In this document: positions 1 through 64,000 of the stretch, piece by piece
How the letters are laid out: every line of letters begins with the position of its first letter
How positions within the stretch are numbered: the stretch's first letter is position 1
IMG/VR virus record: IMGVR_UViG_3300027770_000026
Span: 62,001-126,000 of that record
Direction: 5' to 3' (one strand)
Length of the DNA: 64,000 bases
Translations under genes and position numbers: made by a program
Notes under the pieces: generated by a model
The model's input: only the letters and a program-made list of their open reading frames with translations
Databases searched by the model: none
Told to the model about the DNA's origin: nothing

Positions 1-288
1 CTCCAAATCTACTGCTTCATACAGCATGTTGTGTATAGTCAAGTATCCCGAGTACTGTGCCGGTGCATAAGAATCTGTACCAAACTCAAACACATCGTAT
101 AGTACTCCGCGGTAGCTTTGACGTTCCTTGATCTCGCCTCGGTATATACGTCTAACTACAGCACAGAATAGCATAAGCTGCTGGTCTTTGTCAAGTGCAT
201 TCCACGCTGCTTCGCTGTCTGCATCAAACTGCTTTGCAGCCTCACGCATGGCTTCACCTGCTGCAGCTAGTTCCTGCAGTAGATCCAT
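1..288 (-). CDS. hypothetical phage protein (runs off window start)
   Basis: Open frame from ATG at 288 (MDLLQELAAAGEAMREAAKQF...) to the window edge; not in ORF track because it has no stop in the window. Confidence 0.7.
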   Translation of the reverse strand, partial: MDLLQELAAAGEAMREAAKQFDADSEAAWNALDKDQQLMLFCAVVRRIYRGEIKERQSYRGVLYDVFEFGTDSYAPAQYSGYLTIHNMLYEAVDLE

Positions 289-295
289 ATTTGTT

Positions 296-610
296 TTATC
301 TGCTGTACTGACCATATATGTATGTTAACACTTCTTCAGGATAAGTTGCAAGTACTTCTCGGGGGGTGCGACTATCAAATGCCAAATTAGGTGACGCCAA
401 CCATTCCTCCACCAACTCGTCGCTGCCTAATATTGGTAGTAGCAACTGGTTAATTTCATTACGAATATGGTTATACCTTAACCAATCACTACACCATCGC
501 ATGTGGTCGTCTCGCTGTATACGAACTTTGTCGTTAGACAGCTCCACATAATCACGAGCGATGGTGTAGATTAGGTCTTCTGCACTAAGTCGATTAGTGT
601 ACTGGCTCAC
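296..610 (-). CDS. protein with C-terminal Xre/MbcA/ParS antitoxin-like domain
   Basis: WLASPNLAFDSRTPREVL matches the W..pn.af.g.tP.e.l signature; start re-set to GTG at 610. Confidence 0.55.
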   Translation of the reverse strand: MSQYTNRLSAEDLIYTIARDYVELSNDKVRIQRDDHMRWCSDWLRYNHIRNEINQLLLPILGSDELVEEWLASPNLAFDSRTPREVLATYPEEVLTYIYGQYSR

Positions 611-905
611 TTGGTGTCTCGGTTGCAACTGATGGAACAGTTTCAGCGGGTGCCACTGGCTCTTCTGGATCAGGTTCAGGTGCAAACACTGCCGGTTCAG
701 ACTCGGACGGTGATGTGCAAGTAGTCCATGCAAACTCTCCGGTCAGATCATCAAACCGTGCGCCGCAATTTTGTGTAGCAGCTTTCTGCAGCTTTGCAGT
801 GGCAATATTACTACCAACTACAGCACCAGTACCAAACACAACAATTGCTGCACCAATTACGATACACAGTAGTGTTAACTTTTCAAATCCTGTACGCTCT
901 GACAT
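594..905 (-). CDS. membrane-anchored hypothetical protein with acidic Pro/Glu tail
   Basis: N-terminal hydrophobic helix; GGAG SD upstream. Confidence 0.75.
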   Translation of the reverse strand: MSERTGFEKLTLLCIVIGAAIVVFGTGAVVGSNIATAKLQKAATQNCGARFDDLTGEFAWTTCTSPSESEPAVFAPEPDPEEPVAPAETVPSVATETPSEPVH

Positions 906-920
906 TATGGTCTCCTTATA

Positions 921-1103
921 TTACCATTCTGAATTTTCAAGTCTAAACTTGCTCTTGGGAGCAGCACGGTTTAGTACCTGGATTAGTTCTGCACCAAGCA
1001 GTTCAAAGTTTGGTGCTTCAAATATGGGATGCTCGCTATCGTTATCGATTACAATAATAGGATGCGTTTCGTCGTCTTGATAGATTAAAATTGATTTAAT
1101 CAT
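921..1103 (-). CDS. hypothetical protein
   Basis: ORF track; ATGA overlap with upstream small ORF; GAGG upstream. Confidence 0.6.
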   Translation of the reverse strand: MIKSILIYQDDETHPIIVIDNDSEHPIFEAPNFELLGAELIQVLNRAAPKSKFRLENSEW

Positions 1104-1225
1104 AGTTGTTGTTCCTCATCATACGGCAACCAGTTCTTAGATTGTATCTGCTTAAGTGTATGTAGTACTACTGCAAACACCAAACCAATAAAAAATCCAC
1201 CTAAAAATACCAATGTATCATGCAT
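1100..1225 (-). CDS. small membrane protein (41 aa)
   Basis: MHDTLVFLGGFFIGLVFAVVLHTLKQ..., fills the gap and overlaps the next start (ATGA). Confidence 0.55.
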   Translation of the reverse strand: MHDTLVFLGGFFIGLVFAVVLHTLKQIQSKNWLPYDEEQQL

Positions 1226-1235
1226 ATTTTATACT

Positions 1236-1457
1236 TTATGATTCGTCAACAGTAGTTAGTACGTTATGTACATCTGCAATATACCGCCAGGGATCAAAGC
1301 GATGACTGCGGCAACGATGTACAGTATCTAACCATGCCCAATAGCCATCTTCGGACAATACAGGAAACCATGCGTATGCTGTATGCCACTTACGCTGGGC
1401 TTGCATCTTCTCGTCTTTTGCTAAACGTTGAAGATTGGCTCGTTTAGTTGCGGTCAT
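1236..1457 (-). CDS. hypothetical phage protein
   Basis: WHTAYAWFPV...WAWL motif typical of small phage proteins; start re-set to MTATK. Confidence 0.6.
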   Translation of the reverse strand: MTATKRANLQRLAKDEKMQAQRKWHTAYAWFPVLSEDGYWAWLDTVHRCRSHRFDPWRYIADVHNVLTTVDES

Positions 1458-1656
1458 TTTTGAGCTGTTCCTCAACAGCAACCGTCGCTAGCATGGCAGG
1501 AGTCCCCATCATAATAATTATAAGTAGCACACCGCTAACACCCGATACTGAATATGCCCAGACGCTCCATACGACAAACCATGCAGCGAGAGAGATTACG
1601 GCAAACTTACGGCGAAACATTCGATTGCTCCTTAATAATCTGTATATCTTTAACAC
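1444..1656 (-). CDS. small membrane protein
   Basis: Two hydrophobic segments; start uncertain. Confidence 0.5.
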   Translation of the reverse strand: MLKIYRLLRSNRMFRRKFAVISLAAWFVVWSVWAYSVSGVSGVLLIIIMMGTPAMLATVAVEEQLKNDRN

Positions 1657-1873
1657 ACATAAGGTAGTTATCGTTGACTACCCTAACCAACACACCACCT
1701 TGTTGTTGGCATTTATTCATATAGGCTTTTTGCTCTTTTTTGAAGGCGTCATGCATTAGCCTAAAACCAAATACGCCAAAACCTACGATGATTAGGAATG
1801 GTAGTGTCTTTTTGAATACATCCCACGCCTTGCCTAATCGCAGTGCTGTGGTTTCTGTTACGGGAATACGCAT
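1607..1873 (-). CDS. membrane-anchored protein with Cys pair
   Basis: TM helix followed by C..GG.....C. Confidence 0.6.
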   Translation of the reverse strand: MRIPVTETTALRLGKAWDVFKKTLPFLIIVGFGVFGFRLMHDAFKKEQKAYMNKCQQQGGVLVRVVNDNYLMCVKDIQIIKEQSNVSP

Positions 1874-1979
1874 ATTTTCTCTACTTAGTTGTGCTAGAAC
1901 CGTGTACTAGTATTTTAGCAGGGTGTGCGGGGTAATGCAAGAGCATGTCCAAAATATAAAATTTTGGATAAATATTGGC

Positions 1980-2291
1980 ATGAAGTCCACCACCCTAAAA
2001 GTTGCCCTAGCAGTTATTACCACTGTGGGTTCAATTGCTGTTGCAGCATTGACCTTGTTTGGTGGTGGGGACGAAAAAGCTGAACCTGCATCTAATACAC
2101 CGTCTATTGTATTGAGTCCTTCAATGAACCAATCTAGCGTTAATAGCAATACTAATACTGCAACAAATCAAAGTTCAAAGCCCGAACGTCCACCAGTTGT
2201 AAACAATTATATTATCCAACCTGCAGAAGAAAGCCCCGATGAAGAATACGAAGAAATCGTAGACGACACCGAGGCTACAGTAGAACCTTAG
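1980..2291 (+). CDS. membrane-anchored low-complexity protein, late-promoter driven
   Basis: TAAATA at 1969-1974, 5 nt before ATG 1980; N-terminal signal/TM, Asn/Thr-rich middle, acidic tail. Confidence 0.65.
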   Translation: MKSTTLKVALAVITTVGSIAVAALTLFGGGDEKAEPASNTPSIVLSPSMNQSSVNSNTNTATNQSSKPERPPVVNNYIIQPAEESPDEEYEEIVDDTEATVEP

Positions 2292-2293
2292 TT

Positions 2294-3298
2294 TTACTTT
2301 TCAAGCCTAGTAACAATTGTAGGCTGCTTAGGACACTTGTTCTTATACTTGATCTTGGTAATCACTTTAGGTGGTGGTGTAGGATGGAATACCACTTCTC
2401 GAACTACTTCCCTGATAATCTGCTGCGGAGGCGGCGCAAGCGGTGCCACAGTTACTGCCGCAGTGGGGGGAGCCGATGGAATTGGTACGTCTTTGGTGAT
2501 AATTGGAGGCGGTTCACGGCATTCAACCCCAGCAGCAGCCATTGCCTTATCAATCTTTGGATCCTGTCGAGCATAGAAACAAGCTGCACTCGGTAGTCCC
2601 ATTGTTAGCAGCAACTTGGTGTTCTTGATCATAACACAGTTTTCATCAACCACAGTCTTGCCACCGCTTACGCCTAGGATCTGTGTCTGCACTCCGCCTG
2701 TTACCGAACCCAAGCAGGTGTCTGCACCTGCAGTTAGATTGCTGCCAACAGCACTGTTAACTGGGTTCAGTCGTTCACGATAAACATCGCTAAATGACTG
2801 ATTCACCGTAGTAGAGTTACCGCTACCATTACCACTTGCAGTAGCGTTGCCACCTTGTGCAGTTGCTACCGAATAACCGCCATTGGCTACCTGATGCTGT
2901 TCCTGTCCCTGTAGTTGATCCTGAACCTGTGTTTGGTTCTGATCTAGTGCATTAACATTGTCGTTACGGTTGTTGTTAGCATTACTGCTAGTGCTAGTGT
3001 TAGTGTTGCTGCTGTTGACTGTGTTGTTATTACGATTAGCAACATGGTTAACATTGGACAATGTATTGGTGTTATCAATAGCGTTGTTATTAGTATTAGC
3101 ACCATTTAAACTATTATTGTTGGTGTTATTACCAGTGAGTGAATTGGTATTGTTACCAACCAGGCTGTTGGTATTAGTACCAGTAACAGTTCCTGACGTT
3201 CCCACAAGAGGACTACCGCCTTCGTTATCATTGCTGGCCATTGCCACACTAGTACACAATACAGCAGCAATAGCTGCTGATAGAATAAACTTCTTCAT
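2294..3298 (-). CDS. secreted Asn/Thr/Gln-rich repeat protein
   Basis: Sec signal (MKKFILSAAIAAVLCTSVAMA), NTNxLxG repeats, Cys-containing C-terminal domain; AAGGAG SD. Confidence 0.8.
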   Translation of the reverse strand: MKKFILSAAIAAVLCTSVAMASNDNEGGSPLVGTSGTVTGTNTNSLVGNNTNSLTGNNTNNNSLNGANTNNNAIDNTNTLSNVNHVANRNNNTVNSSNTNTSTSSNANNNRNDNVNALDQNQTQVQDQLQGQEQHQVANGGYSVATAQGGNATASGNGSGNSTTVNQSFSDVYRERLNPVNSAVGSNLTAGADTCLGSVTGGVQTQILGVSGGKTVVDENCVMIKNTKLLLTMGLPSAACFYARQDPKIDKAMAAAGVECREPPPIITKDVPIPSAPPTAAVTVAPLAPPPQQIIREVVREVVFHPTPPPKVITKIKYKNKCPKQPTIVTRLEK

Positions 3299-3326
3299 TA
3301 AAACTCCTTTAACAGTTATAGGTCGT

Positions 3327-3355
3327 AGTATACGCAGTCATCAACATGGTGTCAA
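3327..3355 (-). promoter_or_regulatory. sigma70-type promoter
   Basis: TTGACA-17nt-TATACT. Confidence 0.75.
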
Positions 3356-3778
3356 CTATTCGCACCAAGACTTCTTAGCATCACCAAAATATTCTCGAGC
3401 ATGCCCATTTGCGATCAACAATGCGCGAAGACTCTTGCCATCCAATTCAGCATCACCTAAAATACGACCACCAAACTTGTCCCATTCCTTGATAGTGATT
3501 TGAACCTTCTTTGCATCCTTTAATTGCGCTTTAGCAAATGCTGTAGCAGCTTCACCACGAGCAGCTTCACTTGGGCACTTAGCACGACCACCCTTCTCGG
3601 GAGTATCAACACCATAGATACGTATGCGAATAGTCTTACCTAGTTCGCTTGGTAACCAAACTGCTTCAACTTCTAGTGTATCGCCATCAACGGCTCGAAC
3701 TACCTTCCAATCGTAGGGATTGGCATTTGCTGCAAAACTTAGCATAGCAGCGACTGTAAACATGATTAATTTCTTCAT
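3356..3778 (-). CDS. thermonuclease (SNase-like) with signal peptide
   Basis: VVRAVDGDT, IRIYGVDTPE, DKFGGRIL motifs; N-terminal signal peptide. Confidence 0.9.
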   Translation of the reverse strand: MKKLIMFTVAAMLSFAANANPYDWKVVRAVDGDTLEVEAVWLPSELGKTIRIRIYGVDTPEKGGRAKCPSEAARGEAATAFAKAQLKDAKKVQITIKEWDKFGGRILGDAELDGKSLRALLIANGHAREYFGDAKKSWCE

Positions 3779-3797
3779 AACAACTCCTTATTGTGAA

Positions 3798-4619
3798 CTA
3801 TTTAAGTTCAAATACCAGGTTGCTATTAAATTCTGAATTCAGGTAATGACCATGGTAGCCACGTGGATTGCACACTACTCTACAGCCTTCTACCATGTAG
3901 TCCATGCTGTCGTGCATGTGACCATGGAACCAATACTTGATATGCGGTGCCGAGATCATAATGTTTTCCAAGTCGCTAGCATATGCGTCGTTCAACAAGC
4001 TACCCTTGTAGATTTCATGTACGCTATTGTAGCTAGGTGCATGGTGGCTCATCACAATGAGCTTACGCATGTCTAGTGCAAGATCTTCTACGCACTTGCT
4101 TAGTTCGTGCATAAACTGTTCATGATCCGCTAGCGCATCGTTGGGGTAAAACTGCGGACGATAAGCACGATAGCCACTGGATTCTGCTGACTTGCGAATG
4201 TGCTCGTGATCCGTCATACCACACTGCGCTGCATTCATGCTCATAGGATTGGCATTGCGATAGTTAGTCCACATGGTACCACCAAAGATGGTCCAATCAT
4301 CTACAGTGACTGCTTGCTTTTCTAATAGCGTTACATTGGTACCCGCAAGGTACTCACAAAGTATAGCGGCATTGTTATCAAACACACCACCGTAGTGTTC
4401 ATGGTTACCCATGATATAGTACACAGTATTGTACTTGCTGCATTCGTTGTGAAAGAACATATCGCAGGTTTCGCGATGCCGTATTGCGTCTCGATCGGTA
4501 CGTTCGGCGCGAAAACAATCGGCTACGCAGATATCGCCGGCTAGCAGTAGTACATCGCCTCCAGGCAGTGTCATATCTCCAAACTCCAAGTGGAGGTCAC
4601 TCATTAGCTGTAGTTTCAT
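3798..4619 (-). CDS. calcineurin-like metallophosphoesterase
   Basis: SDLH, AGD, GNHE, SHHAP, HGHMH, NPRGY motifs. Confidence 0.92.
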   Translation of the reverse strand: MKLQLMSDLHLEFGDMTLPGGDVLLLAGDICVADCFRAERTDRDAIRHRETCDMFFHNECSKYNTVYYIMGNHEHYGGVFDNNAAILCEYLAGTNVTLLEKQAVTVDDWTIFGGTMWTNYRNANPMSMNAAQCGMTDHEHIRKSAESSGYRAYRPQFYPNDALADHEQFMHELSKCVEDLALDMRKLIVMSHHAPSYNSVHEIYKGSLLNDAYASDLENIMISAPHIKYWFHGHMHDSMDYMVEGCRVVCNPRGYHGHYLNSEFNSNLVFELK

Positions 4620-4810
4620 GTGCGTAGTTTCTCAAACAACTTCTTGGTATTAGTATACAGGAAATTTACAATGGCGCCGACAGTTCCAATAACAATTATA
4701 ACCAAAGCAAATCCAAAAGCAACAGCTAATCCCGCAAGTTCTGGTTTCATTCTACGTTTCAACTTCGTCTTCGTATACGGCATTGGGTGTGATCTTCTTG
4801 GTGCTGGCAC
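4616..4810 (-). CDS. small membrane protein
   Basis: Single TM helix; start uncertain. Confidence 0.5.
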   Translation of the reverse strand: MPAPRRSHPMPYTKTKLKRRMKPELAGLAVAFGFALVIIVIGTVGAIVNFLYTNTKKLFEKLRT

Positions 4811-5006
4811 GTTTCTTTTTTAACTTGGCCAGTTCGTCTGCTTGCTTCATATCAGTAATAACCTGCAAGTTCAAATAGACGTCACCCAAGGCCATGGTCC
4901 AACGACCATGTTTGGTATCCACATACCACCCCAGGCTTTCCCGAACTTCTATTTTAAGATCCGCAAACTTGGCTTTGAGATCGTGTAGACAGTTAACGCC
5001 CTTCAT
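4752..5006 (-). CDS. hypothetical protein
   Basis: ORF track; overlaps neighbours in operon-like packing. Confidence 0.6.
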   Translation of the reverse strand: MKGVNCLHDLKAKFADLKIEVRESLGWYVDTKHGRWTMALGDVYLNLQVITDMKQADELAKLKKKRASTKKITPNAVYEDEVET

Positions 5007-5194
5007 GCAAGGATGGCGGTATCCCCACCGTAAGCCACTGTTCGGGCAACGTTATTGTTGATTTCTAATAACTTGAACTTGTGTTCCTTTTGAAACGCAG
5101 TCCAACTATTGAGGATTAGCTCGCGACTTCCGCTCTTGATCAAAACTTGATTTCGATCACCATCAACAATTGCAAAGTATCGCACAGTGTCCAT
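5003..5194 (-). CDS. hypothetical protein
   Basis: ORF track; ATGA overlap with the next gene. Confidence 0.5.
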   Translation of the reverse strand: MDTVRYFAIVDGDRNQVLIKSGSRELILNSWTAFQKEHKFKLLEINNNVARTVAYGGDTAILA

Positions 5195-5228
5195 CCTTAG
5201 TTGCCCTTTAAAAGAAATAGCAGGTTAT

Positions 5229-5474
5229 TTATGTCTTGAGGTAACGATCCTTGTTCATATACCAACGCAAGAGTTTCTCGCGGCAAAGATCTGGCACATT
5301 AACATAGGGCTGCTCAAGTAGGAAGGGACAGGGAGAGCCCCAACCTCTATTGTCCATAAATTCCGCAAAGCGGCGGCGGTGATCTACCTTAGAGGGATCA
5401 AACTCTACTTGCCAAATTGCATGACGACCAGTGACACGGGGATTGGACTTTTCCATAAACTTCACAGCGGACAT
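5229..5474 (-). CDS. hypothetical phage protein
   Basis: GGAG SD; FDP...HR..F...W..CPF.LE.PY pattern; downstream of a promoter. Confidence 0.75.
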   Translation of the reverse strand: MSAVKFMEKSNPRVTGRHAIWQVEFDPSKVDHRRRFAEFMDNRGWGSPCPFLLEQPYVNVPDLCREKLLRWYMNKDRYLKT

Positions 5475-5503
5475 TGCTGTCTCCAGTAATTTAACTCAAA
5501 GAT

Positions 5504-5532
5504 ATTGTAACACGGCTGTAACACTGTGTCAA
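5504..5532 (-). promoter_or_regulatory. sigma70-type promoter with internal GTGTTACA direct repeat
   Basis: TTGACA-17nt-TACAAT. Confidence 0.75.
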
Positions 5533-5756
5533 TGGATTTTCCCCATAATTTTAGCTGCTGCTACTTCAGCTTCTAGCTCTGCATGTTTGGGCAAAGTTAA
5601 CCAAATATCAAACTCTTCGGGTGGGATTTCTTCCTCTTCATAGCCCAAAAGCATCATAAGATCGGAACTGCGAAGCTCATCCACTCCCTGCTGTTTGAAT
5701 TGGTACATGATGGAAAGGATTTGGTCACGCAGTGGCTGATCGTCATCATCGTTCAT
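5529..5756 (-). CDS. acidic hypothetical protein
   Basis: ORF track; GGAG SD; ATGA overlap. Confidence 0.65.
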   Translation of the reverse strand: MNDDDDQPLRDQILSIMYQFKQQGVDELRSSDLMMLLGYEEEEIPPEEFDIWLTLPKHAELEAEVAAAKIMGKIH

Positions 5757-6121
5757 TTGGTTGCTCCAATTTTAAAAGTTTTACCAGTTGGTGCGGCTAT
5801 TCGTTGGAGCTCAATGAATTTTTCTAGATCTAAGGTTGCAAGGTCCTGCCACGTTTCTGCATACCTGCATGTCACCCGAAACAGTGTAGCAGTGTCGCTG
5901 GCTGCGGGCATTAGGTTATCAAAACGGTCCGTGCCGTAGTACCTCAACCTAATAGGAAAGATTTGAGCAATATTCCAGGCCATAGCTTTGTTCTCGGGTG
6001 TGTACTGAACCAGAATACTCTGTTTTGCGTTTACATGCATGTAGCACCAATCCTGCTGCTCAGGATTGAGTATGAGAAAACGTAGTGTAGTGTCGTGTAT
6101 GCTGCCTTTTACAAGGGTCAT
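5753..6121 (-). CDS. hypothetical protein
   Basis: ORF track; AAGGA SD. Confidence 0.65.
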   Translation of the reverse strand: MTLVKGSIHDTTLRFLILNPEQQDWCYMHVNAKQSILVQYTPENKAMAWNIAQIFPIRLRYYGTDRFDNLMPAASDTATLFRVTCRYAETWQDLATLDLEKFIELQRIAAPTGKTFKIGATK

Positions 6122-6170
6122 GGTACTGTCCTTATCTTAACGCCTGCTTCATTGTTTATCCTATAGATAT

Positions 6171-6208
6171 GAGGGTTTTTCTGTTGCAGGGAAAACTCAC
6201 AAACCCCG
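6171..6208 (-). repeat. 38-nt copy of the tmRNA coding-piece 3' element (hairpin)
   Basis: 35/38 identical to 8682-8719. Confidence 0.9.
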
Positions 6209-6214
6209 TAATGC

Positions 6215-6451
6215 TTAGATCTTACCGTTAGAGATGAACTCGTTGAGGCGCGAAGCCTTAACAATTACATCTTCTTCAGTAAAGTACTGGGGGAACTCTG
6301 GGGTATCGGGCAATGCCTTTTGATTGTGCATTGCTGATTGAACCTGATTGTTCCAGTCTGTCTCAACAAATCCACGCTTGCTGTGGTATTCGTCGTTGAG
6401 CATGTCCTTTGCGAGCCGTACTAGCTCTAGTCTAATTTCAAATGGTGTCAT
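6215..6451 (-). CDS. conserved small myophage protein (PFEIRLEL family)
   Basis: MTPFEIRLELVRLAKDML...; AAGGAG SD preceded by a CA-rich tract and a GCAGGA/TCCTGC hairpin. Confidence 0.85.
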   Translation of the reverse strand: MTPFEIRLELVRLAKDMLNDEYHSKRGFVETDWNNQVQSAMHNQKALPDTPEFPQYFTEEDVIVKASRLNEFISNGKI

Positions 6452-6539
6452 CTTCGTCTCCTTGTGTGTATGTGTGTACGCAGGATCGTTCCTGCAATTG
6501 TATATAGCAGATAGTTGTACTATTCATATAAATATTGGT

Positions 6540-8681
6540 ATGAAAATACATGATATACTCACCGAAGCACAGCGTTTTGACTTCGACAAACACCGTGATA
6601 CTATTCTGCGTTTTGTGCAAAATACGCTGGCCGGCAAGCCCAATAACAGACAATTCAATCCCTTTTATGAACTGATTGTGGGTGGCGGGCAAGTGGGTGC
6701 CGCAAACAAATTGGGTATTGATCCCAAGATGGCAGCAACATGGAAACAGTACTTCCAAAGCAAGCCCTTCCTAGGTGGAGCCGGTGAACCTTGGAGTCAG
6801 GTTAACATTGGTGATCAGTACGCTAAGGCCACAGGCGATGACCGAACCCTGAACTTTTATGTTACTGTAAGCAAAGACAAGGACAATATAATGAAGTTCT
6901 TTAGGAACTATCACAGCCTTGCTAGCTACTTACAGCCCATAAGTCAACAGAACCAAACGCCTATCAAGTTTAAAACACACAGTATATTAGACAGCTTTAT
7001 TGGGCACAACGACAGTTTCAAGGTCTACTACTACGATCCTAAACTACGGAACCAAATAGTTGCTGCTGTTAAGAAATGGCTCAGTGACAGTGGTGTAAGC
7101 ACTGCTGCAAGATCACACGAACACGGCGTGGACGTAAAGAGTAATGGTGGTAGCTTTGGACAGTTACTAAGCAATCACGTATACGACGAGTTCACCAAAC
7201 TGATAAAAACAAACGGCGCTAAGGTTACTCCTGAACAGTACTTTGACTGGCTTAAGAAGAATCTCCCTGTGTTAATAGCACAGGTAAAGCCTAAGGAGCA
7301 AATGACAGAATCCTGGAGCAAGGGCTACAAGAAGAGCATTGATTGCTCAAATCCAAAAGGGTTTGGTATGAGAGCCAGCGAATTTATAACTGAAACACCA
7401 CTTGATCCTAGCACATCAAGTAAAATACTAGCTATGGCAACACGGCAAAAATACCAACTGCTGGGACAAGGCGCTGATGCTACTGTATTTGGTAGCTCTA
7501 CTCACCGTCCAAAAACGGTAGTTAAGATAACGTCGGGCGAACTATACACATCTGCAAAAAAAGCCAGCATAGGTTTCGACCACTTTTACGAGTTTTGCCA
7601 ACAGCACCCCGATAGCCCCTACCTGCCAAAGTTTGAGGAACGGGGATTCTTTGAAGTAAACAGGGAAAAGATTCCTTGGGTGCGTATGGAGCGTTTGAAC
7701 GAACATCCACAGGATTTGCATATCTATGCTGCTGTAGATACGCTAATAGAGGAATCATTTAAAAACGAATTTGCTGATTGGAAACTTGTGAAGTCTCTGC
7801 ATCCAAAATTGACCCTACAACAGCTGGGGATGCTTAAGAAATTTTACTCCATGCTCTCGGAACTAACAGACTACTTTTGGAAAAAAAGATCCAAATTGAA
7901 GTGGGATCTAGGAAAACGTAATATTATGTACCGTAGTAACGTTCCTGTTATCACAGATCCGTTCATGGCTAAAGAGCGAGAAGAATATGAAGAATCCTGG
8001 AGTAAGAGCTACAAGAAGAGCATTGATTGCTCAAATCCAAAAGGGTTTAGTCAACGTGCTCACTGTGCGGGACGCAAAGCACGACGTGCGGGCAAGAAGA
8101 CCAAAAGCGGTAGCGTAAGTGAAGAAGGAGAACTACTTTGGTCGTCAATGAATGAAGCTAGAGCCAATAGTGTGGAAGATTACAAGCCCACTGACCAACA
8201 ATTAGATGACCTAAAAAGCAAGTATCTTCCCAATTGGGAAATGTCAGATCATAAAATGTTACAGGCACGCTACATAGCCAAAGATCATCGACGTGCTGAA
8301 AAATTTATCAGGTTCATAAACCAAGTATCCGAACGTATGGATCACTTTGCCAAAGTAACTCAGGATGTATCCGAAGTCACTGTGGAAACAACTACCTTTG
8401 ATGTAAAAGGTCTGACTATTTTGGACTTCCAGTTGGCCTCGGCCATAGACAAATATGCAGAAAGAAATCAAATTGAACAGGCGAGGTCAGGCGGTAATTT
8501 TGAAATGTATGAAAACTTTGCAGATGGCGAGAAGCCTGGTCGCAAAGGACTAGCCAAACGTTCAGGTGTTGACTGTAAGCAAAGTGTGAGTAAATTGCGT
8601 AGTGTTGCTAAGAATAGCACAGGTGAAAAGCAGCGTATAGCACATTGGTGTGCCAATATGAAATCAGGGAAGAAAAAATAA
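6540..8681 (+). CDS. capsid-targeted polyprotein: HopA1-like domain, Ser/Thr kinase-like domain, pterin-carbinolamine-dehydratase-like domain and Cys/basic peptide modules
   Basis: TATAAATA at 6527-6534 then ATG 6540 (MKIHDILTE); kinase LGQGADATVF/VVKI/DLGKRNIM/TDP; PCD-like LPNW...MDHF...GLTILDFQLA; modules separated by xxE sites. Confidence 0.8.
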   Translation: MKIHDILTEAQRFDFDKHRDTILRFVQNTLAGKPNNRQFNPFYELIVGGGQVGAANKLGIDPKMAATWKQYFQSKPFLGGAGEPWSQVNIGDQYAKATGDDRTLNFYVTVSKDKDNIMKFFRNYHSLASYLQPISQQNQTPIKFKTHSILDSFIGHNDSFKVYYYDPKLRNQIVAAVKKWLSDSGVSTAARSHEHGVDVKSNGGSFGQLLSNHVYDEFTKLIKTNGAKVTPEQYFDWLKKNLPVLIAQVKPKEQMTESWSKGYKKSIDCSNPKGFGMRASEFITETPLDPSTSSKILAMATRQKYQLLGQGADATVFGSSTHRPKTVVKITSGELYTSAKKASIGFDHFYEFCQQHPDSPYLPKFEERGFFEVNREKIPWVRMERLNEHPQDLHIYAAVDTLIEESFKNEFADWKLVKSLHPKLTLQQLGMLKKFYSMLSELTDYFWKKRSKLKWDLGKRNIMYRSNVPVITDPFMAKEREEYEESWSKSYKKSIDCSNPKGFSQRAHCAGRKARRAGKKTKSGSVSEEGELLWSSMNEARANSVEDYKPTDQQLDDLKSKYLPNWEMSDHKMLQARYIAKDHRRAEKFIRFINQVSERMDHFAKVTQDVSEVTVETTTFDVKGLTILDFQLASAIDKYAERNQIEQARSGGNFEMYENFADGEKPGRKGLAKRSGVDCKQSVSKLRSVAKNSTGEKQRIAHWCANMKSGKKK
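7307..7364 (+). repeat. 58-bp direct repeat, copy 1
   Basis: 56/58 identical to 7991-8048; encodes ESWSKxYKKSIDCSNPKGF. Confidence 0.95.
7991..8048 (+). repeat. 58-bp direct repeat, copy 2
   Basis: 56/58 identical to 7307-7364. Confidence 0.95.
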
Positions 8682-8978
8682 GAGGGTTTTTCTGTTGCCA
8701 GGAAAACCCACAAACCCCGGTCTATTCCGCTATTAGGCGGCTAGTGCCATGTCGTAATTGCTATCGTTTGCAGTTACTGTTTTTGCGCTGATTAAGTCAG
8801 TCGCCTCACTGGTAGCCCTTAGTTTATTACTCACCCTGTCAAACCTGGTCGGCCCCAACAACAACACACTTCGTCCTGCAGTACATTCCTAATAGGTGTG
8901 ACACGGTCTGCAAATGTGCTGTTGGTGGAGCCGGGGGGAATCGCACCCCCGTCCAAGATGCCTTTAGTTAAGAGTTTA
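8682..8978 (-). ncRNA. ssrA: circularly permuted two-piece tmRNA
   Basis: Acceptor piece about 8978-8923 ends CGGCTCCACCA; self-pairing intervening segment 8922-8857; coding piece starts GGGGCCG at 8856 (G3.U70 pair); tag GCA(8771)..TAA(8733) = ANDSNYDMALAA; 3' CTG-GCAA-CAG hairpin; TATAAT at 8989-8984. Confidence 0.93.
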
Positions 8979-8996
8979 CTACCATTATACACTTAC

Positions 8997-9746
8997 TTAT
9001 AGTTTTTGATCATATGGTACTTCAATCCATCTACGATTATTCCACGTTGTATTGATAGTATGCACAACACCTTTCCTTATATCATGATAAAACAGTCTTG
9101 CTTGTGTTTGTGATGTGATGCTATCAACTAATGCCCAAAAACTGCTCGACACACAATGTATTTCTGTTGCGTTTCTGATCAGAGTAACCCACTTTAACAA
9201 GTTACCCTGATCTAGATCCAAAGTAACATAGATTATTTTGATATTAGGTAACCCGTTCACAACACGATATTGTTCAATGTCAATTGGAAAGCCATCTAGG
9301 TAATGACTGGATGATTTATGAATCAATACATATGGTTCTCCGGGGGTAACTAACGAACAGTACAGTTCATCCGAATCATCAATATGTTTTGGTAAACGAA
9401 AATTAGTATATCTCAAAGAGAAAGGCAAGTTATAAGAATCATAATATTGCTGAGAGAAATTAATTGGGATATGAATTCCGTTTATAACTGTGTAATTAAG
9501 CATCCTTCTCTTAATTTGAGAAAGTCCGCTATCTGATATGTATTGAGGTTCATAATTTGGGTGTACAGATACTACCTTAATATTAGGCCAATCTTGATAC
9601 AGACAACGAGTAGTTTCATAATAGCAAGGTTGAGTCGGAATATGTAATTCTCGACACCGATCGCCATAGTAATGAGCTATACCATTGTGAATAAAAGTAT
9701 CACCGAGGCTTTGATAACCTATAAAGAACAAACGATCAAATATCAC
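8997..9746 (-). CDS. glycosyltransferase-like protein, paralog 2
   Basis: SLGD..I.NG N-terminal motif and A.EIHCVSSSF C-terminal motif, GT-B (GT9/GT11-like) pattern; paralog of next gene. Confidence 0.6.
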   Translation of the reverse strand: MIFDRLFFIGYQSLGDTFIHNGIAHYYGDRCRELHIPTQPCYYETTRCLYQDWPNIKVVSVHPNYEPQYISDSGLSQIKRRMLNYTVINGIHIPINFSQQYYDSYNLPFSLRYTNFRLPKHIDDSDELYCSLVTPGEPYVLIHKSSSHYLDGFPIDIEQYRVVNGLPNIKIIYVTLDLDQGNLLKWVTLIRNATEIHCVSSSFWALVDSITSQTQARLFYHDIRKGVVHTINTTWNNRRWIEVPYDQKL

Positions 9747-9748
9747 TT

Positions 9749-10507
9749 TTATACTTTATCGTGATAATTTACAATATTCCAGCAACGACGATTCCATTCA
9801 CTGTTAACACGAGTAACAGAGAAAGCACGAATGTCATGAAAGAACAATTTTGCATTAGTTTGATTAAACATGCTATCTACTAATGCCCAAAAACTACTAG
9901 ATACACAATGTATTTCGCTAGCGTTCTTAATCAACTTAACCCAGCGAAGTAAGTTCCTACCATCCAAACTTTCGTCTACATGTATTACTTTAAGTTGTGG
10001 TAATCCGTTTATTTGTCTAAACCAATCAATATTGATAGATATACCATCCGGATGGTGTCCTGTTTTATTGTGTAATAAAATATAAGGCTCACCGCCCGAC
10101 AATTGATCATATAACTCGTCGCTACCATCTACATAGTTTGGTAAACGAAAGTTAGTATAACGCATGGAAAAAGGTATACTATAGTAGTCGTAGTATTGCA
10201 TGTCAAATGCAACTGGTATTAGCTGCCCGCTTAGATGCACCGAATAAACACTGTTTCTTAGAATGCGAGAAAGTTTATTCTCTGCAACATATTGATCTTC
10301 TCCCTGATTATGCGGCATCAGGGGAACTACAATGATATGGGGATGATCCTGATACAAAGTACGAATAGTATCGTAGTATTTAGGAAGACAAGGTATATGC
10401 AATTCGTCTGTCATATCACCGTAGTAATGTGCAACCCCATTCATTATAAACGCATCGCCAAGACTCATTGGTCCCGTAAAAAACAATCGATCAAAAATCT
10501 TAGTCAC
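9749..10507 (-). CDS. glycosyltransferase-like protein, paralog 1
   Basis: Same motifs; collinear with 8997-9746. Confidence 0.6.
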   Translation of the reverse strand: MTKIFDRLFFTGPMSLGDAFIMNGVAHYYGDMTDELHIPCLPKYYDTIRTLYQDHPHIIVVPLMPHNQGEDQYVAENKLSRILRNSVYSVHLSGQLIPVAFDMQYYDYYSIPFSMRYTNFRLPNYVDGSDELYDQLSGGEPYILLHNKTGHHPDGISINIDWFRQINGLPQLKVIHVDESLDGRNLLRWVKLIKNASEIHCVSSSFWALVDSMFNQTNAKLFFHDIRAFSVTRVNSEWNRRCWNIVNYHDKV

Positions 10508-10679
10508 AATCTTTCCTATTATCTTTCACGCCACAATGTGGACAATACCAGGTCTTAGGTTGCCACCCTGCATCCATTGTAGCAAAACTCCACCATAGAT
10601 AACAATGGTCACAACTAAAATGCCAAATTGTTTCTCTATAGGGAGTTAGCTTGATGTCATCGATCTCGATGGTACTCAT
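10500..10679 (-). CDS. small zinc-ribbon protein
   Basis: CDHC...CPHCG. Confidence 0.65.
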   Translation of the reverse strand: MSTIEIDDIKLTPYRETIWHFSCDHCYLWWSFATMDAGWQPKTWYCPHCGVKDNRKDCD

Positions 10680-10968
10680 ATTCGTCTGAGTCATTCCAAG
10701 CGTAGTCAAAGTCTGCCATGCAACGTTTCATATGGTGATAATATTGTGGATATCGGTATGGCGCACGTTCTTCACAGAAGCGTAGTGCCTTGCGATAGGG
10801 ATAGCGTTCGGGATAGTAACGTGGCTCACGTTCGCGTTCGTGATGTTTGCCAATATGGTAACCAATGACGCCACCGATGATTGCTGCTACGGCGTCATCT
10901 CCTGCAAATGCTGAATTTGGCACTGCTAGCCCTAAAACCATTGCGGAAACAAGTAGAATATTCTTCAT
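10657..10968 (-). CDS. secreted glycine-zipper-like protein
   Basis: Signal peptide ending AFA, then AAIIGGVIGY. Confidence 0.7.
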   Translation of the reverse strand: MKNILLVSAMVLGLAVPNSAFAGDDAVAAIIGGVIGYHIGKHHEREREPRYYPERYPYRKALRFCEERAPYRYPQYYHHMKRCMADFDYAWNDSDEYEYHRDR

Positions 10969-11002
10969 TTGAATGCCCTCATAAGATATTTAGTACAGCG
11001 TA

Positions 11003-11287
11003 CTAGTAGTCCCGTACTTTGTCATGACTAGCACCGCAGCGACCACAGTACCACCAACTCCAACCTAATCCATTGGTGTGGAACTTGGACTTGAGATGCT
11101 CACCATGTTCCTGTACACATTTTTCCTGTATCTCTTTAAGAGCAGGATAGTATACCGTGCGGTCATACTCCTCCATCAGCTCCTGCATCTTCTTCCTGCG
11201 GGCGTCCTGTATCCCCCAGTAAGTATCTGGTGGATCGTTTTTCATTTTGATTGCTCGCGCCATGCGAATGATGTCATCATGGTCCAT
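11003..11287 (-). CDS. hypothetical protein with Cys/His knuckle
   Basis: C...H....CGRCG. Confidence 0.6.
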   Translation of the reverse strand: MDHDDIIRMARAIKMKNDPPDTYWGIQDARRKKMQELMEEYDRTVYYPALKEIQEKCVQEHGEHLKSKFHTNGLGWSWWYCGRCGASHDKVRDY

Positions 11288-11582
11288 TGAATTCCTTTGG
11301 GTCTACAGGCAGTAGTGTTTCAACAGTACCCTCATGATATGCAAATGCGTCTAAGAATCGCTTAGGTGCACCAACTACACCCGCTAGTTGGTATGCTACT
11401 GCCAGCAGGTCGCGCAGGTGTTCATTCTCGTACTGTAGGCGACGGGCTTCGCGTTCGTGACAACTGCCTGTATGAAAGCCTGCACAGTCACAGTACTGTG
11501 GCGGTACACCTTCTTCATTCACGGCGGCTGCTACTTGTATTTTTTTGATTATCTGTAACAACGATGTTGTCTTCGTCATCAT
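11277..11582 (-). CDS. hypothetical protein
   Basis: ORF track; CDC...H...C. Confidence 0.55.
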   Translation of the reverse strand: MMTKTTSLLQIIKKIQVAAAVNEEGVPPQYCDCAGFHTGSCHEREARRLQYENEHLRDLLAVAYQLAGVVGAPKRFLDAFAYHEGTVETLLPVDPKEFNGP

Positions 11583-12042
11583 TCCAGTAATCCATACCTA
11601 TTTTCCACTTGTCGCAATATTGTTTAAAAAATGAATGTAGGAGTGGTTCATACAAATCCATATCATAATCTTTTTCTGGCATAACTGCCAATGGATCCAG
11701 ATGACTATCAAAAAGTACCCTACTGCCATTTAGAATAACATTTTCATCCAATTCCATCATACAATCAAATCTATCAAAAAGTGCCTGCACGACAGCATCG
11801 TTCATTTTTCGTGTTTTACAATATTCAGCTTTTTCTTTTTGAATTTGTTCTCTTTCGAGCGTTTTTTCGTATTCATATTGGCTGTATGTCAGCGTAGCAA
11901 TCCATTCCTGATATTTAATTAATATGTCTGGGGCGCCAAGACGTTTCATTGCACCAACTATCTTTCTTTGTCTAGACCTGTGTTCTCTAGTACGCACCAG
12001 TTCGCTATCTATTTCAACGGTCTCATTATCCGGTTCTTCCAT
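11515..12042 (-). CDS. hypothetical protein (AT-rich)
   Basis: ORF track; start probably MEEPD at 12042 or a TTG just upstream. Confidence 0.6.
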   Translation of the reverse strand: MEEPDNETVEIDSELVRTREHRSRQRKIVGAMKRLGAPDILIKYQEWIATLTYSQYEYEKTLEREQIQKEKAEYCKTRKMNDAVVQALFDRFDCMMELDENVILNGSRVLFDSHLDPLAVMPEKDYDMDLYEPLLHSFFKQYCDKWKIGMDYWNDDEDNIVVTDNQKNTSSSRRE

Positions 12043-12076
12043 AATTTCTATTTCTTTCTTATTGTACTTTTTCAAG

Positions 12077-12244
12077 TTAATCTCCCCATTCCGTACTGCG
12101 GAGGGTAGCCTGTTCTTCAAGCAGATAGGTTATCTGCTCAATTAGATCTGCGACCTTATCTTTGGCTTGGTCTGACACGGGCAAGTCGTAGATGCGATTT
12201 GCCAAATCGTCAACATCTTCTAAAAACTTATCAAGTGTTCTCAT
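12077..12244 (-). CDS. small hypothetical protein
   Basis: GGAGGT SD; ATGA overlap. Confidence 0.65.
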   Translation of the reverse strand: MRTLDKFLEDVDDLANRIYDLPVSDQAKDKVADLIEQITYLLEEQATLRSTEWGD

Positions 12245-12450
12245 TCTATTACCTCCCATGCATCGTGTAATATCATCCAATCCCATATGCAATCTTCAAA
12301 ACAATAAGTTGCATCCGCATGCTCCCTACCATAGGTGTCGCACTTGCGTTCATGCCATTTGGGATAGTAGTCGCGACGAATATAATTCTCGTTTACGGTA
12401 ACTATTTGTCCGTGTGTAGGATCCGGCTCGTTATATGAAAAATATCTCAT
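12241..12450 (-). CDS. hypothetical phage protein
   Basis: ATGA overlaps at both ends. Confidence 0.7.
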   Translation of the reverse strand: MRYFSYNEPDPTHGQIVTVNENYIRRDYYPKWHERKCDTYGREHADATYCFEDCIWDWMILHDAWEVIE

Positions 12451-12827
12451 TTGATCTTCCGGCCCAGAGTCTGAATCTCAGCTTCGTCGCATACGTATTG
12501 GTAGGCGCCCTTGTTGTAGGCAGGAGCCAGTCGCTTGCTCTTGGCAATGATGGCTTCGCGTACCTCTGGTGCTTCCTTGGCTAACTGCGCAGCATCCATC
12601 ATGCTGTTACGAGCAGTAGCTTGAGATACGTCGTTGGTGGTCACATGCGACTTGAGCGCAAGTGCCGTGTCAGCACCTGGTCGCAGAGGGCGGCCATTGT
12701 AGGTTGGTGAATGGTCAACTTGAAGACGACGAAGCCTGCTGACATCAAGTTTGACGGCAACAGGCCCGGCAGGTTTCTTTTTACTCTTGCGCCGAGGCTT
12801 GTAACGATTATCTACGTAGATCAACAT
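12447..12827 (-). CDS. conserved basic phage protein
   Basis: C-terminal APAYNKGAYQYV motif; GAGGT SD. Confidence 0.8.
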   Translation of the reverse strand: MLIYVDNRYKPRRKSKKKPAGPVAVKLDVSRLRRLQVDHSPTYNGRPLRPGADTALALKSHVTTNDVSQATARNSMMDAAQLAKEAPEVREAIIAKSKRLAPAYNKGAYQYVCDEAEIQTLGRKIK

Positions 12828-12886
12828 TGCAAGTACCTCAAGTTAAAAGTGGTGTTTTAAAAGGATAACACCTAACCTGGGGGACG

Positions 12887-13225
12887 TCAAGCCGCAGTGG
12901 TAGTCTTCGCCTTGGCCTTGCTCTTGGGAGCAACAACCTCGGCAACAACTTCAGCAACAGCCTCTTCAACCTCGTCAGCACCAACCAGTGCCCGCTTGAG
13001 CGCAACGCCAGCGCCTGGGGGGATGTTCTGAACGTTATCCAGAACATACTGCGCAGCAGCAACCTTGGTCATCTCCTCGGGAAGGTCGAGGAAGGTAACC
13101 TCAGTCTGGCCTGCACGGACCAGGAGCGCGGTACGCGCCTTTGCAGTAGTATTGGCGAAACGAGCCTTGTACTGGCCGTTCGTGAGCTTGCTGTAACCAG
13201 CGATCGAGAAAGTCTTGTTCGACAT
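12887..13225 (-). CDS. early phage protein with Lys/Ala tail ending -AA
   Basis: GAGGTG SD, own promoter, GC-rich codon usage. Confidence 0.8.
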   Translation of the reverse strand: MSNKTFSIAGYSKLTNGQYKARFANTTAKARTALLVRAGQTEVTFLDLPEEMTKVAAAQYVLDNVQNIPPGAGVALKRALVGADEVEEAVAEVVAEVVAPKSKAKAKTTTAA

Positions 13226-13291
13226 GATAAACACCTCAGTTTCAATTAAATTAAGTAAACTATCAAACTAGCACATAAGCCGTGCCGTGCT

Positions 13292-13320
13292 ATTGTACTA
13301 CCAAGTCAAGCCGTTATCAA
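13292..13320 (-). promoter_or_regulatory. sigma70-type promoter
   Basis: TTGATA-17nt-TACAAT. Confidence 0.65.
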
Positions 13321-13483
13321 GCCTTGATAGCTCAAATCCAAGCGTTGTGATATTCTACCGCAACGCACATCTCTACCAAATCCTCAACCTCGTATTGGTC
13401 GGGATCGTTAATACCAAACTCTTCCTCCGCTACGGAGTAGATGAGTCGATCATTACGCAGTTCAGTGCGCAATTCGTTCAAGC

Positions 13484-13512
13484 AGTTTAGCACCGTATTG
13501 TCCATATGTCAA
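13484..13512 (-). promoter_or_regulatory. sigma70-type promoter
   Basis: TTGACA-17nt-TAAACT. Confidence 0.6.
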
Positions 13513-13700
13513 GCCTTTTTGCTAGGATAATAATTAGTGTTCACAAACACGAGCAGCACAAATCCTGCTAGCCACGTCTTGAACGTATAAGGAATGGTCA
13601 AGGGGAACAAGGTGTTCAGTGCCCAAACCAATGCCCACGGGATGAGGATAACCCCCACCAGCAGTGCAATGCCTGCTGTCGTTTTGAGAAAATTAACCAT
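13509..13700 (-). CDS. small two-TM membrane protein
   Basis: WALNTLFPL.IPYTF.TW motif; hydrophobic. Confidence 0.75.
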   Translation of the reverse strand: MVNFLKTTAGIALLVGVILIPWALVWALNTLFPLTIPYTFKTWLAGFVLLVFVNTNYYPSKKA

Positions 13701-13806
13701 TGCGGGTTGTCCAGCGGTAGTAAATGCGCTGTGGGATGCCCAACTTGGCGGCCCACAGTACGTCCATGACTACCATCCCCAAAAGAAACATACCCAAGTC
13801 ACGCAT
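13693..13806 (-). CDS. small membrane protein (37 aa)
   Basis: GGGAG SD; MRDLGMFLLGMVVMDVLWAAKLGIPQRIYYRW... Confidence 0.6.
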   Translation of the reverse strand: MRDLGMFLLGMVVMDVLWAAKLGIPQRIYYRWTTRNG

Positions 13807-13831
13807 TACTATCTCCCTAATCATTTCGTAT

Positions 13832-13860
13832 ACTATAATATCTGTGTTTGGGCGTGTCAA
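13832..13860 (-). promoter_or_regulatory. sigma70-type promoter
   Basis: TTGACA-17nt-TATAGT. Confidence 0.75.
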
Positions 13861-14072
13861 CCACTAATTTTAGAAATTTCTTTGTGTTCTAAAATCACGC
13901 GGTCGCGCACTGCCCCGTAAACCGTAATGGGTTGGTCAAGAACCACATGATGGGAGATGGTGCCGCCGTACTTTACACGGCTCAGCTCCACAGTGCCCGA
14001 GACATCAAACTGATTCATGTAGCGTCCGTAAACCCGGAGCCCTTCCAACTGCCACTGCGTCACTGAGTACAT
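13857..14072 (-). CDS. conserved early phage protein
   Basis: AAGGAG SD; SRVKYGG...H.V.LD.PI.VYG. Confidence 0.8.
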   Translation of the reverse strand: MYSVTQWQLEGLRVYGRYMNQFDVSGTVELSRVKYGGTISHHVVLDQPITVYGAVRDRVILEHKEISKISG

Positions 14073-14103
14073 GTTCTGCTCCTTTCCCTAACCCTATGTG
14101 CAT

Positions 14104-14164
14104 ATTATAGGTTCTGGGTACCCATAACGCAAGAACTAAATTTCCAATAGAATCAATGACTTAC
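14104..14164 (-). promoter_or_regulatory. sigma70-type promoter with upstream IHF-consensus site
   Basis: TTGCGT-17nt-TATAAT (14132-14104); AATCAATGACTTA at 14151-14163 matches WATCAANNNNTTR. Confidence 0.65.
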
Positions 14165-14219
14165 GTTTTTGAGTCCAAAATACCTACTTCTAGCCCACGT
14201 TTTCTGCTTAAATAGTGTC

Positions 14220-14759
14220 ATGAAACTGACAGAAATTGGGGAGTCCAAGCCCCACTTGTACTTGGATATGGACGGGGTTCAGGCGGACTTTTTCACTGCA
14301 TGGGCTCGTATACACGATAAGGATCGTTACAAAGAGATTGGAGACAAGGAAGCTCGTGAAGCCAGCATTGTCGATATGGCTGCACGGGGTCCGGAGTTCG
14401 TTGAGGACTTCTTTACTAACTTGGAACCCCTGCCAGGTGGCACCAAGCTGGTTGCATGGCTCAAGGCCAACAGCATCCCCTTCACTATTCTCAGTGCTCC
14501 GCTGCGTGACCAGCGTACGGCCAGTGTAAAGGGCAAACGAGCTTGGTTGGACCAGCATAATCCTGGCACTAGCGACACTGCTAAGTTTGATGGCTTTAAG
14601 GAACGCTACGCTGTTACCGGCGGGCGTGTTAACTTGCTAATTGACGACCATAAGAAGTATATTGGTCGTTGGGAGGAAAAGGGCGGCCTTGGTATTCTCT
14701 ACCGCGATGACCATGTTGACGAAGTCATCGGCCGCCTCAAGGAAATCTACGGCGTTTAG
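14220..14759 (+). CDS. HAD-family 5'(3')-deoxyribonucleotidase (NT5C-like) with capsid-targeting-like N terminus
   Basis: YLDMDGVQADF, ILSAP, LLIDD motifs; TAAATA 14209-14214 then MKLTEIGE. Confidence 0.85.
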   Translation: MKLTEIGESKPHLYLDMDGVQADFFTAWARIHDKDRYKEIGDKEAREASIVDMAARGPEFVEDFFTNLEPLPGGTKLVAWLKANSIPFTILSAPLRDQRTASVKGKRAWLDQHNPGTSDTAKFDGFKERYAVTGGRVNLLIDDHKKYIGRWEEKGGLGILYRDDHVDEVIGRLKEIYGV

Positions 14760-14974
14760 ATTCCTGCCTTACTAAGTCCAGCTGCTGCTAGTGCGGCACT
14801 GGACTTGTCTACTCGTGCCTTAACAAGTTCAACACGTTCCTTTGCTTTAGTGATTGCTTCCTCATTGGGCTCTTTTGAGTTCTTGAGAGTCTTAAGCTTG
14901 CGTCTGGCTAACGTTAGGTCTCGCTGAGCACAAACATATTCCAATTCTGAACTTTGAATTCTACCGTTACGCAT
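14756..14974 (-). CDS. hypothetical coiled-coil protein
   Basis: ORF track; AAGGA SD. Confidence 0.6.
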   Translation of the reverse strand: MRNGRIQSSELEYVCAQRDLTLARRKLKTLKNSKEPNEEAITKAKERVELVKARVDKSSAALAAAGLSKAGI

Positions 14975-14985
14975 ATATATTATCC

Positions 14986-15198
14986 TTAGATTTGATCGGG
15001 GTCTAGCACGATGTCGATACCTGCTACCTTACCAAGATACTTACCAGTCTTGACATCCAACTTCATAATAACTATATGGTTAGTTGGTAAACGTGCCCAT
15101 AGTTTATTTTCTTGGTAATCGATATCAACTATTAAAACAATAACTTCCTTTTTGGAACGATCGCTAGTTACAGCAAGTTTCATACCTTTCTCAATCAT
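14986..15198 (-). CDS. hypothetical protein
   Basis: Start re-set to MIEKG (ATGA overlap). Confidence 0.6.
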   Translation of the reverse strand: MIEKGMKLAVTSDRSKKEVIVLIVDIDYQENKLWARLPTNHIVIMKLDVKTGKYLGKVAGIDIVLDPDQI

Positions 15199-15737
15199 AG
15201 AGTCCTTACTCCCAGTTGTTTCAAACAATATTGAACCTGTTCCGCTTGCCACCTAACATCGTACAGTGCATCGTGCGCACCTTTGCCCTTAGCAGGTACG
15301 GTTGGTACAAAACTTAATAGTGTACGACTGTCGCGCCATTGCCAATAATGCCAAGGGCGTGGCATGCTGCAAGTAGTATATGCTGCTTCAAGTAATGGTG
15401 GGTCAAAGTTCATGCCCTGACACCATAGACGATTTGCATTAGCAACAAACTTGCTCAGTTGTTCTAATGCGTTGGGCAGGGTAACACGTGGTCCACTTTC
15501 AAATGCTTTAGCACGTACTTCGGGTGCTTGCTTCTCCCACCATGCAATGGTGTCCGCATCGTAAGAGAGATTCCATTTTTCCAAACAATCGTCTGGATCA
15601 ACTAGTGCTTCAAATTCTACTACAGTATCCGAACGACCCAGTGCATCAAATCTAATGGCTGCAATGCTGAGAATAGCAGAGCCAGGTTGCGTACCCAGCG
15701 TTTCAATGTCGATCATGCAGTCTGGTGGGGCAATCAT
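15195..15737 (-). CDS. DEDDh 3'-5' exo(ribo)nuclease (Rv2179c-like)
   Basis: MIDIETLG, FD, RDSRT, HDALYD motifs. Confidence 0.9.
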   Translation of the reverse strand: MIAPPDCMIDIETLGTQPGSAILSIAAIRFDALGRSDTVVEFEALVDPDDCLEKWNLSYDADTIAWWEKQAPEVRAKAFESGPRVTLPNALEQLSKFVANANRLWCQGMNFDPPLLEAAYTTCSMPRPWHYWQWRDSRTLLSFVPTVPAKGKGAHDALYDVRWQAEQVQYCLKQLGVRTL

Positions 15738-15738
15738 G

Positions 15739-16524
15739 TTAGGTCCAAAGGTACTTGCGTAGTTTAACTAGTCGCACCATCATTTCCGTATCCTCGTCCT
15801 CATAGTTTTTTTCAATCTTGTGAGACAAGTCTAGTATAGCATGTATACGCGCCTGTGTATATGGTTCTACATATGAATCCATACCAACCTTGTTTACTTC
15901 GCGCCAACGGTTGTATTCGGACCAACCAGATGCGTCAAGTGGCTCCGGACGATGAAAACGGTGGCATGTCCACCAAAAGTATAATTCCAATACTTCTTTA
16001 CCACTAGCGTCTGGAGCTAGTCCACTATTAAACTGAAAGGATGAGTTTTCAGCAATTTGCTCGCGAAAGTATTGAACACCTAATTCTGAACTGCGCCATA
16101 TGCGGAACCAACGACGCCACTTGGGTGGTGCTGTTGGATGATCGTGCTTGTCGCCCCATCCACCGGTGGTAAACAGTGCGCACTCTACTTCTACAAAGTC
16201 TACTAGTTCAGTGAACATACCATGTAGTAGACGATTTTCAAACTCATGCCATTGACCAGGTTCTAGACTGGTCTTCATGTAGTGCGTCTTGTCAATCCAA
16301 CGATTGACTGCATAACAGCGAGCACCCCAAAGTTTATCTTTGGGCCAGCATACAATGTTCTGTAATTTGTTTAGCAGTTCCTCTGCAAGCCAATGTCGTA
16401 CGGGATTGGCAGTCTTGGCTTTGTCTTGCCATTCATCCCATTCATCCAATGTAGCATATGTTGGACGTGGGGTACCACGAATCCAGTGAGCGAGCTTGCT
16501 ATCGCTCCAGTATTTGAATCGCAT
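15739..16524 (-). CDS. conserved hypothetical phage protein
   Basis: Long ORF, GAGG SD, Trp-rich. Confidence 0.8.
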   Translation of the reverse strand: MRFKYWSDSKLAHWIRGTPRPTYATLDEWDEWQDKAKTANPVRHWLAEELLNKLQNIVCWPKDKLWGARCYAVNRWIDKTHYMKTSLEPGQWHEFENRLLHGMFTELVDFVEVECALFTTGGWGDKHDHPTAPPKWRRWFRIWRSSELGVQYFREQIAENSSFQFNSGLAPDASGKEVLELYFWWTCHRFHRPEPLDASGWSEYNRWREVNKVGMDSYVEPYTQARIHAILDLSHKIEKNYEDEDTEMMVRLVKLRKYLWT

Positions 16525-16540
16525 ATTAACCTCTAGTGGG

Positions 16541-16843
16541 TCAGGCTGGTTTAACTTTTACTTCTAATGGATAACCGTTGCGCCGGGCAGCATAAGTGCA
16601 TTCCAACGCTCGCTGTTCTGCCAACTCGTAGTGATAAGTGGCAACAACAGCCTGACCCTGCTCATGGACCAGCATCATGATTTCAAAGCTGCGGGTATTA
16701 TCATATTCAAAAATCTCAGCCAACAATTGAATAACAAAGTCCATACTGGTTACATTGTCATTCATAAAAATCACATTAAACTTTTTGGGTTCTTCTGTTG
16801 TGATGCTATTTTTGATTTTGGGTTTTACTGCAACTTCTGTCAT
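16541..16843 (-). CDS. clpS: ATP-dependent Clp protease adaptor ClpS
   Basis: F.VIF.ND..TSMDFV...IMM.VH..G.AVV...E.AE...GYPL. Confidence 0.92.
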   Translation of the reverse strand: MTEVAVKPKIKNSITTEEPKKFNVIFMNDNVTSMDFVIQLLAEIFEYDNTRSFEIMMLVHEQGQAVVATYHYELAEQRALECTYAARRNGYPLEVKVKPA

Positions 16844-16858
16844 AATGCTATCCTTTTA

Positions 16859-17284
16859 TTAGCTGCGCTTGATTTCGATCTTGCGTGGCTTGAGCTCTTC
16901 TGGTACCTTCTTGACTAATTGTACAGTCAACAGGCCGTTTTTGCAAGTGGCAGATTCAACTTCCACATGCTCACCGAGACGCCAATTCAATTCAAAGTCT
17001 CGATTAGCAATGCCCTTGTACACATAGTCACGTGGCTCTTCATCCGGTACTCGTGAGCCAGTAACGTGCAGCACGTTATTGTCCACAGTAACTTCAATAT
17101 CGTCCGGAGAGAAGCCAGCAACTGCAACAGTGATGCTCCAGGTATTGTCTTCGAGTCGTTCGATATTGTATGGTGGATACTTGGCCTGAGGTAAACCGTT
17201 TCGTCCCATAAGGTCATTGAGATATTCAAACCCTACGGTTAAACGGTTCAGATGGTCGTTGAGATTTGTAGTTGTTACATTCAT
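16859..17284 (-). CDS. small heat shock protein Hsp20 (IbpA-like)
   Basis: YPPYNI, AVAGF, YKGIA.R.F, NGLL motifs. Confidence 0.95.
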   Translation of the reverse strand: MNVTTTNLNDHLNRLTVGFEYLNDLMGRNGLPQAKYPPYNIERLEDNTWSITVAVAGFSPDDIEVTVDNNVLHVTGSRVPDEEPRDYVYKGIANRDFELNWRLGEHVEVESATCKNGLLTVQLVKKVPEELKPRKIEIKRS

Positions 17285-17368
17285 TTTATTGCTCCTTTAA
17301 AAGCGAGTTGTATGGAACCCCAATTGGGCGTTCCTTGTAGTACGCACACCATGTGCCTACTACAATTT
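17285..17368 (-). promoter_or_regulatory. ROSE-like RNA thermometer in the hsp20 leader
   Basis: Two hairpins followed by CTCGCT-TTTAA-AGGAG, pairing U(U/C)GCU with the SD. Confidence 0.65.
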
Positions 17369-17399
17369 TATTTATACACGAACTATCGAGTCAAGTCAA
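17369..17399 (-). promoter_or_regulatory. overlapping late (TATAAATA) and sigma70-like promoter
   Basis: TTGACT-17nt-TATAAA(TA). Confidence 0.6.
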
Positions 17400-17617
17400 G
17401 TTTTAATTTTTTGCTCGCGACGAGTGCGGGCGACAGCTTTGGCTTTAGCACGGCGTGCAACAATGCTGGGCTTGAGGTATTCACGCTTCTTGTCCAGATC
17501 GTCCAAACGTCCACTGTTCTCTACTTTCTTTTTGAACTTGCGCAGCATCTTCTCAAAACTATCGCTGCCGTTATCGTCTACACGTAGACCTTTGATAATT
17601 GGTTCTTTATGTCTCAT
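17396..17617 (-). CDS. rpsU: 30S ribosomal protein bS21
   Basis: FEKMLRKFKKKVENSG.L....KREYLKPS..RR. Confidence 0.88.
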   Translation of the reverse strand: MRHKEPIIKGLRVDDNGSDSFEKMLRKFKKKVENSGRLDDLDKKREYLKPSIVARRAKAKAVARTRREQKIKT

Positions 17618-18861
17618 TATACACCTTTTTTCTTTTGCTTGTGCTTTATCAAAGGCATTTCTTCTGTACCGTTGATATACTCTTTAGTTATCGTTACTGT
17701 GCTTACTGTTTGTAAATTCTTATGGCTAAGACTGTACTGCAACGGTGTTAACTTCTTCTCTAATATACTGCGCAAACTACGTGCGCCTGTTCCCTGCTTG
17801 ATAGCTTTTTGTGCAATACTACTCAGTGCTTCCGGTGCAAACTTTAATTTTACGGGAGAGAACATAGCTTCATACTGTTTGATGATACTGTCTTTTGGTT
17901 CCGTAAGGATCTTGACCATTTGTTCTTCTGTTAGCATTTCAGTGGAAGTGATAACCGGCAAGCGTCCCATTAGTTCTGGGATCATACCATACTTTACCAA
18001 ATCTGTTGCAGCCAATAAGTCCCAATTAATTTTCTTGTTAGATGTTACATTAGCAGAAAATCCAATACCAGTGCTAGTGGACTGTTGCTGCTCTAGATGT
18101 TTCTCTAGTCCAACAAATGCTCCACTACACACAAAGAGGATATTACTAGTGTCCATCTTAACAGTATCACCTAGTCCAAATGGCTTATCTGGATCTGTGG
18201 GTACACTGATCTCGCAGCCTTCGATCATTTTTAGTAGTGCTTGCTGCACACCTTCGCCCGACACATCTCGTTCTACCGTAGCACCACTGTGTGCCCGTGC
18301 GATCTTGTCAATCTCGTCAATAAAGATTATACCTTGTTCAGCTAGTTGTACATTACCATTAGCTGCTTGCAGCAATCTACTTAGGAGTACATCTGCATCG
18401 TCACCTGCATAACCTGCTTGAGTCAGTGCAGTAGCGTCTCCGATTATCATTGGTACACTTAGCAAGTTAGCAATGGCTTTGACCATTAGAGTTTTACCCG
18501 AACCAGTTGGTCCAAGTAACAAGATGTTGCTCTTATCTACTCGTACACTTTCTTTGTCTGCTTTACGGAACAATCGTTTGTAATGATTGTGTACAGCAAC
18601 ACTAAGGACTACCTTAGCTTTATCCTGACCAATTACAATTGTATCAAGATATTCTTTAATCTCAATCGGTGTTATTATTTTAGGTTTAGTTTTAGGTTGG
18701 GGCGTTTTGACTTCGGGTACTTTTTTAACTAATAGGTCTACTATAGACTGTACACATATGTTGCAGATACCCGCTGTTTCACCAACAATCAGACGCTCAA
18801 CTTCTGCCTGAGTTCGCTGACAAAAACTACAGTGCTTTACCGTATTTTTTTTGGATTGCAT
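17617..18861 (-). CDS. clpX: ClpX AAA+ unfoldase
   Basis: C4 zinc finger (CSFC...CNIC), [36 protein letters not shown] loop, GARSLRSI. Confidence 0.96.
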
Positions 18862-19222
18862 TATTCACCAGTAAGTTAATGTTTTCTTCTACAATGTGTC
18901 GTAATGACAACTTGTACAATGTATTTAAGCTCGCGCTGTCATATTCCATGTAATAGCAATTTGGCAGCGATAGTATGTAGCCTGTTAACCAGTGAAACAA
19001 GTTTGGGTTGTTAAATATTATTAGATTGCTTGTTTCTAGCACTGCTAGAACATACTCAATGTCGTTAGTTTGTGGGGATAGATCGTATAACGCAATGTTA
19101 CCGTCTATTTCAACTTCATTGAGTAATGTTGTAACTTTTTCCTGAACTTCTGAATCTAGGCCGATAACCGTTACTTTGAAACCGGTGTATGTAATATCAG
19201 GTGATGTTAACAGACTGATCAT
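18827..19222 (-). CDS. hypothetical protein
   Basis: ORF track; overlaps neighbours. Confidence 0.65.
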
Positions 19223-20495
19223 TGTCTAGGTATTTAAGAATGGCGGCACACTGCACCCAACTTAGTTCGTCAACGGTCATGTTATTGTTAGTAAGTTGAT
19301 CCATTAGATTACGCACAGTTTCTAAACTAATTAGTTCAGGCTTCTCCCTCAAAGAGTCAAGAGAAATAATTTTACCATCAAACCTTACGTAGTCGGGACC
19401 AATCTGTTGATAACGATTTGAGATTAGTTCTCTTGTATTATCCGGTGTCTCTTCTACCGGTGCTTCAACTATAACCCAATTACGTTTTGCTGAATCCCAT
19501 GTCATACTTCCGGGTGTGCTGCTAACAGTGTCATAATTGAATACTTCAGCATGTGGCGGTAATTCGTCGATAAGTGGTGTCGAAGCTACCTCATCTGGTA
19601 CAATCTCAAGATCTGCAGGAGTTGAATCAATTTCTAATTCTATCGGAACTACCACTTCCTCTGCTTTAACTTCCGGCACAGGTTCAACTACTGCAACAGG
19701 TGCAGGTGGTTCTACTGGAAGGATGGGATCGACTGCAGTTTTTGCTGCCTGTTCCTTACGGTGCAGTGCCATGCCAAAGTTAGCAGCAATAAGCATGATA
19801 ACTGCTAGTGGGTCAAACACCACAATAAGGATAATGATTACTGAACGCACTGCTTGGTCAAAGTGACTCTTAGCTTGTTCGCCGTAGATTAGTTCTGCAA
19901 TATACTTTAGCGGGCCAATCTCCGCTTCTACTTTGCGATTGCTAATATCCAGCGGAATCTTTTCTTCGTATAACTTGTCAATGTCTGTTTGTAATGCTTT
20001 CTTTTCGTTTGCAACACCACGAAGCTCGCGTTTCATTCGATCACGCTGTGCCAATGCTTGGCTTACACGATCCTTTTCAATTAGCGCGTCAACTGCATGG
20101 TTGAGACGGTCTTCGGTACCAGTTAGTCTTTCCAGCTGCTTTTCCTTAACAGCAATGTCTTGCTCCATACGTTCCAACTGCAAGCTAGTGTCCGATGTTG
20201 CAGCACGTTGTTCCAAGTGTGCTTTTGATAGATAACCAAAGATTCCCATGCTGGTAATGAACATGAGCACAACTACTGCTGCACTCATATAGGCTTTCAG
20301 CGCACGTGGTGCAGCGATCCAATTGTTATACACCCAACTGGCGCAAACTAACTTGGCTACTTCCAATGTACCGCCCATGATCATGATGCTGATTGGGGCA
20401 GCAGAGAAGATAGCAATAAGTCCTGCAACAGAGAACCAAGCTGCAACGCCACTAAGGGCAAGTCCAGTTAAAAGCATTAGAATTGTAGCAAACAT
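19197..20495 (-). CDS. multi-TM coiled-coil membrane protein
   Basis: Three N-terminal TMs, ITSMGIFGYLS, coiled coil, EIGPLKYIA, VFDPLAV; TAAATA 7 nt before ATG. Confidence 0.8.
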   Translation of the reverse strand: MFATILMLLTGLALSGVAAWFSVAGLIAIFSAAPISIMIMGGTLEVAKLVCASWVYNNWIAAPRALKAYMSAAVVVLMFITSMGIFGYLSKAHLEQRAATSDTSLQLERMEQDIAVKEKQLERLTGTEDRLNHAVDALIEKDRVSQALAQRDRMKRELRGVANEKKALQTDIDKLYEEKIPLDISNRKVEAEIGPLKYIAELIYGEQAKSHFDQAVRSVIIILIVVFDPLAVIMLIAANFGMALHRKEQAAKTAVDPILPVEPPAPVAVVEPVPEVKAEEVVVPIELEIDSTPADLEIVPDEVASTPLIDELPPHAEVFNYDTVSSTPGSMTWDSAKRNWVIVEAPVEETPDNTRELISNRYQQIGPDYVRFDGKIISLDSLREKPELISLETVRNLMDQLTNNNMTVDELSWVQCAAILKYLDNDQSVNIT

Positions 20496-20519
20496 AAGTT
20501 AATATTTATCCCATATGGG

Positions 20520-21299
20520 TTAAGCGAACGGTGAATACTGTTTGATCTTACGGCGTGTTAATGCGCGTTTATAGTGTATCTTGTAGCTACTCAATTTATT
20601 CTTACCATTTAACGCTTCGTATTCTTCATACATGTCAATATACTTGATCAGTCGCTTGATAAAACGTGCCTGTACTCGTATATTATCTAGTTTAGCATAG
20701 CTTGCTAGTTCCGTGCAATGACTATCACGGGTCTTAAATTTAGCAACACGCTTTCGTGCTTCGCGTATACCAAATCTTGCAACTAGCCCTTGTGCTGCGT
20801 TTAGTGCGTAGCTGTCAATCTCATCTGGGTCTTCAAGATATTCACCGTGCCATTCTAAAAATCTATAATTCTTCTTACGACCTTGTTTGAGATGATTTAA
20901 TTCGTGTGTGATTGTTTTGAATATCTCATTAGCTAGCCATTCTTTAGCACCGGGTGTAGAGTAGTCAGGCCAGTCCCAACGATATATCTTTAACTTGATT
21001 GGTTTCTTTTTGCGCTTGTCTAAATGGTCCTCATACACTCCGCCAACAGCAAATGTATCAATTGGTTTATGTTTGCCTTTAAGCGAACAATACACAATGC
21101 GTACATCAATATAGGGACGCAATGGTTCTACTAGGTATAGTAACCAATCACGGAAGGTTGCGTTCTTGAATTGTTTGCTAGCAAATCTAGTCCATAGATA
21201 GTGTTCTACTTCTATGAACCAGTGCTTGCGGTTAAGATTAACAATGTAATCTTCGGTTAATCTAAATCGTAAACTAGGTTTGCGTTTAGATTTAACCAT
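20520..21299 (-). CDS. basic protein with zincin-like HExxH motif
   Basis: THELNHLKQ...Y..DPDEIDSYA. Confidence 0.6.
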   Translation of the reverse strand: MVKSKRKPSLRFRLTEDYIVNLNRKHWFIEVEHYLWTRFASKQFKNATFRDWLLYLVEPLRPYIDVRIVYCSLKGKHKPIDTFAVGGVYEDHLDKRKKKPIKLKIYRWDWPDYSTPGAKEWLANEIFKTITHELNHLKQGRKKNYRFLEWHGEYLEDPDEIDSYALNAAQGLVARFGIREARKRVAKFKTRDSHCTELASYAKLDNIRVQARFIKRLIKYIDMYEEYEALNGKNKLSSYKIHYKRALTRRKIKQYSPFA

Positions 21300-21302
21300 G
21301 CG

Positions 21303-21623
21303 CTAACCGGTAACTAGGCCTGCTGGCGCTTTAACTATACTGCTCGTAAGAGATTCATAATGATCAGCAATTTCCTTTTCAGGTGCTGCTGTTGCCATAA
21401 CAAACTCAATCTTAAGATCAACCAGTTTATCTTTGTCAGCAAACACTGACCACTTGTTCATCATTGGACCGTTTGGTCCCATGCCCAATGCGCAAGGGCG
21501 ACGCAGTTTAACTGAGTCAGAATCCTTACTCTCAATCCTAGCAATAACTTCTTCGCCGGAAGACAGCTTCAGTACTACAACTTCGCCTACTTCCAATACA
21601 CCTGTATTCTTATTGATTAGCAT
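21303..21623 (-). CDS. Sm-like fold phage protein
   Basis: VVLKLSSGEEVIARI...Y...TS.I pattern. Confidence 0.6.
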   Translation of the reverse strand: MLINKNTGVLEVGEVVVLKLSSGEEVIARIESKDSDSVKLRRPCALGMGPNGPMMNKWSVFADKDKLVDLKIEFVMATAAPEKEIADHYESLTSSIVKAPAGLVTG

Positions 21624-21632
21624 TTGTTTTCC

Positions 21633-22646
21633 TTAAAAGTCAATTGAGTCGAACTTAATATCTTCTGCACGGGCAGTTACTCCACCAATCTGGTAATCGC
21701 TTACTGTACGTTCAAAGAAGTTGGTATGGCTTGCAAGATCCTGCAGTTCAGTGAATGGGAACGGATTGTGTCCGTTGAAGCGGAATTCAATGCCGAGTCG
21801 TGCAAGACGCATGTCTGCAATGAACTTGAGATAGCTTTCCATATCCTTTGCACTGAGTCCTGCAATGCCTAATTCTAGTGTATCCTTGGCAAACTCCATT
21901 TCGCAAGCGATAGCTTCGGTTAGCATTTGTACTACTTTACCTTCTAGCTCGCTGGTCCATAAGTCTGGATATTCGTTACGCACTGTATCCACAATGTCAA
22001 AGGCTACATTCATGTGCATGCTTTCGTCACGGAAGATCCAATTAGTTGCACTAGCCAACCCATGCAACAAGCCCTTGCTGCGTAGGAAGTATACATAAGC
22101 AAACGCACCAAAGAAGAATAGTCCTTCTACTGCGGCAGCAAATGTGATTAGGTTAAGTAGGAACTGCTGACGCTGCTCGTTAGTTTCAATACGATCCATT
22201 TCATTTATACTGTCAATCCATTTGAAGCAGAACTCAGCCTTGTGCTGGATTGCTGGTACGTTGTTGATAGCATCGAATGCTTTGAAGCGTTCCTGATCGT
22301 CTGGTAGATAGTTGTCCAGCAGTGTAAGGTAAGCTTGTACGTGTAGAGCCTCTTCATAGATCTGGCGGCTGTAGTACATACGTGCTTCTGGACTGTTTAC
22401 ATGCTTGTATAGGTTGAGAACTAGGTTGTTACCAACCACGCTGTCGCCTGTGGCAAAGAATGCAACCAAACGTCCAACTACATGTTTCTCCGCAGGTGTT
22501 AACTTGTCGCGCAGGTCAGCAACGTCAGTGCTGAAACTGATTTCATCAACAGTCCAGGTGTTCTTGATGGCGTTTAGATAGTGCTGGTAGAACTGTGGAT
22601 ATTTCATTGGACGTAATGTTAGGTTAAAACCTGGATCGAGTATCAT
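21633..22646 (-). CDS. nrdB: ribonucleotide reductase class Ia beta subunit
   Basis: FFATGD, EEALH..AY, VEGLFF, RDESMH, NFFE motifs. Confidence 0.97.
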   Translation of the reverse strand: MILDPGFNLTLRPMKYPQFYQHYLNAIKNTWTVDEISFSTDVADLRDKLTPAEKHVVGRLVAFFATGDSVVGNNLVLNLYKHVNSPEARMYYSRQIYEEALHVQAYLTLLDNYLPDDQERFKAFDAINNVPAIQHKAEFCFKWIDSINEMDRIETNEQRQQFLLNLITFAAAVEGLFFFGAFAYVYFLRSKGLLHGLASATNWIFRDESMHMNVAFDIVDTVRNEYPDLWTSELEGKVVQMLTEAIACEMEFAKDTLELGIAGLSAKDMESYLKFIADMRLARLGIEFRFNGHNPFPFTELQDLASHTNFFERTVSDYQIGGVTARAEDIKFDSIDF

Positions 22647-22669
22647 ATAGTTTCCTTGTAGAGTTTTAG

Positions 22670-22876
22670 TTATCGCGAAAGCATATCGCCGCCAAACAAA
22701 CTGACGTTCATATTCAGTGCATTATCTGTGGGCTTTTGCTTTTTTGGTAGCTTGTGTTTAGGCTTACGTGAACCACTCAAATATGGATTGGTCACGTGTG
22801 GATTTGCTACGGTTGCAATGCTGCCGGAGCTAGTGCTACCGGCGCTTGCGTCTTCAAGTAGTTCGTGTATTTTCAT
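22670..22876 (-). CDS. small capsid-tagged protein between nrdA and nrdB
   Basis: TAAGTA 5 nt before MKIHELLE; ASAGSTSSGSIA. Confidence 0.7.
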   Translation of the reverse strand: MKIHELLEDASAGSTSSGSIATVANPHVTNPYLSGSRKPKHKLPKKQKPTDNALNMNVSLFGGDMLSR

Positions 22877-22891
22877 ACACGTACTTATACG

Positions 22892-25306
22892 TTACTGGCA
22901 GCTTTCGCACACCTCATCTGCCTCTACTTTTGCAGCAGTTGTAGTGCTGTTTTCAGTAGATGTCAGCTTGTTAATGTTGGTTGCTGCCTTGCTGCGTAGG
23001 TAGTAAGTAGTTTTGACCCCGTTTTCCCAAGCATACATGTACATTGCACTCAATTTTTCAATTTCCGGGGTAGTCATAAACAGGTTTAGACTAGCAGCCT
23101 GGTCAATAAATCGACCACGTGCCACTGCCAAATCAATTAGGGCCCGCTGCTTAATTTCCCAAACAGTCTTGTAGATATTCTTGATATTGTCGGGAATGCT
23201 TGCGATATCCTGAACACTACCATTGGCTGCTTTGATCTGATTCATCATGTCCGGGTTCCACAAACCTAATGCTGTAAGGTCGGCGACCAAGTACTTGTTA
23301 ATAGTGATAAATTCACCGCTCAACGTTTCGCGTTTAAAAAGGTTGCTAATCTGCGGCTCAGTGCATTCATAAGCACCACAGATACCACTAATAGTTGCGG
23401 TAGGTGCAACAGCAATAAGCAAACTATTGCGTAATCCATGTTGTTTAATTTCTTCCTTTAGTTCAATCCATCTCTTATCTTGATTGAGATGATCAGCGCC
23501 GCCTGCTAGATCAAACTGTAGTTTACCCTGTGCAGCATGTGTATGTTCAAAGTCACGATGTGCGCCGTGCTTCTTGGCTAGTTCGCAAGATGTTTTGAGC
23601 GCAACGTAATAAATCTCTTCTTGTATCTTGGCTGCAAGTTCATGTGCAGTCTGGCTTTCAAATCCCAACTTGAGTTGGAACAACATGTCCTGCCACCCCA
23701 TTAAGCCCAGTCCAACTGGACGCCAATGGTTGTTGCTGTTCTTAGCTTCGGGCACTGGATAGAAGTTCTTGTCAATGACACGGTCTAGGAACTTGACAGC
23801 CACTGCTATATTCTTGCGCAGCTTCTTGTAATCAACCTTGCCGTCGTGTGTAACATACTTGGCTAGGTTAATGCTGCCTAGATTGCATACTGCGATCTCG
23901 CCGCTTTCCATTACTTCCAATTCATCAGTCATGGGATTGTAGCCAATCACACGAGCATTGTTAGCATGCTCTGGCAGGAAGTCTTCGCGTTTGACACGAG
24001 TACGCCGGCCAGCAAAGGTTGGCTCGATAATTTCAGTACATAGGTTACTATTACGAACAACATGTCCATTTACTGCACTGTTGCAACGCTTGTTACTGGT
24101 GTCCTTCCAAGTCATCCAACCATTGCCAGTTTCAGCAAGTGTACGCATCATACGAGCATAAACCTTACGTGCTGGCAACTGCTTGACGTATTCCCCAGCT
24201 TCTTCTAGACGCTGATATTCTGTATCAAAGTCTTCGCCAAACAGGTCAAGTAATTGTGGATGCAGGCTGGGTTCAAACAAACTCCACACGCTATCTTCCC
24301 TGAGACGCTTCATAAACAAATCTGGAATCCAGTTAGCTAGATTTAGATTGTAGGCGCGCTTCTCTCTGTCACCAGTGTTGTCACGCAGTTCCAAGAACTC
24401 CATGATGTCCGGATGCCATGTTTCCAAGTATACGCAAGCACTGCCCTTGCGCTTGCCACCTTGATTAACTGCTGCTACGTTTGAACTTAGGCTGTGCAGG
24501 AATGGAATGATACCATTGCTCTTACCGTTAGTGCCCTTGATCAGTGCGCCACTGCCACGTACACGGCTGTAGTTAAGACCAATGCCGCCTGCCCACTTAC
24601 TGAGCTGTGCAATGTCTGCGTGACGCTTTTCAATATCTTCCAGCTCGTCTAGCGGACTATCCAGCAAGTAGCAACTGCTCATCTGACTATGCTGCGTACC
24701 ACTGTTGAACAGCGTTGGCGTGCTAGTCATATATTCGAGACTGCTGAGCAGGTTGTAGAGTTCAACGGCCTCATCAACCGACTCAGCAAGACCGCAACTT
24801 ACTCGCATTAGAAAGTACTGAGGTGTTTCCAACACCAGTCGGCGTGTTGGATGCTTCAGCAAGTAGCGGTCATAAACTGTTCTGATACCGTAATATTCAA
24901 ACAAGTCATTACGTTCAGGCTTTACTGCGTGATTTAATTTACGCTTGTTAGATTGTACAAACTCTTGTACTGTCTTGTCAATAAGGCCAGCCGTAAAACA
25001 TGCGTCTACACTCTGACTAAAACTTTCTACATCCTGGCCACTTACTTCCTTGTCGATGTAGCGGCTTAGTAGGCGCGCAGCAACACGACTGTATTCAGGG
25101 CTTTCTGCAATAAATCCCACTGCAGTTTGAATGCTGAGTAGGTCTAGTTCAGTAGTTGGTACACCATCATACAAACCTCCTACAGTCTTAGTTGCAATCT
25201 TGTAGGGATCAATATCTACTAAACCATCACTCACAAAGCCTAGTGCTCGTGTAATCTTTTCCAAATTAACTTCTTCTAATGCGCCGGAACGCTTGCGTAC
25301 TTTCAT
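22892..25306 (-). CDS. nrdA: ribonucleotide reductase class Ia alpha subunit
   Basis: ATP cone, TPTLFNSG, SSCYL, SNLCTEI, VCNLGS, APTA, KTTYYLR, C-terminal CESC. Confidence 0.98.
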   Translation of the reverse strand: MKVRKRSGALEEVNLEKITRALGFVSDGLVDIDPYKIATKTVGGLYDGVPTTELDLLSIQTAVGFIAESPEYSRVAARLLSRYIDKEVSGQDVESFSQSVDACFTAGLIDKTVQEFVQSNKRKLNHAVKPERNDLFEYYGIRTVYDRYLLKHPTRRLVLETPQYFLMRVSCGLAESVDEAVELYNLLSSLEYMTSTPTLFNSGTQHSQMSSCYLLDSPLDELEDIEKRHADIAQLSKWAGGIGLNYSRVRGSGALIKGTNGKSNGIIPFLHSLSSNVAAVNQGGKRKGSACVYLETWHPDIMEFLELRDNTGDREKRAYNLNLANWIPDLFMKRLREDSVWSLFEPSLHPQLLDLFGEDFDTEYQRLEEAGEYVKQLPARKVYARMMRTLAETGNGWMTWKDTSNKRCNSAVNGHVVRNSNLCTEIIEPTFAGRRTRVKREDFLPEHANNARVIGYNPMTDELEVMESGEIAVCNLGSINLAKYVTHDGKVDYKKLRKNIAVAVKFLDRVIDKNFYPVPEAKNSNNHWRPVGLGLMGWQDMLFQLKLGFESQTAHELAAKIQEEIYYVALKTSCELAKKHGAHRDFEHTHAAQGKLQFDLAGGADHLNQDKRWIELKEEIKQHGLRNSLLIAVAPTATISGICGAYECTEPQISNLFKRETLSGEFITINKYLVADLTALGLWNPDMMNQIKAANGSVQDIASIPDNIKNIYKTVWEIKQRALIDLAVARGRFIDQAASLNLFMTTPEIEKLSAMYMYAWENGVKTTYYLRSKAATNINKLTSTENSTTTAAKVEADEVCESCQ

Positions 25307-25373
25307 CGTAAACTCCTAAGAACTATTGTTAGTATCGTAGTGGTATTTACGTTAGTTGCAAGTGATACTCAAA

Positions 25374-26987
25374 TCATTCGATGAGTAAATTGGTTGCAGA
25401 AACTACCAATGTTGCGGCCGTTAATCCAGCATTATCGCAGTCAATTGACACTTCGCTTGTTGCACCGTCCCGTGATGCAGAGAATGAAATATCGTCATCT
25501 ACGGTTGAAGATCCAACATAATTGTACTCTTCTGTTAAGTCAAAACTAGTGGAATGTACTGCTAGTCGTAGTGTACCTGTTCTTGTATAACTAGTACCTA
25601 CTTTAAGTACGTATCGTATTTCCTGATGGTAGGTATTGCCATTGTAGCCTACACTAGGTTTTACACGTATCTCGTATAAATTTTCTGTTGTACCATCACT
25701 CACTGTATAACTGTATGTGCGTAATGTCTCTTTGAGCCCCCAACGGAAACGATCTTCTGAATTAGCGTATGCTATTGTTTGCGCTGCGCCAGACGATGTA
25801 ACGTTAATACGCTGTAGATCACCCGGAGTTAGTTCTGTAGCCAAACGATCAAAGCGATCCATCCAGCTGACACTACCTTCGCCTTCGCTAGTTAATACCG
25901 AATACAATGGAGAACCCGTACCTTGATTGCCCACGTTAACAAAACGATTACTAATACTGGTAAACTTTGTTGTATTTCCTGCGTAAATTGCTTCTCTGCT
26001 GATGTCATGGAAATAGCAATTCTGCACCGTAACGGGATCTAGTATGTCTGGGTCGGTGATATCTAAGTTTATACCAATCCAACAAGTATCAAACAAGCAA
26101 CGATCAAAGCTAATATCGTACAACAATTCAGTTTGCTCGAACGCACGACCTAGCTGACGAAATCTGCTGCCTGTCACTGTGATTTTACCACTTGCACTTG
26201 GACTTCCGGGACTAACAAAACCTAGTCCTATCTGTCCCGAATTAGTTACATCGCTGGAGATATCAGTATACGCACCCAAGAATTCTACACGATCTAATAC
26301 AAGATTCGTTGTGCTACGTAATTCTGTCATGTCTGTATCGGTTGTTGCCCAGAATGTAACATCACGTATTAATATGTTATTAGGTAGTTGGGTTGACACT
26401 AATCCCATCGAACCACCACTGTCGCCGTTTCCGTCTACTGTTCTAATTAAAGGAACAGTGCTATTTGTTTTGATAATAGTATTGCCCATACCGTCGCCAA
26501 CAATAATAGTGTTAGGAGGTAATTCTAGTGCGGAGCCAATTAGATATGTGCCCGCAGGGAAATACAAGGTCATACGTGTTTGTTGATCGCCTGTTCTGAA
26601 CAGATCACTTAGTGCTTGGTTGATTGCACCGCTACACTCGTTACCGTCACCGTCGGCTCCAAAGTCTCTAACTGATACAGTATCGTTAAGCTTGCTAGCA
26701 ATTGTACGCTCTACACCTGATGCAACGGGTGCTGCTACGCTATTGCTTGTAAATGTGAATGAGTTTGCTGTCGATCCTAAAAAGCCCAGCAACGATGCTA
26801 GATCAGAATGTTCTGTTAGTATTTCAGTATTACCAACATATGGCGCACCTTCTGCTAGGCTACCATTACCAATGTACAACTGTTGAGAATCTATTGCCCA
26901 ACCAAGTTCGCCACTAGCTAGTGGTGTAGGCAAATCTGCGCGATCGCCTCTGCGGTGTTGAATTCGAGTGATGTTGACAATGGCCAT
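25374..26987 (-). CDS. tail fibre/spike-type protein with pectate-lyase-like beta-helix
   Basis: RIQHRRG...L.SGELGW N-terminal anchor; VSVRDFGA.GDG, LYFPAGTY; late promoter upstream. Confidence 0.8.
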   Translation of the reverse strand: MAIVNITRIQHRRGDRADLPTPLASGELGWAIDSQQLYIGNGSLAEGAPYVGNTEILTEHSDLASLLGFLGSTANSFTFTSNSVAAPVASGVERTIASKLNDTVSVRDFGADGDGNECSGAINQALSDLFRTGDQQTRMTLYFPAGTYLIGSALELPPNTIIVGDGMGNTIIKTNSTVPLIRTVDGNGDSGGSMGLVSTQLPNNILIRDVTFWATTDTDMTELRSTTNLVLDRVEFLGAYTDISSDVTNSGQIGLGFVSPGSPSASGKITVTGSRFRQLGRAFEQTELLYDISFDRCLFDTCWIGINLDITDPDILDPVTVQNCYFHDISREAIYAGNTTKFTSISNRFVNVGNQGTGSPLYSVLTSEGEGSVSWMDRFDRLATELTPGDLQRINVTSSGAAQTIAYANSEDRFRWGLKETLRTYSYTVSDGTTENLYEIRVKPSVGYNGNTYHQEIRYVLKVGTSYTRTGTLRLAVHSTSFDLTEEYNYVGSSTVDDDISFSASRDGATSEVSIDCDNAGLTAATLVVSATNLLIE

Positions 26988-27030
26988 AGCGTTTCCTAAT
27001 CCTGTGCTGTATTTATAGCCAGATTAGGTT

Positions 27031-27711
27031 TTAGGTGCTATGGTATTTTTGATAGTATTGATCTACTCGTTCCCACCACTTGGTTTGATGCGCGGCCCAT
27101 TCGTCTCCCTCAATTTCAAATATCTGAGGCTCTAGGTCCTTGGTGCAAACCAGTACAACACCCTTTTTAATATCAGTTCCGTAGACTTCGTTGTGACATT
27201 CTGCGTATGCTACCAGCTGGCAGAAGTAATCCTCAATCCATTCACGCTTCTTGGGCTTGTTACTTTGTTTGAAGTCCATGATTGCAGGCGTACCTTTCCA
27301 TGTTCCCGCAAGGTCACAGGTTCCTGCATACAGTTCAGGAAAATACAGAGGAATTTCGTTACCCCATGCTTCAGTCAGATTGGGCTTTAGAACCTGTTCA
27401 ATCATTACGGTGGCCATCTTATGGGCGTGTTGCTGTACTAGATTACTACCTGGAGTCTTTTCTGCTTGGTGCAACCAGTTTTCAATAAACTTGTGCATGG
27501 TTGTACCACGCCCAGCAGCTTCCGTGGTAATGCGTTGTGCTTCCACTTCGCCCACACGTTTACGCCACGCAATTAAGTGCGTTTTGTCCTTAGTCTTATC
27601 GAGGATTGTGGTAACACTAGGTAGTGCAACATTACCCGGAGTAACGTAATAACGTCCCCGTGTTGTGCTTTCTCTAGTAAGTGCGTGATATTTGTATGGG
27701 TTTGTTAGCAT
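27031..27711 (-). CDS. PD-(D/E)XK exonuclease
   Basis: PSVTTIL, RGT.MH, YAGTCD, IMDFKQS, QLVAYA. Confidence 0.9.
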   Translation of the reverse strand: MLTNPYKYHALTRESTTRGRYYVTPGNVALPSVTTILDKTKDKTHLIAWRKRVGEVEAQRITTEAAGRGTTMHKFIENWLHQAEKTPGSNLVQQHAHKMATVMIEQVLKPNLTEAWGNEIPLYFPELYAGTCDLAGTWKGTPAIMDFKQSNKPKKREWIEDYFCQLVAYAECHNEVYGTDIKKGVVLVCTKDLEPQIFEIEGDEWAAHQTKWWERVDQYYQKYHST

Positions 27712-27741
27712 GATACAAATATGTATCACCTGCTAAAAGGT

Positions 27742-28089
27742 TTACCAAGTAATGTACCACAGGAACGTGGTGTTGCTAGTTGCTGCGTTTGCTACACGCT
27801 TGATGCCGTAGCCTAATTTACTAAAGTTATCAATCACAGCCTGCATGTTTGCACTTTTAGTATCATCTTCTACTGTGCCTTTCCATACATTGTAATATGC
27901 TTGAGCTGTGGTGAGCGGTGAACCTGCTGTGGTATTGGTCATAGTTGTACTACCACCAACAGCAGGATCGCGTAATGAGCTAGCTTGTATTGCTGCTAGC
28001 ACCGCACTTTCAATGGTGTGTATTTCGTTTAGCACAGTGGTGTTACCTACTGCTTGGCTACGTGCTTGTGTTGCGGTAGGGAAACTCAC
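27742..28089 (-). CDS. putative virion structural protein
   Basis: Thr/Ala-rich, ends F.WYITW; late block. Confidence 0.6.
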   Translation of the reverse strand: MSFPTATQARSQAVGNTTVLNEIHTIESAVLAAIQASSLRDPAVGGSTTMTNTTAGSPLTTAQAYYNVWKGTVEDDTKSANMQAVIDNFSKLGYGIKRVANAATSNTTFLWYITW

Positions 28090-28565
28090 AGACTTCTCCT
28101 CTTAGCAGCACGGGCTGCTGCTTTTCTTAATAGATCTGGACCAGCTGGTGCCTCGATTGCTGCTTCAGGTTCTGCCATAGCAGGCTCTGCACCCATTGGT
28201 GCACCGCCCATACCCATATCACCTTCGGGAGCAGGTTCTTCAGGTGGCATTTCTTCACCTTCGGGCGGCATGTCCATAATGGGTTCAGCTGCGGCTGCAG
28301 CAATGTCCGAGGCAACACCAGTTGCATCTACTTCAATATTGGTTTCGTCAAAGTTGCTAAACTTACTAGCTAGTTCCGGATTACTATTCATTACTGTTTC
28401 TAAATCTGACTTAGATAGTTCACCTGGATAGTCAATCATATGAGCTAATTGAGTGTAGTCGATAGAATAGGGCTCGCCCGTAGTCTTACTACGAGCAAGC
28501 ATAACTCCAATCGCATCTTTGATTCGAGAATTGATAGGATCCTCGATTAGCTCCATTAATCGCAT
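28086..28565 (-). CDS. acidic capsid-tagged protein (core/scaffold-like)
   Basis: MRLMELIE; Pro/Glu/Met-rich region, basic tail. Confidence 0.7.
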   Translation of the reverse strand: MRLMELIEDPINSRIKDAIGVMLARSKTTGEPYSIDYTQLAHMIDYPGELSKSDLETVMNSNPELASKFSNFDETNIEVDATGVASDIAAAAAEPIMDMPPEGEEMPPEEPAPEGDMGMGGAPMGAEPAMAEPEAAIEAPAGPDLLRKAAARAAKRRSL

Positions 28566-28566
28566 T

Positions 28567-29124
28567 TTACTTCTTTTTCTTCTTCTGCATCATTAGCATT
28601 TTAGCTGGCAGCTTCTTCTTAGCGCGTTTGGCTTCAAAAATCTTTCTTTCAATTGATTCAATCATGGCCTTCATTCTGCGCTCACGTGATTCACGCTTGC
28701 TGCGACCCAATGGTTCCTCGCCGCCTGCTGCAGTATCACCCATCGCTGCGCTCATATCCTCTTCACCTTCTGGTGCTGCGCCTTCTTCACCGCCTAGATC
28801 CATTGCTTGCTCAATGTCAGCTTCGCCACCCATTGGCATACTGCCGTCACCTGTGATAGCCAGTGTAGCTTGGTCCACTTGCTTGTTTGATTCTGTAACA
28901 GCGTCAATTGCTGATTGCAATGCATTGCTTACTGCAGTTTCAAACTTAGTTGCTGTATCGTTGTCGATGCTGGAACGTAGACCTTCTTTAATAGCAGGTA
29001 GCTCTTCAACCTTGAGTTTGGTCAACTTTGCTATCATGTCCTGCAGCTGATCTACCATGTCTCTTGCTGCTAGTTGCAGCTGAGCCTTTTCCAATTCACC
29101 TTCTAATAGTGTTTTTAATGACAT
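28567..29124 (-). CDS. acidic coiled-coil prohead core/scaffold-like protein
   Basis: LLE site, acidic linker, LGRSKRES; late promoter upstream. Confidence 0.65.
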   Translation of the reverse strand: MSLKTLLEGELEKAQLQLAARDMVDQLQDMIAKLTKLKVEELPAIKEGLRSSIDNDTATKFETAVSNALQSAIDAVTESNKQVDQATLAITGDGSMPMGGEADIEQAMDLGGEEGAAPEGEEDMSAAMGDTAAGGEEPLGRSKRESRERRMKAMIESIERKIFEAKRAKKKLPAKMLMMQKKKKK

Positions 29125-29149
29125 ACAAAAATTCCCGTTGTTATATTAT

Positions 29150-29548
29150 TTAGTCTAAAATATTTAATACCAGCCGCGCAAGCGACTGCATGTGTTCTCT
29201 GTGACGCTGCTCAGCCTGCTGCTGTTTGGCCACAAGTGGATCATCATTATCGTCCACTGCTTTGGCAATAGATTTCATGTGATTATCAAGTGAGCCTGCT
29301 TGCTCATCCAGTTGCTTGATCTGATTAGCAGTATAGTTATCATTCATTTGTAAACACCTTGCATAGCCCATAGCACCCATTCTGGTACTAAAGTTTTCTA
29401 CTACGCCCTTGCCCGTCATTATCCAATTACCTGATTGCCGATGACTGATCTTATAGGGACCAACTCGCACATAACGTGCGCTCTGTTCTCTGTAGGGCAA
29501 TAGATCAAACTGTTCGATAATTCTCTTGACACCGTCTAGCTTTTTCAT
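29150..29548 (-). CDS. hypothetical protein
   Basis: ORF track; ATGA overlap. Confidence 0.65.
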   Translation of the reverse strand: MKKLDGVKRIIEQFDLLPYREQSARYVRVGPYKISHRQSGNWIMTGKGVVENFSTRMGAMGYARCLQMNDNYTANQIKQLDEQAGSLDNHMKSIAKAVDDNDDPLVAKQQQAEQRHREHMQSLARLVLNILD

Positions 29549-29712
29549 TCCACTAACCCCTTTATTTTGAGACTGTGCAGAACGATTTCACGTTCCCGCT
29601 CAGTTAATTTACTCGTTTTTGGGTCATGGCGTAACTTTTTCAACAGGTCGCGTTCCTCATTACTGAGATGAACTTTCATTCGTATCTGACCCGTTAGTTC
29701 GTGTAGTTTCAT
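29545..29712 (-). CDS. small protein (55 aa) with capsid-tag-like start
   Basis: MKLHELTGQIRMKVHLSNEERDLLKKL...; below ORF-track cutoff; fills the gap exactly. Confidence 0.7.
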   Translation of the reverse strand: MKLHELTGQIRMKVHLSNEERDLLKKLRHDPKTSKLTEREREIVLHSLKIKGLVE

Positions 29713-29713
29713 T

Positions 29714-30019
29714 TTAGTGTGGCGTTGACATTATCATAGCAACCAGTCCTAATAGACCAGCAATTACTGTTGCACTGCTGGTAATGATGGCGGTTCTGAG
29801 GCTTTGACTTTCTTTGATATTTTCTTCGCGCAAGGCCTTGATCTCCACGAGATATTCCTGCCGCATATCTTTAACATCTTCTGCTAAACTATCAACTTTT
29901 TCTTCCACGCTGCTGATACGTTCTTGTAAACGTTGGTAACGCTGCCAGCACAGTTCTACGTGTGCTTCAAGATTTTCTTTTTCAATACCGGTCGCAATAG
30001 ACATAGGTGACTCCGACAT
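29714..30019 (-). CDS. coiled-coil protein with C-terminal TM (XhlA-like)
   Basis: IEKENLEAHVELC..RY, heptads, hydrophobic C terminus. Confidence 0.7.
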   Translation of the reverse strand: MSESPMSIATGIEKENLEAHVELCWQRYQRLQERISSVEEKVDSLAEDVKDMRQEYLVEIKALREENIKESQSLRTAIITSSATVIAGLLGLVAMIMSTPH

Positions 30020-30056
30020 AATTCCACCCTCGTTTGAGAAGGGGTACTGTTATGTA

Positions 30057-30392
30057 TCAGTCCCCAGTTGAATTATTTATGGCAATTGACTCAAAAGTTA
30101 ATAACGATTCCGCAAGTACTACTTTGCCTTTATGGTGCACCATAAGAACAGATAAGTCCTGTTTGAGCAATGCTTGATCGTCACCCCAGTATTCGGGACG
30201 CTCGAGGAATATTACTAATTCGCCTTGCTTCTTATTATTGATCAAGCTAACAACTTCAATCTGACTACGAAATCCTGCAGATGTAGTGAGTAGATTAAGA
30301 TTTTTTCGACCAATGGGGTCAGCTGGATCTATATTGAATTTGGTTGTAATTTTAATGTTCATACAGTATCTATCCTGATCTTGGATGAACAC
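30057..30392 (-). CDS. hypothetical protein
   Basis: ORF track; start may be MNIKI. Confidence 0.55.
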   Translation of the reverse strand: MFIQDQDRYCMNIKITTKFNIDPADPIGRKNLNLLTTSAGFRSQIEVVSLINNKKQGELVIFLERPEYWGDDQALLKQDLSVLMVHHKGKVVLAESLLTFESIAINNSTGD

Positions 30393-30393
30393 C

Positions 30394-30423
30394 CAAAAAG
30401 AAAGGGCCTTGCGACCCTTTCTT
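30394..30423 (-). terminator. intrinsic terminator, copy 1
   Basis: AAGAAAGGGTC-GCAA-GGCCCTTTCTT-TTT; identical to 30894-30923. Confidence 0.9.
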
Positions 30424-30444
30424 AATTAACAGTTTAAAAAACTA

Positions 30445-30837
30445 TTACAGCTCTAGATCCTTAGCTGTTACTGTTGATGCACTTAGGTCAACTGCACCAA
30501 CTAGGTTCAGCGCACGGATTGCATCACGTAGTCCGGTTGCTGCTGTGAGATCTGCATTAGCACCGCCTGGGTACTCAACGGCAAATGACTGCTTGGTTGC
30601 TGAACCAATATAACCATCGTTTACACCAGCAAATACTGAACCAATGTATGCGATTGTGCCGTAGTTCTGAATTGTGTTGATCACTGCAGTTATTGCGCCC
30701 GAAGGGCCTGTTTCTGCTGCTACGTTCGATGCACCAGCTGAGCCAATGTACGCAACTGTGATAAACTTTAGCGATGTACCCTGTAGGTTGACATTGCCTA
30801 CTGTTGCTGCTGGGTTAACTTTTGTAATACCTACCAT
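30445..30837 (-). CDS. small virion (decoration-like) protein, paralog B
   Basis: MVGITKVNPAAT; late promoter, leader hairpin, AGGAG. Confidence 0.7.
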   Translation of the reverse strand: MVGITKVNPAATVGNVNLQGTSLKFITVAYIGSAGASNVAAETGPSGAITAVINTIQNYGTIAYIGSVFAGVNDGYIGSATKQSFAVEYPGGANADLTAATGLRDAIRALNLVGAVDLSASTVTAKDLEL

Positions 30838-30893
30838 AAAATAATCTCCTAGTAATGTAGTCTCTTGGACTATGCTTTTATTTATGCAAAACT

Positions 30894-30923
30894 CAAAAAG
30901 AAAGGGCCTTGCGACCCTTTCTT
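30894..30923 (-). terminator. intrinsic terminator, copy 2
   Basis: Identical 30 bp to 30394-30423. Confidence 0.9.
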
Positions 30924-30944
30924 TATCAAAATAATACTATTGTA

Positions 30945-31283
30945 TTACTTGGTCAGTGTTGTAGTTGCTACTGTAGCTGAGTTGTTTGCCTCTGTTGCAG
31001 CAACTGCGGTCTGCAATGCTGTAATTGATGTTGCGTCAACTGGACCACCGCTTACACCAAACATCTGCTGTGAACCAGTGTCGTACAATGGGCCAATTGC
31101 TTCAATTGTGTAGCCCATGTTGTCAAACACGCGAAGAACCTGCTGCTGAATACCTGTTACACCAGCTGGTGTTGCACCACTTACGTCGTCGATGTAGTCA
31201 ACAATCAAGAATGTAATATCGCGACCAACTAGCTCAACGCCTGTTGTTGTTGCTGATGGGTTTGCCTTTGAAATACCTGCCAT
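30945..31283 (-). CDS. small virion (decoration-like) protein, paralog A
   Basis: MAGISKANPSAT; TATAAATA, leader hairpin, AGGAG. Confidence 0.7.
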   Translation of the reverse strand: MAGISKANPSATTTGVELVGRDITFLIVDYIDDVSGATPAGVTGIQQQVLRVFDNMGYTIEAIGPLYDTGSQQMFGVSGGPVDATSITALQTAVAATEANNSATVATTTLTK

Positions 31284-31354
31284 AAAATTAATCTCCTATA
31301 TATTTGCTTGCTGCTGCAAGCTGTAATGTATTTATACTCTAAAGGAAAAATGGG

Positions 31355-31993
31355 CTACTTTCCCAGTCTTTTCCCTATCTGATAACCAATTGTTGCCACT
31401 GCACCCACCGTAAGTGCCCACATCAGCAAGCTCTTGCCCATGCTAGTATGGGCTTTTGTGGAGCCAATGTCCAACATGTCGCTTTTTCCGCCAAACGGCC
31501 CGTAGTACCGCGCCATGTCTGCTAGTAATTCTTCACGCTGATGCACAGATAAGTGTTCAAAATCGCCCACGCGACGACGAACACCCGTTAGCATGGAACT
31601 GGATATGTCAAAACTGCGTTGTGCATCCATGGTAAACTTAGCATAGTCTGAATTCTTTGCTCTTCCCACACTAGCATCACGTAGAATTTTCATTAACAAG
31701 GGTATATTGATAACGCCGTGTCTGATGCCTAGCTTGGTGCGATGCTCGGGACTGTTTAATGCTGTGGCTGCGTTGTACAAGTCAGTACCAAACATACGCC
31801 AACGCATGAACATGCCGCTGTCTAGAGAATTCTTTGCATACTTTTGTGCGGCTTTTTCGTTTTGAAACAGTACTACTGCACCAAGTTCTAGAAACAACAA
31901 ACGCATAACACTGTCAGGTCCAACTTTGCTTAGTTGTCCCACGCGGCTTAGTGCCCGTCCTTCGTCTAGTTGTTGTATGAATTCTAATTGCAT
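31355..31993 (-). CDS. late protein with C-terminal TM
   Basis: TAAATA 5 nt before MQLEFIQQLDE; TDLYN motif. Confidence 0.75.
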   Translation of the reverse strand: MQLEFIQQLDEGRALSRVGQLSKVGPDSVMRLLFLELGAVVLFQNEKAAQKYAKNSLDSGMFMRWRMFGTDLYNAATALNSPEHRTKLGIRHGVINIPLLMKILRDASVGRAKNSDYAKFTMDAQRSFDISSSMLTGVRRRVGDFEHLSVHQREELLADMARYYGPFGGKSDMLDIGSTKAHTSMGKSLLMWALTVGAVATIGYQIGKRLGK

Positions 31994-32001
31994 GTGAGTA
32001 T

Positions 32002-32448
32002 TTAGCGTTCGTCAGCTTGTTGCATGAGTTCAACGCTGTCGTCGTCTTGCAGCAGTTCACGAAAGCCTGGATGCATGGGCTTAGGCCAATGTCCGTAGCT
32101 GATCCATTTGAATTCAGAATTTTCCCAGTTCAGCTTTGGTTCAAACTCTTCGAGAACAATTCCCAAGTAATTAAAATATACACTTTCATCTGAGATGTTT
32201 ACTAGCATGGGCATGAGATTGATTTCACCAAAATAGCCTGCTTCTTCACCTACTTCACGAAGCACTGTGGTCTCAGGTGATTCACCTGCTTCCATCTTGC
32301 CACCCCATGTGCTCCAATGATTGGGATAACTTATTTCTCTATTACTACGACGTGCAACACAGAACCTACGTGTCTCGGGGCAGAAGAATATACAGCCTGC
32401 AGCACGACGCTTCGTTTCGTTGGTAGGATGGAACTCATTTATTTTCAT
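32002..32448 (-). CDS. Nudix hydrolase with capsid-tag-like N terminus
   Basis: GGKMEAGESPETTVLREVGEEAG Nudix box; LNWE; MKINEF start. Confidence 0.92.
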   Translation of the reverse strand: MKINEFHPTNETKRRAAGCIFFCPETRRFCVARRSNREISYPNHWSTWGGKMEAGESPETTVLREVGEEAGYFGEINLMPMLVNISDESVYFNYLGIVLEEFEPKLNWENSEFKWISYGHWPKPMHPGFRELLQDDDSVELMQQADER

Positions 32449-33536
32449 TAATAGTTATTCCATACTGATCGAACTTTTTCCAATCCTAAACGAATCTTTT
32501 CTTTGTCGCGATCAGCTTTGGCTTGTGCTTCTGGTGTTGCCGCCTTGGCTCGCTTGCTGGATTCTATATCTCGATTGGCCTTGTCTTCGTATGTGGTCCA
32601 AAATGCATCGCGGAATGCATCGGCGTTGGGGAATGCTTCTAAGTGTCCTTTGCCGTACATGTTGTTTGCAGTAAAGCTACGTGCAAGTCCATGCACGCCT
32701 GCAACCAGGTCACTTATGCGTGAATGCGATGGGTCCATGTGTACCTGTGGATTGACCCCAGGGTGCTGCGTTAGTAGTACGTCTATCTTAGCAGGACCCT
32801 GCTTATCCTGTACCTTATACTCGTGATCAAAAATATCACGGATAAAAGTATCCGGCTCATCTGATAGTGTGTATAAGGTTACATCCTTACGGGTAGTAAA
32901 TGGCACACGCTTGCCGTCTCTTGCTTTGTATTGTACGCCCGCATGTTGTATGCTGAAGCCCAGCAGCTCGCCTAGTACGGAGAACATGTTGCCATGTAGC
33001 AATCCTTTTAGTCCACGCTCGGGTGTGACTCTTGCTTTACCCCAACGCGCATTAGCGTGAGGCATGAGGTCTACTTGTGCGTACATGCTGCCGTTGGTTG
33101 CATCACTGATGTCTAGTATCAAGTGACCACGGAACTGATTTGTACCTTCTTCATTCCTCTTTAGTGTATCTTCGTGTACGTAAGGCGGCTTGGTAGTTTC
33201 GATAAACTCCAACCACTTTGCATACCAATAATTCTGTAGTTGTGTGTATGCTAGTCCTGCGTATAGATCCAACTTGGGAACTTCAATCTGCAGATCCACA
33301 TCACCATATTCTGTATCGGGTTTTTCTTTGAGGTCTTGCCGCCAATGGCTGCTACTACCTGTTGGAGATCCTACACGTATTTCGTGCCAACCTTTATCGT
33401 TGGCGTATGTATTAAAGTCTTGTACAAACTTTTCTACTATTTTAATAATCTTGGGTACTATAGCAGGTGTGAGTCGTGTGCCCTGTGTTACGACACTGTC
33501 CCATCCACCTTCACGTAGTATTTCGCGTATGCGCAT
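32448..33536 (-). CDS. pol-beta-superfamily nucleotidyltransferase-like protein, capsid-tagged
   Basis: MRIREILRE|GG; TGS...YGDVDL...QVDLM. Confidence 0.7.
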   Translation of the reverse strand: MRIREILREGGWDSVVTQGTRLTPAIVPKIIKIVEKFVQDFNTYANDKGWHEIRVGSPTGSSSHWRQDLKEKPDTEYGDVDLQIEVPKLDLYAGLAYTQLQNYWYAKWLEFIETTKPPYVHEDTLKRNEEGTNQFRGHLILDISDATNGSMYAQVDLMPHANARWGKARVTPERGLKGLLHGNMFSVLGELLGFSIQHAGVQYKARDGKRVPFTTRKDVTLYTLSDEPDTFIRDIFDHEYKVQDKQGPAKIDVLLTQHPGVNPQVHMDPSHSRISDLVAGVHGLARSFTANNMYGKGHLEAFPNADAFRDAFWTTYEDKANRDIESSKRAKAATPEAQAKADRDKEKIRLGLEKVRSVWNNY

Positions 33537-33547
33537 TATTATTCTCT

Positions 33548-33576
33548 AAAAAACAGTGGGCGTTACCGCCCACTGT
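33548..33576 (-). terminator. intrinsic terminator
   Basis: ACAGTGGGCG-GTAA-CGCCCACTGT-TTTTT. Confidence 0.9.
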
Positions 33577-33593
33577 ATATAGCTCAATTGCTA

Positions 33594-34757
33594 TTAGGCG
33601 TTCTCGACTTGTACGCTGGTGTTGAGTACAGCAGCAGTTAATTTCCAAGGAACTGTAACTCCGCTTGCAAACTCATATGCTGCACCATTAATAGCCTTGC
33701 GTGTCAATAGCGCACGGTGAGCTGTTAGTTTGGTTACATAATATTCGTTTGTGTCGCTGTCAACTGCAACAATAGTTGCTTCACCAGCAGCCGGACCTGC
33801 AGCTACTAGCTTGACTTGGCTTTGGCCTTGTGCAGTGTCTACTAGATAACGACGGCTTGCTTCCTGCTTGATGATATCACCAGCTACTGCTGAACTTCCG
33901 CCAACGACCCATGCAGTGATCTTGATAGCATTTGCCTTAGTTGAAGTTAGTGTGATAGTCTGTAGTGTTACGCTTTGTGTAACGCTTGAACTTGGAGCAG
34001 TATAATAACCTGCACCAGCAGTTGTGATCACTACTGACTTAGCACGATATGTTGGCGTAATTGTTAGACCAGCACCGTATGTATCACATACAGCAGCTTG
34101 TGCACCTGTTACTAGTGCTTCAAATTCGCCACGGTTAACTGGGGTCAGTGCCGTGACTGTGCCGTATGTTACACCGCGTGTGAATGTTGCACCTGTTACA
34201 GTTGAACCACCAATTGCTAGTGGACTGGTTGCAGCTACTGCATCAGCATAGGTAGCATACAGTGTTGCAGCAGTTGCTGTTGTTGGTGCTCCAACGTAGT
34301 AAATCTGTCCGCCAGCAATAGTTGTACCACCAATGGTCAAGTTACCAGTAACTGTTCCAGTAATGTGAATACTGGTACCAGAAATCATTGCAGTTGTAGT
34401 GGTGGTGAAGCTGATCTGAGTGTTAGCAGAGTTAGCTATGCTTGATAGTGCGCTGGATGTTACAGTTGCAGTGTATGTTGATGTTGTTGTACCACCAACA
34501 AAACTGATTGCACCTGCTGTAATAGGATAAGCACGAGTCTGTGTGCCACCAATCGCAACACTTAACACTTCTGATGTGATAGTACCTAGTGCTAGTACAC
34601 CACCTGACGCTACTGGAACGTCAGGGTTACCAAATGTGATCAACGGACGAGTGGTGTATGAACCTGCAGCATTAACTGCTGCGCTTGCTACACCTTCACC
34701 ACCTACTGGTGGGCTGTTTGTATTACCAAAATATTTCTTATGAATCGGGCGTCCCAT
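33594..34757 (-). CDS. virion structural protein (Thr/Ala/Gly-rich)
   Basis: MGRPIHKKYFG start, beta-rich, IIKQEASRRYLV; own late promoter and terminator. Confidence 0.75.
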   Translation of the reverse strand: MGRPIHKKYFGNTNSPPVGGEGVASAAVNAAGSYTTRPLITFGNPDVPVASGGVLALGTITSEVLSVAIGGTQTRAYPITAGAISFVGGTTTSTYTATVTSSALSSIANSANTQISFTTTTTAMISGTSIHITGTVTGNLTIGGTTIAGGQIYYVGAPTTATAATLYATYADAVAATSPLAIGGSTVTGATFTRGVTYGTVTALTPVNRGEFEALVTGAQAAVCDTYGAGLTITPTYRAKSVVITTAGAGYYTAPSSSVTQSVTLQTITLTSTKANAIKITAWVVGGSSAVAGDIIKQEASRRYLVDTAQGQSQVKLVAAGPAAGEATIVAVDSDTNEYYVTKLTAHRALLTRKAINGAAYEFASGVTVPWKLTAAVLNTSVQVENA

Positions 34758-34845
34758 TTTGTTTCTCCTTAAGTGAGTTAAAGTCGTTCTAGGACTTACG
34801 CGGTGGGGACCGCATAACTCTGTTATTGAACAGACAATGTATTTA
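34758..34845 (-). promoter_or_regulatory. late promoter and three-hairpin 5' leader
   Basis: TAAATA 34845-34840; hairpins TCTGTT/AACAGA, TATGCGGT/ACCGCGTA, AGTC/GACT; AAGGAG. Confidence 0.55.
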
Positions 34846-34847
34846 GC

Positions 34848-35849
34848 TTATTTTGCGGAGAAGTGTACTTTGGGCATTGCGTCACGATCGCTACCCCAAA
34901 TCTGTGGAGAAGATACACGCATCTTGTCCATTACGTCTGCAATGTCAGTGAAGTACAGGGAAGTTTGGCTAGGATAGTCTAGCATGAGAATGCCAGAGAA
35001 TCCACTGGTTGCTACGTAATTATAAAAGCTGGACATACCATATCCGCGACGTATACCTTCGAGGTCACCGCGAACTAGTGCGGCATGCAGTTCTGTTGTC
35101 TTATCCGTAAAGCGGAACATGTTCTTGACCACGCTATCAGCTACAGACTTGCGTTGGGGTGCGGTCAGAGTAGGGAAATAGTTTTGCACATAGTCTATCG
35201 CAGTAAGTGATTGCTTGCCCGACAGATCAATGCCAACACTGGTCAGTGTCTGCTCCACGGCCTGTGGCTGAAACTTGGATTTAGCGGGGTCGTACAATCG
35301 ACCAGCATTGACCACACGCGACTTTATTTCAACTGCTTGCTTGCCTACCTGTATGTCGCCGCCGCCTTCGCTGCTGCCTGACCATTTGATATGTGGATTG
35401 AGCAATGCAAATGCTCGCTCGCCAGGACCAATTCCAGCACTTCTGAGCGCACTGTGACTGCTCAGTGAATTAAACAGTGCAACCGACATTGGGCCACCCA
35501 TCATCCAACTGCTAAAAGATTGAATCTGGTTTGTGGCAAGTAGTTCCGATGCATCAACATAGCCCGACGAGCCATAGCTCTTGAGCATGGCTTCTTTGGA
35601 TTCAAAACTGCCCGGTAGTCGTTCCACAATGTCAGTAAATACCGACAGGTGTTCCTTGACCATACCGTTGGCCAATGATATGTTTTCGCAAAGATGTTCG
35701 ATGTGCTTGCGATTAAGAATGGTGTAAACCTGGTTGAGCATTTCCACATCTTCGGATGCATTTACTAGCTTGTTGATTTCCAAACGGATGTCCACTGACA
35801 TCTTGTCAGTATCCTCGATCAGAAACGTATCAAAATCCAAACACTTCAT
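34848..35849 (-). CDS. PD-(D/E)XK restriction-endonuclease-like protein
   Basis: GPGE...GDIQV...VEIK; start MKCLDFDTFLIE (ATGA overlap). Confidence 0.6.
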   Translation of the reverse strand: MKCLDFDTFLIEDTDKMSVDIRLEINKLVNASEDVEMLNQVYTILNRKHIEHLCENISLANGMVKEHLSVFTDIVERLPGSFESKEAMLKSYGSSGYVDASELLATNQIQSFSSWMMGGPMSVALFNSLSSHSALRSAGIGPGERAFALLNPHIKWSGSSEGGGDIQVGKQAVEIKSRVVNAGRLYDPAKSKFQPQAVEQTLTSVGIDLSGKQSLTAIDYVQNYFPTLTAPQRKSVADSVVKNMFRFTDKTTELHAALVRGDLEGIRRGYGMSSFYNYVATSGFSGILMLDYPSQTSLYFTDIADVMDKMRVSSPQIWGSDRDAMPKVHFSAK

Positions 35850-36331
35850 TTTGTACTCCAGACCCATGCAGCACTACGTGCGGCACCAATGGGTGTTTCT
35901 AAGTATGTAGGTATTTTCAGCAGGTCAATGCCCAATGCTTTGCTACACTTAAAGTAGTTATCTTTTCCAACGATTTTTATAAATCCCCGTCCACGATAGT
36001 CCCATCCATCGGGTCGAGGTTCGTTTCCATTGCCATATTTACCACTGTAAACCCGTATGGCAATCTTGTCCTGTTTGTGTTCGTATAGGCTTGCTAGTGT
36101 ATAGTCAGGAAACTGTTTGGGAAAGTGTTTTTGCAAATCTGCAGCAGAATATTTGAAAGTTTCCGTCAATTTAGTTAAATTATCGCTGGCTTTCACAATG
36201 TCAACGATAAAATTGGGGCTATCTATCCTAAATTCTGCCATTGCGTCTAGTATAGCAGGCAGATATTTGTTGGCTAACACAGGTTTGACATTTGGAAACT
36301 GTTCCAAAAATTGTTCTATGGTAATGTGCAT
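35846..36331 (-). CDS. degenerate GH19 lysozyme/chitinase-like protein
   Basis: Y...GNG...DGWDYRGRGFIKIVGKDNY; HES catalytic motif absent. Confidence 0.75.
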   Translation of the reverse strand: MHITIEQFLEQFPNVKPVLANKYLPAILDAMAEFRIDSPNFIVDIVKASDNLTKLTETFKYSAADLQKHFPKQFPDYTLASLYEHKQDKIAIRVYSGKYGNGNEPRPDGWDYRGRGFIKIVGKDNYFKCSKALGIDLLKIPTYLETPIGAARSAAWVWSTK

Positions 36332-36338
36332 GTTGTAT

Positions 36339-37037
36339 TTAATCCAAACTTAGCTGTTGGATTAAAGAATGGTTAATGAATTCACTTAGCTTGTCAAGAT
36401 ATCCCTGATTGCGTAATACCTTAAAGGTCAGGTTCTCTACACCATACTGACCATTCTTTGCAAGGCCTGCTTTGCGCATGTTGTTGATCTTGTCTTTAAT
36501 CTCACGCGCCTCGTCAACATCACCGTGTTCAATCGTTTGATCAACCTGACTCATGTAGCTTTTAACACGGGCACTCACATTGCGATCATTTACTGCTGGT
36601 TGTTCCTTGCGTGGCTTCTCTATCCATTTGTCGCGTAATACTGAATAGCAGCCATTGGTAACATTAACTTGATCGATGTCTTGTGCATATAATTCTACTG
36701 GATGTCCGTGAATTTCAACGGGCATATTAAAATTCCACAAACGCTTTTTAGCGTCAAACAATTGTTCTACCAGTTCAGGATCGCAAGTTAGTTTCTTCTT
36801 GTCAACGATTAGGTGTAAGTCAAAGTCACTGTAGTCTGTATAGTTGTAACTGGCCAGACTGCCCGTTAGCTGTACGTCAACTAGGGGTAGCGGATCTATT
36901 TTAAGACTACGTGCGAATTGAAGTGCAGTTTGCAATAAATGCACCTGCACTTCTTTATCTAGCTTGCCCTGATTCCAAACTTTAGGATTAAGCTTGTCAT
37001 GGAATTGAACATTCTTATCAACGTAGCTCTGTTCCAT
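36339..37037 (-). CDS. pol-beta-superfamily nucleotidyltransferase
   Basis: LTGSLASYNY..YSDFDLH, PVELY.QD, ENLTFK.LR. Confidence 0.8.
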   Translation of the reverse strand: MEQSYVDKNVQFHDKLNPKVWNQGKLDKEVQVHLLQTALQFARSLKIDPLPLVDVQLTGSLASYNYTDYSDFDLHLIVDKKKLTCDPELVEQLFDAKKRLWNFNMPVEIHGHPVELYAQDIDQVNVTNGCYSVLRDKWIEKPRKEQPAVNDRNVSARVKSYMSQVDQTIEHGDVDEAREIKDKINNMRKAGLAKNGQYGVENLTFKVLRNQGYLDKLSEFINHSLIQQLSLD

Positions 37038-37903
37038 TACACTGGATACTTACACTTGCCCTTGGTTTCTTCGGGTGGTAGGTACTTGCCGTAATACTTG
37101 ACAATGAGACAGTTGAGGAAGTCTGTGTATTCGGGAATCTTGCTCAACAGCGCGATATCCGCTTGGTTAATTGCCGAGTCTCGCTCGTCCATGAACTGAC
37201 CTGATTCGTAGTGTAGCTGCCACTTTCTCAGCTTACCGCCTGCCTTGGCCATGATAATGTACAGTGGACCTTGGCTGTGATAGTGGGTAAATCTATTGTT
37301 GGTGTCGCCTGCGGTACACCAGCGTGTGCCCGAGCCAATTCTGCAAGCAGCTTCCTCAGTTTGTGGAATGTAGACCTTGAAGTTAGGAGTGTCAATTACC
37401 TTGTTTGCACCCTGCATTTCCTGACGTGCAACTTCCTTGCCGGATACGTCTTCTGCACCGCCTGACAGGTCGGCTAGGTCGTAGAGATCGTTTAGGCTCT
37501 TTAGCTGTAGTAGGTCAGCAACACCATTGGGATACTTGGCTAACAGTTCTTCATTGCCTGGCTCTTTGAGCTTGGTCAGAATGGTACGCTGCGACTTCTT
37601 GAACTTGTCAATGTCTGTCTTAACTTGGTTGAGGTCTTCCATCTTGAACTGACCAGCAATGTACATGTTAGCAATGAACTGTAGATTCTTGCCCTGTGGA
37701 TCAGGGTCTGCTTTCTTAAGTGCTGCTACTATGTCCCTGGAGTCTGGTTGTTTTCCTGCTGGTGTAGGATATGAATTGTCCTTTTGCGCCGCAGCTTCTA
37801 GCTTGGCCTTGAGGTTAGTGGCAATATAATCTGCACGGTCTTCCAATAGCATGGAAGCCCAGTTGCCACGTGATTCTACAATTCGTATTTCTCTAATCTT
37901 CAT
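37037..37903 (-). CDS. capsid-tagged WCT-motif (PcfJ-like) domain protein
   Basis: MKIREIRIVE; EAAC.IG.GTRWCTA...F.HY...GPLYII...KWQLH...FMD..D. Confidence 0.7.
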   Translation of the reverse strand: MKIREIRIVESRGNWASMLLEDRADYIATNLKAKLEAAAQKDNSYPTPAGKQPDSRDIVAALKKADPDPQGKNLQFIANMYIAGQFKMEDLNQVKTDIDKFKKSQRTILTKLKEPGNEELLAKYPNGVADLLQLKSLNDLYDLADLSGGAEDVSGKEVARQEMQGANKVIDTPNFKVYIPQTEEAACRIGSGTRWCTAGDTNNRFTHYHSQGPLYIIMAKAGGKLRKWQLHYESGQFMDERDSAINQADIALLSKIPEYTDFLNCLIVKYYGKYLPPEETKGKCKYPV

Positions 37904-37932
37904 ACCAAATTCTCCATTATGCTTTATTTAGT

Positions 37933-39231
37933 TCAGAGGTTCTTAATATATTCTTTATACTTTGCGGGACTTTGCTTTTGTAGCAAACGGTCAAACGCTG
38001 GCCACCCGTTATTGTCACGATTGCGGCTATAATTTGCAATACTGCCTGCAGCAATTGTGCCACTTATAACAGCATTGACCATAATGGGAGCTATCACTTT
38101 TTCAAGTTGTACTAGAAAACGCTCTGAGGCATCATTATAATCTGCAGATTCTGTTAGTTCGGCTGCAAAATCTAATAGTTGCCGCGGCGAACTGTATTTT
38201 ACTATAGTGGGTATGCAGCCAGTCCATATGGAGCTGGTGCCGTGCTCGCTTACTAACGCATTTAGCGAATATACTACAAGGTCCTCAGCATCTTGTTCTT
38301 TAACTGCATGATCCAATAGCCAGGGTTCAAATGCTTTCACTCTATCCCCAATGAATCTCACATACGCTAATGCTGTTCTAGTATCGTTGAGTAGCATGAC
38401 CGCATGCTCTACAAAGGCATTACGATCAATGCCTTCTTCATCCTCGCTAGATGCTACATAGTTGTCTAGCAGTGTTTTTAGCAGTGCTTGATCACGTTCT
38501 ATTATCCCGTATATTGCTGGATTTATTTTATTATCAAAGTCAGTATATTCTAGGTAACCTGCTGCTGCTTGCGGGTCATTTAATTTCACAATATAGGGTT
38601 CAAGTTCAGGCAATCTGCTACTGGTATAATCACTTTTTTCATTGAGATATGCTATAAGCGATTGTGGAGACTTTGCAATTGCAGGTAATGCTTCCTTCCA
38701 CAACCTGTCGGTTAGTAACCGAGATTCGTAGTGGGCAATGCCCGCAGGGTCTTGCATTATGCGAGCTTGTATTTCGGATGTGGGCTTTATCATTGCAGCA
38801 TCGATATAGTACACCAGCTGCCTGACTGTTCCTGAAGCCATTATGGTGTTTAGGGCTTCAGGCCATACCATTGGTTTGTTAGTATTTTGAGCCCGTCTCC
38901 AAATGTATACCTCAATGAGTTCTGGATCGTTTACTATGAGTTTTTCAATTGACGGATCCCTCTTAGTGCCATTACTCATTCCACCATTCATAGTATATGC
39001 AAGTAATGCTTTCTGAAATACGTTTGAATCCTTTATATACAAGGGCATCCAGGCTAGTAGTTCCCCGCGGCGGGTTTTGCGATCCTCGGGGGTTTTTTCG
39101 CGATAATTGATCCGATGTAGCTTGCACTGCTTCCGCCAAACATATGACGGAATATGCTGTTCTCGCGTTTTATAACCCACTAATTTAGTGGGCGCAGTGT
39201 GAAATTTAAATAGGTCTATTGAATCAAACAT
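37933..39231 (-). CDS. helical-repeat protein, LYxYH array member 7
   Basis: DLFKFHTAPTKLVGY; WPEA, RLPELE, WPAFD repeats. Confidence 0.8.
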   Translation of the reverse strand: MFDSIDLFKFHTAPTKLVGYKTREQHIPSYVWRKQCKLHRINYREKTPEDRKTRRGELLAWMPLYIKDSNVFQKALLAYTMNGGMSNGTKRDPSIEKLIVNDPELIEVYIWRRAQNTNKPMVWPEALNTIMASGTVRQLVYYIDAAMIKPTSEIQARIMQDPAGIAHYESRLLTDRLWKEALPAIAKSPQSLIAYLNEKSDYTSSRLPELEPYIVKLNDPQAAAGYLEYTDFDNKINPAIYGIIERDQALLKTLLDNYVASSEDEEGIDRNAFVEHAVMLLNDTRTALAYVRFIGDRVKAFEPWLLDHAVKEQDAEDLVVYSLNALVSEHGTSSIWTGCIPTIVKYSSPRQLLDFAAELTESADYNDASERFLVQLEKVIAPIMVNAVISGTIAAGSIANYSRNRDNNGWPAFDRLLQKQSPAKYKEYIKNL

Positions 39232-39234
39232 ATG

Positions 39235-39981
39235 TTATCTTCTTGCTATCTTGTTTTCTTTGTCGGCTACCCACTGTCTATGCAGCTGATCAATTTCACT
39301 TTGACTTGTGCCAGTATGACGCAGCGCATTATAGAAATATGGATACCATTCGTCAGAATTGGCTTTAACAATGGGCTCTAACTCCGGATGACGCACGCCT
39401 GTTTCCCAAGTAAAATCAATGACCAGACGTGTACTCTGTTTAATTATATCCATTAATTTACTGGGTATTTGTATATCATTTTCAAAAAGATATCCTGCAT
39501 ACTCAATTAGTATAGTATTGCGAGTATCTCTTTTATATGAGTCAGTTGTGTCCATATTCGTCAGTACGTTTTCCAATTCAGGCCAACGCTCCCCAATGGC
39601 CTCTTTGACATATTTCATTATTATTTCCGACTTGCTGATGAGCTTGAAATTTAATAGTCTGGGTTCTATTCCGGGCAATCTTTTTCCTAGTTTAGAAGCA
39701 TATCCCACAGCAAGATGTGGACTTAGTGCTAGTACTTCTTGCACATCTAGGCCAAGATCACCTGTTTCTATTGAATACCACATGGCGTCTGCTGCATCGT
39801 GCATGAATAGTGGTTTACGTTTAACTATCTGAGATCGTTCCATGGGAATTTTATCACGGAAGAATCTCACAAAGTCAGGATGTATGTCCATTACAGCCTT
39901 TGCTGCAGTTAAAGTCTCAGGATTGCTGTGGTAATTGTACAGCATAAAATCAATTTCTTGCGATGGATCCATCTCTTCCAT
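39235..39981 (-). CDS. helical-repeat protein, LYxYH array member 6
   Basis: MLYNYHSNPETL; RLPGIE, RWPELE, RHPELE. Confidence 0.8.
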   Translation of the reverse strand: MEEMDPSQEIDFMLYNYHSNPETLTAAKAVMDIHPDFVRFFRDKIPMERSQIVKRKPLFMHDAADAMWYSIETGDLGLDVQEVLALSPHLAVGYASKLGKRLPGIEPRLLNFKLISKSEIIMKYVKEAIGERWPELENVLTNMDTTDSYKRDTRNTILIEYAGYLFENDIQIPSKLMDIIKQSTRLVIDFTWETGVRHPELEPIVKANSDEWYPYFYNALRHTGTSQSEIDQLHRQWVADKENKIARR

Positions 39982-39982
39982 A

Positions 39983-40213
39983 TTATTTGTCCTTGTCCGC
40001 TACGGGCTTTTCGCCTGTGAGATAGGGCTTGCTAAACCACAGTTTAAACCATGCATCAGTACCGGGCTTGATATTTTTCTCGCGTTCTATTTTACGCTTC
40101 TCGGTGCCAGTCATGCTGACATTGCTGCCAGGGTATTTACTCCAGTCTACTGGCTTGGAGCTGTTAGCATAGTGATCCAACCCCGCTAGTTTACGTAGTT
40201 CATCGAGGTTCAT
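39983..40213 (-). CDS. small phage protein interrupting the array
   Basis: LDELRKLAGL...NIKPGT.AWFKLWF. Confidence 0.75.
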   Translation of the reverse strand: MNLDELRKLAGLDHYANSSKPVDWSKYPGSNVSMTGTEKRKIEREKNIKPGTDAWFKLWFSKPYLTGEKPVADKDK

Positions 40214-40319
40214 ATTTTTTGATATCCCAATTTAAATTCACGGCCATTAAATCCGTAACGAGCAATGGCACTAATTTTTTATCCACATGATACTTGTATA
40301 AATTTAATACTTGTTTCAT
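40200..40319 (-). pseudogene. truncated LYxYH array member (39 aa)
   Basis: ATG 40319 overlaps the upstream TGA; MKQVLNLYKYHVDKKLVP...EPR*; no repeats. Confidence 0.6.
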
Positions 40320-41095
40320 CGGAAAACCCTTCCTTTAAATCCGCGCTCTTTTATCAATTGATATCTTGCTGAAAGATTGTGTAATTGCGCTAGATACAAA
40401 TTCCACGGTGAGTCAAAGTGTGGATAATCTTTAAGTTTTACTGAAGGTGATTCTTCATCCCAGTCGATGTCAACCGGTAGATCCATGTAATCTTCCTCGG
40501 CAGTTTCCAACCACTCTCGCCTATTAGGATTCCAATTGTAGATAGCATCCTCTAGCTCGGGTATACGTTCCCATCGTTTGCCGCCTGTGACGGCCTGATG
40601 GAAAGCTGTTACAGGATCGTCACTTATGCGGGCTAAGACTTTTTTCACAAAGTCAGGATACTTTTTTATCAGATCTTTAAGCTCAAAATGCCCAAGATAT
40701 TCGTTTAGTATTTCTGGTGCGGCTTTTATTATCTGATCAAAATACTCAGGTGCAACTATACCTAGCACATCACTGGTATAATCCGCTATCGATTCGGGAT
40801 CAGTTGCTATAATCTGCTCTACTGCGCCACGTCGTGGCCACAACTGGTCTGACACACCCTGCTTTGTGGTGCAATTCTGATAGATTTTTGCCGAACGATA
40901 TGCTATGTCTGGATCTTTTCCCAGTACGGACTGATATTTGTGTATTGCAGCAACTGCCATTTTTGCCTCGGTTGGCCCTCTCCAATAGTCAGTGTTGGCT
41001 ACTTGTTTAAACGCAATAGTTGGCACAGTTAATTGCTTATCATAGCCAATTAACTCGTTGGGAGAGCTGTGATATGTATATAAATTAAGTCTCAT
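40316..41095 (-). CDS. helical-repeat protein, LYxYH array member 5
   Basis: Start re-set to MRLNLYTYHSSPNELIGY; LGKDPDIA, LWP, RIPELE. Confidence 0.8.
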   Translation of the reverse strand: MRLNLYTYHSSPNELIGYDKQLTVPTIAFKQVANTDYWRGPTEAKMAVAAIHKYQSVLGKDPDIAYRSAKIYQNCTTKQGVSDQLWPRRGAVEQIIATDPESIADYTSDVLGIVAPEYFDQIIKAAPEILNEYLGHFELKDLIKKYPDFVKKVLARISDDPVTAFHQAVTGGKRWERIPELEDAIYNWNPNRREWLETAEEDYMDLPVDIDWDEESPSVKLKDYPHFDSPWNLYLAQLHNLSARYQLIKERGFKGRVFR

Positions 41096-41804
41096 AACCG
41101 GCTGCGCTTGCGTCTGATACTGCTTGTCTTCCGTCTTGGAAGGCCAAAGTACTAAGGTAATATTCCCATGCTGTTTTGTAAGATGTTGTGAGGCCATGGT
41201 GTCGTGTAAAGCTAAGGTGATTTAACTGAGGACTATTCTTAATGAGATCCTGCCAGTCATCCTCGGACATGCGCAATAATACGGGCTCTATTACAGTATT
41301 ACGCCGCGTGGACCGAGCAGAATATGCAATTGAAGCTGCAATATCTTTACTGAGCATTTTCAGCACCTTATATTTAAAATCAGGATCCACGTAATAGTTG
41401 TCTTTTACCAGATAGCCTAGATATTTTGCCACAAATACTGGATCCAGTTGACCTAGTATGTCTAGATATCTTGGATCCCGTTGTAATTTACTGCCAATAT
41501 GATATTTTAAATGCTCGTCACGATGCTGGGGCGAACGCAACAGTGCCATTTCAACTTCGCCACCAACAGGCCATAAATTATCAATTTCGCTATTTTTGTA
41601 TATTTCCGCTGCACGTATTGCAACGTCTAGGTCTTTACCCAGTACATCCTGATACTGTTTCATTAGTCTGACTTTTGCGTCAGTGCCAGGTATGTTTCTA
41701 ATTTTATCAAATAGAATTGTAGGGATCATCTCATGGGATTCATACCCTATTAATTCCATTGGATCAGTGTGAAATGCAAAAATGTTTCGTTTAATATTTG
41801 TCAT
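41085..41804 (-). CDS. helical-repeat protein, LYxYH array member 4
   Basis: Start re-set to MTNIKRNIFAFHTDPMELIGY; YQDVLGKDLDVA, LWP. Confidence 0.8.
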   Translation of the reverse strand: MTNIKRNIFAFHTDPMELIGYESHEMIPTILFDKIRNIPGTDAKVRLMKQYQDVLGKDLDVAIRAAEIYKNSEIDNLWPVGGEVEMALLRSPQHRDEHLKYHIGSKLQRDPRYLDILGQLDPVFVAKYLGYLVKDNYYVDPDFKYKVLKMLSKDIAASIAYSARSTRRNTVIEPVLLRMSEDDWQDLIKNSPQLNHLSFTRHHGLTTSYKTAWEYYLSTLAFQDGRQAVSDASAAGYET

Positions 41805-41805
41805 T

Positions 41806-42651
41806 TTATTTTGTAAATCTCGATGCACGGCGTCGTGCTGCTTCTGCTTCACGTGGGGTTAGCATGCTCAGATAAAGGTCCCACGCAGTTTCATCTGACG
41901 GGAATCCTGTTTCACCGCGCCAATTTTTATTTTTATTAAAATATATTATGCGTTCTGCTTTTAGGAAAGGTGTACGCACATCTGCAATTTGTACATACAT
42001 TAAGCTTGCTAGCACATCTTGTGCTATAATATCTTCTAGTTTGCCTCTGAATTCAGGTGGAGTTCCAGCCCAATCTTCGTGTCCATGATCTTCAAGATAA
42101 TCCACTGCATCTCGCGGAGATAACTGTAATAGTGTGGGCTCTAGTTCGGGAATATGGCGCGTGACCACGAACCTTGCAAAGCGCGAAGCAAATACAGGAT
42201 CCTGTTTAATTAATTCAAATTCACGACTGTTCTTGGGCCATATGAGGTCTTTACCGTTGCCTTCATATCTAACGGATAAAGGCATTTGGTTTACTTGATC
42301 AAGAATATTGCGTAATGTTTCTTTTGGTCCAGGATATACTGCGGTACTGCGTAATAATTGCTGTATAAGGTTGAGTAATTCCTTGCTGGCACTTTTACAT
42401 AATCGTGTAATATGATATACTTCCTCAACCGATTCGGCATAACGATGTCGATTATTAATTAATTTAGTTAGAACTCTAAAAGTATTTTCCACAAGAAGTA
42501 TTAGGTCGTTGTCATGTGGCCCTCTTATTAATTTATTTTGTAGTGCGTTTGTCTGCATACTAAGTTGATTTTTAATATAGGGCAGCAGATTCATGCGCTC
42601 TTTATAGCCACTTAATTTAGAGGGTGTATCGTGATAGTCGTATAGTCGCAT
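41806..42651 (-). CDS. helical-repeat protein, LYxYH array member 3
   Basis: MRLYDYHDTPSKLSGY; IWP, QDPVFA, HIPELE. Confidence 0.8.
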   Translation of the reverse strand: MRLYDYHDTPSKLSGYKERMNLLPYIKNQLSMQTNALQNKLIRGPHDNDLILLVENTFRVLTKLINNRHRYAESVEEVYHITRLCKSASKELLNLIQQLLRSTAVYPGPKETLRNILDQVNQMPLSVRYEGNGKDLIWPKNSREFELIKQDPVFASRFARFVVTRHIPELEPTLLQLSPRDAVDYLEDHGHEDWAGTPPEFRGKLEDIIAQDVLASLMYVQIADVRTPFLKAERIIYFNKNKNWRGETGFPSDETAWDLYLSMLTPREAEAARRRASRFTK

Positions 42652-43406
42652 TAGTTTTGATGCTCGCGCTTGTTATCAATTTGTCGCATTCTCAGCGTCA
42701 AATCATCCGCGTCACTGGGATTCTTCATGCCTTTGGCTATTTCTCCCACTGCCCATCTGATCAATGCCCCACTGTTTGGATCTGCAGCATATTCTTGCAT
42801 TAGTAATTCCTCGCCCTCGGCCCAACGTTTTTTAATCATAGCTAGGAATACTGCTGTTGCCGTTACGTCTGACAACATGCGTTCACGCGCACGTTCCCAA
42901 AAACTTGCAGGCGTTTGGTTGTATTTCTTTCCTTCAAATTGTGCAGCATACAATGCAATATCCATTGCAGGAGCTGTGAGAATCCGCTCGTTGTATTGTG
43001 AATCCAATGGCAAATCAACTATGCGTTCCGCGTATTTCATACGATCTGATATGGTTCCGTCTTGATCAATTCTGTTGCGCATGTCAACATTAACGCCAAA
43101 CTTTTCCATGTATCTTATCAGATTTGTTAAATCCCGTGCATTGGCTGCTGCAAATTTTTCTTCGTTTCCGTATAACGGGGCACCTTGATACATGAAGGCA
43201 AATTCTGCAGCAAGATCAGGATCTTGCGTTATTGTTTTTCTATAATGACGCAGTGCCTGTTCATGATCGCCGGTAAGTTTGCGACTTGAACTTGCCGACG
43301 GGACCAAGGAGCGCAATCGCTGATATGCTATCGCAGGTATTTCACTTTGATAGTCATCGCCTACTAAGTGCGGGCCAGTATAATAATTGTATAGATTTAA
43401 AGGCAT
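42651..43406 (-). CDS. helical-repeat protein, LYxYH array member 2
   Basis: TAAATA 4 nt before MPLNLYNYYTGPHLVG; QDPDLA, KRWAEGE. Confidence 0.8.
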   Translation of the reverse strand: MPLNLYNYYTGPHLVGDDYQSEIPAIAYQRLRSLVPSASSSRKLTGDHEQALRHYRKTITQDPDLAAEFAFMYQGAPLYGNEEKFAAANARDLTNLIRYMEKFGVNVDMRNRIDQDGTISDRMKYAERIVDLPLDSQYNERILTAPAMDIALYAAQFEGKKYNQTPASFWERARERMLSDVTATAVFLAMIKKRWAEGEELLMQEYAADPNSGALIRWAVGEIAKGMKNPSDADDLTLRMRQIDNKREHQN

Positions 43407-43436
43407 GCAGTATTTAGCTGCAGGTTGGGATATGGG

Positions 43437-44168
43437 TTAGTCTCCCGGTACGTAACCCCACTTCTTAGCAGCTTCCGTACGTTCAGGAAAATCTGCTAGG
43501 TATGTTCTAACATAGTTGGCTTTTACTAATGTGCGCTCGCCTTCGGGCCAAGGTGCTTTGACCACACGCTGAATATAGGTCAGTGTAGGGTATCCCATTC
43601 TGAGGATAGTGGGTTCTGCTGCAGGCCAACGTTTACCCATTATCTGAGCGTAGAAAACCAAAAACTTGTTTTTATATTTTAGTTCGTCGTGTGTTCTTTC
43701 GGGTAAATCTAGTAGAATTTTTTCCAAGTCTGGCCAGGATTTTAAACCCACTTGCTGCATATAGAACATGGTATGATGCAGGGTGTCTGAATCGATATTA
43801 CTTTTTATTATTTTCTGTATTGCTAATTTTTCAAATTCTGGCCAATGACCTTTAAAAAATTGATGTACGTATGGTGCTAACTGTTGAATTTCAACATCTA
43901 AATCCTTATGCAATATTGCATGTTCAATTGCAGGCGATCGTTTATTGGCAATTGCAGTAGCATAAAACAATGCTTGACCAACATCGCCGGCAGCAGCCAG
44001 AGCTTTTTGCAGATATTCATCTTGCTGCTCGTATGCTTCTTCAGGAAAATCATCAGGATCTAATTCTCCCCCGTAGTATGACGCAAGAGTACGAAGCTGC
44101 GCACGGTCTGAACCAATTAGCTGCTTGGGATCATTATGATATCCCCATAAGTTCATACTTAAACTCAT
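43437..44168 (-). CDS. helical-repeat protein, LYxYH array member 1
   Basis: MNLWGYHNDPKQLIG; five Y...(R/H/S/P)(W/S)PxxE repeats. Confidence 0.8.
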   Translation of the reverse strand: MSLSMNLWGYHNDPKQLIGSDRAQLRTLASYYGGELDPDDFPEEAYEQQDEYLQKALAAAGDVGQALFYATAIANKRSPAIEHAILHKDLDVEIQQLAPYVHQFFKGHWPEFEKLAIQKIIKSNIDSDTLHHTMFYMQQVGLKSWPDLEKILLDLPERTHDELKYKNKFLVFYAQIMGKRWPAAEPTILRMGYPTLTYIQRVVKAPWPEGERTLVKANYVRTYLADFPERTEAAKKWGYVPGD

Positions 44169-45100
44169 GACTCATCCAGTTCCCATGGACCGTAGTTTTT
44201 AGTCTTAACCATCCATTTAAGTGCAGCAGTTCTGTCGTATTTGCGATACTGCCCTGGGTCGTTGGCATTTACTTTGCCCAATTCGTAGTACTGTTCCTTG
44301 CGCATCACAATGTTTCTGCCATTACTGGTATCAAGTACAACATCGCCTACTTCATTCCAAGCATGCTCATGGCGCACACCTTCGATGCCACCCTGTCCGG
44401 TAACCATAGCGTGTACTAGCACTAGCCCCGGTATCTCATCGCGTATTACGTTCTTACCCGCAGCCTTAAAGCAATCGCCTAGTTCTTTGGCCTCACGTAG
44501 TTTCTTCTTACGCATTAGCAGTGCAGGATATCCATCACGGTTCACTTTGCTACCAAACTTAGCGGCTTCAATGGAGGTTTGATTTAATCCCACATCCTGT
44601 GTAACATTCTGCGGAGTAATACGTCCCACACCTTCGTTAACCATGCGCTTAAACAATGGTCCACGCTTTAAAGCTCGTGTACGCTCCAGGTACATACCCT
44701 GGTTCAGTGCTTCAATTATCTTGGGAGTTAGGTCACGATTACGTATGTCGTCCCTAAAGAACAGGTGTGTCTCTATAGGTATATTGCCTTCTAGCTCTTG
44801 CACAATCTGCATGCGATTACGACCTTCGTGGCTCACTACTTGTGCGGGCTCGGAATAGTCGCTGGAATCAAACCAAGCTACGGGTATTTGTATAATAAGG
44901 AAAGGTGCGCCAATTGCAGCACCGTCCTCGATAGCTTTTTCTACGTGTGTGTTTCTGTTGTCACGCGGCAAAAATGCAGCAAGGTCTAGAAATACAGATG
45001 GCTTCATTAGCACACGAAGACCGCGGTAGTCTACTTCTTGGTTATAGGGCGTTGCGCCCAGACCCTTACGGTTGTCAATTGTTACTTCGCTGATCTTCAT
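44165..45100 (-). CDS. capsid-tagged polyprotein: ParB/Srx-like domain, short module, transglutaminase/papain-like domain
   Basis: MKISEV; HEGRNR; VNE|GVGRI; LRE|...GDCF...HAW.E...VLD. Confidence 0.6.
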   Translation of the reverse strand: MKISEVTIDNRKGLGATPYNQEVDYRGLRVLMKPSVFLDLAAFLPRDNRNTHVEKAIEDGAAIGAPFLIIQIPVAWFDSSDYSEPAQVVSHEGRNRMQIVQELEGNIPIETHLFFRDDIRNRDLTPKIIEALNQGMYLERTRALKRGPLFKRMVNEGVGRITPQNVTQDVGLNQTSIEAAKFGSKVNRDGYPALLMRKKKLREAKELGDCFKAAGKNVIRDEIPGLVLVHAMVTGQGGIEGVRHEHAWNEVGDVVLDTSNGRNIVMRKEQYYELGKVNANDPGQYRKYDRTAALKWMVKTKNYGPWELDES

Positions 45101-45720
45101 TACAATTCCTCGGCAAACCAGGGATCAATTACTACCAGTGTGCCGTCTCTGCGCCGCATGACGTTTTCTGTGTGCAAGTCCCAGCCTAAATTATTTAGCA
45201 ATCCGGTGTTGTATAACAGTTGCAGTAGAACATACAGCACATGATACTTTTCCCAAGCACGTGGCTTAATACGTCTGATACTGTTTATTATTTCAGGATT
45301 GTCATACGTAGCCCATTCTGCGGAATCCTGCAGCTTGTGGTGTACCTGCGCCCACTTTATGTCCTTGCGAGCGTATTCACTCAGCTGCCATACTACAGCT
45401 TCTTGTGTGCTGCCCTTGCGCACGGGATATAGTCGTTCCATTGCGATACGGTGATAGTGTATGCCATTGTGTATAAATGGTTCATGATGTTTGCCGCTGG
45501 GTAGTGTATGGAATCTTGGTAGATTTTCAATATCACTGTTACGTTGGCAAAAGTGATAGAACTTCTTAAAGGTGCGTACAGCATGGCTTAGTTTACCTTC
45601 GGGCATGAGTATTTTAATCACATGCTCGCTGCTACTGGTCCACACGCTAGCGTCTGCGCCATGCCCAAGCTTTTTATAGCCCTGACGATGCAGATCATGC
45701 TCTAGATCTTCTAATATCAT
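45100..45720 (-). CDS. Ser/Thr protein kinase-like protein
   Basis: LGHGADASVW, VIKI, MERL, DLHTENVM, VIDP. Confidence 0.85.
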   Translation of the reverse strand: MILEDLEHDLHRQGYKKLGHGADASVWTSSSEHVIKILMPEGKLSHAVRTFKKFYHFCQRNSDIENLPRFHTLPSGKHHEPFIHNGIHYHRIAMERLYPVRKGSTQEAVVWQLSEYARKDIKWAQVHHKLQDSAEWATYDNPEIINSIRRIKPRAWEKYHVLYVLLQLLYNTGLLNNLGWDLHTENVMRRRDGTLVVIDPWFAEEL

Positions 45721-46982
45721 TTGGGCAATTTAACGGGAGTTTGTTTACGAGTCATTAGTGCAGCAAGATCGCTGCGATTAATGTAGCCAATTCTATACTG
45801 TTCCATTGGCGGTAAATCTCGCATAGATTTAAATTTGGCACTTGGTACACTGTATATCAGCTTGTAGACCTTGGTTAGGTATTCTTGTCGATATGCTTGC
45901 GGATCCACAGCAGCTTCTAATGCTACTACCAATCGGTTCACTGTGTCAACGATTTTTTCAACGGGTTCACTAAGCCAATCCCCGCCCGCTGAACGTAGTT
46001 CAATGCGGTCAGACTGAAAGTTAACACTAAGTCTACCAAATATTCGTAGAGCTTTTTGTGCTGCAGCCATATCACCTGTACGTAGTGCATCGGCGATTTC
46101 TAGTTCAGCTGCGGGAGATGCTATTTTACCCGATGCGCGAACACGATTAGCTGCGCTGGGAGCATAGCTATTAAGTTCTCTCTTAAATTGTTTCAGCACA
46201 TATTCATCGCCAAGCAGTGTAATCAACTTGAGATAATCCAGCTTGTCGTAGTTTGGTACGCTGACGTTAATGTGCAGTCCGCAAGTGCGATTGGTTTCTG
46301 CTTTTACTTTATATGCATAAAATTTAACATTATTAATGGCGTCTATAATGTCGTCTACAGCCATGGGATAGCTGACAATCTCCGCACCAATCCATTCTTC
46401 ATTACCGTCGTGGTGTTGCACAGTGCTGTCCGTTTCAAAGGTAAAATGATTGGGTTCACGTGGTCCACCATGTCCATTAAATGGTACAGTGGCATAGCCT
46501 GTTATTTTTGAAAAGCGATCTGCAGCTACTTTTATTTCTTCTAGTGCAGTACTACTAGTGGGATTTTCATAAGGCCAATCCACAATGTGGTCATACCCTT
46601 CATATACTGTCAAAGTATAATCTAGGTCTTCAGCTTCTAGAAAATCTTGCTGTTCATTTTGTACTGCATTACGAATAAATTGTTCGTAGTCATCATCTTC
46701 AATATCCAGTTCTTCTGATAGTGCTACCGCCCAGTCGTGTAGTCTACGTTCAAGCTGGGCGTTCAGTCTCGCAATTGATCCACTGCTATTAACCCCTAAT
46801 TCCCCAAAGAACTCTAGTATTTCGTCAATGCTGGTAACACGACGATTGTAAGTAAAGTCTGGAACAATTACATTATCATCACGTGGAACCAGCATCTCAA
46901 ATTCAATGCCAACTAATGCCTTGCTGCCATAAGCCTGCGCAGCAAGCCGCTGCGAACTCATTTTGATCTCGCTGAGTCTCAT
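45717..46982 (-). CDS. putative amidoligase (COOH-NH2 ligase)
   Basis: GIEFE, ETDST, EIVSYP, TCGLHINVS, IELRSAGG; MRLSEI start. Confidence 0.82.
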   Translation of the reverse strand: MRLSEIKMSSQRLAAQAYGSKALVGIEFEMLVPRDDNVIVPDFTYNRRVTSIDEILEFFGELGVNSSGSIARLNAQLERRLHDWAVALSEELDIEDDDYEQFIRNAVQNEQQDFLEAEDLDYTLTVYEGYDHIVDWPYENPTSSTALEEIKVAADRFSKITGYATVPFNGHGGPREPNHFTFETDSTVQHHDGNEEWIGAEIVSYPMAVDDIIDAINNVKFYAYKVKAETNRTCGLHINVSVPNYDKLDYLKLITLLGDEYVLKQFKRELNSYAPSAANRVRASGKIASPAAELEIADALRTGDMAAAQKALRIFGRLSVNFQSDRIELRSAGGDWLSEPVEKIVDTVNRLVVALEAAVDPQAYRQEYLTKVYKLIYSVPSAKFKSMRDLPPMEQYRIGYINRSDLAALMTRKQTPVKLPK

Positions 46983-48124
46983 TTTTTGTCTAGTTTCAAC
47001 GCAGAACGTGCAATTGCGCTCTTAGCAGTTTCCTCGATTGGTACGCAATTGTTCACACGCACACCATCTTTTACTTTGGTCTTAGGGTTGCCAATCTTTT
47101 TACCTTTCCAGCATTTGGGATCTAGTCGTGTTTTGATTGCTTTCTTTTCCAACAAGTTCTGCTGTTGTTCTGGTGGGCTTTCTTCGTCCCCGCTAGCCCA
47201 CGATATTGGAAAGATACGGCCGAGATTTAATATTTCGTGCCCAACATCATATTCTGTTCCGATGAACTCAGATGCTTTAGACTTTTTCTTAATTTCATCT
47301 GCATTCTTAGCCATTAGTTCCCCTATCTTTTTCATAAGACCGGGAAACAAACTGGCAAACCTTAGATCGTTAATGTCTAGACTATGTCTGTTTTCCTGTT
47401 CCGCATTTACTAACTGACGGGTTGACGCATGCAATTGCCACTTGCCGTTTTTATTCTCAAGATTTGTTTTGTCTGCAATCATGATAATTGGACCGTCAGG
47501 CATGTATCTACGTGACCAAGTTAGTCCGTTGCTACCGCCCGTACAGAAGTTGGCCTGTATGCCTTCAGCATTATTGAACGTATAGCAAGAACCATAGTTG
47601 TAGGGAATCATTATATAGAAACGATCATCGTTCATTAGCACAGTTTCGCTTCTCTCACGCTTGTGCTTTTCAACCATTTCTTGATTCTTAATTTGATCCA
47701 ATTGCGAGCTGTACTTGCGCATGGCTTTTTGTATGTCTTCAATGTTTTTAAATCTATTAAAGTCCTGATCCTTAGGCTCTAGCAAAGACCGTATGTTAAG
47801 TGCATGCCATTTGCCCAGCGTGTCTGCAGCTTCGCCGCTGATGTCTTCCCAGTTTGCATGTCCGTTTGCATACTGGCGTGCAACCCATAGGTCAAACTTA
47901 CCGCCCGACAAGTCACCATAGTTACTGGTGCTCATTACTCGATCCAGCATGTCGCTCCAGGCTTGTACGATTTTCTGTTCACTGGGACGTGGTCCCAACT
48001 TGGCAACTACATAGGGAGGAAGTGTGCCATCTGTATTCCAGTTAATCGCTATGAACTTGGCTAGTCTGGGATCTGCTTTTAGCTTTTCTGCAACGTTTGC
48101 TTCTAGTATTTTTTCTAATCTCAT
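46979..48124 (-). CDS. capsid-tagged FCT-motif (PcfJ-like) protein with C-terminal CWKG...NCVP module
   Basis: MRLEKILE; ANFCTG...Y..DGPI...KWQLH; LLE|...CWKG...VNNCVPIEE. Confidence 0.7.
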   Translation of the reverse strand: MRLEKILEANVAEKLKADPRLAKFIAINWNTDGTLPPYVVAKLGPRPSEQKIVQAWSDMLDRVMSTSNYGDLSGGKFDLWVARQYANGHANWEDISGEAADTLGKWHALNIRSLLEPKDQDFNRFKNIEDIQKAMRKYSSQLDQIKNQEMVEKHKRERSETVLMNDDRFYIMIPYNYGSCYTFNNAEGIQANFCTGGSNGLTWSRRYMPDGPIIMIADKTNLENKNGKWQLHASTRQLVNAEQENRHSLDINDLRFASLFPGLMKKIGELMAKNADEIKKKSKASEFIGTEYDVGHEILNLGRIFPISWASGDEESPPEQQQNLLEKKAIKTRLDPKCWKGKKIGNPKTKVKDGVRVNNCVPIEETAKSAIARSALKLDKK

Positions 48125-48133
48125 AGTATGATC

Positions 48134-49114
48134 CTATTTTACCAACATCATGTAGCGTTTGAAGTAGTAGAGTACTTCAGACAGAATCTTTCCATCGCCG
48201 CCGCTAGCTCTCTCTAGAATTTCACGAAAGTGATCCGCTGCTACGTCAACAGTGACGTTTTCTCCCCATCCACCTAAACGAGCAGTGCTTATATCAAACT
48301 CTCTTACTGCAGTCATGTTAATGGCATAACTCACTGCTTTTCTTACTAGATCAGTTGAATTGGAATCTTCCACACCATTTTCTAGTTGGGACAATACTTT
48401 GTTAATTATCTTTAGTCTGTTTATTATTTTGCTTGCACGTTCATATCCTTTAGCCTTGATAGCAATGCTTAACACACCCGATAGTTCGGCATCTGCTTGT
48501 ATTATAGTTTTCTTTACTATGGGTTTGAATTTGCGTACTATTACATCTTGTGTAATAGTTCCTTTGCTTGTTGTAGCTAATGTGGTGCGAAGTTGTCGTT
48601 TGTTTTGCTGCTTGTCAGTTTCTCGGGCACTGTAAACTTTTTTTATTTTGCCAACAGCAACACGTATCGCTTTTAGCATCTCATCTTTTCGCTCAATTGC
48701 CATATCAATAACATTGTCATTGATATTAACTCTAGAGGAAACAACGTTATCAATTTCTTTTTGCGCACGTTCAATTGCTGTGGTAACTATGCCAGTATCT
48801 GGATCTACATTGTCGGACCCAGTTAACCATGCATTGTTGGACAACACAAGGGTATAGCTGTTGTGTGGGCCGCTGCGGCGTATTGCTGCAACGCCGTTAT
48901 CGCATTTGAATAGCAACCAAGCTCGTAGTGTCTTAAAATCAGCCCAATTGATTTGATTTTTATCGAGGGGAAGGAATTCCAAGTTGTGCGGTGCTGCTTT
49001 TTGTTTGTGTAGATATTTCAACAGTCGATGAACATCTTCGCTACTGCCCAGTGTAGCGGATATTGTGCTAGCTTCGTCTAGTTGTGTGGTAGATACAGTC
49101 ACGCCATACTCCAT
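48134..49114 (-). CDS. hypothetical late protein
   Basis: TAAATA upstream; LDE|A site near the N terminus. Confidence 0.7.
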   Translation of the reverse strand: MEYGVTVSTTQLDEASTISATLGSSEDVHRLLKYLHKQKAAPHNLEFLPLDKNQINWADFKTLRAWLLFKCDNGVAAIRRSGPHNSYTLVLSNNAWLTGSDNVDPDTGIVTTAIERAQKEIDNVVSSRVNINDNVIDMAIERKDEMLKAIRVAVGKIKKVYSARETDKQQNKRQLRTTLATTSKGTITQDVIVRKFKPIVKKTIIQADAELSGVLSIAIKAKGYERASKIINRLKIINKVLSQLENGVEDSNSTDLVRKAVSYAINMTAVREFDISTARLGGWGENVTVDVAADHFREILERASGGDGKILSEVLYYFKRYMMLVK

Positions 49115-49133
49115 AATCGTATAGAGTATTTAG

Positions 49134-50090
49134 CTATTCGTCTAGATCAGTGATGTTCAATCCTAGACGTTTGAGGTCTCGCATGTAGCGATGTTCCTCT
49201 TCCTCACTGCCAAAACTCAGCATGGTTTGCGGCGGGCCTGTACCAAAGTCCTTAGGATCTGCGTCATCTAGATCGTTGATATGTGTGCCCAGCTTGTACC
49301 AGTCGTATACGTCGCGTACACCCACTTTTACTGTACCTTTGGGGAAGGGAATTAAACTATGCTTGTGACTTTCTTCGCCCTCTTCGCCTTGCTCATCGTC
49401 GGCGTCTTCGTTGGTTTGTTCAGCATCGTCTACATCTTTTTTGTACTTTTTGTACAGCTCGCGTCTACGATCCAAATGACTCAACCCTGCATTAATTTTG
49501 CGGGTAGTAGCGGTCATACCTTTCTTTACCGTATTACCTACACGGGACTTCCAATACCATACTGCAATTCGTGCTGCATGTTTAGGTTCTGCTGCTAGGT
49601 CAGGATTGTTTACTAGGTCTAAGCCCAGTGCTTTGCCAGCTTTAGCGTAGTTATAACGTCCAGTTAATTGAATGTAACCTCGGCCGTGGAACAGTTCTCC
49701 ATCCCCGTCTTCTGTGTTGCCCAATAACTTTGCAGTTGTGGGATTGTATTTCTTTTCGTACTTGTGAAAGTGTGGATCATTATCGTTTGGCGTTTCGTGC
49801 ATGCGAGTAAAGCCCATGCTTTCGTGTGCTGTATGTGCTAGAAACTGTGCAAGCTCGTCGCCCGCCATCTTTGCATCAAGTGCTGCACGTAGTATTATGC
49901 GCTCGGGCTGTAGTAGTTCGTGCGCAGAATGAATCACTTGAACAGGGTTAGCACCAAGTTCTTGTTTGTAGTGATCCAATACGCCCTTGCTGATTGCGCC
50001 AATTCCAAATGCTGCAAGTAGAATAGCTCCAATCTTTTCCTTAATCGATGCTTCTTCTAGTGTTTGTTCAGTAAGCTCATGTGCTCGCAT
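49134..50090 (-). CDS. capsid-tagged GH19 lysozyme/chitinase with extra C-terminal module
   Basis: AQFLAHTAHES, FHGRGYIQLTGRYNY, AVWYW, TRKINAG; MRAHELTE. Confidence 0.9.
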   Translation of the reverse strand: MRAHELTEQTLEEASIKEKIGAILLAAFGIGAISKGVLDHYKQELGANPVQVIHSAHELLQPERIILRAALDAKMAGDELAQFLAHTAHESMGFTRMHETPNDNDPHFHKYEKKYNPTTAKLLGNTEDGDGELFHGRGYIQLTGRYNYAKAGKALGLDLVNNPDLAAEPKHAARIAVWYWKSRVGNTVKKGMTATTRKINAGLSHLDRRRELYKKYKKDVDDAEQTNEDADDEQGEEGEESHKHSLIPFPKGTVKVGVRDVYDWYKLGTHINDLDDADPKDFGTGPPQTMLSFGSEEEEHRYMRDLKRLGLNITDLDE

Positions 50091-52091
50091 TTACCACTTC
50101 CTACAAGACCAATAACGAGCTTTGGTTCTTGGTCCCGGAGTTTCGCAGTGATGACGTGCGCGGAAGCTTCTACGGCGGGCAGGATTGCTCTTCTTGATGC
50201 GCATGTTAGGATCGCCAAAGTTTACTTTCTTAATGTTGCCAGTCTTGGGATCCTTCACATAGACCTTAAATTTTTTAACATCGCCCTGCATGGGTTTACC
50301 CAATTGCACCTTGTGTCCGTGATATTCAGCTTCCATGATAGAGGAAGCATCTAGCATGGCCATTGTTGCGTTGTCTGCAGCTAGTAGTACAGTGTCGTGA
50401 TTGGCACGTAGCACTGTGGTTTCGATCAGTGTGTTGCCCATTTCAATAAAGAATACGTCGCCTTCGGATACATCTTCACTCTTGTTATTCTTGTGTTGAA
50501 ACAGATTGAATGCTTGACGAGCTGTTGCTGGCATGCTACCGATGTAGAATTTCATTGCAGGGACTCTGTCATACTGCTTAGTTAATACAGTCTCTGGCTT
50601 ATCCAGGTTTACTGTTGCTGTCATCTCACCGTCGCGTGATTTTATTGTAAGTGTTGCTTTAGTGGCATCAATTTTCTCAAACTTTATGACGAGGAAGGTC
50701 CCAGATATGCCATCGCCAATACCAGAGTGATTCTTTACTTTAACACGAATTGGCTGATCTTTGTAAGCATCATACCATTCCATGTCAGCATTGCTACCAT
50801 GCCATTTAGGATCTGCTGAGTTTCCTGTTCCCTCTTCCATTGGTCCAGCTTGTCCTGCACGACGTTGATTAGCGTCTAGTTTTTCAGACACACGTTGTCC
50901 TAGTTGCTTTTTAATCCATGGTATTACTGTATCGTTAATATACTTTTGTGCAGCAGGATCATCGTTAGGGTCTACCCCAGGCTTTAGTTTAGGCAAGGAT
51001 TTCAATTGTGACAGAATCTTTCCTTTAACTGCTGGATCAGCTTTGCTAAGTGCTATGCTGATAAATTGTTCACCTTCTTGGTGTCTACCTTGCATAAAAT
51101 ACACTATTGCTTTGGCTAGTTTAGCATCGCTAAATCCAGCACCCATAGCACCAAACGCTCCGCCTATCTGATTACCGGTATTTTCTTCTACATCCTGTTC
51201 GTGTATTGGATCACCATATTCAGTCCAACGGTCGTGTTTTGGATCAAAAATGGGTTTGTCGTTAATAGCAGCATCGCGGAACATTTTAGCTATTTCCTTG
51301 CTCATGCCGTACTTGTCTTCAAACTCTTCGTCACTTATGTTGGGATCATGTATGTCGTCGTCAATTTCTGGGTTGTCTAGCTCGGCGTCAAGTCTTGACA
51401 TTTTGCTTTCATGTACTGTAGCTGGCTCTAGGTCTGCTAGATCAACTTCTGATCCAACAGGCTCATGGCCATCATCAATTTCAAAATCTACTAGCGCAGC
51501 ATTGTCGGCTAATAGCTTTACTAGCACGCCATATAGTTCTGGATGACCTTTGACTCTGACTTCATCACCTGGACTAAAACGTGCAGGCATGTTTATTTGT
51601 TTTTCCGTAATATGAGGGCGTGGGCCAGCAGGAGTTGGCTCTGCCTTAGTTGGCTTGACTTCCCATTTGCGCCCAGTTTGTACACTCTTTCGATTGCACA
51701 TTTTTTCTAATCTATCCATCTCACTACGTTGTGCAAGGCTATTGTCTGGGCCTGCACCCTTAAATACTCGCCACGAACGACCGTTAATAAAGACTTGAAA
51801 GTTTGTAGTTACCGCAGTCGAAGCTGAAGGGGTAATAGTATCATTTGGTTCCTGAGAAGTTGATCGCCATGACCATACTTTGCCGCTCTCTGCAGTTTTG
51901 CGTTGGCACATGCCTGCTATACGATTTTCCTCACGCACCTGTTCGGGACTGTCATCCGGACCTTTACCTGGCAATATCTTCCAAGGTTGACCGTCGATAC
52001 GTATTTCAAAATTGTTTACTTCATGTTCTACGCCATGATTGCGGTCGCGGCTGGCCATATTCTCGTTAACTTGTATATCGTGTAGTCTCAT
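50091..52091 (-). CDS. capsid-tagged multi-module polyprotein
   Basis: MRLHDIQVNE; duplicated NF.I.I.G..W...G.GPD.S..Q...C.RK....G..W module; C-terminal basic FG.PNM...RR.SFRARH.C...ARYWSC module. Confidence 0.75.
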   Translation of the reverse strand: MRLHDIQVNENMASRDRNHGVEHEVNNFEIRIDGQPWKILPGKGPDDSPEQVREENRIAGMCQRKTAESGKVWSWRSTSQEPNDTITPSASTAVTTNFQVFINGRSWRVFKGAGPDNSLAQRSEMDRLEKMCNRKSVQTGRKWEVKPTKAEPTPAGPRPHITEKQINMPARFSPGDEVRVKGHPELYGVLVKLLADNAALVDFEIDDGHEPVGSEVDLADLEPATVHESKMSRLDAELDNPEIDDDIHDPNISDEEFEDKYGMSKEIAKMFRDAAINDKPIFDPKHDRWTEYGDPIHEQDVEENTGNQIGGAFGAMGAGFSDAKLAKAIVYFMQGRHQEGEQFISIALSKADPAVKGKILSQLKSLPKLKPGVDPNDDPAAQKYINDTVIPWIKKQLGQRVSEKLDANQRRAGQAGPMEEGTGNSADPKWHGSNADMEWYDAYKDQPIRVKVKNHSGIGDGISGTFLVIKFEKIDATKATLTIKSRDGEMTATVNLDKPETVLTKQYDRVPAMKFYIGSMPATARQAFNLFQHKNNKSEDVSEGDVFFIEMGNTLIETTVLRANHDTVLLAADNATMAMLDASSIMEAEYHGHKVQLGKPMQGDVKKFKVYVKDPKTGNIKKVNFGDPNMRIKKSNPARRRSFRARHHCETPGPRTKARYWSCRKW

Positions 52092-52390
52092 AGCTTTTTA
52101 ATACTCTTAATGAACTCAGTAAGGTCAGTATCACTGACATCACTTGCTTGTTCTTCTATACGACGAAGACTGTTAGTAAATTTACTAGCATCTCGCGCAC
52201 GTACTGCATTTAGTAACTTGCGTTCTAGGTTTTCTGCAGTTTCGCGGTCGTAAGATTCGTGAATGCTATCAAGAAAATTAATAAAACTACTCAGCACGTG
52301 ACTGGCACGGCTATTGATTACTTCCTGGCGACTCTTATTTGGTACCAAGTCATTAATCTCTTCAAGTATGCTGCGAGTTTTACGCTTCAT
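52088..52390 (-). CDS. conserved late phage protein
   Basis: MKRKTRSILEEI...L.R..LNA.R.RD..KF. Confidence 0.75.
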   Translation of the reverse strand: MKRKTRSILEEINDLVPNKSRQEVINSRASHVLSSFINFLDSIHESYDRETAENLERKLLNAVRARDASKFTNSLRRIEEQASDVSDTDLTEFIKSIKKL

Positions 52391-52401
52391 ATATGTTACT
52401 C

Positions 52402-53238
52402 TTAGATGTTATCTAGTTTCTGAGCAAATTCACTTAGAATTTGATCGTCAATACTTTCTTTGACAATTTTAACCTGCTGCGGGCCAAGTTTCTTCATGCC
52501 GCCTGCCTTTTGTGTAGCTTGTCTTGCTTGTGCTGCTTGCCCGCGTTGTGCAATTGTTTGGCGTTCGGGTTTAGGAGCAGCTGGTTGTGGTTCAGGCGCA
52601 GCGGGTGCTGGTTGTGGTTGTGGTTCAGGCGCAGCGGGTGCTGGTTGTGGTTGCGGGGCAGGTGCAGCAGGTGCTGGTTGTGGTTGTGGTTCAGGCGCAG
52701 CGGGTGCTGGTTGTGGTTGCGGGGCAGGTGCAGCAGGTTGTGGTTCAGGTGCTGCTTGCTGAGGTGTAGGTTGTAGTTGTGGTGTAGGTTGTACTTGGGG
52801 AGCAGCGGTTTGTGGCTGGTCCTGTGCAGCTTGCTGATTGCCTCCACTTTGTGGATTTGCTACAGCATCTCTACGAGAAGACTGCTGTAAATATCCAACT
52901 AGTACTTTACCCAGCTGGCGCATGCTTAATTTTGCATCACCGTCAATTCCTGCTTTCTGTATAGCAGTATTCATTATGCCCTGATCAAATCTACCTTGCT
53001 GGATGCTAACTACATTAACGAGATCATTGGCGCTTACGGCCCGTTCGCCCGATTGCCCCATCCATTTCTTTACCTGCTTGTATAGATTGTTAGCTTCGTG
53101 CGCTACATCTAGCTTACCTAAGGCTTTCTGACTGCCAAGTGTTGCGCCTAGCTTATATAAGCCTCGCTTCCATAGCGGCACTGCACCTATCTCATCGAGA
53201 AATTCTTGTTCTTTAACAGCAAATTCAGAAATCTTCAT
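52402..53238 (-). CDS. capsid-tagged protein with Pro/Gln/Ala linker
   Basis: MKISEF...LDE; PQPAPAAPE repeats; late promoter and GGAG. Confidence 0.75.
   Translation of the reverse strand: MKISEFAVKEQEFLDEIGAVPLWKRGLYKLGATLGSQKALGKLDVAHEANNLYKQVKKWMGQSGERAVSANDLVNVVSIQQGRFDQGIMNTAIQKAGIDGDAKLSMRQLGKVLVGYLQQSSRRDAVANPQSGGNQQAAQDQPQTAAPQVQPTPQLQPTPQQAAPEPQPAAPAPQPQPAPAAPEPQPQPAPAAPAPQPQPAPAAPEPQPQPAPAAPEPQPAAPKPERQTIAQRGQAAQARQATQKAGGMKKLGPQQVKIVKESIDDQILSEFAQKLDNI
52604..52735. repeat. perfect 2 x 66-bp tandem duplication within the PQPA linker
   Basis: 52604-52669 is identical to 52670-52735. Confidence 0.9.
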
Positions 53239-53282
53239 TAGATTAACTCCAGCATTGCTTTATTTAGCAAGGCTGCAATCAA

Positions 53283-54713
53283 TTATTGATTCAAATTGCC
53301 CAGCATCTGTTTGAGACGACTGCTACTGGTGTTTGCTGTAATCTTCCCAACGGGTTCGTCCCATGCTGCACTAGGTGAATCTGACCCAGTATTAAATGTT
53401 GTACCTGGATCTGCAGCAATTGTACTACGTGTTTTAATGTTCTGATATAATGCTGTAGATGCGGGTTGATTGTTACTGTTAGTGCTGTTCTTAATACGCA
53501 GTGTTTCTGTGTCAAACTCAAGTTCAACCTTGCGTCCTACCCCGTTACTGCTGCGTGTTTTCATAAACTGTACCTGATACAGCCCACGCTCACGCATGGC
53601 TCTACTGGTAAAGATACCAATCACGTTGTCTGCAGTGTTGATCTTACTCATACCACCTGCAATATGACTGTGGTCAAACTCCACTTCCTCAACTGCTGCA
53701 CGGTTAAGCTGACTGCCAGTAATGCAAATAGCGTTCAGTTCTTTGGCCAAGTTGCGCATCTCTTCACTTACGTACTTGTCCTTCACGAACAAGTTACCTG
53801 GGTCTATAGTCTTGCTATTGGGACTGCACAAGTCCAGATAGTCAATAGCAACAAAGTCTGGTTTGTGCCCTGTGCGTGTGGTGTATTCTTTGATGTAACT
53901 GCGGAAGTCGTTACAACTGCTGCCTGATGGCATGTACTTGATCTGAAGTGCTCCTGACCGCTTGCCCGCCATACGCACCTTAAGCTCAACGTCGTCGATA
54001 CGTTTAAATACATCGCGCGAACTGACTTCTGCAACCATACTGTCCAGTCGCATGCTGCACAGTGCTTCGCTAAGTTCCAGTGTAAAGTAAATGCCGTTTA
54101 ATCCTGCTAGTACCCAGTTGAGACTGAGGTTCTGCATAAGCAAGCTCTTGCCTGAACCTGAGCCACCTGCCCAAATAGTAAGCTCGCCGCGATTTAGTCC
54201 ACCATACAGTGCATGGTCAATATCGGTCCAACCGCTGCTGATCTGTCCGTTACCGTCTCGCAATCCAGTCAGTCGAGCGCGGGGGTCTTCAAAGTAATTG
54301 GTACCAATATCCTTGGTAAGCCCAATCTGTACTGCGGCTTTGATCTTGTTTTCTACATCGCCATAGTGTCCCTTTTCCAACATATCTGCACTGGCAATGA
54401 TTGCTCGCTCTAATGCCTTATGCCTTGCAAAGGTTTCAAACTCATCCATCAACCAGTCAAGGTGAGCGGGAGTAATACCCTCAATTCGATCAAACTTTTG
54501 ATTAGTAGTAGCCTGTATCTGTTCTAGTGTGGGCAGTACCTTGTATTCGCTAACGTGGGTGTTAATGAATTCTGCAGTGGGTCGCAGATTACGATCAAAG
54601 CTTTCTGGATCAAAGATACTTTGTACACGCACAAAGGTTTCGGCATCATGCAACAGCATCTGCAGATACAGTTTTTGGATATCTATATCGTAGTTTTTAA
54701 TTTGTTCTTTCAT
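53283..54713 (-). CDS. replicative DnaB/gp41-type helicase
   Basis: GGSGSGKS, TLELSE, IDYLDL, SQLNR, KTRSS. Confidence 0.93.
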   Translation of the reverse strand: MKEQIKNYDIDIQKLYLQMLLHDAETFVRVQSIFDPESFDRNLRPTAEFINTHVSEYKVLPTLEQIQATTNQKFDRIEGITPAHLDWLMDEFETFARHKALERAIIASADMLEKGHYGDVENKIKAAVQIGLTKDIGTNYFEDPRARLTGLRDGNGQISSGWTDIDHALYGGLNRGELTIWAGGSGSGKSLLMQNLSLNWVLAGLNGIYFTLELSEALCSMRLDSMVAEVSSRDVFKRIDDVELKVRMAGKRSGALQIKYMPSGSSCNDFRSYIKEYTTRTGHKPDFVAIDYLDLCSPNSKTIDPGNLFVKDKYVSEEMRNLAKELNAICITGSQLNRAAVEEVEFDHSHIAGGMSKINTADNVIGIFTSRAMRERGLYQVQFMKTRSSNGVGRKVELEFDTETLRIKNSTNSNNQPASTALYQNIKTRSTIAADPGTTFNTGSDSPSAAWDEPVGKITANTSSSRLKQMLGNLNQ

Positions 54714-55695
54714 GCTTGAGCTTGTGCCTTAATTGTTTGATTCGCAAAGTAGCGGATACTTTATTGCGAGTTGCTGATGTAATTATGCTTAGTAAAGTGG
54801 CTTCCCGACCATATCGGACTACGGCATCATTAATATCTTTGCAGTCTTGCCAGTGCGGGATACTAATAGCCCATCCCCATCCCCATGCTAACACTCGCTC
54901 GGCTACCCTAAGCCCAGTTTCGTCTTGGTCGGCTACCCATATAATCTGTTTACCTGATCGTTCAATATGTTCTCGCTGTTTATTAGACATTGAACTACCT
55001 AGTACAGCAACACCACCTATTATATCAGCATCGAGTACACCTTCACACACAATCATCACTGTCCAGTCTGGGTGCTGATGATCTAGCCCATATACATATC
55101 CGTTAGGCACATAACTAAGATACTTTGGTTTTGTTTTTCCTATACTTCTCGCAGTCCATCCTACGTTTTTATTATGCCATGTAAACGGAATAATCCAGCG
55201 ATTGGGCATGTCCGGCGACCAGTAATACTTGCCGAGATCCAGTTGTCTTGCTAGTATGCGATTGCATACTTCGACGAGTTGTTGATTATCAGCATGTTCA
55301 ACTAGTGCTTGTGCGATAGGAATTGCTTGCTCGGGCAAATCGTGAAGGGGAAATGCTGCTGCTACGGTGTCTCGCGTGTTTAAAAGAGGTATGTCCTCTT
55401 TTAGTCTCAATGCTATCATTGACAGTTGAGACAACTGGTCATCACTTGCACCAAGTTTATGTATGAAGTCTCTATTCTTAACTGACAGTAATCGACCGGG
55501 CATCCAACCAGTTTTAAACTGGCAATTAAAACAATGCCAATTCCAAGATCCGTCAACATCTGATCGCAGACCGCCTCGCCCTCTGCGGTCATCGCAGCAC
55601 ACAGCGTTACCACTAATCCAACCTGTTGGACTAAGTTTGGTTTTCCTACCCTGTCTCCAAAGATCAACTACAGTTTGTGTTAAGGCATTAGTCAT
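54697..55695 (-). CDS. DNA primase (Zn finger plus TOPRIM)
   Basis: CC...HCFNC, KPKYL, CEGVLDA, D.DETG, KDINDAV. Confidence 0.9.
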   Translation of the reverse strand: MTNALTQTVVDLWRQGRKTKLSPTGWISGNAVCCDDRRGRGGLRSDVDGSWNWHCFNCQFKTGWMPGRLLSVKNRDFIHKLGASDDQLSQLSMIALRLKEDIPLLNTRDTVAAAFPLHDLPEQAIPIAQALVEHADNQQLVEVCNRILARQLDLGKYYWSPDMPNRWIIPFTWHNKNVGWTARSIGKTKPKYLSYVPNGYVYGLDHQHPDWTVMIVCEGVLDADIIGGVAVLGSSMSNKQREHIERSGKQIIWVADQDETGLRVAERVLAWGWGWAISIPHWQDCKDINDAVVRYGREATLLSIITSATRNKVSATLRIKQLRHKLKHERTN

Positions 55696-55735
55696 ACATG
55701 TATTGTATACTTAAATGCTGGTCAAAATCAAGTTT

Positions 55736-56440
55736 TTAAAACAATCTATAGTATAAAGTTTGGATAGTGCCGCTGCTATAAATGGACGGTGTAAAACGGA
55801 AACGAAGGCGTTCATAGATACCATAAAAATTGTTGTAACTGTTTGTTGTTCCCGCAGTGAGCGTTATGGTATATGCTGTTGCCCATGTTGCGTTGGTCAT
55901 GTTGTTTGATACTTCAACAGTTAGTTTACCGTCTGCTCCTGCATCTTTGAATACTGCAATGGTATGCATGGGACTGAGTTGGCTACCTGTTAGCGCATCT
56001 AATGTGACTACGCCACTTAGTATGTCATTGGTAACATTGGTAGTGTTTGCGTCCAATGTCCATGTGTCCAATACTGCAGATACTAGTGCGTCATCTGCGT
56101 AGCTCCAATCTGATATCTCAAGTGAACCTTCGGTTGCACCGTTTTGTTCTAGGTATAGTGGACGCTCTAGTCCTTCACCGTCATCAATACTTAAACCCCA
56201 TTTGTATAATGCAGGTTCAAGATCCGCAATCTCGTGACGACTAATGTCTAACGCTAGTCTGTTAGTGAAGCCTTCTCGAAAGTTGAGCTCTTTACTGAGT
56301 ACAGGAATTTCATTGAAGTCCACTGCACGGAATCGTATCACATATGTTCTAACTGGTATAGGCTGTTGATCAAAGTCCTGCACTTGTATATCAAATACGT
56401 TGTCTACACCTTTGAATAGTTTTATAGGTTTATTCCACAT
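55736..56440 (-). CDS. Ig-like/BppU-like virion domain, paralog 3, with C-terminal extension
   Basis: KPIKLFKGVDN...WGLSI...RPLYL..NG..EGSL. Confidence 0.6.
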   Translation of the reverse strand: MWNKPIKLFKGVDNVFDIQVQDFDQQPIPVRTYVIRFRAVDFNEIPVLSKELNFREGFTNRLALDISRHEIADLEPALYKWGLSIDDGEGLERPLYLEQNGATEGSLEISDWSYADDALVSAVLDTWTLDANTTNVTNDILSGVVTLDALTGSQLSPMHTIAVFKDAGADGKLTVEVSNNMTNATWATAYTITLTAGTTNSYNNFYGIYERLRFRFTPSIYSSGTIQTLYYRLF

Positions 56441-56451
56441 GCTTGTTCACC

Positions 56452-56796
56452 TTATGAGATTGGACTATTTTCAACTTGAAGTGTACCTTCGATGTCGCCG
56501 TTTAATGCTAGGAATAAAGGACGAGTTTTGTTGTCCTCATCTACTACGGTAATGCCCCAAACATATGACCCTAGGTCGATACTGTCTAGATCGGCAACTA
56601 GTAAATCTACTGCTAGCTTATCTGTACACCCTTCAACGAAACCTAGTGCTTTGTCTATAATTATGTTAGCTTCTCGATCTCTAACTTTAAAATGAAAAGA
56701 GTATTCGCTAACAGACAAGGATTGTTGTTCTTGGTCTTTTACTGCAACGTCGATGAAATTATCCACGCCCTTAAACACTTTTATACTTCTAGACAT
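56452..56796 (-). CDS. Ig-like/BppU-like virion domain, paralog 2
   Basis: IKVFKGVDNFID...WGITV...RPLFL.LNG.IEG. Confidence 0.6.
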   Translation of the reverse strand: MSRSIKVFKGVDNFIDVAVKDQEQQSLSVSEYSFHFKVRDREANIIIDKALGFVEGCTDKLAVDLLVADLDSIDLGSYVWGITVVDEDNKTRPLFLALNGDIEGTLQVENSPIS

Positions 56797-56799
56797 GGG

Positions 56800-57231
56800 T
56801 TACACCGCGCCAAAGAACCATCTTGCAACCTGTATTGAACCCTCTGCGTTACCGTTAAGTTCTAGGTACAGAGGACGTTTTAACCCATTTTCATCTGTGA
56901 GACTTATGCCCCAAGTATACATTCCAATGTTTACATCTGCTAGATCTGCTTCTAGAATATTAAGTGCTAGGCGATTGGTAAATCCAGTTTTGATAGCAAT
57001 ATCTTTATCTAATAAGAGAGTCTGCTCTCTGTCTCGCACACGGAAGTTGAAAGTGTAAAGGTTAACAGTAGTTGGCTGTAAATCAAAGTCATTGACTACA
57101 ATATCAATGAAATTGTCTGCACCCTTGTACACTCGCAGTGGCTTGTTCCACATAACTGTGTTACGCACAGTATTTGGTTTGTTAAACCTTGCCATCACTT
57201 CTGGGTTGAATAAATAAGCTGTAATTTGCAT
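56800..57231 (-). CDS. Ig-like/BppU-like virion domain, paralog 1
   Basis: TATAAATA 5 nt before ATG; KPLRVYKGADNFID...WGISL...RPLYL.LNG..EG. Confidence 0.6.
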   Translation of the reverse strand: MQITAYLFNPEVMARFNKPNTVRNTVMWNKPLRVYKGADNFIDIVVNDFDLQPTTVNLYTFNFRVRDREQTLLLDKDIAIKTGFTNRLALNILEADLADVNIGMYTWGISLTDENGLKRPLYLELNGNAEGSIQVARWFFGAV

Positions 57232-57247
57232 AAGAGTATTTATACCC

Positions 57248-57625
57248 GTGACAACACCTAAACTACCAGAACTATTAAAAAAGTTTCCCTTTCTAGCAGT
57301 AGTCAGCTACTGTGGAGAAGAATATGTGGGAATAATACAAAACAGTGACGGTAATTTTATAAACTTTTATGATTTCCAAGCAATAGAGTCAGACGATCTA
57401 AAAACATACTTCCTCAGAATGGGAGAACAATGGTGGTGGGAAAGTAATAGAATAATCCCCATCAACTTGTTCTTAAAGGACGATTTCCACCCATTCAGAC
57501 CCTGTCTTAAAACGTTCAGCACCAAAGAAATCAAAATTATTGCGGGACATATGGTTAGTTTACACGATTTCTTTAAGAAGCGTATCAAACGACGCAGTGT
57601 TCAACTAGTCAAGCGGGTTAAGTAA
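57248..57625 (+). CDS. conserved phage protein
   Basis: FPFL...EYVGIIQN...WWWESNR.IPINLFL; basic tail. Confidence 0.75.
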   Translation: MTTPKLPELLKKFPFLAVVSYCGEEYVGIIQNSDGNFINFYDFQAIESDDLKTYFLRMGEQWWWESNRIIPINLFLKDDFHPFRPCLKTFSTKEIKIIAGHMVSLHDFFKKRIKRRSVQLVKRVK

Positions 57626-58186
57626 CTGCTCGCATAGGAGGTTCATATGGACTGCCGCAAGATGAGCGTAAGCAATGCTGTGCGATTGTTTGAATCCAAA
57701 CTTGCCATCATTGGACTTCAACCAAACAGTCTTTTCAACTTCTGCCCAGAGCTGTCCTGTCAGGTGTCGCTTTGCGGGGCGGAGTATAGCCAAGAACATA
57801 GCAAGGTGTTTGATGCTAGTGATGGGCTCGGGCATAGCACGGATTGAATCATAGTGCCCATGGATGTGGATCACTTGGTCTACAAATTCACAATTCTCCA
57901 ATAGTTCCCACAAGGGTTCTTGATTCATCAATTGAATCAAATGTTCTTCATCCCGCACCTGCTGATAAACGTGTACGTTAAGTAAGTCTATCTTAAAGAA
58001 GCCCAACTCCTCTGCTGTATGATAATCTACTGCAGACAATCTAGTTAATGGATCAGTGGGAATGTATTGAAAATATACCCCAGTAGGGTGCTTACCCGCT
58101 ATTCCATCTTTGATACTACTAGCCGGAACGTGTCGTACCAGTTCCATTAACTGTGTTCGATCACCTAGATCGATATCAACGTCCAT
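57605..58186 (-). CDS. minimal C-family (DnaE/Pol III alpha-like) polymerase catalytic core
   Basis: DVDID, KHPTGV, KIDLL, AILRP, FKQSHSIAY. Confidence 0.85.
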   Translation of the reverse strand: MDVDIDLGDRTQLMELVRHVPASSIKDGIAGKHPTGVYFQYIPTDPLTRLSAVDYHTAEELGFFKIDLLNVHVYQQVRDEEHLIQLMNQEPLWELLENCEFVDQVIHIHGHYDSIRAMPEPITSIKHLAMFLAILRPAKRHLTGQLWAEVEKTVWLKSNDGKFGFKQSHSIAYAHLAAVHMNLLCEQLLNPLD

Positions 58187-58890
58187 TAGTTAATGCCTAC
58201 CTGTTCACATATGCTGCAAACAAACTCTATCTGATCTGTTTCTTCTTTGATCTTATTATACCACACAGTTGGATCAATATAACGGATAATCAGATGCACC
58301 TGATCGTCGTTGAACCTTGATAGCAGTTCTTGTCCAGTCTTAGTGCCGTACAACAGCCAAGGACTAACCCTACCGCTGATAATATCATGCACAATCTTGT
58401 TAGTATTTGCATGATATAGATATTGATCCAATGTTAATTTATTCTGTTCAGCCCATTCCTGCATATGATGGAATGTTCGTTCGATACCATTCTCTGCTGA
58501 TTCGTTTGCTAGCAGTTGTGTGAGATAGCGTTCGTATGTGGTGTCGCGGGACCAATACTCTAACTTGATATTATTCTTAATTACCCAATCTACAAACAAC
58601 ATGGGATTGACCACATCCATACTGCGAATGTATTTGGCAAACTTAGTAAAGCCGTTGTAGTATGGACTGTCGGCAAACTGCTCCCATGTTTTACTCTTGC
58701 GTTGAGTCTGTTGATAGAACTTGTCGTATACAGTAAATGCTAATTTACCATCGGCAGTTTGTCCTTCTTGATGGCGTAACTTCTGCCTGCAAGTATGCGA
58801 TAGTAATGTACGTTCACGTTTGAATTCACGCTTGCAAAACTCGCAAGCAAAGTCATTCAAAGTCTGACTCAAATTCTCTGTATTCATCAT
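58186..58890 (-). CDS. replication-cluster protein with N-terminal Zn finger
   Basis: CEFC..EF.RERTL..H.C; GRVSPW. Confidence 0.7.
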   Translation of the reverse strand: MMNTENLSQTLNDFACEFCKREFKRERTLLSHTCRQKLRHQEGQTADGKLAFTVYDKFYQQTQRKSKTWEQFADSPYYNGFTKFAKYIRSMDVVNPMLFVDWVIKNNIKLEYWSRDTTYERYLTQLLANESAENGIERTFHHMQEWAEQNKLTLDQYLYHANTNKIVHDIISGRVSPWLLYGTKTGQELLSRFNDDQVHLIIRYIDPTVWYNKIKEETDQIEFVCSICEQVGIN

Positions 58891-59299
58891 TTATTACCTC
58901 TAGCTCCTGATCAGAAACTGTTTCTGACAGTAGTTCTAAGTCTGCTTGTTTGGCTGCGGGATACAATCGTAGTAGTGCATCTAGCTTCTTGTTTTTCTTT
59001 TTAAACTCGCGCCCAAGATACTCATGTTTAATACGTTGTGTACTGCCCACTTGGGAATACATCAACCACATAAACTTGGGATACCTAGCCAGTGTAAAGT
59101 AGTTGATATTAACCATGCGGTTGGTTTCCTCCACGTACCAGGATTCCAGCACAGGATTACTATTAACTGTGCTAACCCAACGTAGCATGATGTAAGGGCT
59201 AAATGCCTTACGCTCATCGTCGGTTAGGTTATCGTAGAACGTTTTATCTCTGCGGTCTACTGCAGCCAATATACGGAATATATCTAACTTAGCAGCCAT
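58853..59299 (-). CDS. clamp-loader small subunit-like (gp62-like) protein
   Basis: FSPYIMLRWVS...N..VN pattern and location. Confidence 0.5.
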   Translation of the reverse strand: MAAKLDIFRILAAVDRRDKTFYDNLTDDERKAFSPYIMLRWVSTVNSNPVLESWYVEETNRMVNINYFTLARYPKFMWLMYSQVGSTQRIKHEYLGREFKKKNKKLDALLRLYPAAKQADLELLSETVSDQELEVINDEYREFESDFE

Positions 59300-59799
59300 T
59301 ACCAAAGCTCGTCAATCTTCACAATCTGTTGTGTACGACTAATCTCTCGAGCAAAGAACACACAATTGGGATTACTTCCTTCTGTAAGTGGTACTGCTAA
59401 TAGATGCCCCGATTTAAGCTTGGGGAAGTACCACTTGACTTCGGGATATACATCTACAATATCAATCTTCTCAAAGAGAGGACGGAAACCAGTTAGTGGA
59501 TTTACTGTTAGTGTTTCGAACCCACGCTCGCTGATACTAGTAAGCGGTATAACTTCTAGATCGCCAATCTCAGGATCACCTATCATTACCTGCCAGTCCA
59601 ATGGCATCTTAATTGTATGTTTACCTATTTCTAGTATTGCAGCAGGGGCAGTAAAGCTTTCTAGAAAGATCAAGGGAATAAAAAAGTAATCCGGATCGTT
59701 TGGATCGCTGTTGTCTAGTACTGCAAAACGCAAGTCGTCTACCTCTGCAGGTAGTTCTAGCATGCTCATACTAATGTTTTCAATTGTGAGAATATTCAT
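59299..59799 (-). CDS. conserved replication-cluster protein
   Basis: DYFFIPLIFLESF, WYFPKLK; TGATG overlap. Confidence 0.75.
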   Translation of the reverse strand: MNILTIENISMSMLELPAEVDDLRFAVLDNSDPNDPDYFFIPLIFLESFTAPAAILEIGKHTIKMPLDWQVMIGDPEIGDLEVIPLTSISERGFETLTVNPLTGFRPLFEKIDIVDVYPEVKWYFPKLKSGHLLAVPLTEGSNPNCVFFAREISRTQQIVKIDELW

Positions 59800-61241
59800 C
59801 AAATGTTTACCTTTTGTAGTTCCCATTCATAATTTGCATCGTTATAAAACTGTTTGCGTTTGGTCATGTGTCGCTTGCTGAACTTGCAACTGCTAGTCAC
59901 ATCCCAAATCTCTACACTGTCCTTGTCCTGCGCCTTGCGTAATCCACGTCCGATGCTCTGTATAGTGCGCACGAAACTCTTGCCTGGCTCTACTAGTACA
60001 ATGTGAAACAAGCGTGGTAAGTTAATGCCCACTGCTGCTACACCATATGTCGCAACAATTACCTTACCTTCTGCTGTAGCTACTTCGTCGTAGTGTTCTT
60101 GCCTGTCCTGACTTTTAACACCGCCCGAAATAAACACTGCGTTGGGTATACGATCTACCAATTCTTGTCCTGCTTCGATGCGGTCTACAAGTACTAGTGT
60201 ATTGCCTTGCGCACTGATTTGCTTGACTAGTTTGGACATGTAATCTATTCGTTTAGTATCTGTTAGTAGATACTTGAGTTCGCTTTGGTAGTTGGAGAAG
60301 GTGCGTTGGTCCTGTATCTGTACAATATTAACTTTACACTGTGCAAGTACGCCCTGATCCTGCAGATCTGCTGCACGGATCTTGTTTACTACAGCACCAA
60401 TTCCCACATGTAAACAACGCCATTCAAACTCTTCTTTGGGAATGGTTCCTGTCAACCCCCAACGAATTGGCACTTGCGCAAACGGCCCACTTAGCATGGC
60501 TTTGAGTACATCGCCCTTGGCCATGTGGGCTTCGTCTACAATGATGCAGTTAACACCTTGAGCAAACTCCGGCCACTCAACAGGTGCTGTACCGTCTTTG
60601 GTTTTCTTGCCGAGACTATTCAGACTTTGCCATGTGCAAATGGTATGTGTCTTTTGATATTCTTTCTGACTACCATAGAAAACCCCCACATCTAGACCAA
60701 TTAGCTGATAGTCTTTGAGTGTTTGTTTAACCAAGTCCACGTTGGGTACAATGGTTAAGGTACGCCCATACTTCTCTGCGCGGCTGCACAGTGTAGCAGT
60801 CATTATGGTCTTGCCCGCACCTGTGCTAATCTCTTGTATGCTCTGTGGCTCCGCGAGAAATGCATTGATTGCTTCCACTTGATAGTCACGCAGCGTTACA
60901 GGAGTACCAGCAGAAGTATGATTCTCGGGCCAGGATATATGAGCTAGGCTTTGTTCAGTTACTGATTCGAACTCTAGTTCCCACCCCTGCCTGTAGTCTT
61001 CAATTTCAATATCTAGATGTTCAATCTCAGGAAGGATTTCTTCCAGAAGTTTGAGATAGGTTGTGCCGCTAGCGGCAAAGAACTGAATACACCCGTCCCA
61101 ACGTCCCAATCTTACAGCGGGTAGATGTCGTGCATACGGCACTTGGTATTTGAACTTGCTGACTAACTTGCGCCGCATCATGGGCTCAAGTCCTTCAATC
61201 TTAATGTTGACTTCGTCGCGGATAATGATTTTTACTGTCAT
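59799..61241 (-). CDS. uvsW: UvsW-like SF2 helicase
   Basis: WDG, LRDYQ, TGAGKT, DEAH, GLTGT, QSIGRGLR. Confidence 0.92.
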   Translation of the reverse strand: MTVKIIIRDEVNIKIEGLEPMMRRKLVSKFKYQVPYARHLPAVRLGRWDGCIQFFAASGTTYLKLLEEILPEIEHLDIEIEDYRQGWELEFESVTEQSLAHISWPENHTSAGTPVTLRDYQVEAINAFLAEPQSIQEISTGAGKTIMTATLCSRAEKYGRTLTIVPNVDLVKQTLKDYQLIGLDVGVFYGSQKEYQKTHTICTWQSLNSLGKKTKDGTAPVEWPEFAQGVNCIIVDEAHMAKGDVLKAMLSGPFAQVPIRWGLTGTIPKEEFEWRCLHVGIGAVVNKIRAADLQDQGVLAQCKVNIVQIQDQRTFSNYQSELKYLLTDTKRIDYMSKLVKQISAQGNTLVLVDRIEAGQELVDRIPNAVFISGGVKSQDRQEHYDEVATAEGKVIVATYGVAAVGINLPRLFHIVLVEPGKSFVRTIQSIGRGLRKAQDKDSVEIWDVTSSCKFSKRHMTKRKQFYNDANYEWELQKVNI

Positions 61242-61311
61242 AGATACAAGTGTACTAGGTATATGTATTTAAAGCAAGATGCATAGCCGTAATAGTTGGG
61301 CTAAATACCAC

Positions 61312-61929
61312 ATGCGGGCAACAGAATTCATAACGGAATCACTTGATAAACCCTACCCATGGCGACAGGCAAGAGCCAAATACGCTATGGCAAAATATGT
61401 GTTCCGTGCCAACAGTATACTCAAACGCTATCAGATATCATTTGATGTACGAGGAGACAATCGTGTAGAAGTTGGTTTTGGTCGTTACACTCTGACGCGC
61501 GGTTTAGACCTGGGAAAGACCAAAGATAGTTATCAGGAGGCACAGAGAATCTTTGCTACAGTTGGTGCTGTCATAATGGATTTCCTCAAAAATAATCCCA
61601 GCGTGAACACTATTCATTTCAGTGCCCCTGCAGACAAAGGCGAGACTGAAAAAACATCCAGCAGAATACGACTGTATGGTGCACTAGCCAAACGCCTGCA
61701 ACAACAGTTGGCGTGGCCTAATATAACTCGAGAAGTAGAACCCAATCCTTATACCAATGATCCCGTAGTATATTGGGATATCAGTAAGGATGCCAAAAAG
61801 GTAGAGCCCACACAAGATAGAGATTATGCTGCAGCCCAAGCAGCCAAAAATCCTAACCCTATTTTGGATAAAATATATCCAATGAGAAAAGCTCAAGCAG
61901 TAGACCGAATACTGAGTAAAGGTCTATAA
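61312..61929 (+). CDS. capsid-tagged protein (possible GNAT-like fold)
   Basis: TAAATA 61302-61307 then MRATEFITE; IFATV...F.A...SR.RLY. Confidence 0.7.
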   Translation: MRATEFITESLDKPYPWRQARAKYAMAKYVFRANSILKRYQISFDVRGDNRVEVGFGRYTLTRGLDLGKTKDSYQEAQRIFATVGAVIMDFLKNNPSVNTIHFSAPADKGETEKTSSRIRLYGALAKRLQQQLAWPNITREVEPNPYTNDPVVYWDISKDAKKVEPTQDRDYAAAQAAKNPNPILDKIYPMRKAQAVDRILSKGL

Positions 61930-61953
61930 AAAAGCCCCGCACTAGGCGGGGCT
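61929..61953 (-). terminator. intrinsic terminator between convergent genes
   Basis: AGCCCCGC-CTAGT-GCGGGGCT-TTTT. Confidence 0.85.
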
Positions 61954-61977
61954 CCAAGTTGGCACTTGCGGAATTGA

Positions 61978-63051
61978 TTAGCGCATGCAGGTCATGCGCG
62001 TCAGCTCCTGCCAACGGTTGGGGTTAATCTTGTAAAGGTCAGCCACCTTAAGCGCGGCGCGCAAGCTGATCTCGCGCATCTTGTTCGCATTCTCAGTGAT
62101 GAAATTCACAATCTCCGTCGACTGCTCTTCAGTGAAGCCGTACTTCTCAGCGTCGAACAGCGTACCCGTAGCAGCAATCTGACGCAACCGCAGCAGCTTC
62201 TCGCGCGTGGTGTGGATGGTCAGGTCCAAGTAGTGGCAGCGCGACTGGAGTGCGTCAATGTGATCCTTCAGCTTCTTGCTCTTGATGTTATCGAACTTCA
62301 AATTAGTAATGAAGATCACCGAACCCTTAAAGTCGAAAGCGTTGGGGATACCCTCACGACGCAGCAATGCGCTATCGCTGTTCCAGTGAATGCGCCGCCG
62401 GCTGCTGCTGTCGAGCGCAGCCTTGAGGATGTTGAGGCTGAGGTCTTCAAGCAAGATGCTGTCGCAGTCGTCAAACACCAACACGCAGTTGGAGTCGCTG
62501 AAGTCAAACAGCTTCTTGTAGAGGCCAATGGGCGTCATCGCACCCTTGACCACTTCGTGCTTGACGACCTTGATCAGCTTGTCAAACATGCTCGCTGTCT
62601 CTAGCGTCTGTTCAACGCCGTAGCTCTTGCCCACGCCTGGGGCACCGCTCACAATCATTGCGCGGATGTTGCCTTCCTTAGCAGCCATCGTCATCTCGTT
62701 GAGCACCTCAAAGCGGGCACCCACACGTTGCATGATCTGCTCGTCGGTCTCGTCAGTGTCAACGGGCGTCTCGTACATGACGTCGTCATCCTCGCTCTTG
62801 TTAACAACAGCAGGCGTGAACGCAATCACGTTGTTGGGAATTTCGCTAGCAGCAACGGGCTGGATAGAGCGAATGCTCTCTACCGTAATACGGATGTTCT
62901 TACCGGCGTAGTCGCCCATGTCGTTGCCAGCAAGTACAGTAACGAAGCCGCCCTTGGCGCCTTCCTTGTAATCCTGCACAAGGCGGAACGTCTGATTGCG
63001 GATCTGCATACCGCGATACTTACCGCTAGTAATACGAACGAAATTTGCCAT
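61978..63051 (-). CDS. AAA+ ATPase
   Basis: GAPGVGKS, VFDDCD, IFITN, ALQSR, SLR; start re-set to MANFV (GGAG SD). Confidence 0.85.
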   Translation of the reverse strand: MANFVRITSGKYRGMQIRNQTFRLVQDYKEGAKGGFVTVLAGNDMGDYAGKNIRITVESIRSIQPVAASEIPNNVIAFTPAVVNKSEDDDVMYETPVDTDETDEQIMQRVGARFEVLNEMTMAAKEGNIRAMIVSGAPGVGKSYGVEQTLETASMFDKLIKVVKHEVVKGAMTPIGLYKKLFDFSDSNCVLVFDDCDSILLEDLSLNILKAALDSSSRRRIHWNSDSALLRREGIPNAFDFKGSVIFITNLKFDNIKSKKLKDHIDALQSRCHYLDLTIHTTREKLLRLRQIAATGTLFDAEKYGFTEEQSTEIVNFITENANKMREISLRAALKVADLYKINPNRWQELTRMTCMR

Positions 63052-63088
63052 TTGCTTGTTCTCCATATCGTTGTTCCCTATGTGTCGT

Positions 63089-63224
63089 ATTATACAGCCA
63101 TCCAGGTGCAGTGCAACTCTTTTTGGCAGAAAGAATTCTAATAAAATCAATAACTTAGCAAGGGCGCACGTAAGTCATTGACTCTACAGGGATTTTAGTT
63201 TTCCCAATAAAATCAACAACTTAC
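63089..63224 (-). promoter_or_regulatory. sigma70-type promoter with three IHF-consensus-like sites
   Basis: TTGCAC-16nt-TATAAT; AATCAATAACTTA (63145), inverted AGTCAATGACTTA (63171-63183), AATCAACAACTTA (63211). Confidence 0.65.
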
Positions 63225-63257
63225 GCAGCCTGGGGCTATTTTGAGCGTTTTTTAGGG

Positions 63258-63446
63258 TTAATCTACCCCAAAATCGTCGTCTAAATCGTCATCAACTTGG
63301 TTTTGCCACTTGCGCAGGTCTGCAGCAGTAGCACGACGGTAGTCGTGATCAGATGGTTCCACGCGATGCTTGAATTGGTCATCCTCGCGCAGGGCCCGGG
63401 CAACAGGGTTACGCTTGATAACCTTGCTGGGATTCTTCGACTTCAT
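63258..63446 (-). CDS. ArfA-like small protein
   Basis: IKRNPVARALREDDQFKHRVE resembles ArfA [20 protein letters not shown]; start 63446 or 63461. Confidence 0.45.
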   Translation of the reverse strand: MKSKNPSKVIKRNPVARALREDDQFKHRVEPSDHDYRRATAADLRKWQNQVDDDLDDDFGVD

Positions 63447-63457
63447 AACGCTCTTTT

Positions 63458-64000
63458 TCACTCCTTAACAAGATAAAGCACACGATTTAGTTTGGTGGTG
63501 TTGCCGTCTATGTGCGCCTTAACGGTACCACGTATGTAAACGTAATCATCTTCGTAAACATCTTGCTTGCTATGCCAGTAGAGGTAGAGATTGCCATCGT
63601 CTCCCAGCAAAATATGTCCATTGGTTTCTTGATATACTGTGTTCTTTGAAGGAAATACACGCAACACAGTACCACGTACTTCAATACGGTCCTTGAGCTT
63701 GCCCACACAACGAGAGGTCAGTTTGGACCGTTCAATCAGCTCGCCACGACGCTGATTTTCGCGATGTGTAATATAGTAGCCGGGCTGGTTAACCCCAAAC
63801 GTAAAGTTAGTAGATTGGTTAACATCAACTTCTTCCTGCATAAACAGGGTGACTACAATCTTGCCATAGTTGCTGATCTTGCCTGCAATCATATCCAGCA
63901 AGCGACCACGCTGATACTCAATCAGTTCCTGCGCAAGAGCTCGGTCGTCCTCTGTAATTAGAGAGTCATCAGCTAGTGCTGCTTGAGCAAACTGTTGGCG
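63458..64000 (-). CDS. OB-fold-like phage protein (start beyond window end)
   Basis: Frame open to 64000; D..GN...W...IRGTVKAH...TKLNRV. Confidence 0.7.
   Translation of the reverse strand, partial: RQQFAQAALADDSLITEDDRALAQELIEYQRGRLLDMIAGKISNYGKIVVTLFMQEEVDVNQSTNFTFGVNQPGYYITHRENQRRGELIERSKLTSRCVGKLKDRIEVRGTVLRVFPSKNTVYQETNGHILLGDDGNLYLYWHSKQDVYEDDYVYIRGTVKAHIDGNTTKLNRVLYLVKE

Follow-up and report, generated by a model that had tools for sequence, protein, structure and literature searches.

A probable mosaic effector polyprotein from an uncultured freshwater jumbo phage carries a HopA1/LanY/OspF-like domain and a truncated kinase

When one phage gene encodes both a HopA1/lyase-like domain and a protein kinase, do the two form one pathway, or do they only share a polypeptide? 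This question is raised by an intact ORF of 713 aa on the + strand at positions 6540-8681 (ATG at 6540, stop codon at 8679-8681) of the window, that is, the whole 64,000-nt stretch of DNA analysed (positions 62,001 to 126,000 of IMG/VR record IMGVR_UViG_3300027770_000026). The first-pass annotation had proposed that an injected kinase/lyase pair could irreversibly modify host proteins or the adjacent peptides, and all the motifs that it quoted are present in the ORF. The analysis showed domain folds, conserved motifs, modular shuffling and a border motif. We consider it fairly probable that the gene encodes a shuffled mosaic effector polyprotein, which would be packaged in the capsid, processed by a protease and injected, and whose parts would act, including by any catalysis, independently of each other.

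The gene lies on a 265,892-bp contig (Ga0209086_10000003) of a freshwater jumbo phage that has not been cultured. It is the sole + strand gene within a long run of - strand genes, and its neighbours are small early-type and metabolic genes, an observation that runs against packaging. A TATAAATA box at 6527-6534 (+), 5 nt before the ATG, fits the consensus of T4 late promoters, and a leaderless late transcript may start from it. Four of the five TATAAATA boxes in the window directly precede same-strand ORFs, and two share the TATAAATA-N5-ATG spacing. Nevertheless, five copies against 3.3 expected are no enrichment, and we set the box aside as a late promoter because its copy number is at the chance level. 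Downstream of the stop codon, a terminator-like hairpin with a T-run lies at 8754-8787 (+), found by consensus scan only.

Direct repeats of 61 nt (7307-7367 and 7991-8051, 95% identical) flank the kinase cassette, and the fused ORF might be an assembly chimera made at this repeat. For such a chimera speak the presence of the exact protein on one contig only and a second IMG/VR contig (L002) that terminates at the repeat. However, independent Logan unitigs of the source run form a graph in which the repeat core bounds the kinase segment on both sides, and the kinase segment has the depth of both flanks with the core at twice that depth, which leaves a single sensible linear path. The depths were 20.2, 19.5, and 16.5 for the three unique segments and 40.5, i.e. 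double, for the shared 41-nt core. Because the unique segments are equally deep and the repeat core doubly so, the fusion is no product of misassembly, and we regard a chimera as extremely improbable.

Searches of 50,697 phage genomes with the gene and the protein (megablast and tblastn) gave no match, and none of the modules was present there. Pterin_4a was the sole match of the whole protein and its pieces in Pfam, NCBIfam, and PHROGs. Domain 1, a putative phospho-Ser/Thr lyase-like domain, spans 6567-7310 (+; aa 10-257). It holds the motifs NFYVTV (aa 105-110), PIKFK (aa 141-145), HNDSFKVYY (aa 156-164), and GGSFGQ (aa 203-208). Its AF2 model had a pLDDT of 91.6 and a pTM of 0.86. In the Foldseek search of the PDB, the top three matches were LxmY chains (9dk2_B, 9dk1_B, and 9dk3_B; E 6e-5 to 5e-4, prob 1.0), and the fourth was HopA1 (4rsx, E 1.3e-3). 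SpvC and VirA chains recurred weakly (E 0.05-0.12, prob 0.28-0.69), and the TM-scores were low (0.33-0.40). Leads from the ESM Atlas pointed to PF17914 clusters. A HopA1/LanY/OspF-type fold is thus supported at the level of models, and the HopA1/lyase-like domain proposed beforehand was recovered as a fold match to LxmY and HopA1, with SpvC and VirA following as weaker hits.

Profile searches gave a different picture for domain 1. PF17914 had no match to it at E ≤ 10 and none to its 34 homologues at E ≤ 1, and PF03536 (OspF/SpvC) gave no Pfam match for domain 1 or the 34 homologues. A domain 1 profile of 34 sequences found chance matches only among the PDB sequences, and hhalign of the domain 1 alignment with SpvC from pSLT returned nothing (probability 0.4%). 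In addition, there was no significant Foldseek match among the viral structures of BFVD, a literature search found no viral counterpart of the fold, and a contig scan of 185,579 bacterial and archaeal genomes did not find the domain. Judged by these searches, the domain 1 family is phage-only.

The residues of domain 1 bear on whether it is an active lyase. Invariant in the family are Y43, W85, Y107, K145, N157, D158, S159, K161, R191, D198, S205, and G207. In CaoY, mutagenesis pointed to K219 (the base), R187, Y236, and R229 as activity residues, and R187 is needed (PMC9486802). By motif order and spacing, K145 would be the equivalent of K219 and Y163 (Y/F) that of Y236, while R187 would correspond to N105 and R229 to H/D156. 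The earlier caution that several expected Arg residues differ was well placed, with N105 and H156 at these two positions in the target. Domain 1 could therefore be lyase-inactive and act as a binding or decoy module or perform other chemistry on the HopA1/LanY fold, a real possibility to which we give somewhat less than even weight. Inactivity is favoured by N105 and H/D156, by the missing HMM-level similarity to PF17914, PF03536, and SpvC, and by TM-scores of only 0.33-0.40. On the other hand, the family has a dense, active-site-like set of invariant polar residues (K145-T-H147, N157-D158-S159, K161, R191, H193, and D198), and the R229Q mutant of CaoY largely kept its activity (PMC9486802).

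It seems to us quite unlikely that domain 1 is the founder of phage-only, capsid-delivered phospho-Ser/Thr lyases, which would irreversibly remove phosphate from host phosphoproteins and leave dehydroalanine or dehydrobutyrine. If this were true, the targets could be proteins that Ser/Thr kinases of defence or stress responses phosphorylate, or the activation loops of such kinases, and in this strain the kinase delivered alongside could write a site that the phage then destroys. It would also be the first viral OspF-like 'phospho-eraser' against bacteria, and an active lyase would mean that irreversible dephosphorylation, a means used by bacteria that infect eukaryotes, also has a place in the conflict between phage and bacterium.

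The kinase that the first-pass annotation placed after domain 1 was confirmed by an alignment with its homologues, by the kinase folds found with Foldseek, and by PF18762 in relatives. It is a truncated protein kinase, apparently of the Kinase-PolyVal type, at 7395-7994 (+; aa 286-485). The target has the motifs GQGADATVF, VVK, WDLGKRN, and ITDPF, and the conserved residues are the G309/G311 loop, K329 (the beta3 Lys), D456 and N461 (the catalytic D..N), and D473 (the DFG-like Asp). A near-invariant His of the family is replaced by Gly in the target (DLGKRN vs DLHxxN). The AF2 model had a pLDDT of 81.7, and Foldseek gave 98 PDB matches at E ≤ 1e-3, the best 50 of which were all kinase-superfamily folds, with PknB, VRK2, CLK, and RIO2 among the matches listed; the TM-scores of both modelled domains were low (0.3-0.45). 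PF18762 (Kinase-PolyVal) matched 12 of 25 aligned homologues (best E 5.4e-5) and left the target itself unmatched, and a second kinase paralogue at 45100-45720 of the window matched it with E 0.0013. The domain stops 12 residues past DPF, at a hydrophobic-x-E border, so that the C-terminal subdomain is lost. The kinase probably falls in the Kinase-PolyVal group rather than among the APH-like LanK enzymes.

Directly ahead of the kinase lies tag 2, MRASEFITE (7368-7394, +; aa 277-285), which appears to be the retained N-terminal tag of a captured kinase cassette. It is identical or near-identical to the N-termini of relatives P0038, P0047, P0188, and P0191 and of many kinase polyproteins. AAAGGG lies 7-12 nt 5′ of its ATG, and therefore internal initiation is possible. 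Kinase relatives were gathered by locus scans and by a search seeded with protein P0059. Of 119 kinase polyproteins, 62 have a tag-like N-terminal pattern, many beginning with MRA[SK]EF[IT]xE. Their kinase partner domains include GNAT (PF00583), ParB (PF02195), PF18760, and lysozyme-type domains.

The third cargo domain is a degenerate PCD/DCoH-like domain at 8157-8513 (+; aa 540-658). Its match to PF01329 (Pterin_4a) was clear (E 2.7e-16; 59.9 bits vs a gathering cutoff of 26), and PDB 2ebb matched it with E 1.2e-8. When it was aligned with PDB 2ebb and 2v6u, HHP was found to read HFA and TH to read TF, as had been noticed in the first-pass annotation. Among the PCD-like relatives, DHF stands in place of HHP in 32/32, and the TH histidine is kept in 2/32. 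The catalytic histidines are thus replaced across the phage subfamily, and therefore DCoH-like binding is likelier than dehydratase activity.

How are these domains joined? The protein begins with tag 1, MKIHDILTE (6540-6566, +; aa 1-9), a putative capsid-targeting propeptide with a predicted cut after E9 and a pattern like MKTYQEFIAE of T4 IPII/IPIII. These nine residues are disordered in the AF2 model, and E9 shows at least 90% conservation both where domain 1 stands at the N-terminus and where it is internal. Neighbour genes in related loci carry such tags too, and domain 1 homologues lie in tandem gene arrays whose members share the N-terminal tag only. Between the domains lie the Ser/Cys peptides that had been noted earlier, and both copies of the Ser/Cys/Lys-rich SWSK[GS]YKKSIDCSNPKGF peptide were seen (aa 258-276 and 486-528). 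The first is a truncated copy of spacer module A (7311-7367, +; aa 258-276, SWSKGYKKSIDCSNPKGFG) within the repeat 7307-7367; related strains have the full module at this position, going on with SQRAHCAGRK. The second is the full copy (aa 486-528; basic, pI 9.9, two Cys), which together with the linker EGELLWSSMNE (aa 529-539) occupies 7995-8156 (+), and LLWSSMNE of the linker recurs in relative P0153. The protein ends with spacer/terminal module B (8514-8678, +; aa 659-713, NFADG...HWCANMKSGKKK), which is basic (pI 10.4). Module B recurs with 60-87% identity in many of the proteins listed (94-1116 aa), mostly at their C-terminus, and its Cys pair covaries (44 C/C, 20 non-C/non-C, and 0 mixed).

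A hydrophobic-x-E motif stands at all six borders (ILTE9, QMTE257, FITE285, EYEE485, SMNE539, and EMYE658). The module borders described in the first-pass annotation were thus found, and its capsid tag is supported by the T4-like look of the N-terminus. In relatives, the residue preceding the NFADG module is E in 92/92 unique contexts, with V, L, I, or M at P3 in 73 of the 92; the residue preceding the xWSxxYKKS module is E in 49/50, with L, I, V, or M at P3 in 46/50. This pattern (E at P1, mostly aliphatic P3) is kept across unrelated upstream domains. The borders exceed chance because P1 and P3 are constrained in relatives and P2 and P4-P6 are free to vary. Part of the E conservation could be intrinsic to the modules instead of related to cleavage.

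The modules recur in at least 3,853 clusters (50% identity) in many combinations, known from metagenomes alone. The same tags and basic spacers surround other cargo in thousands of metagenomic proteins, such as NTase, ParB, GNAT, and lysozyme domains. Domain 1 is usually a stand-alone tagged protein; a 97%-identical copy is fused to a Pol-beta nucleotidyltransferase, and an 83%-identical copy carries a ParB-like domain. No kinase lay within 6-8 kb in 11/11 other IMG/VR domain 1 loci or in 56/58 metagenome loci; the remaining two have one some 6 kb away, as a gene of its own. Conversely, domain 1 was absent from 28/28 kinase loci and 119/119 kinase polyproteins. In one Logan contig from another sample (run X3), a kinase segment may separate tag 1 from domain 1; if real, this architecture would be the second to combine the kinase with domain 1 and would hint at selection for co-delivery. 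Overall, the kinase and the lyase-like domain seem to have come together by chance as cassettes were shuffled.

Two other explanations of the whole gene have to be weighed against this reading. The kinase and domain 1 could form a dedicated two-step dehydratase of the LanK/LanY kind, in which Ser/Thr would first be phosphorylated and the phosphate then eliminated, with host proteins or the neighbouring Ser/Cys peptides as substrates. Both folds do lie within one polypeptide, domain 1 is closest in structure to the LxmKY lyase subunit, its putative base lysine (K145) never varies in the family, and the X3 arrangement may be a second pairing. However, the pairing is lacking elsewhere (0/11 and 2/58 domain 1 loci, 0/28 kinase loci, 0/119 polyproteins), sibling domain 1 proteins have an NTase or ParB-like domain instead, and cleavage would part the two enzymes. 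The kinase appears to be of the Kinase-PolyVal type and lacks the C-lobe, which in LanK binds the leader peptide (PMC12141560), and the R187 needed in CaoY appears to be replaced by Asn105 (PMC9486802). In addition, thousands of proteins with neither enzyme contain the spacer peptides; being ubiquitous spacers, these are ruled out as lanthipeptide precursors, and no precursor-like gene was found. We judge the two-step enzyme very unlikely, and the kinase/lyase pair of the first-pass annotation is not supported, given an unconserved pairing, a kinase apparently of the Kinase-PolyVal type, and peptides that are general spacers.

The gene might also encode an ordinary cytoplasmic multidomain protein that is neither packaged nor processed, its hydrophobic-x-E motifs and N-terminal likeness being module-intrinsic or coincidental. 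Such a protein would suit the neighbours, which look early or metabolic, and a window that yielded neither protease nor head genes; jackhmmer searches with T4 gp21, 22, 23, 24, 67, and 68 found no prohead protease, capsid, or scaffold homologue in the window and the other loci analysed. Yet the constraint on P3 reaches into unrelated upstream domains, many genes with nothing else in common begin with the same short tag and lie in arrays, a copy of the tag stands internally exactly at the cassette border, and the first nine residues are disordered. A purely cytoplasmic protein is unlikely in our view.

For the mosaic effector polyprotein, we propose the following course. The T4-like N-terminal tag would carry the polyprotein into the prohead during assembly, where the prohead protease would cut past the Glu of [LIVM]-x-E at each module border. 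Cleavage would free three cargo domains of about 14-28 kDa and three small basic peptides, the cargo being the HopA1/LanY-fold lyase-like domain, the truncated Kinase-PolyVal-type kinase, and the presumably non-catalytic PCD/DCoH-like domain. These products would remain with the DNA and enter the host alongside it. The gene probably originated when a complete tag-kinase cassette was captured in frame behind a domain 1 gene via recombination in spacer module A. The cargo domains would then be interchangeable cassettes that act on host targets independently, with no obligate kinase-lyase machine.

A small number of proteins are known to enter the host together with phage DNA; IPI and Alt of T4, for example, counter the defences of the host in this way. 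The locus described here points to a far larger injected-effector system, in which a single short capsid tag, a single cleavage rule, and two basic spacers would serve to load and swap dozens of enzyme cassettes. The HopA1/LanY/OspF-type fold was previously unreported in viruses, as judged from BFVD, the 50,697 phage genomes, and the literature search. Furthermore, these tags and spacers might be put to use as a natural kit for packaging foreign proteins in large capsids. For annotation, two enzymes that share one shuffled polyprotein are, alone, not proof of a pathway.

Among known systems, giant phages of the phiKZ and SPN3US type reportedly have many head-internal proteins that a prohead protease cuts past Glu and that are ejected into the host. 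Their cleavage motif is (A/S/G)-x-E, and these proteins are unrelated in sequence to the polyprotein described here. T4 offers a precedent, in which internal proteins bear a capsid-targeting tag, are cut by gp21, and are injected (PMC9958956). Similar to T4 IPI/IPII/IPIII/Alt are the tag of about 10 residues (MKTYQEFIAE vs MKIHDILTE and MRASEFITE), the expected aliphatic-x-E cut, the variable cargo behind the tag, the tandem arrays, and the expected co-injection. Unlike in T4, several cargo domains are concatenated here, and the basic spacer modules A and B are absent from T4.

Polyvalent proteins are multi-effector polypeptides delivered with DNA, and their Kinase-PolyVal (PF18762) lacks the C-terminal subdomain (Iyer et al. 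2017, PMC5512222). With them our polyprotein shares the C-lobe-less kinase, the cassette-like recombination, and the partner repertoire (Pol-beta NTase, ParB, GNAT, ART, peptidases, and lysozymes; PMC5512222). However, delivery here is apparently by a T4-type tag and Glu-specific processing and not by MuF or other polyvalent scaffolds, and HopA1/OspF-like and PCD-like domains have 0 occurrences in the polyvalent survey (PMC5512222). In comparison with LanK/LanY (LxmKY, CaoKY), HopA1, and OspF/SpvC, domain 1 has its best structural matches in LxmY, HopA1, and, more weakly, SpvC, together with a LanY-like motif order and spacing (xFK, xND..KVY, SFG) and an invariant putative base lysine; it differs in having no profile-level sequence similarity to these proteins, no APH-type LanK partner, no precursor peptide, and no conserved pairing with a kinase. 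Finally, the third cargo domain is by sequence a clear member of the PCD/DCoH family (PF01329) in which the catalytic HHP and TH histidines have been replaced.

The target ORF (window 6540-8681, + strand) was uninterrupted and encoded 713 aa. Its modules followed the order of tag 1 (MKIHDILTE, aa 1-9), domain 1 (aa 10-257), a truncated copy of the basic spacer module A (aa 258-276), internal tag 2 (MRASEFITE, aa 277-285), a kinase (aa 286-485), a full copy of module A (aa 486-528), a linker ending in SMNE (aa 529-539), a PCD-like domain (aa 540-658), and the basic module B (aa 659-713). A hydrophobic-x-E motif preceded each module border. The polyprotein observation of the first-pass annotation holds. 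The target was the sole + strand gene inside a long run of - strand genes, which included small genes of unknown function together with nucleotide and proteostasis genes, namely dCMP deaminase, MazG, SNase, metallophosphatase, ClpS, HSP20, S21, and a ClpX-like protein. ClpS, the HSP20-type chaperone, ribosomal protein S21, and the ClpX-like AAA+ protein were consecutive genes (window ~16541-18861, - strand; Pfam and PHROG matches). The target is directly followed by two neighbouring paralogous ORFs of 249 and 252 aa (window 8997-9746 and 9749-10507), which are encoded on the opposite strand; both begin with ..FDRLFF.G..SLGD.FI.NG.AHYYGD and have no family assignment on record. The window spans positions 62001-126000 of a viral contig (265,892 bp) that comes from a freshwater metagenome. 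The identity of the DnaB helicase of this phage was 47% to its counterpart in Pseudomonas jumbo phage PA5oct and 46% to that in Agrobacterium phage Atu_ph07, and neither the target DNA nor its protein had a match among 50,697 deposited phage genomes.

Domain 1 matched nothing in the sequence family libraries, and a profile of 34 homologues found nothing among PDB sequences. Meanwhile, the AlphaFold2 model built from the 34-homologue alignment had a pLDDT of 91.6 and a pTM of 0.86, with disorder limited to residues 1-9. In the Foldseek search of this model against PDB, ranks 1-3 were LxmY, the lyase subunit of lexapeptide dehydratase (E 6e-5 to 5e-4), and rank 4 was HopA1 (E 1.3e-3), followed by the phosphothreonine lyases SpvC and VirA (E 0.05-0.1); the TM-scores were modest (0.33-0.40). 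ESM Atlas leads independently pointed toward PF17914, PF03536, and RamC_N clusters. Thus, the modelled structure supports a HopA1/LanY-type fold, as proposed from the sequence at first reading, and the HMM searches do not support membership in the family. Comparison with SpvC by hhalign was negative. K145, N157, D158, S159, K161, R191, D198, S205, and G207 were invariant in the family alignment, and T146, H147, and H193 were near-invariant. For CaoY, K219 has been described as essential, R187 as important, and R229 as dispensable (PMC9486802). Judged by motif order and spacing, K145, Y163, N105, and H156 of domain 1 would correspond to K219, Y236, R187, and R229 of CaoY. Domain 1 may be a lyase. 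It had no BFVD match and no relatives among 185,579 genomes of bacteria and archaea, and within the data searched the family is restricted to phages, typically as a stand-alone protein of ~255-280 aa.

The assignment of the kinase was confirmed. Homologues from 28 IMG/VR loci shared an invariant GxG loop, beta3 Lys, ME[RQ]L hinge, DLHxxN, and DP[WF], and the family domain ends directly after DP[WF]; a design lacking the C-lobe is a hallmark of polyvalent-protein kinases (PMC5512222). Pfam Kinase-PolyVal (PF18762) was matched by 12 of 25 family members. The AF2 model of the target kinase (pLDDT 81.7) had 98 PDB matches at E<=1e-3, and the 50 of these that were listed were all kinase-superfamily folds. 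The target retains K329, D456, N461, and D473 and has Gly in place of the near-invariant His of the family. In addition, a stand-alone paralogue of 206 aa (window 45100-45720, - strand; family HMM E 2e-67, weak PF18762 match) matches the family profile more closely than the polyprotein kinase does.

The PCD-like domain, also recognized at first reading, matched PF01329 (E 2.7e-16). Aligned to 2ebb and 2v6u, it reads HFA for HHP and TF for TH. Among 32 relatives, the motif DHF was found in all, and the second histidine was kept in 2. Since the catalytic histidines are replaced, a DCoH-like binding role is more plausible than catalysis.

The first-pass annotation further proposed that the pairing of the kinase with domain 1 could form a dedicated kinase/lyase mechanism. 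The fusion itself is supported by Logan unitigs of the source run, in which the unique segments had depths of 20.2, 19.5, and 16.5 and the shared 41-nt core had 40.5. The pairing did not recur in the loci and proteins compared: no kinase was found within 6 kb of domain 1 in 11 other IMG/VR loci, and domain 1 was absent from all 28 kinase loci and all 119 kinase polyproteins. A kinase was near domain 1 in only 2 of 58 metagenome loci, in both as a separate gene ~6 kb away. Furthermore, in the related metagenomic protein P0153, a domain 1 of 97% identity is followed by a full module A, a Pol-beta NTase, an identical LLWSSMNE linker, and module B, and in P0155, with a domain 1 of 83% identity, the cargo is a ParB-like domain. 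Module A of the target stops short after NPKGF and is directly followed by MRASEFITE, the standard start of kinase polyproteins; in related strains from two other runs, domain 1 runs on into a full module A. Both sides of the kinase cassette carry 61-nt direct repeats (window 7307-7367 and 7991-8051, 95% identical). Overall, cassette capture is the best explanation for the pairing, and the dedicated mechanism is not supported. In run X3 from another sample, an 838-nt Logan contig (record 15), placed on window 6512-7965, may carry tag 1 followed by diverged kinase pieces and, after these, the beginning of domain 1, which would reverse the order of the two domains. If this arrangement is true, the chance of selection for co-delivery would be modestly raised.

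A full HMMER scan over 1.84 billion representatives gave 3,853 matches at E<=1e-3, in which every module of the target reappeared in numerous other combinations. The relatives began with MRASEFITE, MRAREFITE, MKINEILAE, or MKVYELVLE, and the alternative cargo between the same spacers comprised an HExxH peptidase-like domain, HAD + LysM + GH19, Pol-beta NTase, ParB-like, GNAT, and PF18760. The N-terminus of T4 IPII and IPIII is MKTYQEFIAE, and that of IPI is MKTFKEF. In T4, this sequence of ~10 residues directs its carriers into the scaffolding core, and gp21 then cuts it off (PMC9958956). In the relatives, the residue before module B was E in 92/92 contexts (P3 aliphatic in 73/92), and that before module A was E in 49/50 (P3 aliphatic in 46/50), with the other positions variable. 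E9 before domain 1 was conserved in both N-terminal and internal domain 1. On large related contigs, domain 1 genes were found in tandem arrays of up to ~15 genes that have only an N-terminal tag in common (e.g., MKTFKQFLLE, MKVIELLTE, MRVSEILTE). Together, the tags, the E before the modules, E9, and the arrays support, without proving, capsid targeting and Glu-specific processing. Neither a protease nor a head gene was detected in the available sequence. The capsid tag and cleavage after E proposed at first reading have strong comparative support.

The arrays at three related loci, L052 (489-14248 of contig Ga0209229_10000001, 329,993 bp), L051, and L055, contained ~6-15 small genes with the same T4-IP-like tags and MNFKEFY..., each with a domain 1 gene inside; that of L051 also had a kinase gene. 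A tagged 205-aa ORF (window 61312-61929) starts with MRATEFITE, which is nearly identical to the internal tag MRASEFITE. As with the target, this ORF is on the + strand amid a - strand region, and it has neither module A nor B. A 362-aa ORF (window 32448-33536, - strand; no Pfam match) has the tag-like N-terminus MRIREILRE. The cysteine pair of module B (window 8514-8678; related proteins P0008, P0003, P0125, and P0153) was C/C in 44 cases, non-C/non-C in 20, and mixed in 0, and this perfect covariation suggests a disulfide or paired contact in the small basic peptide.

TATAAATA occurred at window 6527-6534 (+) and 57237-57244 (-), each followed by exactly 5 nt and ATG, without Shine-Dalgarno; with T4 late-promoter geometry, this arrangement would give leaderless mRNAs. 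Two further copies precede same-strand genes by 22 nt (27010-27017) and 45 nt (31329-31336), and one of these genes is tail-spike-like. AAAGGG lies 7-12 nt ahead of the internal ATG at 7368 (window 7350-7370, +), so separate translation from this ATG is also possible and would yield a product of 437 aa that comprises the kinase-PCD part behind its own tag.

The phage HopA1/LanY-fold family is apparently undescribed, and so, apparently, is the cassette system of tags and spacers, which is very large and known from metagenomes alone. The tandem arrays on the related contigs, with only the N-terminal tag in common, resemble the T4 internal-protein loci, and the target unites traits of polyvalent effector proteins with those of internal proteins of the T4 type.

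What the first reader, a model, noticed from the sequence alone, without database searches (positions are those of the whole stretch)
8682..8989. Phage-encoded circularly permuted two-piece tmRNA
Seen: order is acceptor piece (..CCACCA), self-pairing spacer, then GGGGCCG coding piece, with a G3.U70 pair, non-canonical T-loop (TGCGATT), tag ANDSNYDMALAA and its own TATAAT. Known: permuted tmRNAs occur in alphaproteobacteria and some betaproteobacteria and cyanobacteria. Inference: proteobacterial host. No smpB is in the window, so it probably uses the host protein.
Basis: partly seen in the sequence, partly recalled or inferred. Interest (0 to 1): 0.68.

Follow-up and report, generated by a model that had tools for sequence, protein, structure and literature searches.

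The report
Jumbo phage carries permuted tmRNA gene
A large freshwater phage carries a complete, circularly permuted (two-piece) tmRNA gene, the RNA that rescues stalled ribosomes; the call is correct, but such genes are already known from dozens of phages.

Summary
On the minus strand, window 8983-8733 (with tail to about 8673), lies a complete permuted tmRNA gene. ARAGORN calls it permuted with tag ANDSNYDMALAA plus two stops. Rfam tmRNA_permuted scores 142 bits and beta_tmRNA 124.5 bits. The G3.U70 pair, encoded CCA, UGCGAUU T-loop and 66-nt spacer are all present.

The window is part of a 265,892-bp IMG/VR virus record. It carries 22 tRNAs and a TerL 55% identical to Pseudomonas jumbo phage PA5oct. 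No integrase and no SmpB were found in the record.

- The TATAAT abuts the first paired base of the RNA, has no -35 element, and is not conserved in relatives, so it is probably not the promoter.
- The T-loop is not a one-off. At least 106 virus-borne permuted tmRNAs share it, including one in cultured Caulobacter phage CcrRogue, while 0 of 401 sampled Pseudomonadota genomes do.

The ends of the spacer form a 10-bp helix that covaries across relatives. Even so, a relative about 94% identical in both pieces has only a 4-nt spacer.

Phage two-piece tmRNAs are published (53 unique ones among isolates by 2021), so this is a new member of a known kind. Expression and processing could not be tested because no RNA runs hold it. 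The host is probably a freshwater proteobacterium. The tag resembles those of Nevskia and Sinobacteraceae genomes.

The parts
8984..8989 (-). TATAAT hexamer, probably not the tmRNA promoter
   Evidence: Read from sequence. It lies 7 nt after the stop codon (8999-8997) of ORF 8997-9746(-) and abuts the first paired base, 8983. The consensus scan finds no -35 partner. Relatives have ATTAAT, ACTAAT, TTTAAT, GATAAT or GGTAAT here, so only TAAT is conserved. In bacterial homologues the -10 lies about 7 nt further upstream.
8923..8983 (-). Acceptor piece (61 nt). P2 outer strand GGUAG 8983-8979; P2 inner strand 8960-8954; T arm 8950-8934 with T-loop UGCGAUU 8945-8939; acceptor 3' strand CGGCUCC 8933-8927; ACCA 8926-8923
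   Evidence: ARAGORN 3' tRNA domain. RF04321 alignment from model position 1. T arm and acceptor stem are 100% paired and P2 inner helix 98% paired across 40 viral genes, with compensatory changes.
8857..8922 (-). Intervening spacer (66 nt), expected to be removed. Its ends, 8922-8913 and 8870-8861, form a 10-bp helix that extends the acceptor stem
   Evidence: MFE fold. All 10 pairs show compensatory changes and 92.8% of cells are paired. Spacer length in close relatives is 4, 52, 63 or 81 nt. No Rfam match inside it.
8730..8856 (-). Coding piece, core part. Acceptor 5' strand GGGGCCG 8856-8850; D-loop analogue ACCAGGUUUGAC 8849-8838; P2 return strands 8838-8832 and CUACC 8815-8811; PK1 region about 8810-8784; resume codon GCA 8771-8769; tag ORF 8771-8736 (ANDSNYDMALAA); stops UAA UAG 8735-8730
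   Evidence: ARAGORN 5' tRNA domain, resume consensus and tag. RF04321 and RF01850 alignments. RNAalifold pairs.
8673..8729 (-). 3' tail of the coding piece. Candidate pseudoknot: CCGGGG 8720-8715 pairs with UCCUGG 8703-8698, which sits in the loop of hairpin 8709-8684. A U-rich tract 8681-8673 follows, so the hairpin looks like a terminator
   Evidence: RF01850 alignment of the conserved hairpin with loop UCCUnGnAACAGAA. MFE fold. The same motif appears in relatives. The pseudoknot pairing was read from the sequence and was not tested statistically. The terminator scan missed it because the loop exceeds 8 nt.

Best explanation
This is an intact, phage-borne, circularly permuted tmRNA (ssrA) gene of the beta-like type, carried by a freshwater jumbo myovirus.

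Inferred mechanism, by homology with the Caulobacter two-piece tmRNA:
1. The gene is transcribed as one precursor: acceptor piece, spacer, coding piece. Transcription probably starts upstream of the TATAAT or runs through from the two upstream ORFs.
2. RNase P cuts 5' of G8856. The 3' end at the encoded CCA (8923) is trimmed, and the spacer is discarded.
3. The two pieces stay together through the acceptor stem and the long P2 helix.
4. Host AlaRS charges the RNA through G3.U70 and the A discriminator.
5. Host SmpB and EF-Tu deliver it to ribosomes stalled on broken mRNAs.
6. Translation resumes at GCA and adds ANDSNYDMALAA, whose ALAA end marks the product for host ClpXP-type proteolysis.

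The likely benefit to the phage is free ribosomes during infection, when mRNA decay produces many non-stop messages. The 22 phage tRNA genes fit the same theme.

Shown here: the gene's identity, its intactness, its structure with covariation, its phage location, and the absence of smpB. Inferred: transcription, processing, charging, tagging and the benefit.
For: - Detection: ARAGORN permuted call and tag; RF04321 142 bits and RF01850 124.5 bits, both full length.
- Structure: G3.U70 invariant in 40 of 40 relatives; compensatory changes in 23 of 34 pairs; 90% of cells paired against 78% in shuffles (0 of 500 shuffles as high) and 43-57% when the partner is slid. RNAalifold gives 13 of 24 pairs with compensatory changes. 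The precursor fold has z = -2.6.
- Conservation: the gene is kept in related viral contigs (L091 93-94% identical, L150, L112/L099, L082, L108, L128). Three contigs (L091, L099, L112) have the tag identical, with acceptor-stem positions 5 and 6 covarying.
- Phage context: virus record of 265,892 bp; RNR, DnaB, helicase and tail genes; TerL 55% identical to PA5oct; 22 tRNAs.
- Absences: no integrase; no SmpB in this record or in three complete relatives.
- Assembly: Logan contigs tile the locus at even depth.
- Precedent: phage two-piece tmRNAs are published (PMC9004378).
Against: - There is no expression or processing evidence. No RNA run holds the sequence, and the material laid on it is DNA contigs only.
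- No credible promoter was identified.
- The T-loop has G where all tRNAs and most tmRNAs have U55. The D-loop analogue reads GGUUU-GAC instead of GGUUUCGAC. The effect on folding, charging or SmpB binding is unknown.
- The record is only about 80% complete, so an smpB gene in the missing part cannot be excluded.
Confidence: 0.8

Rival explanations
1. The RNA is made, but it acts mainly against the host rather than as a rescue factor. It might compete with the host tmRNA for SmpB, or direct tagging in a way that favours the phage, for example by recycling host proteins.
For: A tRNA-like-domain-only tmRNA of mycobacteriophage DS6A resembles a molecule shown to inhibit tmRNA (PMC4131195, PMC11915505). 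Buchholz et al. propose selective tagging of host proteins (PMC9004378). The phage has no smpB, so it must draw on the host pool. The virus-associated G55 T-loop could change interactions.
Against: The tag ORF, the resume context and the ALAA end are intact and conserved among relatives. A pure decoy would not need them. tmRNA has no known way to choose host over phage proteins.
Confidence: 0.12
2. The gene is a passenger or decaying copy picked up from a host, or an att-site remnant, with no function in the phage.
For: Temperate elements often integrate into ssrA and carry fragments of it (PMC4131195, PMC9004378). The T-loop and D-loop analogue depart from the consensus.
Against: The gene is complete rather than a 3' fragment. 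No integrase is found in 266 kb. The same departures occur in at least 106 viral genes and are kept with compensatory changes elsewhere. Three contigs carry the identical tag, and in two of them the mature pieces were compared and are 78-94% identical to the window's. In 401 sampled Gammaproteobacteria only 33-42 nt of the T arm and acceptor region (query 33-79) match, plus two short isolated matches elsewhere.
Confidence: 0.05
3. The locus is an assembly chimera, or bacterial DNA binned as viral.
For: tmRNA T-arm sequences from many organisms pile up on 8923-8958 in the metagenomes (loose ends and the depth spike).
Against: Logan contigs of the source run bridge both flanks with no differences at the same depth (16.5-20) as the phage genes. 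A second sample holds 8579-8924 identically. Related viral contigs carry the same gene next to homologous phage genes.
Confidence: 0.01

Closest known systems
Uncultured viral contigs L091 (IMGVR_UViG_3300032330_000886), L150, L112/L099 and L082 (326,658-bp contig)
   Same: Same clade. They share the UGCGAUU T-loop, the UAAUGGUAGUAAAC start and the core GGCUACCAGUGAGGCGACUGACUUAAUCAGCGCAAAA. L091, L099 and L112 carry the identical tag. L091 is 93-94% identical in both mature pieces. L082 also carries homologues of the neighbouring genes.
   Different: Spacer length is 4 nt (L091, L112), 52 nt (L150) or 81 nt (L082) against 66 nt here. The D-loop analogue reads AGUUUCGAC there and AGGUUUGAC here. 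Gene order around the tmRNA differs in L082.
ssrA of Stenotrophomonas Menderavirus phages (Mendera, Moby, IME-SM1, vB_SmaM_Bhz51)
   Same: A beta-type permuted tmRNA in a cultured large myovirus. It is about 70% identical over 192 nt, is annotated as ssrA in some records, and sits among tRNA genes. The IME-SM1-length viral record L004 (159,514 bp) has no SmpB.
   Different: Canonical UUCGAUU T-loop, tag VAANDDSYTVRIAA, lower model scores (118 and 92 bits), and a 160-kb genome.
Two-piece tmRNA of OM43 phage Melnitz and pelagimyophages (Buchholz et al. 2022, PMC9004378)
   Same: A published phage-encoded permuted tmRNA without a phage smpB. That paper counts 53 two-piece forms among 133 unique phage tmRNAs, mostly aquatic.
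   Different: Alpha-type and linked to a glutamine riboswitch. No riboswitch or other Rfam element is found here.
Betaproteobacterial two-piece tmRNA (Rfam RF01850; Sharkady and Williams 2004, cited from PMC11915505 and PMC9004378)
   Same: Same gene order and helices, and the conserved 3' hairpin with a UCCU...AACAGAA loop. The score is above the family threshold.
   Different: Viral rather than chromosomal. G55 T-loop. A 12-residue tag. An insertion relative to the model's promoter region.
Caulobacter two-piece tmRNA (Keiler, Shapiro and Williams 2000, cited from PMC9004378)
   Same: The experimentally shown model for processing a permuted precursor into two base-paired RNAs that tag proteins.
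   Different: Alpha-type, cellular and encoded with its own smpB. No experiment exists for the RNA in this window.
Permuted tmRNA genes of Sinobacteraceae and Nevskia genomes (G001, G002 and relatives)
   Same: A 12-residue tag of the same build (ANDSVYDVALAA, ANDDNFEVALAA), G at T-loop position 55, and freshwater origin.
   Different: T-loop GGCRGUA, spacers of 4-5 nt, best Rfam subtype alpha, high G+C, and no extended nucleotide similarity.

Membership tests
tmRNA (ssrA) | tRNA-like domain: 7-bp acceptor stem with G3.U70, discriminator A plus CCA, and a T arm | tested here: met
   GGGGCCG pairs with CGGCUCC, with G3.U70, followed by ACCA. The 5-bp T stem is present. All pairs are kept in 40 of 40 relatives. 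The T-loop has G in place of U55.
tmRNA (ssrA) | mRNA-like domain: resume codon in the conserved context, and a short tag ORF ending in hydrophobic residues plus a stop | tested here: met
   ARAGORN resume consensus agtaactgcaaacgatag. Tag ANDSNYDMALAA followed by UAA UAG.
tmRNA (ssrA) | Alanylation, SmpB and EF-Tu binding, and tagging of stalled products | not testable with these tools
   This needs biochemistry or proteomics. No RNA runs hold the locus.
Permuted (two-piece) tmRNA, Rfam RF04321 | Gene order of acceptor piece, intervening segment, then coding piece, with a score above the gathering threshold | tested here: met
   142.1 bits against a gathering score of 47, model positions 1-213. 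ARAGORN reports 'Permuted'.
Permuted (two-piece) tmRNA, Rfam RF04321 | The precursor is cleaved into two RNAs held together by base pairing | not testable with these tools
   Only DNA contigs could be laid on the locus. The helices that would hold the pieces together are present and covary.
beta_tmRNA subtype, Rfam RF01850 | Score above the family threshold over the full model, including the 3' hairpins | tested here: met
   124.5 bits against a gathering score of 84, model positions 1-331. It was the only clan CL00001 model kept after overlap resolution. The last model hairpin is poorly matched.
beta_tmRNA subtype, Rfam RF01850 | Encoded on a betaproteobacterial chromosome | tested here: not met
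   The record is a virus record. It works like and resembles the beta type, but it belongs to a virus-borne clade.
Phage-encoded tmRNA | The gene lies inside a phage genome and not at a prophage-host junction | tested here: met
   The gene sits about 70.7 kb into a 265.9-kb virus record, flanked by phage genes on both sides. No integrase is found. Contigs bridge both flanks.

The most novel reading that the evidence does not exclude
The window's gene belongs to a virus-borne lineage of permuted tmRNAs marked by a U55-to-G T-loop (UGCGAUU). Among beta-like forms this goes with a D-loop analogue one base shorter.

The mark is found in at least 106 IMG/VR genes of both alpha-like and beta-like build, and in cultured Caulobacter phage CcrRogue. 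It was not found in 401 sampled Pseudomonadota genomes, whereas the canonical loop was found in 38 of 121.

If this is a phage-specific adaptation and not a sampling effect, phage tmRNAs have evolved as a distinct class. The adaptation might be independence from host U55 pseudouridylation, altered SmpB or EF-Tu handling, or a way to tell the phage tmRNA from the host's. In that case they are not simply borrowed host genes.
Probability: 0.3. Interest if true: 0.55.

Novelty: new member of a known kind. Interest (0 to 1): 0.33.

Why it matters
The gene adds a jumbo freshwater phage to the list of phages that bring their own ribosome-rescue RNA and rely on the host's SmpB. On its own that is ordinary annotation.

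Three by-products may be more useful:
- The G55 T-loop appears enriched in viral permuted tmRNAs.
- There is clean covariation evidence for a spacer-end helix in the precursor, yet near-identical genes have reduced the spacer to 4 nt.
- The tag peptide points to Nevskia and Sinobacteraceae-like bacteria as possible hosts. This suggests tags could serve as a host-prediction signal.

Tried and rejected
- **RNA evidence.** The look-up of sequencing runs returned only DNA runs, 16 in all, nearly all labelled as freshwater, lake or drinking-water metagenomes. Read laying therefore says nothing about transcript ends.
- **Promoter.** The sigma-70 scan finds no minus-strand promoter. The alternative TATGAT at 9014-9009, which cmscan aligned to the model's -10, lacks a -35 at proper spacing. 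It was read by eye only.
- **Terminator scan.** It reports only a chance plus-strand site inside the tag region.
- **Close bacterial relative.** BLAST against 401 Gammaproteobacteria matched only 33-42 nt of the T arm and acceptor region, plus two short isolated matches. One of those genomes, G042, is flagged unpublished. No claim here rests on it beyond its being one of the 401 sampled.
- **Weak SmpB hit in L082's record.** It is an SPFH/Band 7 protein and is spurious.
- **Sharkady and Williams 2004.** The paper could not be read because it is not held.
- **Supplements of the 2025 tmRNA database paper.** They hold nothing on phages or Nevskiales.
- **P2 outer helix (GGUAG/CUACC).** It is poorly aligned in A1, with 50% of cells paired. 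Its covariation was judged by eye from A2.
- **Not used.** Protein structure, complex and large protein searches, because the feature is an RNA.

Full report
**1. The observation**

ARAGORN reports one permuted tmRNA at 8642-9015(-) with tag ANDSNYDMALAA and two stop codons. It places the 3' tRNA domain before the 5' tRNA domain, 66 nt apart.

Rfam 15 gives tmRNA_permuted (RF04321) at 142.1 bits over 8983-8733 and beta_tmRNA (RF01850) at 124.5 bits over 9038-8659. Both are full length and above their gathering scores. A permissive search of 8600-9100 finds nothing else.

**2. Anatomy in window coordinates, minus strand**

- Acceptor piece, 8983-8923:
  - P2 outer strand GGUAG, 8983-8979.
  - P2 inner strand, 8960-8954.
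  - T arm 8950-8934, with T-loop UGCGAUU at 8945-8939.
  - Acceptor 3' strand CGGCUCC, 8933-8927.
  - ACCA, 8926-8923.
- Spacer, 8922-8857.
- Coding piece, from G8856:
  - Acceptor 5' strand GGGGCCG, with G3 (8854) opposite U (8929).
  - D-loop analogue ACCAGGUUUGAC.
  - P2 return strands, with CUACC at 8815-8811.
  - PK1 region.
  - Resume codon GCA, 8771-8769.
  - Tag ORF to 8736, then UAA UAG at 8735-8730.
- 3' tail:
  - CCGGGG (8720-8715) can pair with UCCUGG (8703-8698).
  - UCCUGG lies in the loop of hairpin 8709-8684.
  - UUAUUUUUU (8681-8673) follows the hairpin.
  - This looks like a pseudoknot that also serves as a terminator. The pairing was read from the sequence. The hairpin itself is the conserved one of the beta model.

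The whole precursor folds into this architecture on its own, with MFE -103 kcal/mol and z = -2.6.

**3. Is it in a phage?**

The window is bases 62001-126000 of a 265,892-bp IMG/VR virus record, rated linear and about 80% complete.
- The record has 22 tRNA genes at 33-62 kb on the same strand as the tmRNA.
- It carries ribonucleotide reductase, a DnaB-like helicase, another helicase and a tail-spike-like protein.
- Its large terminase is 55% identical to that of Pseudomonas jumbo phage PA5oct and 51-52% identical to those of Sinorhizobium and Agrobacterium jumbo phages.
- It has no tyrosine integrase.

Logan contigs of the source run tile 6501-11500 without differences at depth 16.5-20. A second freshwater sample holds 8579-8772 and 8743-8924 identically. 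The gene is therefore not a chimera and not a prophage junction.

**4. Relatives and structure**

A pattern scan of IMG/VR found 49 contigs with beta-like permuted tmRNAs. ARAGORN of these permuted.

The window's closest kin share the same start and core and the UGCGAUU loop:

| Locus | Acceptor / coding piece identity | Tag |
|---|---|---|
| L091 | 93.4% / 94.5% | identical |
| L150 | 93.4% / 88.2% | ANDSNYEMRIAA |
| L082 (326.7-kb contig) | 88.5% / 78.7% | ANDDVYAMELAA |
| L112 | 77.8% / 84.3% | identical |
| L128 | 83.6% / 78.6% | AANDARYDYALAA |
| L108 | 83.6% / 77.3% | ANDSVYSVAA |

L099 carries the same gene sequence as L112, read by eye. It lies at the end of its locus and was not scored.

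L082 also carries homologues of the two ORFs next to the tmRNA.

Counting pairs on 40 viral genes for a structure I named gives 90.1% of cells paired against 77.7% in shuffles (0 of 500 as high) and 43-57% when partners are slid. Compensatory changes occur in 23 of 34 pairs. The acceptor stem and T arm are 100% paired, G3.U70 is invariant, and the P2 inner helix is 98% paired. RNAalifold recovers the same core on its own.

**5. The spacer**

The first and last 10 nt of the spacer form a helix that stacks on the acceptor stem. All 10 pairs show compensatory changes and 92.8% of cells are paired. The window reads ACAGCACAUU against AGUGUGUUGU.

L091 and L112 nevertheless have only 4 nt between CCA and GGGG. 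The spacer and its helix are therefore dispensable for the mature RNA. They more likely serve precursor folding or processing.

**6. The TATAAT**

The hexamer is perfect, but four points argue against a promoter role.
- It ends at 8984, directly against the first paired base. A start 5-9 nt downstream would delete the GGUAG strand of P2.
- It has no -35 partner.
- Relatives keep only TAAT.
- In bacterial homologues with recognisable TTGAAA-17-TACGAT promoters, the -10 lies about 7 nt further upstream, and the transcript would start where the window's hexamer ends.

The stop codon of ORF 8997-9746 is only 7 nt upstream. Read-through with 5' processing, or a phage-specific promoter, is therefore more likely. 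This remains open.

**7. The T-loop**

G at position 55 is real in the reads of the source sample. It is not a one-off.
- It occurs in at least 106 viral permuted genes, both beta-type and alpha-type.
- It also occurs in an unannotated permuted tmRNA of cultured Caulobacter phage CcrRogue.
- The same pattern was found in 0 of 401 sampled Pseudomonadota genomes. The canonical loop was found in 38 of 121.
- All 46 parsed viral genes from the first scan, which left positions 54 and 55 free, had UUCGAUU.
- Among beta-like genes, U55 goes with NNNNGGUUUC before GAC, and G55 goes with a stretch one base shorter. The window fits the shorter class.

This is an association and not a proven structural link. 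The bacterial sample is small.

**8. SmpB and host**

No SmpB domain is found in six-frame searches of this record. None is found in five related records, three of them complete with terminal repeats. The one weak hit is an SPFH protein.

For the host, the tmRNA type alone is weak evidence. Stenotrophomonas phages carry a beta-type permuted gene, and phage Melnitz carries an alpha-type gene in a non-alpha host (PMC9004378).

The tag is more telling. A degenerate pattern for A-N-D-[S/T..]-x-Y-D-x-A-L-A-A hit only four of the species genomes. About 0.03 hits are expected by chance, by my own estimate from the pattern's information content. Three of the four are permuted tmRNAs in a Sinobacteraceae MAG, a Nevskia MAG and a MAG labelled Rhodospirillales, all with tag ANDSVYDVALAA.

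These genomes have no standard tmRNA above threshold. In their order, 6 of 61 genomes carry such genes, with tags ANDDNFEVALAA or ANEDNFEVALAA, spacers of 4-5 nt and T-loop GGCRGUA.

I rate a host from this freshwater gammaproteobacterial group as a lead, at about 0.3. The phage's 43.5% G+C speaks against it, because the tmRNA loci of those bacteria are about 58% G+C.

**9. What is known**

Permuted tmRNA genes are established in three bacterial groups, and RF04321 merges their models (PMC11915505). Phage tmRNAs have been listed since the mycobacteriophage and Bacillus phage G cases (PMC4131195). The 2025 database holds 79 phage sequences (PMC11915505). Buchholz et al. counted 133 unique tmRNAs in 402 phage genomes, 53 of them two-piece and 50 of those aquatic (PMC9004378). 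The finding is therefore a new member of a known kind.

**10. Verdict**

- The identification is correct, confidence about 0.97.
- Function in ribosome rescue with host SmpB is the best explanation, about 0.8 including variants of purpose.
- The promoter claim is not supported.
- The host inference is plausible on other grounds.
- Interest is modest. The side observations on the T-loop, the spacer and the tag are what might merit follow-up.

Noticed in passing
window 34755-34834 (-): A freshwater-2 RNA motif (RF02980, 64.7 bits against a gathering score of 49.9) ends in a Shine-Dalgarno sequence and the ATG of ORF 33594-34757(-). That ORF encodes a 387-aa protein with no PHROG match.
   Followed up: no
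IMG/VR loci L052-L171; L225 (Caulobacter phage CcrRogue JX100814, about 102.55-102.87 kb): The UGCGAUU T-loop (G in place of U55) is shared by at least 106 virus-borne permuted tmRNAs of alpha-like and beta-like build. It also occurs in an unannotated permuted tmRNA of cultured phage CcrRogue (tag AANDNAPFAVREAIAA), which ARAGORN misses. It was not found in 401 sampled Pseudomonadota genomes.
   Followed up: partly
L177-L179 and L195-L199 (bacterial genomes G001-G003, G810, G256, G793, G816, G834): A gammaproteobacterial group (Sinobacteraceae and Nevskia MAGs and relatives; 6 of 61 genomes of the order) has only a permuted tmRNA. It has T-loop GGCRGUA, a 4-5-nt spacer and 12-residue tags. ARAGORN does not call these genes on L177-L179; the five others were identified by RF04321 and not run through ARAGORN.
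   Followed up: partly
L091:2955-3266(-), L112:387-697(+): Genes about 94% (L091) and about 80% (L112) identical to the window's tmRNA have only 4 nt between CCA and GGGG. The long spacer is therefore an indel-prone, dispensable part.
   Followed up: yes
L150:7339-7374 (+): The 52-nt spacer of a closely related viral tmRNA gene matches the abiF RNA motif (RF03085, 41.5 bits against a gathering score of 37).
   Followed up: no
window 8997-9746 (-) and 9749-10507 (-): Two tandem ORFs of 249 and 252 aa lie directly upstream of the tmRNA on the same strand. They have no Pfam match. Both hit the same single gene in L082 at 47-49% identity, so they are probably paralogues.
   Followed up: partly
window 6348-8681 (+): A 777-aa ORF converges on the tmRNA and has a C-terminal pterin-4a-carbinolamine dehydratase domain (PF01329, residues 615-702). 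Its last 59 residues are 90% identical in L082. Its final codons overlap the U-tract of the tmRNA's terminator-like hairpin.
   Followed up: no
G000:C1:33072-61949 (upstream of the window): A cluster of 22 tRNA genes lies on the same strand as the tmRNA, including two tRNA-Met.
   Followed up: no
L226 (Pseudomonas phage PaMx31 JQ067090, about 78.15-78.58 kb): An unannotated permuted tmRNA with a canonical T-loop and tag ANDTSFDVRLAA lies in a 93-kb Pseudomonas siphovirus record.
   Followed up: no

What the first reader, a model, noticed from the sequence alone, without database searches (positions are those of the whole stretch)
17617..18861. Phage ClpX has all three ssrA-tag-reading loops rewritten
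Seen: pore-1 reads GYAG (canonical GYVG), pore-2 reads [11 protein letters not shown] (E. coli RKSDNPSITRD), and the RKH loop is replaced by PTDPDKPFG. Walker motifs, Zn finger and IGF loop are intact. Known: these loops determine ssrA-tag recognition. Inference: an unfoldase retargeted to other substrates, or one that sequesters ClpP away from tagged proteins, although the phage carries an LAA-tag tmRNA.
Basis: partly seen in the sequence, partly recalled or inferred. Interest (0 to 1): 0.65.

Follow-up and report, generated by a model that had tools for sequence, protein, structure and literature searches.

The report
Phage ClpX with rewritten substrate-reading loops
A freshwater jumbo phage carries an intact ClpX protein-unfolding motor whose three loops that normally read the bacterial "degrade me" (ssrA) tag have been rewritten and then conserved, so the phage probably points the Clp protease at other targets.

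Summary
Window 17617-18861 (-) encodes a 414-aa protein that passes NCBI's ClpX equivalog models. Its Zn finger, Walker A/B motifs, Arg finger, sensor-2 and IGF ClpP-docking loop are intact.

Pore-1 is GYAG, pore-2 is [11 protein letters not shown], and the RKH hairpin reads [11 protein letters not shown]. Of six E. coli residues shown to set ssrA affinity, three are changed: V154A, T199E and H230F. One is conservative (R228K), and Y153 and V202 are kept. In 96 other ClpX proteins, V154, R228, K229 and H230 are invariant and position 199 is always T or S.

The change defines a monophyletic, metagenome-only phage clade of 24 proteins and arose in two steps. In the closest subclade the new loops are more conserved (94%) than the whole protein (82%), so they are selected, not decaying.

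The gene lies in a ClpX-bS21-sHSP-ClpS cassette shared by many large phages, most of which keep canonical loops. The phage also has ClpA, a second ClpS and a permuted tmRNA with an ALAA tag. No ClpP is found in the 266-kb record, which is about 80% complete.

Retargeting is the best reading but is inferred. ClpP sequestration is untested. I rate this a new variant of a known kind, of moderate interest.

The parts
17617..18861 (-). clpX-like gene, 414 aa (P0001)
   Evidence: ORF. NCBIfam ClpX equivalogs are above cut-off. Pfam finds zf-C4_ClpX, AAA_2 and ClpB_D2-small. The best PDB sequence and fold matches are all ClpX.
18730..18837 (-). N-terminal C4 zinc-finger domain (C11, C14, C33, C36)
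   Evidence: PF06689, E = 6e-11; translation.
18490..18513 (-). Walker A, GPTGSGKT
18403..18414 (-). Pore-1 loop GYAG (E. coli GYVG; V154->A)
   Evidence: Val is present in 96 of 96 other ClpX and 77 of 78 other viral ClpX.
18304..18330 (-). Walker [10 protein letters not shown]
18265..18297 (-). Pore-2 loop [11 protein letters not shown] (E. coli RKSDNPSITRD; T199->E, with R200 and D201 kept)
   Evidence: Glu at position 199 is found only in the 8-member subclade.
18169..18201 (-). RKH-loop equivalent [11 protein letters not shown] (E. coli PPQGGRKHPQQ; R228K, K229P, H230F). Net charge is -1 instead of +2.
   Evidence: The AF2 model keeps the beta-hairpin (strands 217-221 and 233-237).
18058..18066 (-). 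IGF ClpP-docking tripeptide
   Evidence: G267 and F268 are invariant in alignment A1. Weak support for docking on E. coli ClpP.
17396..17617 (-). Ribosomal protein bS21 gene. Its ATG overlaps the clpX stop codon (TAATG).
   Evidence: PF01165 and TIGR00030; sequence. Same position in relatives.
16859..17284 (-). IbpA-like small heat-shock protein (HSP20)
   Evidence: synteny.
16541..16843 (-). ClpS adaptor
   Evidence: PF02617, 84 bits; synteny.
18827..19222 (-). 131-aa protein of unknown function. It overlaps the clpX start and is conserved only in the 24-member clade.
19197..20495 (-). 432-aa membrane and coiled-coil protein, conserved upstream of clpX in nearly all virus-borne clpX loci
8642..9015 (-). 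Permuted (two-piece) tmRNA gene, tag ANDSNYDMALAA
   Evidence: ARAGORN. Rfam RF04321 scores 142 bits and RF01850 scores 124.5 bits. Sequence.

Best explanation
This is a working ClpX-family AAA+ unfoldase of a freshwater jumbo myovirus. The motor, the Zn-finger N-domain and the IGF ClpP-docking loop have been kept. The degron-reading surface at the top of the axial channel (pore-1 Val, pore-2 loop, RKH hairpin) has been re-specified.

The re-specification happened in two steps in a phage-only lineage. The first step changed H230 to Leu or Thr and diverged the pore-2 loop. The second step, in the query's subclade, added V154A/T, T199E and K229P and acidified the hairpin.

Shown: the sequence changes, their restriction to this phage clade, purifying selection on the new loops, and retention of the IGF loop.

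Inferred: Thr199 donates the hydrogen bond to the ssrA alpha-carboxylate, His230 and Val154 contact the tag, and the positive RKH ring attracts it. The variant should therefore bind LAA-COO- (ssrA-type) degrons poorly and prefer another, unidentified set of degrons or substrate surfaces.

Also inferred: it most likely caps a ClpP ring. That ring would be the host's, because no phage clpP is seen. It would act within a phage proteostasis and takeover module (ClpX-bS21-sHSP-ClpS, plus ClpA and a second ClpS). ssrA-tagged products would be left to host ClpXP or to the phage ClpA.
For: Family membership and intact catalytic motifs.

Loop changes mapped without gaps to E. coli residues.

Experimental importance of those residues:
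- Y153A, V154F and R228A raise KM at least 50-fold.
- T199A/V, V202A and H230A cause large KM increases, while T199S causes only about a 4-fold increase.
- Human ClpX has Leu at positions 199 and 230 and does not degrade ssrA substrates (PMC7652416).
- Deleting the RKH loops or replacing them with alanine abolishes ssrA recognition, and the positive RKH ring disfavours positively charged substrates (preprint 10.64898/2026.07.31.739446).

Rarity: 0 of 96 other ClpX proteins change V154, R228, K229 or H230.

Concentration of change in the loops: odds ratio 9.8, p = 1e-5.

Phylogeny: the 24-member clade has SH-aLRT support of 100, with the query subclade nested in a grade that still has GYVG and Ser199.

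Selection: identity within the subclade is 0.94 in pore-2 and 0.94 in the RKH hairpin, against 0.82 overall.

ClpP docking: IGF is retained (G267 and F268 invariant). In the ClpP docking prediction the partner scored 0.49 against a best control of 0.01 (verdict: weak support, possibly from memory of solved ClpXP complexes).

Phage context: the clade sits on phage contigs with a conserved cassette. No named cellular protein is more than 50% identical.

ClpP content: no ClpP, SspB or SmpB is found in the record.

Who could handle ssrA-tagged proteins instead: the phage ClpA has GYVG and an LGF docking loop, and the candidate host ClpX is canonical.

Expression hint: short contigs identical to clpX, sHSP and clpS are present in two lake metatranscriptome libraries.
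Against: No biochemical data exist for this protein.
- V154A itself has not been tested in the papers I read.
- R228K is conservative, and Y153, R200 and V202 are kept.
- Loop lengths are unchanged, so some ssrA binding could persist or be rebuilt by other contacts.
- The phage keeps an ALAA-tag tmRNA.
- The record is only about 80% complete, so a phage clpP could lie in the missing part. All 8 near-complete related phage records have one.
- The complex prediction is only weak support.
- Presence in RNA libraries is not proof of transcription.
- No candidate substrate emerged.
Confidence: 0.55

Rival explanations
1. The loops changed but ssrA reading is kept. The new loops would be a neutral or co-adapted solution that still recognises the ALAA-COO- end, perhaps tuned to the subclade's own tag (Y-DM-ALAA).
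For: The phage and its subclade relative keep tmRNAs whose tags end in ALAA and share a DM insertion. Y153, R200, V202 and a basic residue at position 228 are retained. Loop lengths are unchanged.
Against: T199E places a carboxylate where Thr hydrogen-bonds the tag's alpha-carboxylate, and T199A/V and H230A each cripple binding in E. coli. Three Gammaproteobacteria genomes have the same YDMALAA tag with fully canonical ClpX loops, so that tag does not require new loops. ALAA tags occur across the phage group regardless of loop state.
Confidence: 0.15
2. It is a ClpP-independent unfoldase or remodelling chaperone. The phage ClpX would work alone, as E. coli ClpX does on MuA, for example in virion assembly or in remodelling host complexes.
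For: No ClpP is found in 266 kb. The gene is co-located with an sHSP and translationally coupled to bS21. Jumbo-phage reviews propose chaperone or assembly roles for phage ClpX (PMC7824862).
Against: The IGF tripeptide is strictly kept across the clade, which is hard to explain without ClpP docking. The docking prediction gives weak support. The record is incomplete, and all near-complete relatives encode ClpP.
Confidence: 0.15
3. It is a ClpP sink or dominant-negative factor. The phage ClpX would occupy host ClpP, or mix into host ClpX hexamers, mainly to block host ClpXP degradation of phage proteins or of tagged proteins.
For: The IGF loop is kept while ssrA-reading residues are lost. No phage ClpP has been seen.
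Against: A pure blocker would not need intact Walker A/B motifs, Arg finger, sensor-2 and pore-1 Tyr, nor purifying selection on new pore loops. Nothing tested here speaks to competition.
Confidence: 0.1
4. It is a decaying or non-functional gene copy.
For: Long stem branch (0.67 substitutions per site).
Against: The reading frame is full length and all catalytic motifs are intact. There are 24 homologues with conserved synteny. The loops are more conserved than the rest of the protein within the subclade. The gene is present in RNA libraries.
Confidence: 0.03

Closest known systems
Bacterial ClpX (E. coli ClpX, UniProt P0A6H1; PDB 6wrf, 8e91)
   Same: About 46% identity over the full length. 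Same domain order: C4 Zn finger, then large and small AAA+ domains. Walker A/B, Arg finger, sensor-2, pore-1 Tyr and the IGF loop are shared. Loop lengths are the same.
   Different: GYVG becomes GYAG. Pore-2 RKSDNPSITRD becomes [11 protein letters not shown] (T199E). RKH becomes KPF, with an acidic hairpin. These are the residues that read the ssrA tag.
Human mitochondrial ClpX (CLPX)
   Same: It is a natural ClpX that keeps the motor and ClpP docking but has Leu at the positions of T199 and H230 (an RKL loop) and does not degrade ssrA substrates. The sister grade of the query clade has converged on RKL or KKL.
   Different: Human ClpX keeps GYVG and a basic RK pair. The query subclade goes further: GYAG, Glu199, KPF and net-negative loops. 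It is of phage, not eukaryotic, origin.
ClpX of other large phages (Bacillus phage G gp258, Agrobacterium phage Atu_ph07 gp2, Lak phages, IMG/VR mega-phages)
   Same: These are phage-borne clpX genes at 41-50% identity. In the IMG/VR loci the same membrane protein-ClpX-(bS21)-sHSP-ClpS block is found. Phage G ClpX and ClpP are made and found in particles (PMC12484599).
   Different: Most keep GYVG (77 of 78) and RKH (55 of 78). All 8 near-complete records carry their own clpP. A few other lineages changed the hairpin independently, by deletion or to RKN.
E. coli ClpX RKH and pore-2 specificity mutants (R228A, T199A/V, H230A; Farrell 2007 and Martin 2008 as cited in PMC7652416)
   Same: The same positions are altered. 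The laboratory mutants lose ssrA affinity, and R228A gains preference for an N-terminal degron.
   Different: The mutants are single engineered changes. Here a multi-residue natural solution has been fixed and conserved by selection.

Membership tests
ClpX (NCBIfam NF003745 / TIGR00382 equivalog) | Whole-protein HMM score above the curated cut-off | tested here: met
   482.5 bits against a cut-off of 359, and 447.6 bits against 370.75.
ClpX | N-terminal C4 zinc-binding domain | tested here: met
   PF06689, E = 6e-11. C11, C14, C33 and C36 are present.
ClpX | Single AAA+ module with Walker A, Walker B, Arg finger and sensor-2 | tested here: met
   [21 protein letters not shown] and GARSLR. The fold matches ClpX chains with TM-scores of 0.8-0.9 normalised to the target.
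ClpX | IGF loop for docking on ClpP | tested here: met
   IGF at residues 266-268. G and F are invariant in alignment A1. Actual binding is only weakly supported in silico (0.49 against a best control of 0.01).
ClpX | Pore-1 GYVG motif | tested here: not met
   GYAG. Val is present in 96 of 96 other ClpX proteins. The aromatic Tyr is kept.
ClpX | RKH motif in the channel-entry hairpin (said to be specific to the ClpX family) | tested here: not met
   KPF at the aligned positions. RKH is present in 96 of 96 other ClpX proteins.
ClpX | Pore-2 loop with Thr or Ser at position 199, which binds the degron carboxylate | tested here: not met
   Glu197. T or S is present in 96 of 96 other ClpX proteins.
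ClpX | ATP-dependent degradation of ssrA-tagged proteins with ClpP | not testable with these tools
   Needs a biochemical assay.
ClpXP protease encoded as a phage pair | A clpP gene in the same genome | tested here: inconclusive
   No PF00574 match in the 265,892-bp record, which is about 80% complete, nor in the 108-kb clade relative. All 8 near-complete related records have clpP.

The most novel reading that the evidence does not exclude
The acidified channel entrance (hairpin charge +2 to -1 per subunit, plus Glu199) would make this ClpX a specialist for basic proteins, which canonical ClpX unfolds poorly. The one-base overlap of its stop codon with the start of the very basic phage bS21 gene, conserved across the clade, would reflect a joint function. 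One possibility is pulling host bS21 or other basic ribosome- or nucleoid-bound proteins out of their complexes, so that phage versions can take over translation.
Probability: 0.06. Interest if true: 0.85.

Novelty: new variant of a known kind. Interest (0 to 1): 0.55.

Why it matters
ClpX is the textbook case of how an AAA+ protease chooses its substrates. The roles of pore-1, pore-2 and the RKH loops come mostly from engineered E. coli mutants and from the human enzyme.

This clade offers a natural series maintained by selection: canonical loops, then RKL- or KKL-type loops with Ser199, then GYAG with Glu199 and KPF. The whole series sits inside one syntenic phage cassette. It is a ready-made set for testing how specificity is re-coded without touching the motor.

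It would also show that large phages do more than bring extra Clp parts. They can change what the Clp protease sees during infection. Nothing here bears on harm. The host is an environmental freshwater bacterium.

Tried and rejected
- Near or distant DNA matches in GenBank phages found only short clpX-core matches at 65-69% identity, so there is no cultured relative.
- ClpP, SspB and SmpB were searched for in the record and none was found. The ENA contigs of relatives (331 kb and 142 kb) are not held whole, so ClpP absence could not be checked in a complete clade genome.
- I tried to show a precise clpP deletion by synteny with relatives that carry clpP 6-10 kb downstream. The flanks are too diverged to align.
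- Relatives cannot be drawn for a virus record.
- Host assignment is only suggestive. The tag AND(D/S)NYDMALAA occurs in three Gammaproteobacteria MAGs, one of them Halioglobus, but on one-piece tmRNAs. Rfam's betaproteobacterial two-piece tmRNA model (RF01850) also matches the phage tmRNA, and no psbA is present.
- C-termini of the phage's 311 ORFs: 5 end in AA against about 2 expected, which is uninformative about self-protection from ssrA-like recognition.
- The promoter and terminator scan found no enrichment over shuffles, so there is no operon boundary evidence.
- The AF2 monomer models the three loops and the IGF loop at pLDDT below 50, so no structural inference on the loops was drawn.
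- Complex prediction (phage ClpX residues 62-414 with two E. coli ClpP chains) gave a 'weak support' verdict: 0.49 against a best control of 0.01, runs agreeing in at least 75% of contacts, partner pLDDT 75. Solved ClpXP complexes exist, so the score may reflect memory. I use it only as a minor point.
- The pseudogene reading and the reading of a host-derived variant ClpX were both rejected.

No alternative genetic code was used.

Full report
WHAT IS THERE

Window 17617-18861 (-) is a 414-aa ORF. It passes both NCBI ClpX equivalog models: NF003745 at 482.5 bits (cut-off 359) and TIGR00382 at 447.6 bits (cut-off 370.75). Pfam finds zf-C4_ClpX, AAA_2 and the D2-small domain. The best PDB sequence matches are full-length ClpX proteins, with E = 4e-107 to E. 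coli ClpX 8e91. An AlphaFold2 model (pLDDT 77.5) matches only ClpX chains at the top of a PDB fold search.

Direct translation gives these motifs:
- Zn finger: 18730-18837
- Walker A GPTGSGKT: 18490-18513
- pore-1 GYAG: 18403-18414
- Walker [10 protein letters not shown]: 18304-18330
- pore-2 [11 protein letters not shown]: 18265-18297
- RKH-hairpin equivalent [11 protein letters not shown]: 18169-18201
- IGF: 18058-18066
- Arg finger and sensor-2 are present.

The window is bases 62001-126000 of a 265,892-bp IMG/VR virus record, estimated 80% complete. The record has tail sheath, baseplate wedge and hub, tape-measure and family-B DNA polymerase genes, so 'phage' is correct.

MAPPING TO THE E. 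COLI RESIDUES

The HMMER alignment to E. coli ClpX runs without gaps from Walker A to beyond the RKH hairpin. Phage position equals E. coli position minus 2. The mapping is Y153=Y151, V154->A152, T199->E197, R200=R198, V202=V200, R228->K226, K229->P227 and H230->F228.

Fei et al. 2020 (PMC7652416) report the following:
- Y153A, V154F and R228A raise KM for ssrA substrates at least 50-fold.
- T199A, T199V, V202A and H230A cause large KM increases.
- T199S costs only about 4-fold, because the Thr199 hydroxyl hydrogen-bonds the tag's alpha-carboxylate.
- Human ClpX has Leu at positions 199 and 230 and does not degrade ssrA substrates unless it is given the E. coli pore-2 and RKH loops.

A 2026 preprint adds two points. 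Deleting the RKH loops or substituting them with alanine abolishes ssrA recognition. The positive RKH ring also disfavours positively charged substrates.

In the phage protein the hairpin's net charge goes from +2 (plus His) to -1. Position 199 becomes Glu.

HOW UNUSUAL IT IS

A word-index search of 5.8 billion proteins returned 120 listed hits, which I aligned. In the 96 proteins outside the query's clade:
- Y153, V154, V202, R228, K229 and H230 are invariant.
- Position 199 is T in 90 and S in 6.
- These 96 include named Pasteurella, Haemophilus, Acinetobacter and Clostridia ClpX.

The query belongs to a group of 24 unnamed, metagenome-only proteins at 51-100% identity. This group forms one branch with SH-aLRT support of 100 and a stem of 0.67. 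It has three loop states:
- Subclade A (8 proteins, including the query): GYAG or GYTG, R[AS][18 protein letters not shown].
- A paraphyletic grade B (11 proteins): GYVG; Ser, Gly or Thr at position 199; KKL or RKL.
- Subclade C (5 proteins): GYVG; Ser or Gly at position 199; KKT or RKL/RRL.

The rewriting was therefore stepwise, and A is the most derived state. B converges on the human RKL.

The change is concentrated in the loops. At positions at least 90% conserved in the 96 others, A differs at 13 of 20 loop positions against 21 of 132 elsewhere (odds ratio 9.8, p = 1e-5).

Within A, the new pore-2 and hairpin sequences are 94% identical pairwise, against 82% for the whole protein. That is purifying selection on the new loops, not decay.

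Independent freshwater runs hold the loop-coding DNA with no differences.

CONTEXT

clpX is followed by three genes:
- A bS21 gene (17396-17617), whose ATG overlaps the clpX stop as TAATG.
- An IbpA-like sHSP gene (16859-17284).
- A clpS gene (16541-16843).

The same order is found in subclade A, grade B and subclade C contigs.

I ran tblastn of these neighbours against 80 IMG/VR clpX loci. The block of membrane protein, ClpX, bS21 (in about 30 loci), sHSP and ClpS (each in about 60 loci) is shared by nearly all virus-borne clpX loci. These include complete mega-phages of 416-578 kb.

Most of those phages keep canonical loops: V154 in 77 of 78 and RKH in 55 of 78. A few lineages independently deleted the hairpin or have RKN, and one (L058) has GYAG. 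The query is thus a derived state within an old phage module.

Elsewhere the genome has:
- A ClpA-like protein (739 aa; TIGR02639 at 759 bits, below cut-off) with a canonical D2 GYVG loop and an LGF docking loop.
- A second ClpS.
- 22 tRNAs.
- Heme oxygenase and a bilin reductase.

CLPP

No PF00574 match exists in the 266-kb record or in the 108-kb grade-B record. All 8 related records that are at least 90% complete have clpP, often 6-10 kb downstream of clpX.

Because about 20% of the genome is missing, absence is not proven.

IGF is strictly kept. A docking prediction of ClpX residues 62-414 on two E. coli ClpP chains scored 0.49 against a best control of 0.01. The verdict was 'weak support', the runs agreed in at least 75% of contacts, the partner pLDDT was 75, and the score may come from memory of solved ClpXP complexes. 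I read this as 'docks on ClpP, probably the host's', and mark it as inference.

tmRNA

The gene at 8642-9015 (-) is a permuted two-piece tmRNA. RF04321 scores 142 bits and RF01850 scores 124.5 bits.

Tags found in this phage group:
- Query: ANDSNYDMALAA.
- Subclade-A relative L085: ANDASYDMALAA.
- Grade-B record G001: a tag ending ANDSAYALAA.
- Three records with canonical ClpX loops also carry permuted tmRNAs, with tags that all end in ALAA.

The ALAA tag is therefore independent of the ClpX loop state.

The tag ANDDNYDMALAA occurs in three Gammaproteobacteria MAGs, one of them Halioglobus, on ordinary one-piece tmRNAs. Their ClpX loops are fully canonical. This weakly suggests the host group. 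It also shows that the YDMALAA tag does not require new loops.

The habitat is freshwater or lake water. Short contigs identical to clpS, sHSP and clpX occur in two lake metatranscriptome libraries. This is suggestive of expression, not proof.

INTERPRETATION

Shown:
- This is an intact ClpX orthologue with re-coded, selected substrate-contact loops.
- The change is restricted to a phage lineage.
- The gene sits inside a conserved proteostasis and translation cassette.

Inferred, at about 0.55 confidence:
- The protein has lost high-affinity reading of LAA-COO- degrons.
- It directs a ClpP ring, probably the host's, to other substrates.
- Tagged proteins are left to host ClpXP or phage ClpA.

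Rivals:
- ssrA reading retained (0.15).
- ClpP-independent remodeller (0.15).
- ClpP sink (0.10).
- Decay (0.03).

KNOWN VERSUS NEW

Already described:
- Phage clpX, clpP, clpA and clpS (PMC7824862; PMC6102473; PMC12484599).
- tmRNA and S21 in huge phages (PMC7162821).

Five literature searches found no paper that analyses the specificity loops of phage ClpX. That is absence from the held library only.

Verdict: a new variant of a known kind, of moderate interest.

Noticed in passing
window 8642-9038 (-); relatives L085:18569-18942, L107-L110: The phage tmRNA is a permuted two-piece type (RF04321 at 142 bits; RF01850 at 124.5 bits). Permuted tmRNAs with tags ending in ALAA recur across this group of large phages. 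ARAGORN misses four of them. The query's tag (YDMALAA) matches the one-piece tmRNA tags of three Gammaproteobacteria MAGs, one of them Halioglobus, which is a possible host clue.
   Followed up: partly
window 16541-20495 (-); 80 IMG/VR loci L005-L084: A block of membrane/coiled-coil protein, ClpX, bS21, sHSP and ClpS is syntenic in nearly all virus-borne clpX loci, from contigs of about 50 kb to complete 578-kb mega-phages. The clpX stop codon and the bS21 start codon overlap (TAATG at 17617).
   Followed up: partly
IMG/VR loci L039, L040, L047, L052, L057, L059, L061, L065, L067, L079; L058: Other phage ClpX lineages independently deleted about 7 residues of the RKH hairpin. Several of these have IGI instead of IGF. 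L058 has GYAG with shortened pore-2 and RKH loops. Specificity-loop remodelling therefore seems recurrent in phage ClpX.
   Followed up: partly
G000:C1:1550-3769 (-) (L004:109-2328), outside the window: A ClpA-like double-ring AAA+ protein of 739 aa, with a Clp_N domain, a canonical D2 GYVG loop and an LGF ClpP-docking loop. A second ClpS lies at G000:C1:53765-54004 (-).
   Followed up: partly
G000:C1:243230-244430 (+), outside the window: Adjacent heme oxygenase and ferredoxin-dependent bilin reductase genes (PF01126, PF05996). Grade-B relatives carry the pair just upstream of the clpX block. No psbA is present in the record.
   Followed up: partly
window 34755-34834 (-): Rfam 'freshwater-2' cis-regulatory RNA motif, 64.7 bits (gathering score 49.9).
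   Followed up: no
G000:C1:33072-61949 (-), outside and just before the window: A cluster of 22 tRNA genes covering most amino acids. Together with bS21 and the tmRNA, this gives the phage a sizeable translation toolkit.
   Followed up: no
G000:C1:174390-188798 (-) and 221728-229545 (+), outside the window: Giant ORFs of 4,802 and 2,605 aa. Neither was analysed.
   Followed up: no
window 22892-25306 (-): The class I ribonucleotide reductase large subunit is 79% identical to that of a grade-B relative. Relatives also carry the small-subunit gene between the large subunit and clpX. This DNA-metabolism block is conserved upstream of the clpX cassette.
   Followed up: no
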